Below are positions 1-14,311 of a stretch of 14,311 nt of DNA, piece by piece. Source of the DNA: an uncultured Thermococci archaeon (GTDB taxonomy: Archaea > Methanobacteriota_B > Thermococci > Thermococcales > Thermococcaceae); NCBI GenBank assembly GCA_964615185.1, contig CAZTOS010000061.1, forward strand, positions 1 through 14,311. The letters run 5' to 3'. The number at the start of each line of letters is the position of its first letter. Position 1 is the first letter of the stretch. The position numbers were made by a program, and so were the translations under genes. Below the pieces are notes generated by a model. That model saw only the letters and a list, made by a program, of their open reading frames with translations. It was not told the origin of the DNA and did not search any database.

Positions 1-499
1 TTCGCTTTACGTCATCGTAAACAATTTCAAGCCTCCCTTGCTTGCCCTTCAGGTGAATTCTCCCCTTGAACTGAATCCCCAGCCTGCCGAATTTTCCGAG
101 CCTCCTCAGCTCGATGACGTTCCCATCAATCCGGTACTGGTCATTTCTCAAAGGAATTGTGAAGAGTTTCTTTCCTTTGACGAATTTTGGCGGCTTGGGC
201 TTGAACCAATCAGGCAATTCCCCAGCCTTTTTCTTCTTGTTCAGGGTGAAGAAGCTCCGCCAAGCTTCTGCATTCTTTCTGGCTAATTGTTGGACTGTTG
301 AACCGCCAATCCAGTCTTTGAAGCAATAGTAGGCTTCTTTTTCCGTCCCGTTAAAGTCTATTTTGCCGAACTCCTTGAACTGCTTCAGCCTCTCGTAGTT
401 GATTTTGTTCCAGATTATGAGTGTGGCTTGAGCCAACTCGAAGAGAATTTTCTCCTGCTCTTTTGAAGGCTGGAGTTTGACGGTTACGCTTCTTTTCAC
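1..499 (-). CDS. tnpB: RNA-guided endonuclease TnpB (IS200/IS605 OrfB), N-terminal 166 codons; C-terminal RuvC/Zn-ribbon lies outside the window
   Basis: Hand translation from GTG at 499 is open to the edge: MKRSVTVKLQPSKEQEKILFELAQATLIIWNKINYERLKQFKEFGKIDFNGTEKEAYYCFKDWIGGSTVQQLARKNAEAWRSFFTLNKKKKAGELPDWFKPKPPKF...PLRNDQYRI... The 'KLQPSKEQE', 'WNKINYER', 'QQLARKNAEAWRSFF' and 'PKPPKF' segments are typical of archaeal OrfB proteins. SD GGTGA at 510-506. Confidence 0.92.
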   Translation of the reverse strand, partial: MKRSVTVKLQPSKEQEKILFELAQATLIIWNKINYERLKQFKEFGKIDFNGTEKEAYYCFKDWIGGSTVQQLARKNAEAWRSFFTLNKKKKAGELPDWFKPKPPKFVKGKKLFTIPLRNDQYRIDGNVIELRRLGKFGRLGIQFKGRIHLKGKQGRLEIVYDDVKR

Positions 500-657
500 T
501 CTTCTTCACCGGTTTCTTTGACTTTTTTAATCCAGAGTTTCATTGCTTCGCTTACTGCTATCCCAAGTGCACCCTTTCTAGCTCCGTACCTCCTTGCAAC
601 AGCCTTTCGAAATTCTCTCTCGATGTCGTCATCAACGACTATGGTTATCTTCCCCAT
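496..657 (-). CDS. Ribbon-helix-helix (CopG/Arc/MetJ-like) DNA-binding protein, 53 aa
   Basis: MGKITIVVDDDIEREFRKAVARRYGARKGALGIAVSEAMKLWIKKVKETGEEE: alternating N-terminal beta strand (KITIVV), helix, Gly-containing turn, second helix (AVSEAMKLW). SD-like GAGTGGTG just upstream; its TGA overlaps the tnpB GTG (GTGA). Confidence 0.85.
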   Translation of the reverse strand: MGKITIVVDDDIEREFRKAVARRYGARKGALGIAVSEAMKLWIKKVKETGEEE

Positions 658-690
658 ATACACCACTCAACATATGTATGGCATTAGAAG

Positions 691-705
691 TTTATAAGTT
701 TTTGG
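691..705 (-). promoter_or_regulatory. BRE/TATA promoter of the RHH-tnpB unit
   Basis: Minus strand CCAAAAA-CTTATAAA ending 33 nt upstream of the RHH ATG. Confidence 0.7.
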
Positions 706-741
706 CTTTCCTGTTCAAGAGCCAAATTTTTGAACACTGTA

Positions 742-764
742 CCCCGCCTAAAGGGCGAGGCTTG
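742..764 (-). repeat. IS left-end subterminal hairpin with guide tetranucleotide CAAG
   Basis: Minus strand CAAG(764-761)-CCTCGCCCTTTAGGCGGGG(760-742); pairs 745-748 with 754-757 and 742-743 with 759-760, one mismatch. Confidence 0.75.
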
Positions 765-779
765 GAAAAGAAAAAAGTC

Positions 780-793
780 AAAAAACAAAAAAG
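780..793 (-). terminator. Oligo-T terminator of the 40-aa gene
   Basis: Minus strand CTTTTTTGTTTTTT directly after the TAG at 796-794; archaeal oligo-T type. Confidence 0.6.
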
Positions 794-916
794 CTAAACC
801 TTAAGTTTTTTCTTCTTAATTCTTTTCTCTAATCTCTTAATTAACTGAGTAAGCATTATCTCAAAGTTCTCAATGGCACTTACCACCTCATTATCCCTTA
901 TACATTTGTTTTCCAT
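794..916 (-). CDS. Small hypothetical protein, 40 aa, Lys-rich C-terminus
   Basis: MENKCIRDNEVVSAIENFEIMLTQLIKRLEKRIKKKKLKV; strong SD GGAGGTGG at 929-922, promoter at 966-953, terminator immediately downstream. Confidence 0.65.
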   Translation of the reverse strand: MENKCIRDNEVVSAIENFEIMLTQLIKRLEKRIKKKKLKV

Positions 917-952
917 CCTCTCCACCTCCAATAATAATATCCATCAATGTGC

Positions 953-966
953 ATTTAAATTTTGTC
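953..966 (-). promoter_or_regulatory. BRE/TATA promoter of the 40-aa gene
   Basis: Minus strand GACAAAA-TTTAAAT, placing the start site near the SD at about 929. Confidence 0.6.
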
Positions 967-1095
967 TCAGTTTTGTTGTCAATGTTTCGAAAAATTTAAG
1001 ACATATTTGGCTAAATTTGGATATTTTTCCTTTACATTTATAAAGATTTACATAACGAAAGACACCAATGTTTGGACAAAAACTTGAAGGTTTAT

Positions 1096-1117
1096 TCATG
1101 TACATTAATGTACGTGA
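1096..1117. repeat. 22-bp near-perfect palindrome, candidate operator
   Basis: TCATGTACATTAATGTACGTGA; perfect 14-bp core GTACATTAATGTAC (1100-1113), one mismatched pair overall. Confidence 0.6.
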
Positions 1118-1153
1118 TTTTCAAATCTAAAAACAAAATGAAAGTTTTATTTC

Positions 1154-1169
1154 CAAAAGGCTTTTATAA
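1154..1169 (+). promoter_or_regulatory. BRE/TATA promoter of truA
   Basis: CAAAAGGC-TTTTATAA ending 33 nt before the ATG at 1203. Confidence 0.6.
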
Positions 1170-1202
1170 CTGGAGCTTATTATCCAATTGTAGGCGGAAA
1201 AG

Positions 1203-2003
1203 ATGAGAATTGCATTGAAGATAGCATATGATGGAAGTAAATTTTATGGATTTCAGCGACAGCCGGGGTTAAAAACTGTAGAAGGAGAGATAATTAGGGT
1301 TCTCCAGAAGCTTAATCTGATTGAATCTCCAGAGAAAGCCAATTTTAAAGGAGCCTCAAGGACAGATAAAGGGGTTAGTGCATTCGGAAATGTGGTTGCA
1401 TTCAACACTGAAAATTTAAAACTGGCCCAGCCAAGAATTTTAAATCACCATTTAAGAGATGTTTGGGTTTTAGGAATTGCTCAAGTTCCAGATGATTTCC
1501 ATCCAAGGTTTTGGGCAAAGAGCAAAATTTATCGGTATTACTTAGTTAACGAAGGGTTTGATGTAGAGGCAATGAGAGAATGTGCTAAGCTTTTCGTTGG
1601 CATCCAGGATTTTTCCGCCTTTGCTAAGCTTGAAAAGTTTAAAGATCCCATAAGAGAAGTTAGTAGACTTGAAATAATCCCAAGAGGAGAGGTTATTGTA
1701 ATCGAAATTGAAGGAAAGAGCTTTCTCTGGGAGATGGTCAGGAGGATTGTGAGTGCATTGAAGCTGTGTGGTCTTGGTGTTATTGGAGTTGAGGATATAA
1801 GGAGAATGCTGGAGGGAAAAATGGATAAGAAACTTCCCCCAGCGCCACCGGAGAATCTCTTTCTGTGGGAAATAAAATATGATAAAGTGAGTTTTCAAGT
1901 TGATGAGTACTCTATCAAAAAGATTAGGGAAGAGTTTTTTGAGAGGTTTAGTCATGCTTTGGTTAGAGCCAGCATATTTAGGGAGTGGCTTTCTTCTCTA
2001 TGA
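1203..2003 (+). CDS. truA: tRNA pseudouridine(38-40) synthase TruA
   Basis: N-terminal 'IAYDGSKFYGFQRQP', catalytic 'ASRTDKGVSA', 'SFLWEMVRRIV' and 'PAPPENLFL' motifs. Confidence 0.96.
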   Translation: MRIALKIAYDGSKFYGFQRQPGLKTVEGEIIRVLQKLNLIESPEKANFKGASRTDKGVSAFGNVVAFNTENLKLAQPRILNHHLRDVWVLGIAQVPDDFHPRFWAKSKIYRYYLVNEGFDVEAMRECAKLFVGIQDFSAFAKLEKFKDPIREVSRLEIIPRGEVIVIEIEGKSFLWEMVRRIVSALKLCGLGVIGVEDIRRMLEGKMDKKLPPAPPENLFLWEIKYDKVSFQVDEYSIKKIREEFFERFSHALVRASIFREWLSSL

Positions 2004-3365
2004 CTGCTTAACCTTGTTAGAGATGTTATTGTCATAAAACTTACCATAATAGTGCTTCAGGGCTTTTTCTCTTTCGATAAAGTGTGTAAACAGCAGAGGG
2101 TCATCATCCTGTACATCGACTATTATAGCCTCTCTTCCATCTTTTGGCCTTAAGGCTCTTCCAATGGTCTGGATTGTCATTATGTCACTCTTTCCTCCGC
2201 CAGCTAAAATTATAGCGGAAATCTCTGGTATGTCAACCCCCTCTTTAAGCAGGGTTGAAACTAAGACTTGAATTTCCCCGTTCTTGAACTTTTCAAAGAT
2301 TTCCCATCTGTTGGGGCTTTGAGAGCTTAGAAACTCAGCATTAACTCCTTTTTCTTTGAGCATTTTCACTAAAATTTCTCCATGATCAATTCTTCTGACA
2401 TCAATTAGGACTCTGTGTCCTTCTTTCGCAAGCTCAATGGCTTTTTCAACAATGGCTTTGTTCCTCTCCTCATTTTCCATAACCATCTCTTCGTAAAGCT
2501 CCTTATACCTCTCAGCTAAAGCTGGCATTTTTGATTCATATTTAATGATTTCAAATTTTGGCTTTGCCAAGAACCCTTCCTTAATTAACTCATCTGCCTT
2601 AACTTCGTAAATTATTGGTCCAACTGCTCCCTCAATCTTTATCTCTTCCCCTCTAATTCTTCTCCAAGGTGTTGCTGAGAGTCCAAAGCGGTAGACCTGG
2701 GGTAGGGACATACCAAGCTGGTAGAATTTTTCAGCAGCTGAAGTTCTATGACACTCATCAAAAATCACAGTAGCATAGGGAAGCTCAAGTTTATCAGCGC
2801 CTCTTGAAAGAAGTGTCTGAATCATGGCAACAGTTACGGGTTTTTCATTCCACTTGTTGTCCCCAACGATACCAGCTTCTACCCCAAGAACTTCTTCAAC
2901 TTTTTCCTTCCACTGATAGAGAAGTTCTTTAGTGTGAACAACTATAAGAGCAGAGAGATCGAGTTCATGAATTATTCTCAAGCCAACAACTGTTTTTCCA
3001 CTACCAACAGGTAACGCAAGAACACCCATCTTTGCTTTTATTGCTTTTTTTACAGCCTTTTGCTGGTATCTCCTTAGCTTGTATTTCTCATTCCATTCTG
3101 AATTCAGCTTAATACCCTCAACTTTACGTTCATCTATGATCCTCACACGATAACCCTTAGAATTCAAAAGCTTCTTAACTTTTGGAATTAACCCTACAGG
3201 GAATGATTTCTCATATGGATTATACAAACTCTCGGGTTTTTCCCATTTACCAAAATCTCTCTTGTAACTTAAAGCTTCATAAATCATGAAGTAGACCTTA
3301 GGCTCTGCCTTCTCGATAATAACCTTTGCACTTTTGTTTGGGATTCGTAACGTTACCATTGCCAT
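1998..3365 (-). CDS. xpb: SF2 DExH-box DNA helicase, XPB/Rad25-like
   Basis: Q-motif 'LRRYQQKAV', Walker A 'LPVGSGKT', 'DECH', 'GLSATP', 'EGVDIP', motif VI 'QTIGRALR'. Start is probably ATG 3365 or 3359 rather than the track's TTG 3371. The XPB subfamily call is less certain than the helicase call. Confidence 0.85.
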   Translation of the reverse strand: MAMVTLRIPNKSAKVIIEKAEPKVYFMIYEALSYKRDFGKWEKPESLYNPYEKSFPVGLIPKVKKLLNSKGYRVRIIDERKVEGIKLNSEWNEKYKLRRYQQKAVKKAIKAKMGVLALPVGSGKTVVGLRIIHELDLSALIVVHTKELLYQWKEKVEEVLGVEAGIVGDNKWNEKPVTVAMIQTLLSRGADKLELPYATVIFDECHRTSAAEKFYQLGMSLPQVYRFGLSATPWRRIRGEEIKIEGAVGPIIYEVKADELIKEGFLAKPKFEIIKYESKMPALAERYKELYEEMVMENEERNKAIVEKAIELAKEGHRVLIDVRRIDHGEILVKMLKEKGVNAEFLSSQSPNRWEIFEKFKNGEIQVLVSTLLKEGVDIPEISAIILAGGGKSDIMTIQTIGRALRPKDGREAIIVDVQDDDPLLFTHFIEREKALKHYYGKFYDNNISNKVKQS

Positions 3366-3397
3366 CGTCAATCAAAAGAAGATTTTGGAAAAAACTC

Positions 3398-3413
3398 TTT
3401 ATAGGCTTTTTGG
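3398..3413 (-). promoter_or_regulatory. BRE/TATA promoter of the helicase gene
   Basis: Minus strand CCAAAAAG-CCTATAAA about 33 nt upstream of ATG 3365. Confidence 0.55.
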
Positions 3414-3470
3414 CTCAAATTTGTGCAGAAAGGATAAAAGTAAGTTAACATAATCTGGAATGGTGATATT

Positions 3471-4739
3471 ATGCTGAGGGAAATCATCAAAAAATTTGGG
3501 GATGAGGTTGTCACTATTGAAAAACCTATTAGCAAAAACCTTGAGCTAACAAGCTATCTGCTTAAATATAAAACAAAGCCTGTTCTTTTCAAAAATATCA
3601 ATGGATGGGAAGTTGCTGGCAACATCTGGAGCACAAGGGAGAGAATAGCAAAATACTTGGGCATTAAAAAGGAGAAAATTCTGCACATTATAGAGTACGC
3701 AATGGATAATCTTCACGATTACAAGTTAATTGAGAAAGCGGAGTTCATGAATAACAAAACTGATGATTTCTCCCTTAAAGAACTCCCGATTCCAAAGTAC
3801 TACCCAAAGGATGGAGGGCAATACTTCACTTCTGCTATTGTGGTTGCAAAAGATGAAAATGGCTTCGTGAACATGTCTTTCCATAGAATGATGGTAATTG
3901 ATGATAATAGAGCGGCAATAAGAATTGTTCCTCGTCACTTGTATGCGATGTGGAAAGATAAAGCAGATAGGGGAGAAGAGCTTGATGTCAGAATAATTGT
4001 TGGTAATCCAATCTACGTTTTGCTTGCCGCTGCTACAAGCGTGGAATACGGCGAGAGTGAGCTTAACATAGCATCTGCAATAAAGGAGAAAACCTTGGGG
4101 TCACCCCTGGAGGTTGTCAACGTCAACGGTATTGAAGTTCCAGCGGAGAGTGAGTTCGTTTTTGAGGCGAAAATTCTGCCGGAGCTGACTGATGAGGGTC
4201 CTTTTGTTGACATAACCGGTACCTATGACCACGTTAGAAAGCAACCTGTCGTGGTATTTGAAAAGATGTACCACGTTGACAATCCAATTTTCCATGCCCT
4301 TTTGCCGGGAGGTTATGAGCACTACATGCTCATGGGTCTTCCAAAAGAACCTCAAATTTACAAGAGCGTGAGAAGGGTTGTTCCCAAAGTGCATGGGGTA
4401 AGGCTGACAGAAGGGGGCTGCATGTGGCTTCATGCCGTTGTTTCAATTACAAAGCAGCACGATGGGGATGGAAAGAACGCTATATTGGCAGCATTTGCAG
4501 GACATCCATCCTTAAAGCATGTTGTAGTTGTTGATGAGGATGTGAACATCTACGATGACAGGGAAGTTGAATGGGCAATAGCGACGAGGTTTCAAGCTGA
4601 TAGGGATTTGGTGATAGTCCCTAATGCAAGAGGAAGCTCTCTCGATCCTTCAGCCAAGAAAAGCCTGACAGCAAAGTGGGGAATTGATGCAACGAAGCCT
4701 TTGGATAGAAAGAAGGAGTTTGAGAGGGCGAAGCTTTGA
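3471..4739 (+). CDS. UbiD-family prFMN-dependent decarboxylase, probably anhydromevalonate phosphate decarboxylase of the archaeal mevalonate pathway
   Basis: 'DGGQYFTS', 'NMSFHRM', 'EGPFVDITG', '[25 protein letters not shown]', 'SSLDPS', 'KWGIDAT'; SD GGTGAT three bases before the ATG. The family call is secure; the substrate is inferred. Confidence 0.9.
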
Positions 4740-4785
4740 GGTGCAAGATAAATGATTTATACTTTCCAGACGATTTATAGTTGTG

Positions 4786-5064
4786 ATGAAAATGGATGAG
4801 GTGGTTATTTCGCGCAGGGAAATTTTAATGTATGAGAGGCTGAAGGTGATATCCGAAATCGCCCCGATACGTGAGAGAATTAAAGCATTTGAGAGGAAGT
4901 ACGGCATGACGCTTGAAGAATTTGAGGAGCATCTTAAGAAAGGTGAGGAGTGTTTTGAGGAGTGGGATGATTACATCGAATGGAAGGCTTACGTAGAAAA
5001 GCTGAGAGAGCTTGAAAAGCGCTTAAGGGAGATTGAACATGCTCAGAGAGTTAGAGTTGCTTGA
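4786..5064 (+). CDS. Small acidic helical protein, putative antitoxin partner of the DUF6516 gene
   Basis: 'FERKYGMTLEEFEE...WDDYIEWKAY' pattern that I associate with genes upstream of DUF6516 proteins; overlaps the next gene. Start could be 4783, 4786 or 4792. Confidence 0.7.
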   Translation: MKMDEVVISRREILMYERLKVISEIAPIRERIKAFERKYGMTLEEFEEHLKKGEECFEEWDDYIEWKAYVEKLRELEKRLREIEHAQRVRVA

Positions 5065-5386
5065 AAAGAGTCCCATTGTGAAATCGTTTGAAATCCTTGA
5101 CTACAAGGACGGCTGTGATTTCTACTTCCTGAAGATAAAAGCTCTGCTGGTTGATGGCAGTATTCTGTACGTTAGGGAGTTTGTTTCCAAAGAGGAATAC
5201 GTTTATTCATTCCAGTGGCAGAGAAATGGCGAGCTGATTGTTCGCTGGGATAATGCCCCTCATCACAGGAACATTGAAACGTTTCCCCATCATAAACACG
5301 TGGGTGATGAAATCCTGCCCTCCAATGAGACAGCTCTTGAGGATGTTCTTCTCTTTATAGAGTCTAGGGTAATTAAGAAGGGGTAA
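5039..5386 (+). CDS. DUF6516-family protein (TumE-like putative toxin)
   Basis: 'YSFQWQ...IVRWDNAPHH...TFPHHKH' signature; ATG 5039 follows GGGAGA and overlaps the upstream gene by 26 nt. Confidence 0.8.
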   Translation: MLRELELLEKSPIVKSFEILDYKDGCDFYFLKIKALLVDGSILYVREFVSKEEYVYSFQWQRNGELIVRWDNAPHHRNIETFPHHKHVGDEILPSNETALEDVLLFIESRVIKKG

Positions 5387-5487
5387 GGTGAGGGGATCAT
5401 CTAGAGCCAGAACTCGAAGAATTTAGGCAGTTCCTTGCAGAAATCTCAGGCAAGAAGATAGAGGCAAAGAAACACCTCGAAGTAAAC

Positions 5488-5718
5488 TTGGAAGGCGTTA
5501 AGCTTGAGATTCTCTCAGTTCTTCAGGCTTTGGAGTTTGCGGATTATTCTGAAGAAGCCAAGAGGAAGGTCATTCAAAAGCTGAGCTCAAGGATTGAGGA
5601 GCTTTCAAGGGAAGAACCGTCACGGGAAGTTCTCCTTAAAATAGGGTTCTACGCATATGCTGTTGAGCTCATCAAGAGCGGAAGATACGAGATGGTGGCA
5701 AAGATGAAAAAGCTCTGA
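5488..5718 (+). CDS. Hypothetical helical protein; reading frame is open back to 5392 and the true N-terminus is probably near 5396
   Basis: Protein-like composition and host-like codon usage; in-frame upstream extension HLEPELEEFRQFLAEISGKKIEAKKHLEVN; SD AAGGTGAG at 5385-5392. Confidence 0.65.
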   Translation: MEGVKLEILSVLQALEFADYSEEAKRKVIQKLSSRIEELSREEPSREVLLKIGFYAYAVELIKSGRYEMVAKMKKL

Positions 5719-5729
5719 ATATAAATGAA

Positions 5730-5761
5730 AGGGTACCAAAAACTTAAGAAATTGGTACCCT
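5730..5761. repeat. Perfect 10-bp inverted repeat with 12-nt spacer
   Basis: AGGGTACCAA-aaacttaagaaa-TTGGTACCCT. Confidence 0.85.
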
Positions 5762-5825
5762 AAAGTATACAGAATGCTAAGTTTCGATTCCTCTTGGAGT
5801 TTTAAAAAATATAAAGCTCTACGGC

Positions 5826-5857
5826 ATGAGCGGAAGAATAAAGCTCATTCCGCTCAT
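5826..5857. repeat. Perfect 10-bp inverted repeat with 12-nt spacer, 8 nt beyond the proC stop
   Basis: ATGAGCGGAA-gaataaagctca-TTCCGCTCAT. Confidence 0.85.
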
Positions 5858-5865
5858 AAAGTGGC

Positions 5866-6648
5866 TTATCTATTGATCTCAAGCGATAAAATCTTTGACT
5901 TCTTGGTTGCGGCATCCACGGTTTTCATTATCGCTGTTCTTACCCTGCTGTCTTCAAGCTCAAAAATACCATCTATCGTTGTTCCTCCTGGGGTTATCAC
6001 CATATCCCTAATTTGGGCTGGGTGTAAATTTGTCTCCAAGAGGAGTTTTGCTGTGCCCAGAAGAGTCTGAGCAGCTGCGAGTAGGGCAACATCCCTTGGT
6101 AATCCAACTTTTAAGCCCCCGTATATCAGCGATTCTAAAAAGACGGAGGCATAAGCCGGTCCAGAACCGCTCAGACCTGTTATTGCGTCCATGTATTCTT
6201 CTTCAATTTTAATGCACTTCCCAAAGGTTTCAAAAATTTCTTCAACGAGCTTTATCTCTTCATCGCTTAGGTCATTTGTGGCATAAGCTGTGAAGGATTC
6301 CCTTACGAGAATCGCTATATTTGGCATGGCCCTAACAAACTTTGCATTCGCTAATTCTTTGAGGACTTTCAGGGGAATACCGGCAGCAAATGAAATAACA
6401 ATTTTTCCTTTAACGGCTTCTCTAATCTCTTCAAGAACTTTTCTAACTTTGTTTGGTTTCACAGTTAGTATTATTACATCAGCACTTTCTGCTGCGGTTT
6501 TGTTGTCTCTCAGCACTTTGACACCATACTCTTCGAGCCATCTAACCTTCTCAATTCTTCTCCTTGTGGCTATAACTTCATATTTCTCTGAGAGCGCTTT
6601 GGCAACGGCACTTCCAACTGTTCCAGCCCCGATTACAGCTATCTTCAT
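5866..6648 (-). CDS. proC: Pyrroline-5-carboxylate reductase
   Basis: Rossmann 'IAVIGAGTVG', 'VRAMPN', 'TGLSGSGPAY', 'VITPGGTTIDG'. Confidence 0.95.
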   Translation of the reverse strand: MKIAVIGAGTVGSAVAKALSEKYEVIATRRRIEKVRWLEEYGVKVLRDNKTAAESADVIILTVKPNKVRKVLEEIREAVKGKIVISFAAGIPLKVLKELANAKFVRAMPNIAILVRESFTAYATNDLSDEEIKLVEEIFETFGKCIKIEEEYMDAITGLSGSGPAYASVFLESLIYGGLKVGLPRDVALLAAAQTLLGTAKLLLETNLHPAQIRDMVITPGGTTIDGIFELEDSRVRTAIMKTVDAATKKSKILSLEINR

Positions 6649-7631
6649 TTTATCACCTCTAACTTATAAGCTAACTCTGCATTTAGAATTGAACCCCCAG
6701 CGGCTCCTCTAATGAGATTGTGTCCCAAAGTGACGTATTTGAACTTTCTCTCTCCGATTTTTTCTAACCTCCCAACTGTAACTGTCATTCCATTACCGAG
6801 TTCTCTGTGAAGTTTTGGCTGGGGGATTTCCCTATAGACAATTGGCTTTGCATAGGATGGTAGCTTAAGCTCTTTCAATGGGTCAAAGGATTCAAAAGCT
6901 TTTTTAAGTTCCTCAACACTGATATCTTCACTAAGTTCAACAAAGACTGCCTCTGTGTGTCCGTGAGATACTGGAACCCTCGTTGTAATGGCTGATATCT
7001 CAAAGTCAAAGCCAAGAATTTTCTTTGATTCGTTCTCGATTTTCCACTCCTCTTTTTCAATGTAAGGAATTACGTTGTCAAAAATCTGTAGAGCTGATAA
7101 ACCTCTAAATCCCGCTCCACTTATTGCCTGCATAGTTGCAACGTTGACATTTTTGAGTCCGAATTCTGAAAGAACTTTCAGCGAAAGCACCAGAATGGCT
7201 GTGGAACAGTTTGGATTTGTGACTATAAACCCCTCCCACCCTCTTTGCTCTTGCTGAAATTCGATAAGCTTTAACTGGTCTGCGTTAACTTCTGGGACTA
7301 AAATGGGTACATTGTCTTCATATCTATGGGATGAAGCGTTGCTGAACACGGGGATTTTCTCGGCAAGTTTTTCCTCCACCTTACCGGCTATTGAAGAGGG
7401 CAAAGCTGAGAAGACTAAGTCTACATCCAGATTTTTTAAGAAATCTTCCAAGCTCTCTATCTCTATGTCCCCAATATCATCACTGACCCATTCTGCAATT
7501 TCTCTGTACTTCTTTCCTTTAGATCTTTCCGAAGCAACTAACCTTTCAATTTTAAACCAGGGGTGATTTTCTAAGAGCCTTACAAACGTCTGCCCAACTA
7601 AACCTGTAGCACCTAAAATTGCAACCTCCAT
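6645..7631 (-). CDS. asd: Aspartate-semialdehyde dehydrogenase (archaeal type)
   Basis: 'ILGATGLVGQ', 'VPEVN', catalytic 'NPNCST', 'QAISGAG', 'RVPVSHGH', 'HNLIRGAAG'. Confidence 0.95.
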   Translation of the reverse strand: MEVAILGATGLVGQTFVRLLENHPWFKIERLVASERSKGKKYREIAEWVSDDIGDIEIESLEDFLKNLDVDLVFSALPSSIAGKVEEKLAEKIPVFSNASSHRYEDNVPILVPEVNADQLKLIEFQQEQRGWEGFIVTNPNCSTAILVLSLKVLSEFGLKNVNVATMQAISGAGFRGLSALQIFDNVIPYIEKEEWKIENESKKILGFDFEISAITTRVPVSHGHTEAVFVELSEDISVEELKKAFESFDPLKELKLPSYAKPIVYREIPQPKLHRELGNGMTVTVGRLEKIGERKFKYVTLGHNLIRGAAGGSILNAELAYKLEVIK

Positions 7632-8806
7632 CAGAGAACCTCCCTAAACGCTTCCAAACTTGGCTCTATCGGTTCTGGAAGCTTAAAGTTCTCAATAATT
7701 ATATTTGGGTCTTTCAGCCCATGCCCCGTTGTAATTAAAACATAACTCTCATCTGGTTCAATCAGACTAAGTTCTTTCAGCTTAATTAGACCTGCCAAAG
7801 AAGAAGCTGATGCTGGCTCGACAAAAATTCCCTCTTTTGATGCGAGCAGTTTTTGAGCCTTCAGAATCTCCTCATCACGCACGCTTTCAAGCAATCCGCC
7901 TGATTCTTCAACAGCTTTCCATGCTTTTTTCCAATTTGCTGGATTTCCAATCCTTATGGCTGTTGCTACGGTTTCGGGCTTCTCCTCAGGTTTGAACTCT
8001 CTTCTCTCCTTCCAAGCTTTAGCCAGTGGTGATGCCCCCTCAGCCTGAATACCAATCATCCTCGGTAGTTTATCTATAAATCCGGCCTCATAAAGCTCCT
8101 TAAAGCCCTTCCAGATTGCCGAAATGTTACCGGCGTTTCCTACGGGCAGAATAACATTATCGGGAACAAAGCCAAGTTGATCGAATACCTCAAAAGCTAT
8201 CGTCTTCTGTCCCTCAAGGCGGAAGGGGTTTATTGAGTTGAGCATGTAAACTCCTAATTCCCTGCTTGCCTCCACCACAACCCTCAAAGCGTCGTCAAAG
8301 TTTCCTCTAATTGGAACAACCTTTGCACCATAAACTATTGCTTGGGCAAGCTTTCCTAAGGCTATCTTTCCGCTTGGCACTAAAACATAGCTCCTTATCC
8401 CGGCTTTTGCTGAATATGCAGCTAAAGACGCTGAAGTATTCCCCGTTGAGGCGCATATAACCTTGTCCATGCCCAGCTCCAAAGCTTTGCTCACTCCAAC
8501 CGTCATTCCTCTGTCCTTGAAAGAACCCGTTGGATTTGCACCTTCGTTCTTGACGTAAAGCTCTCTCATCTCAAGCTCTTTCTGAAGGTTTTCCAGACGA
8601 TACAGGGGTGTACCTCCTTCATTGAGAGAAACTCTTTTTTCAACTGGAATAAAGCTCTTGTACTTCCAGAGTGTTATGTTTTTTCCATCAAAAACATTTT
8701 CAACTTTATCCAAATCGATGACTACCTCCAATAAGCCGCCGCAGTCGCACCTATATCTAACTTCATCTTCTGGGTATTCCCTACCACACTCTATACATCT
8801 AAGCAT
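7631..8806 (-). CDS. thrC: Threonine synthase
   Basis: N-terminal Zn-ribbon (CIECG...CDCGG), PLP lysine motif 'NPTGSFKDRG', 'ASTGNTSASLAAY', 'PVGNAGN', 'TGHGLKDP'. Confidence 0.96.
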   Translation of the reverse strand: MLRCIECGREYPEDEVRYRCDCGGLLEVVIDLDKVENVFDGKNITLWKYKSFIPVEKRVSLNEGGTPLYRLENLQKELEMRELYVKNEGANPTGSFKDRGMTVGVSKALELGMDKVICASTGNTSASLAAYSAKAGIRSYVLVPSGKIALGKLAQAIVYGAKVVPIRGNFDDALRVVVEASRELGVYMLNSINPFRLEGQKTIAFEVFDQLGFVPDNVILPVGNAGNISAIWKGFKELYEAGFIDKLPRMIGIQAEGASPLAKAWKERREFKPEEKPETVATAIRIGNPANWKKAWKAVEESGGLLESVRDEEILKAQKLLASKEGIFVEPASASSLAGLIKLKELSLIEPDESYVLITTGHGLKDPNIIIENFKLPEPIEPSLEAFREVL

Positions 8807-9678
8807 TTTGCTCCTCCTCCAACTTTGGTTATAAAATATTCTGCTCTAATTCCCTCATTCTCAAATGCTTCTACCATAACTTTCCCAATATTCCTCAAAT
8901 TCTCCCCCAAAGCAAACATTGCTGGACCCGAACCAGATAAAGAAACACCATAGGCGCCACTTTCCAGTGCAGCTTTTCTAATATTGTCAAACCATGGCAT
9001 GAGCGGTTTTCTGTAAGGAATAGCCAAGTAGTCATCCAGAAGTTTTCCGACTTTTTCTATGTCTCCTTCTTTCAAAGCCGATATTAAGGCACTTGCAAGG
9101 GCTAAATTTCTAACGGCATCGCTTAGAGGGATATATCTTGGTAGGATTTCCCTTGCTCTTTTTGTGCTAACTTCAACTTCTGGGAGAACAATGACAAGCT
9201 TAAAGCTCACATCAAGCTTAAACACTTCAAGAGGTGAAAGGGATTTTAGTATTGTAAATCCACCAAAGAGGGATGGAACAATGTTATCTCCATGAGCACT
9301 TCCAGATGCAGCCTTTTCTCCCTCAAGAGCAGCCTTTATTATGAGTTCCCTATTTTCAACTCCAAGGAGCTTTGCTAATGCTAATGCCCCACCTATGGCC
9401 GATGCTCCAGAGCTTCCGAGTCCGCTTTTAGGTCTTATTCCCTTTCTAATCTTCATCTTAAAGCCGGTCTCTGCTTTAAGCATCTTCAAGAGTGCAAGGG
9501 CAGATATCGAAGCAACGTTCTTTTCTGGATCTTCTGGCACGTTAAATCCTTCAACTTTTACTTCAATTTCATCGCTTTCTTTGATTTTGATTATATCTCT
9601 TGGTTCATCAAGGCACAAGCCAAACACGTCAAACCCTGGCCCAAAGTTCGCTATCGTTGCTGGTGCTGAGACTTTCAT
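8791..9678 (-). CDS. thrB: Homoserine kinase (GHMP family)
   Basis: 'PATIANFGPGFDVFG', 'PKSGLGSSGAS', 'HGDNIVP', 'LSGSGP'. Confidence 0.96.
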   Translation of the reverse strand: MKVSAPATIANFGPGFDVFGLCLDEPRDIIKIKESDEIEVKVEGFNVPEDPEKNVASISALALLKMLKAETGFKMKIRKGIRPKSGLGSSGASAIGGALALAKLLGVENRELIIKAALEGEKAASGSAHGDNIVPSLFGGFTILKSLSPLEVFKLDVSFKLVIVLPEVEVSTKRAREILPRYIPLSDAVRNLALASALISALKEGDIEKVGKLLDDYLAIPYRKPLMPWFDNIRKAALESGAYGVSLSGSGPAMFALGENLRNIGKVMVEAFENEGIRAEYFITKVGGGAKCLDV

Positions 9679-10726
9679 TTAAAACCACCTCGTGGATTTC
9701 GTTTAAAGCGGCTTCAAGATTATCTCTTTCAACGAGAAAGCATACAAAGTCCCTGCTCTGTTCGACAATGGGATAGTCTGCATCAACACAAGAAGTTCCA
9801 ACAACTCCTATCTTTGCAGTGTCTCCAAAAGTCTTGTAGGTTATTATTGGCATTTTAAAGCTGATATCCGAAATCAATGTTCCTAATCTCCATTCACTTG
9901 TCTTTCCAAGGATTAGTGGGATTCTGTCTTTGATTGGCTCAATTGTTCTCTCATGTAATGCCTTCATTCCAAGTCTCGAAGCTATTAAAGCTTCTTCATA
10001 GGATATAAATGGAATAATTCTGGCATTTTTGACTATTCTTGGGTCAGCGGTATAAATTCCTTTAACATCACTCATTATTAAGACAGCCCTGGCATTCAGG
10101 AGATATCCCAAAACTGAGGCGGTGTAATCACTTCCCCCTCTTCCCAATGTAGTTCTGAGGCCGTTAAAATTCCCGAGAAATCCTGTAACAACTGGAATCT
10201 TATCTTTTTTCAGTAGTCGCTCTATTGTCCAAATCTTGTCTTTTGTTTTCTTTAAGTCAACTTCGGCGTTACCAAAGTTTCCATCCGTTTCTATTAGATA
10301 AAACGCATCAAGGGGAGCACTTTTGATCCCTTCATCTTCTAAGGCTTTTGAAAAAAGTTTTACTGACAGTCTTTCCCCAAATGATAGGACATGATCTACA
10401 TATGCCTTTCTGTTTGGGAATCTTTTCTCATTTTCCAGGATAAATCTAAGTTCTTTGATCTCATTTTCAATACTTAGCTTGATTCCAAGCTTCTCAATTG
10501 CTCTTAAATGTATTTCTTCAAGCTCTTCAAGAACCTCTGGGCTTTTACTTTCTGCTAACTTTAGTAGTAAATCTGTAACACCTTTTAATGCGGATAGAAC
10601 AATTACAACTTCATTGCCTTCATAAAACTTTTGAACGAGTCTTAACGCTTCACTAAAAGAGTCTCTAACCGAACTTCCTCCAAATTTAATAACTACCCTT
10701 GACTTAGCGGAGAGTTTGTAAACCAC
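9629..10726 (-). CDS. lysC: Aspartokinase with a short C-terminal regulatory region
   Basis: 'KFGGSSV', 'SFGERLS', 'TTLGRGGSDYTA', 'SDVKGIYTADPR'; 365 aa; first gene of the thr operon. Confidence 0.92.
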   Translation of the reverse strand: MVYKLSAKSRVVIKFGGSSVRDSFSEALRLVQKFYEGNEVVIVLSALKGVTDLLLKLAESKSPEVLEELEEIHLRAIEKLGIKLSIENEIKELRFILENEKRFPNRKAYVDHVLSFGERLSVKLFSKALEDEGIKSAPLDAFYLIETDGNFGNAEVDLKKTKDKIWTIERLLKKDKIPVVTGFLGNFNGLRTTLGRGGSDYTASVLGYLLNARAVLIMSDVKGIYTADPRIVKNARIIPFISYEEALIASRLGMKALHERTIEPIKDRIPLILGKTSEWRLGTLISDISFKMPIITYKTFGDTAKIGVVGTSCVDADYPIVEQSRDFVCFLVERDNLEAALNEIHEVVLNESLSTSNDSELWARV

Positions 10727-10764
10727 CGATAGTGCATCACCTTATCCGTAGAGTTTTTAATATG

Positions 10765-10780
10765 CTTATAAGTTTTTTCG
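10765..10780 (-). promoter_or_regulatory. BRE/TATA promoter of the aspartokinase-thrB-thrC-asd-proC operon
   Basis: Minus strand CGAAAAAA-CTTATAAG, followed about 22 nt later by SD AAGGTGAT (10743-10736). Confidence 0.7.
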
Positions 10781-10909
10781 AAAATTTTTTGTCTTTTTGT
10801 CGAAATTTGCAAAATTCTCCTGAAAATGATTGTCAAAATGACATATTTTGGTGCAACAATCTTTAAAATAGTTCAACTAAATGCGGTTTAAAATACCATA
10901 ATGATAAGC

Positions 10910-10940
10910 TGGCCGGCTTTTCCTGACCAAAAATTTAAAT
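10910..10940 (+). promoter_or_regulatory. aro operon promoter (BRE/TATA) with an adjacent candidate Tar-binding box
   Basis: TGGCCG-N8-TGACCA (10910-10929) running into AAAA-TTTAAAT (10930-10940). Confidence 0.6.
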
Positions 10941-11057
10941 AGTAATAAAGAGTCTTCAAAGCTTGGTGATGGTGATGCCCCGCCAATATCTGTAACCCCA
11001 ATTCCAAGGATTGAAAAAGAAGAATTAGCTGTTTTTAGAAAGCTCTTTTTAAGGGCT

Positions 11058-11294
11058 TTGAATGAAAATCAGCTTCTGATTTTAAGGAGCATAAATGGGA
11101 AACATAGGTCCTTGAATGCTCTTTTGGAGGAAATAAGCAGGGAAACCAAGAAGCCAATCTCGACATTAAAGCTCAATGCCAAGATTCTGAAGGAGCTCGG
11201 CTTAATTGACTACGGCGAAAGGAACAATCCAAAGCCCGTTGAATTGACAAAACATGGACGACTCGTTCTAAAAATTCTTGAGGTGGTAGAATGA
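11058..11294 (+). CDS. Winged-HTH (ArsR-like) regulator, homolog of the Thermococcales aromatic amino acid regulator Tar; N-terminus probably extends to about 10975-10980
   Basis: 'SLNALLEEIS...PISTLKLNAKILKELGLIDY...PVELTKHGRLVL' wHTH pattern; first gene of the aro cluster, the position TK0271 occupies in T. kodakarensis (from recall). Confidence 0.8.
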   Translation: MNENQLLILRSINGKHRSLNALLEEISRETKKPISTLKLNAKILKELGLIDYGERNNPKPVELTKHGRLVLKILEVVE

Positions 11295-11956
11295 GCGAAA
11301 GCTTGGTTCACTCGGTCTTAAGTGACAGGCTAAAAGAAATGGTCTCGGAAGTGAACAACTTCCACCTCAACTCCTCTATAACATGCCTTGAGATTTTAAA
11401 GGCAGTGGTAGCAAAGAAAAGAGAAAACGACATAATAATCTTAAGCAAAGGTCATTCAGCACCGGCATTTTATGTAATCCTTTCAGAGCTTGGGCTTTTA
11501 AGTGAAGAGGAACTGAAAAACTTTGCTAACTTAGATGGACTGCCAAGTCACGTTATCAGGGGTTTGCCATTCATCGAGGTCTCCAGCGGTTCATTGGGGC
11601 AGGGGTTATCGGTTGCCAACGGAATAGCATTAGCCTCAAAGCTTGAAGGAGAAGAAAAGAACGTTTACGTGATTTTAGGCGATGGGGAATTAGATGAGGG
11701 TCAAATTTGGGAGGCAGCAATGACTTCTTCGCATTACAAGCTTGACAATGTCATAGCCATTGTTGATAGGAACTTCAAGCAATTAACAGGGAAAACAGAG
11801 GAGATCATGTCAAAAGAGCCCTTAGGGGAGAAATGGAAATCCTTTGGCTGGGAAGTGTTTGAGGTTGAAAACAAAGCCGAGAAAATCCTCGAGTTGCTCT
11901 TTAATCTTGACAAAGTAAAGGGAAAGCCGAAGGTGATAATAGCAAAATGGGAGTGA
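11291..11956 (+). CDS. Transketolase, N-terminal (TPP-binding) subunit
   Basis: 'LSKGHSAP', 'SSGSLGQGLS', TPP motif 'GDGELDEGQIWEA...DRN'. Confidence 0.93.
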   Translation: MSESLVHSVLSDRLKEMVSEVNNFHLNSSITCLEILKAVVAKKRENDIIILSKGHSAPAFYVILSELGLLSEEELKNFANLDGLPSHVIRGLPFIEVSSGSLGQGLSVANGIALASKLEGEEKNVYVILGDGELDEGQIWEAAMTSSHYKLDNVIAIVDRNFKQLTGKTEEIMSKEPLGEKWKSFGWEVFEVENKAEKILELLFNLDKVKGKPKVIIAKWE

Positions 11957-11962
11957 AAGGCT

Positions 11963-12892
11963 ATGGGTAAAATCATCGAAAGTTTTAGGGAAGCCTTTGG
12001 AAGAGCTTTAGTTGAGATAGGAAAGGAGAACGAAAACGTTGTAGTTCTCGATGCAGATGTAAAGGGTTCGACGAAAACGATTTACTTTGAAAAAGCTTTC
12101 CCCGATAGATTCTTCCAAGTCGGCATAAGCGAGCAGGATTTAATTTCAACAGCCGCAGGCTTTGCGATAGCCGGCAAAATTCCAGTAGCTTCAGCTTTTG
12201 CGGCTTTTATGATGAGGGCTTGGGAGCAGATAAGAAATACAGTAGCGAGGGATAACCTAAATGTCAAAATTGTTACAACCCATTCGGGGTTTTCTGATTT
12301 CATGGATGGCTCATCGCATCAATGCTTAGAGGATATAGCTTTGATGAGGGTTTTGCCAAATATGAAAGTCCTTATGCCAGCAGATGCTTATGCAACCAAA
12401 GTTCTCCTTAAGCAGATGGTTGAAAGTGAAGGACCCTTTTATATGCGTTTGGGAAGAGATTACACGATAAAGGTTTACGATGAAGAAGAGCTCAAAATTG
12501 GGAAGGCAGAAATCTTGAGGGAAGGAGAGGATGTTTTTTTGATTGCCTGTGGATTCATGGTTCCAGTGGCTTTAGAAGTCGCTGAAGAGCTTAAAGACTT
12601 GAGCGTTGGAGTAGCGGATTTTCACACGATAAAGCCCCTTGATGAAGATACCTTGCTCAAAATAGCTAAAAAAGCCAACTTAATAGTCACCTTAGAAGAG
12701 CACAGCATTTTTGGAGGACTTGGAGGAGCTGTAGCAGAAGTTTTGAGCGAAAATATGCCAAAGAGGGTCATTAGAATTGGAACAAGTGAGTTTGGCAAAA
12801 GCTCGAGAGACTACTTAGCGTTATTGGATCTCTACGGCTTAAGCACTGATAAAATTGCAAAGAGAATAGCTAAGGCAGTTGAGAGACTGTAA
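11963..12892 (+). CDS. Transketolase, C-terminal subunit
   Basis: 'FPDRFFQVGISEQ', 'RAWEQIR', 'DGSSHQ', 'TIKPLD', 'EEHSIFGGLG'. Confidence 0.93.
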   Translation: MGKIIESFREAFGRALVEIGKENENVVVLDADVKGSTKTIYFEKAFPDRFFQVGISEQDLISTAAGFAIAGKIPVASAFAAFMMRAWEQIRNTVARDNLNVKIVTTHSGFSDFMDGSSHQCLEDIALMRVLPNMKVLMPADAYATKVLLKQMVESEGPFYMRLGRDYTIKVYDEEELKIGKAEILREGEDVFLIACGFMVPVALEVAEELKDLSVGVADFHTIKPLDEDTLLKIAKKANLIVTLEEHSIFGGLGGAVAEVLSENMPKRVIRIGTSEFGKSSRDYLALLDLYGLSTDKIAKRIAKAVERL

Positions 12893-12911
12893 AATGCTGG
12901 GAGGTGATTTA

Positions 12912-13697
12912 ATGTTTAAATTTAGCAAAAAATACAAAGCTAAGACCGTTGTCAAGGTTAATGGGGTCAAATTTGGAGGAGGATTTACCATAATTGCTGG
13001 GCCGTGTTCCGTCGAATCGGAAGAGCAGATAATGAAAACTGCAGAATTTTTAAGCGAGCTTGGGGTTAAAGTCCTGAGAGGAGGGGTGTTTAAGCCCAGA
13101 ACTTCTCCCTACTCCTTCCAAGGGCATGGGGAGGAGGCTTTGAAGTGGCTCAAAAAAGCTGGAGAAGAGTTTGGCTTAGTTACGGTCAGCGAAGTTATGG
13201 ATACAAGGAAAGTTGAACTTGTGTCTAAATACGTTGATATTCTGCAAATCGGGACAAGAAATGCTCAAAACTTTGACCTTCTGAAAGAGGTCGGCAGAAT
13301 AGATAAGCCGGTCATTTTAAAGAGAGGCTTTGCCAATACGATTCAAGAGTGGCTCTATTCGGCGGAGTATATCTTAGCTGAGGGAAATGAAAACATTATT
13401 CTCTGCGAGAGGGGCATTAGAACGTTTGAAACATCAACGCGCTTTACCCTCGACATCTCAGCGGTTCCAGTCGTTAAAGAGCTGTCTCATCTCCCAATAA
13501 TAGTTGACCCCTCCCACGCCGCTGGAAAGAGGAGCTTAGTTAAACCCTTGGCTAAAGCAACGTTTGCCGTCGGAGCGGATGGAATCATGGTTGAAGTTCA
13601 TCCAGAGCCCGAAAAAGCCATGTCGGATTCAAAACAGCAACTGAACTTCGATGAGTTCAAAGAACTCTTGGAGGACTTGAGAAAATGGGGATTATAA
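12912..13697 (+). CDS. aroF: 3-deoxy-7-phosphoheptulonate (DAHP) synthase, type I-beta, catalytic barrel only
   Basis: 'IAGPCSVES', '[11 protein letters not shown]', 'LKRG', 'CERGIRTFE', 'VDPSH'. Start corrected to ATG 12912 (SD GGAGGTGAT at 12900-12908). Confidence 0.95.
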
Positions 13698-14311
13698 TCG
13701 AGAAAGGCAGCATTAAAAAGCTAAAAAGCATTGTTGATGAGCTTTCCCCTTACAAAACTGTCGTAATAACTAACACAACTCTCGAAAAACTTTGGTTAGA
13801 TAAGATTTTGGAGCAAATAAGCGCTATTCCAATCGTCATTCCCGATGGAGAGAAGTTCAAAAGCCTTGAGACGGCTCAGCAGATATGGAAAGAGCTAATT
13901 GAGATCGGCTTCACAAGAAAATCTTTGATAATTGGGCTTGGTGGTGGGGTTATAACAGATTTAGCTGCTTTTGTTGCCTCCACTTTTATGAGGGGAACCT
14001 ATTTGGGCTTAATTCCAACGACGCTTTTAGCTCAAGTTGATGCTGCTATAGGGGGGAAGACAGGAGTAAATTTTGAAGGTAAGAATATCATTGGAACTTT
14101 TTACCCGTCCAATTTTGTTCTAATTGATCCAGAAACCCTAAAAACGCTTCCCGAGGTTGAAATATTGAACGGCTTTGGTGAGGTCGTTAAGTATGGGATT
14201 CTTGATTCGAGGGTTTATGAGAAGCTCAAATCTTTCAGGGAAATCAATGAAGAGCTAATTAGGGAATGCGTAAATGTAAAGCTCAGAATCGTTAAAGAGG
14301 ACTTAAGAGAG
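13685..14311 (+). CDS. aroB: 3-dehydroquinate synthase, partial (runs off the right edge)
   Basis: Hand translation from ATG 13685: [13 protein letters not shown]...IPDGEKFKSLE...GLGGGVITDLAAFVASTFMRG...IPTTLLAQVDAAIGGKTGVN; overlaps the DAHP synthase stop. Confidence 0.95.
   Translation, partial: MGIIIEKGSIKKLKSIVDELSPYKTVVITNTTLEKLWLDKILEQISAIPIVIPDGEKFKSLETAQQIWKELIEIGFTRKSLIIGLGGGVITDLAAFVASTFMRGTYLGLIPTTLLAQVDAAIGGKTGVNFEGKNIIGTFYPSNFVLIDPETLKTLPEVEILNGFGEVVKYGILDSRVYEKLKSFREINEELIRECVNVKLRIVKEDLRE

Follow-up and report, generated by a model that had tools for sequence, protein, structure and literature searches.

Positions 781 to 742 on the minus strand of the window, the whole 14,311-nt stretch of DNA analysed here, form the left end of an IS200/IS605 element of the IS1341 type, which is non-autonomous and carries a ribbon-helix-helix (RHH) gene and tnpB. 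The element boundary is 777/776, and the insertion target is the tetranucleotide TGAC. The best explanation of the data joins this left end with a pairing between the DNA guide CAAG and TGAC and, as we infer, with a TnpB that has TGAC as its TAM; the probability of this reading as a whole is put at roughly 0.8. A published rule thereby fixes the boundary firmly and gives a likely TAM for an uncharacterised TnpB family of hyperthermophiles.

The window is one contig (C61) of a Thermococcaceae genome in 138 contigs (G000). Homologous loci on named contigs belong to Thermococcus or Thermococcaceae, and the sequencing runs containing the stretch are mostly hydrothermal-vent metagenomes. The features of the left end are collected in Table 1. 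The linker has the modal length, found in 59 of 106 left ends, and the hairpin, which lacks one G compared with most copies, folds with a 7-bp centroid stem (z -2.6, segment 738–764 folded). The stop of the RHH reading frame overlaps the tnpB start. The element has a total length of 1596 nt, provided that the 36-nt overlap between contigs C61 and C83 is true. Outside the element, from 1203 to 14311, host genes include truA (Pfam-checked) and, named from their translations, what we take to be a superfamily-2 helicase, a UbiD-like decarboxylase, proC, and threonine-pathway and aromatic-pathway genes. An overlapping pair of small reading frames at 4783–5386 on the plus strand resembles the TumA/TumE antitoxin-toxin pair, with both members under the cut-off.

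Table 1. Features of the element end in the window
Feature	Position	Strand	Evidence
TGAC, left cleavage site and insertion target in host DNA; predicted TAM	777..780	-	sequence, copies, empty sites
T781, optional fifth base 5' of TGAC	781	-	
IS200/IS605-family element, part in the window; runs on into contig C83 to position 7386	1..776	-	
Pyrimidine linker TTTTTTCTTTTC, 12 nt	765..776	-	
Left guide G_L, CAAG	761..764	-	
Subterminal hairpin IP_L, CCTCGCC-CTTTA-GGCGGGG	742..760	-	fold and other copies
TA directly 3' of the hairpin; position of the IS608 triplet-forming A+42/T+43	740..741	-	
RHH reading frame, 56 codons, start GTG 666 or ATG 657, in the tnpA position	496..666	-	Pfam RHH_6 E 0.0019, below cut-off
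tnpB residues 1-166, WED/REC, predicted TAM-reading part; leaves the contig at its end	2..499	-	
tnpB codons of E53; G66/S67; Q70/Q71; R133	343-341; 304-299; 292-287; 103-101	-	

Element boundary and insertion target

In genomes of the same genus, the left flank can be matched up to about position 775 and then continues into DNA that here sits on contig C83. This contig shares 36 identical bases with the end of the window and holds the remaining tnpB, with D-E-D RuvC and zinc-finger motifs in frame, as well as a right end closing in TCAG; if both contigs are contiguous, tnpB has its full length of 430 aa. The preliminary description had placed the boundary at 777/776 and proposed an alignment with the empty locus of relatives. 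In six of six same-genus genomes, left and right flank aligned without a gap across the joint, and there was no target duplication. The closest empty site (G002) reads GGAC/TTCTCAG, against TGAC/element...TCAG/TTCTCAG here. Since the empty sites of the six relatives today read GGAC, AGGC, AGGC, AGAT, GGAT and AGGT and none reads TGAC, a point against the main reading, TGAC is particular to this lineage. Other copies in four sequencing runs, which come from four studies, part from the window sequence at 780–782, so that TGAC is common to the copies and nothing beyond it; both the boundary and the expected start of similarity between copies at 776 were thus borne out. A contig joining the empty site within the window was not found in four sequencing runs.

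It had also been expected that each copy would be preceded by TGAC. Among the CAAG-type left ends of this genome, this holds for 12 of 14 (by eye; two share one flank) and fails for two, which have TGAT and TGGC. As TGAC occurs in this genome with a background of 0.0026 per position, the match between CAAG and TGAC is not due to chance. The three AAAG-type left ends of the genome have the flanks TTAC, ATAC and TTTC (by eye).

As in IS200/IS605 elements, insertion took place 3' of a 4-nt target without duplication or terminal inverted repeats, and both ends have subterminal hairpins, of which the right one lies on C83 and is shortened. Between the ends there are an RHH reading frame and tnpB and no tnpA, as in IS1341-type elements. 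The right end of the window copy measures 41 nt from a conserved landmark, while the mode is 65 nt (75 of 181 copies) and only 5 of 181 are shorter; about 24 nt are lacking. The right guide is AAAC, a mismatch to the rule, and the match to HgcC reaches 27.6 bits, compared with 41.7 bits for a related locus (L043), both under the gathering score of 50. With intact RuvC motifs and a shortened right end, the window copy is probably decaying within a family that is itself active. Because of this damage it may be inactive or immobile, and its omega-RNA may be weak.

Guide rule and target classes across the family

In IS608, the pairing of guide base 4 with target base 4 was reportedly described by Barabas in 2008. 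In this element, the guide AAAG pairs with TTAC via A+16:T-3 and A+17:T-4 (PMC5934647), in agreement with the pairing from which the preliminary description had started. The two bases after the hairpin form triplets, and position 3 of the target is not free, as a bond connects T-4 and A-2 within the cleavage site (PMC3201880); the preliminary description had left this position free, which is not how IS608 behaves.

Loci of tnpB were gathered from 97 family genomes (66 of the 97 with a match, matches listed only) and from pattern scans. Three loci that were duplicate, misanchored or flankless were left out beforehand. Of the 218 loci scored, 43 were removed because no left end or flank could be recognised and 7 because their flank was a repeat, leaving 168 unique left ends. 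An A at target position 3 followed by C or T at position 4 served as anchor for the boundary, so that position 3 lies outside the covariation counts. About five ends of the set are misplaced (L135, oC16, L278, L205 and perhaps L134); they were kept and count against the rule.

Guide base 1 and target base 2 varied together, with C/G in 62 ends, A/T in 78, C/T in 8, A/G in 3 and other combinations in 17. For guide base 4 and target base 4, the counts were G/C 140, A/T 10, G/T 9, A/C 2 and other 7 (both for the 168 ends among the matches listed). Fisher p values on these counts overstate the association, as the copies are kin. The rule for guide 1 and target 2 was broken by 11 of 151 ends among the matches listed. 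Three of the rule-breakers (L132, L156 and L157) lie at different sites of one genome (G083) and combine CAAG with a TTAC or ACAC flank. After the hairpin, AT followed in 78 of 84 ends with an A guide and TA in 47 of 70 ends with a C guide (among the matches listed). At the right end, GAAC went with TCAG in 101 of 134 cases, and TCAT accompanied GAAA in 5 of 6, although the search pattern itself contained TCAG. The covariation at two positions supports the IS608 guide rule for this family, with the pairs CAAG/TGAC, AAAG/TTAC, CAAA/TGAT and AAAA/TTAT, and the left end in the window obeys it as had been proposed.

In some copies (L132, L156 and L157 of G083, L163, L046, L126, L165, L101 and L148), guide, target and TnpB clade disagree. 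These might be natural tolerance tests or products of recombination between copies.

TnpB residues and the predicted TAM

The protein of the related locus L043, which is 92% identical to that of the window, matches the TnpB model NF040570 with 179 bits (cut-off 100). In a FastTree phylogeny, the TnpB proteins split into two clades with a support of 100. Clade A, to which the window protein belongs, carries G66 in 74 of 75, S67 in 75 of 75 and R133 in 75 of 75 proteins, and clade B carries S66 in 60 of 60, A67 in 59 of 60 and G133 in 60 of 60 (among the matches listed). Target base 2 was G in 62 and T in 4 clade-A ends, G in 4 and T in 86 clade-B ends, with 12 other cases (168 ends among the matches listed). 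The last target base went with residue 53: E53 was found with C in 142 ends and with T in 6, Q53 with C in 2 and with T in 12, and other combinations in 6 (168 ends among the matches listed). Q53 is a minority in both clades, mostly together with T71, and was linked to T in 6 and C in 2 ends of clade A and to T in 6 and C in none of clade B (among the matches listed). The window protein has G66/S67/E53 and falls in the TGAC class.

Two copies with E53 and T71 (L294 and L296) have the targets TGAC and TCAC, and two copies with Q53 and Q71 (L226 and L279) have the target GTAT (by eye). All four single-change copies side with residue 53, so residue 53 and not residue 71 follows the last target base. 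Residue 71 was accordingly rejected as determinant of position -1, as T71 together with E53 goes with C, and so was residue 50, as L50 occurs with TTAC. In L065, L101 and, by eye, L252, Q53 is present despite a target ending in C. On a tree built without the motif columns, changes to Q53 were counted five times in clade A and four times in clade B, of which the supported branches force one each. Five independent pairs lie on supported branches, with 4.6 on average changing in the same direction and none in the opposite one, which is not significant (p 0.0625). Among the first 166 positions, 38 distinguish the two clades, so G66/S67 are not singled out by the comparison. At the level of sequence, target base 2 changes with the clade (G66/S67 versus S66/A67), and the last base changes with E53/Q53 in both clades.

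For the contacts themselves, protein models were compared with solved structures. The model of the L043 protein has a pLDDT of about 80–93 over residues 1–170 and the WED/REC/RuvC/zinc-finger fold, with Foldseek E values of 1.7e-15 against ISDra2 TnpB and 3.4e-19 against AsCas12f1. Searches of solved structures with a single sequence or a 55-row profile left the N-terminal part without an alignment; a profile of 85 rows aligned it, and ISDra2 numbering was transferred via the ISDra2-like designed chain 9yyg, of equal length and matched range. By this profile, G66/S67 lie on K76/F77 of ISDra2, Q70 on Q80 and R118/N119 on T123/N124, while Q70 and R74 lie on S92 and K96 of AsCas12f. E53 falls on H72 of AsCas12f in a non-significant stretch of the alignment and, by the same 85-row profile, on M55 of the ISDra2-like chain, one off S56. 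In ISDra2, K76 reads G at -3, F77 and T123 read T at -4, Q80 reads A at -2, N124 reads T at -5, and Y52 and S56 read T at -1 (PMC10097598). H72 of AsCas12f contacts the -1 base (10.1101/2023.07.03.547593). At position 53, Glu would accept a bond from cytosine and Gln would donate one to thymine. A glycine at position 66 cannot read G in the manner of ISDra2 K76, which counts against the residue code. A Deinococcus TnpB with the predicted motif TTGAC carries Asp56, and editing at TTGAT is impaired by S56D; supplied with its own RNA, the Asp56 protein showed no editing at TTGAC (both PMC12415229).

From these data we infer which residue reads which base. In the resulting code, the family would consist of four classes, TGAC, TGAT, TTAC and TTAT; a change of one guide base would retarget a shared transposase, and TnpB would follow with E53/Q53 for C/T at -1, with a separate origin in each clade, and with residues 66/67 (or R133) for G/T at -3. 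This code is given even odds.

It is improbable, at a level well below that of the code, that boundary and TnpA target are right but the TnpB TAM is relaxed, and that residues and targets are merely linked; residue 53 sits 150–700 nt from the guide and would be inherited with it. The few independent origins (p 0.0625), the persistence of copies with mismatched guide, target and TnpB, the relaxed TAMs of Sulfolobus TnpB and the mosaic, poorly supported branches of the trees would all fit such a linkage. However, both clades show E-to-Q together with C-to-T, and the stretch from 53 to 71 otherwise remains clade-specific, so E-to-Q was not one transferred block, and residue 53 aligns at or next to the -1-reading site of two solved structures (AsCas12f H72, and M55 beside S56 in the ISDra2-like chain).

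In ISDra2, ISGst and Sulfolobus elements, the TAM equals the target in the left flank (PMC8612924; 10.1101/2023.03.14.532601). TGAC is the best TAM prediction for the family class, and a likely one. The preliminary description had offered TGAC or TTGAC as target and TAM; TGAC is retained as insertion target, and the longer form amounts to a bias. At -5, T stands in 29 of the 60 flanks with TGAC (p 0.0007 against a background of 0.28) and in 33 of the 79 with TTAC (p 0.0006 against 0.25), in both cases among the matches listed. That the true motif is the pentanucleotide TTGAC, like TTGAT of ISDra2, would agree with this enrichment and with the alignment of N119 to N124 of ISDra2, the reader of T at -5, but is very unlikely, as A, G or C stands at -5 in 31 of 60 TGAC flanks among the matches listed, which also excludes TTGAC as required insertion target, and as -6 is likewise rich in T (25 of 60), suggesting a T-tract context. 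Plainly, T at -5 is a weak bias, and insertion needs four bases only. The least credible alternative, with hardly any weight left, is a chance match of CAAG and TGAC or a boundary two bases further in, for which the TT at the start of both left end and right flank would leave room for a shift of up to 2 nt at this single locus, but TGAC lies 5' of 12 of 14 ends in this genome, any base may follow TCAG at the right end (A in 63, T in 50, C in 47 and G in 32 of 192 copies) and the first linker base varies among A, T, C and G, so that multi-copy alignments rule out the inward shift.

Transposase supply, known systems and related elements

In the 750–900 nt examined upstream of tnpB, tnpA was found for none of 92 genes in clade A and for 17 of 122 in clade B, among the matches listed. 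The genome has one gene for a Y1 transposase (PF01797), within a related AAAG-guide element on C16. Because of these two findings, the TGAC-class elements would borrow TnpA in trans; tnpA was seen only in elements of the TTAC class. The RHH gene probably encodes an Arc-like repressor. Small RHH genes of Arc repressors are found inside IS605 elements (10.64898/2026.09.24.754181); unlike these, the gene in the window stands in the tnpA position, is co-oriented with tnpB and overlaps it.

TnpA is known to excise and insert single strands by guide pairing, and a joint swap of guide and target keeps activity; TnpB cuts the empty site beside a TAM equal to the target (both PMC8612924 and 10.1101/2023.03.14.532601). 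For the element in the window, the left hairpin of the single-stranded form would be bound by a Y1 transposase supplied in trans, and CAAG would pair with TGAC (C:G, A:T, G:C), so that the element would leave and enter 3' of TGAC, at 777/776, with no duplication. For the right end the rule would be the same, with GAAC pairing with TCAG. TnpB with the omega-RNA of the right end would then cut the empty site, where TGAC adjoins the right flank, and spare the filled site, where the guide match follows TCAG; for this, the TAM of TnpB must equal TGAC. TnpB would track the DNA guide, with clade A (G66/S67, R133) for TGA-, clade B (S66/A67, G133) for TTA-, E53 for a final C and Q53 for a final T.

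Among the closest known systems is IS608 of Helicobacter pylori, where a four-base guide 5' of the left hairpin pairs with a four-base target. The sister class with AAAG, TTAC and AT after the hairpin equals the IS608 set letter for letter; the window copy differs from it by CAAG/TGAC/TA, a 12-nt linker, a right end with GAAC/TCAG and the lack of its own tnpA. In ISGst1-5 and PATEs of Geobacillus stearothermophilus, targets are likewise specific to clades and covary with the DNA guides, several families share one TnpA, the TAM equals the target, and protein-free mini elements occur (Meers et al., 10.1101/2023.03.14.532601). Unlike the divergent TnpB and IscB families of ISGst, the classes described here occur within one family of 60–90% identity, so candidate residues become readable. 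ISDra2 TnpB (TTGAT) and AsCas12f1 (TTR) share the fold, and their TAM/PAM-reading positions align with residues 53, 66, 67, 70 and 119; the differences are an identity of 14–19%, Gly/Ser at the K76/F77 positions and the four-base target. SisTnpB1 and SisTnpB7 of Sulfolobus islandicus (TTTAA) are thermophilic archaeal TnpBs for which the TAM was predicted from left-end alignments and then confirmed; they differ in family, target and host, are active to 85 °C and tolerate many TAM variants. A TGAC TAM is reportedly also known for ISAba30 TnpB from Xiang et al. 2024.

Published work already covers the guide rule, the covariation of guide and target, the use of left flanks to predict TAMs, and TnpBs of thermophilic archaea; a natural residue code with four classes in a hyperthermophile family was not found in print. 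A TAM of a Thermococcales TnpB or a residue-53 code was not found in the literature, and subscription papers or bioRxiv supplements may hold them. According to Nety et al., TnpA and TnpB share a motif, which limits TAM diversity; three family motifs occur in none of the 59 orthologs tested there, and a close homolog is present in the tree file (PMC10278001, as far as accessible). The accessible parts of PMC13639567, PMC12558985 and PMC10691335 added nothing on this Thermococcaceae TnpB family.

TnpA locates its target through base pairing of DNA, and TnpB reads the identical motif with amino acids. This matching has been noted as a constraint and was not resolved (10.1101/2023.03.14.532601; PMC10278001, in the parts available). 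Four natural classes, separated by a single guide base and by one to two residues, make it testable. The classes would add heat-stable compact nucleases reading TGAC, TTAC, TGAT and TTAT and, if the code is true, a natural single-residue record of a protein-read TAM keeping step with a base-pair-read target in hosts living near 80–95 °C.

Several further elements were seen. In eight loci (L053, L074, L080, L089, L105, L142, L161 and L162), linker, guide and hairpin are deleted exactly after TGAC or TTAC and an immobilised tnpB remains; AC microhomology or a miscut by the transposase might be the cause. Three tnpB loci with Q53/T71 (L107, L108 and L292) have no left-end hairpin, share one locus in several genomes and are perhaps domesticated. 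Two loci of the window's genome (C1:1568 and C27:12392) have an identical left flank and a frameshifted tnpB, due to duplication or an assembly repeat.

A one-hairpin element of 46 nt (C32:14408-14453, L304; also C6:35766 and C41:673) consists of TTAC, linker, AAAG, hairpin and a right-end tail to TCAG. Near-identical units occur in G003, G004 and G005, and three relatives have about 630–640 other bases at the C32 site. Protein-free elements of about 400 nt were found at C1:15587, C4:5628, C31:4874 and C45:204 (L307–L309), with similar units in many family genomes. In each, a CAAG left end is followed by about 190 nt rich in hairpins and lacking an Rfam match, and then by the omega-RNA region and a right end; these elements are PATE-like and possibly donors of omega-RNA. 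A second, unrelated TnpB family is present in the same genome (C31:6469-6666 and C69:8232-8426; L002 and L003).
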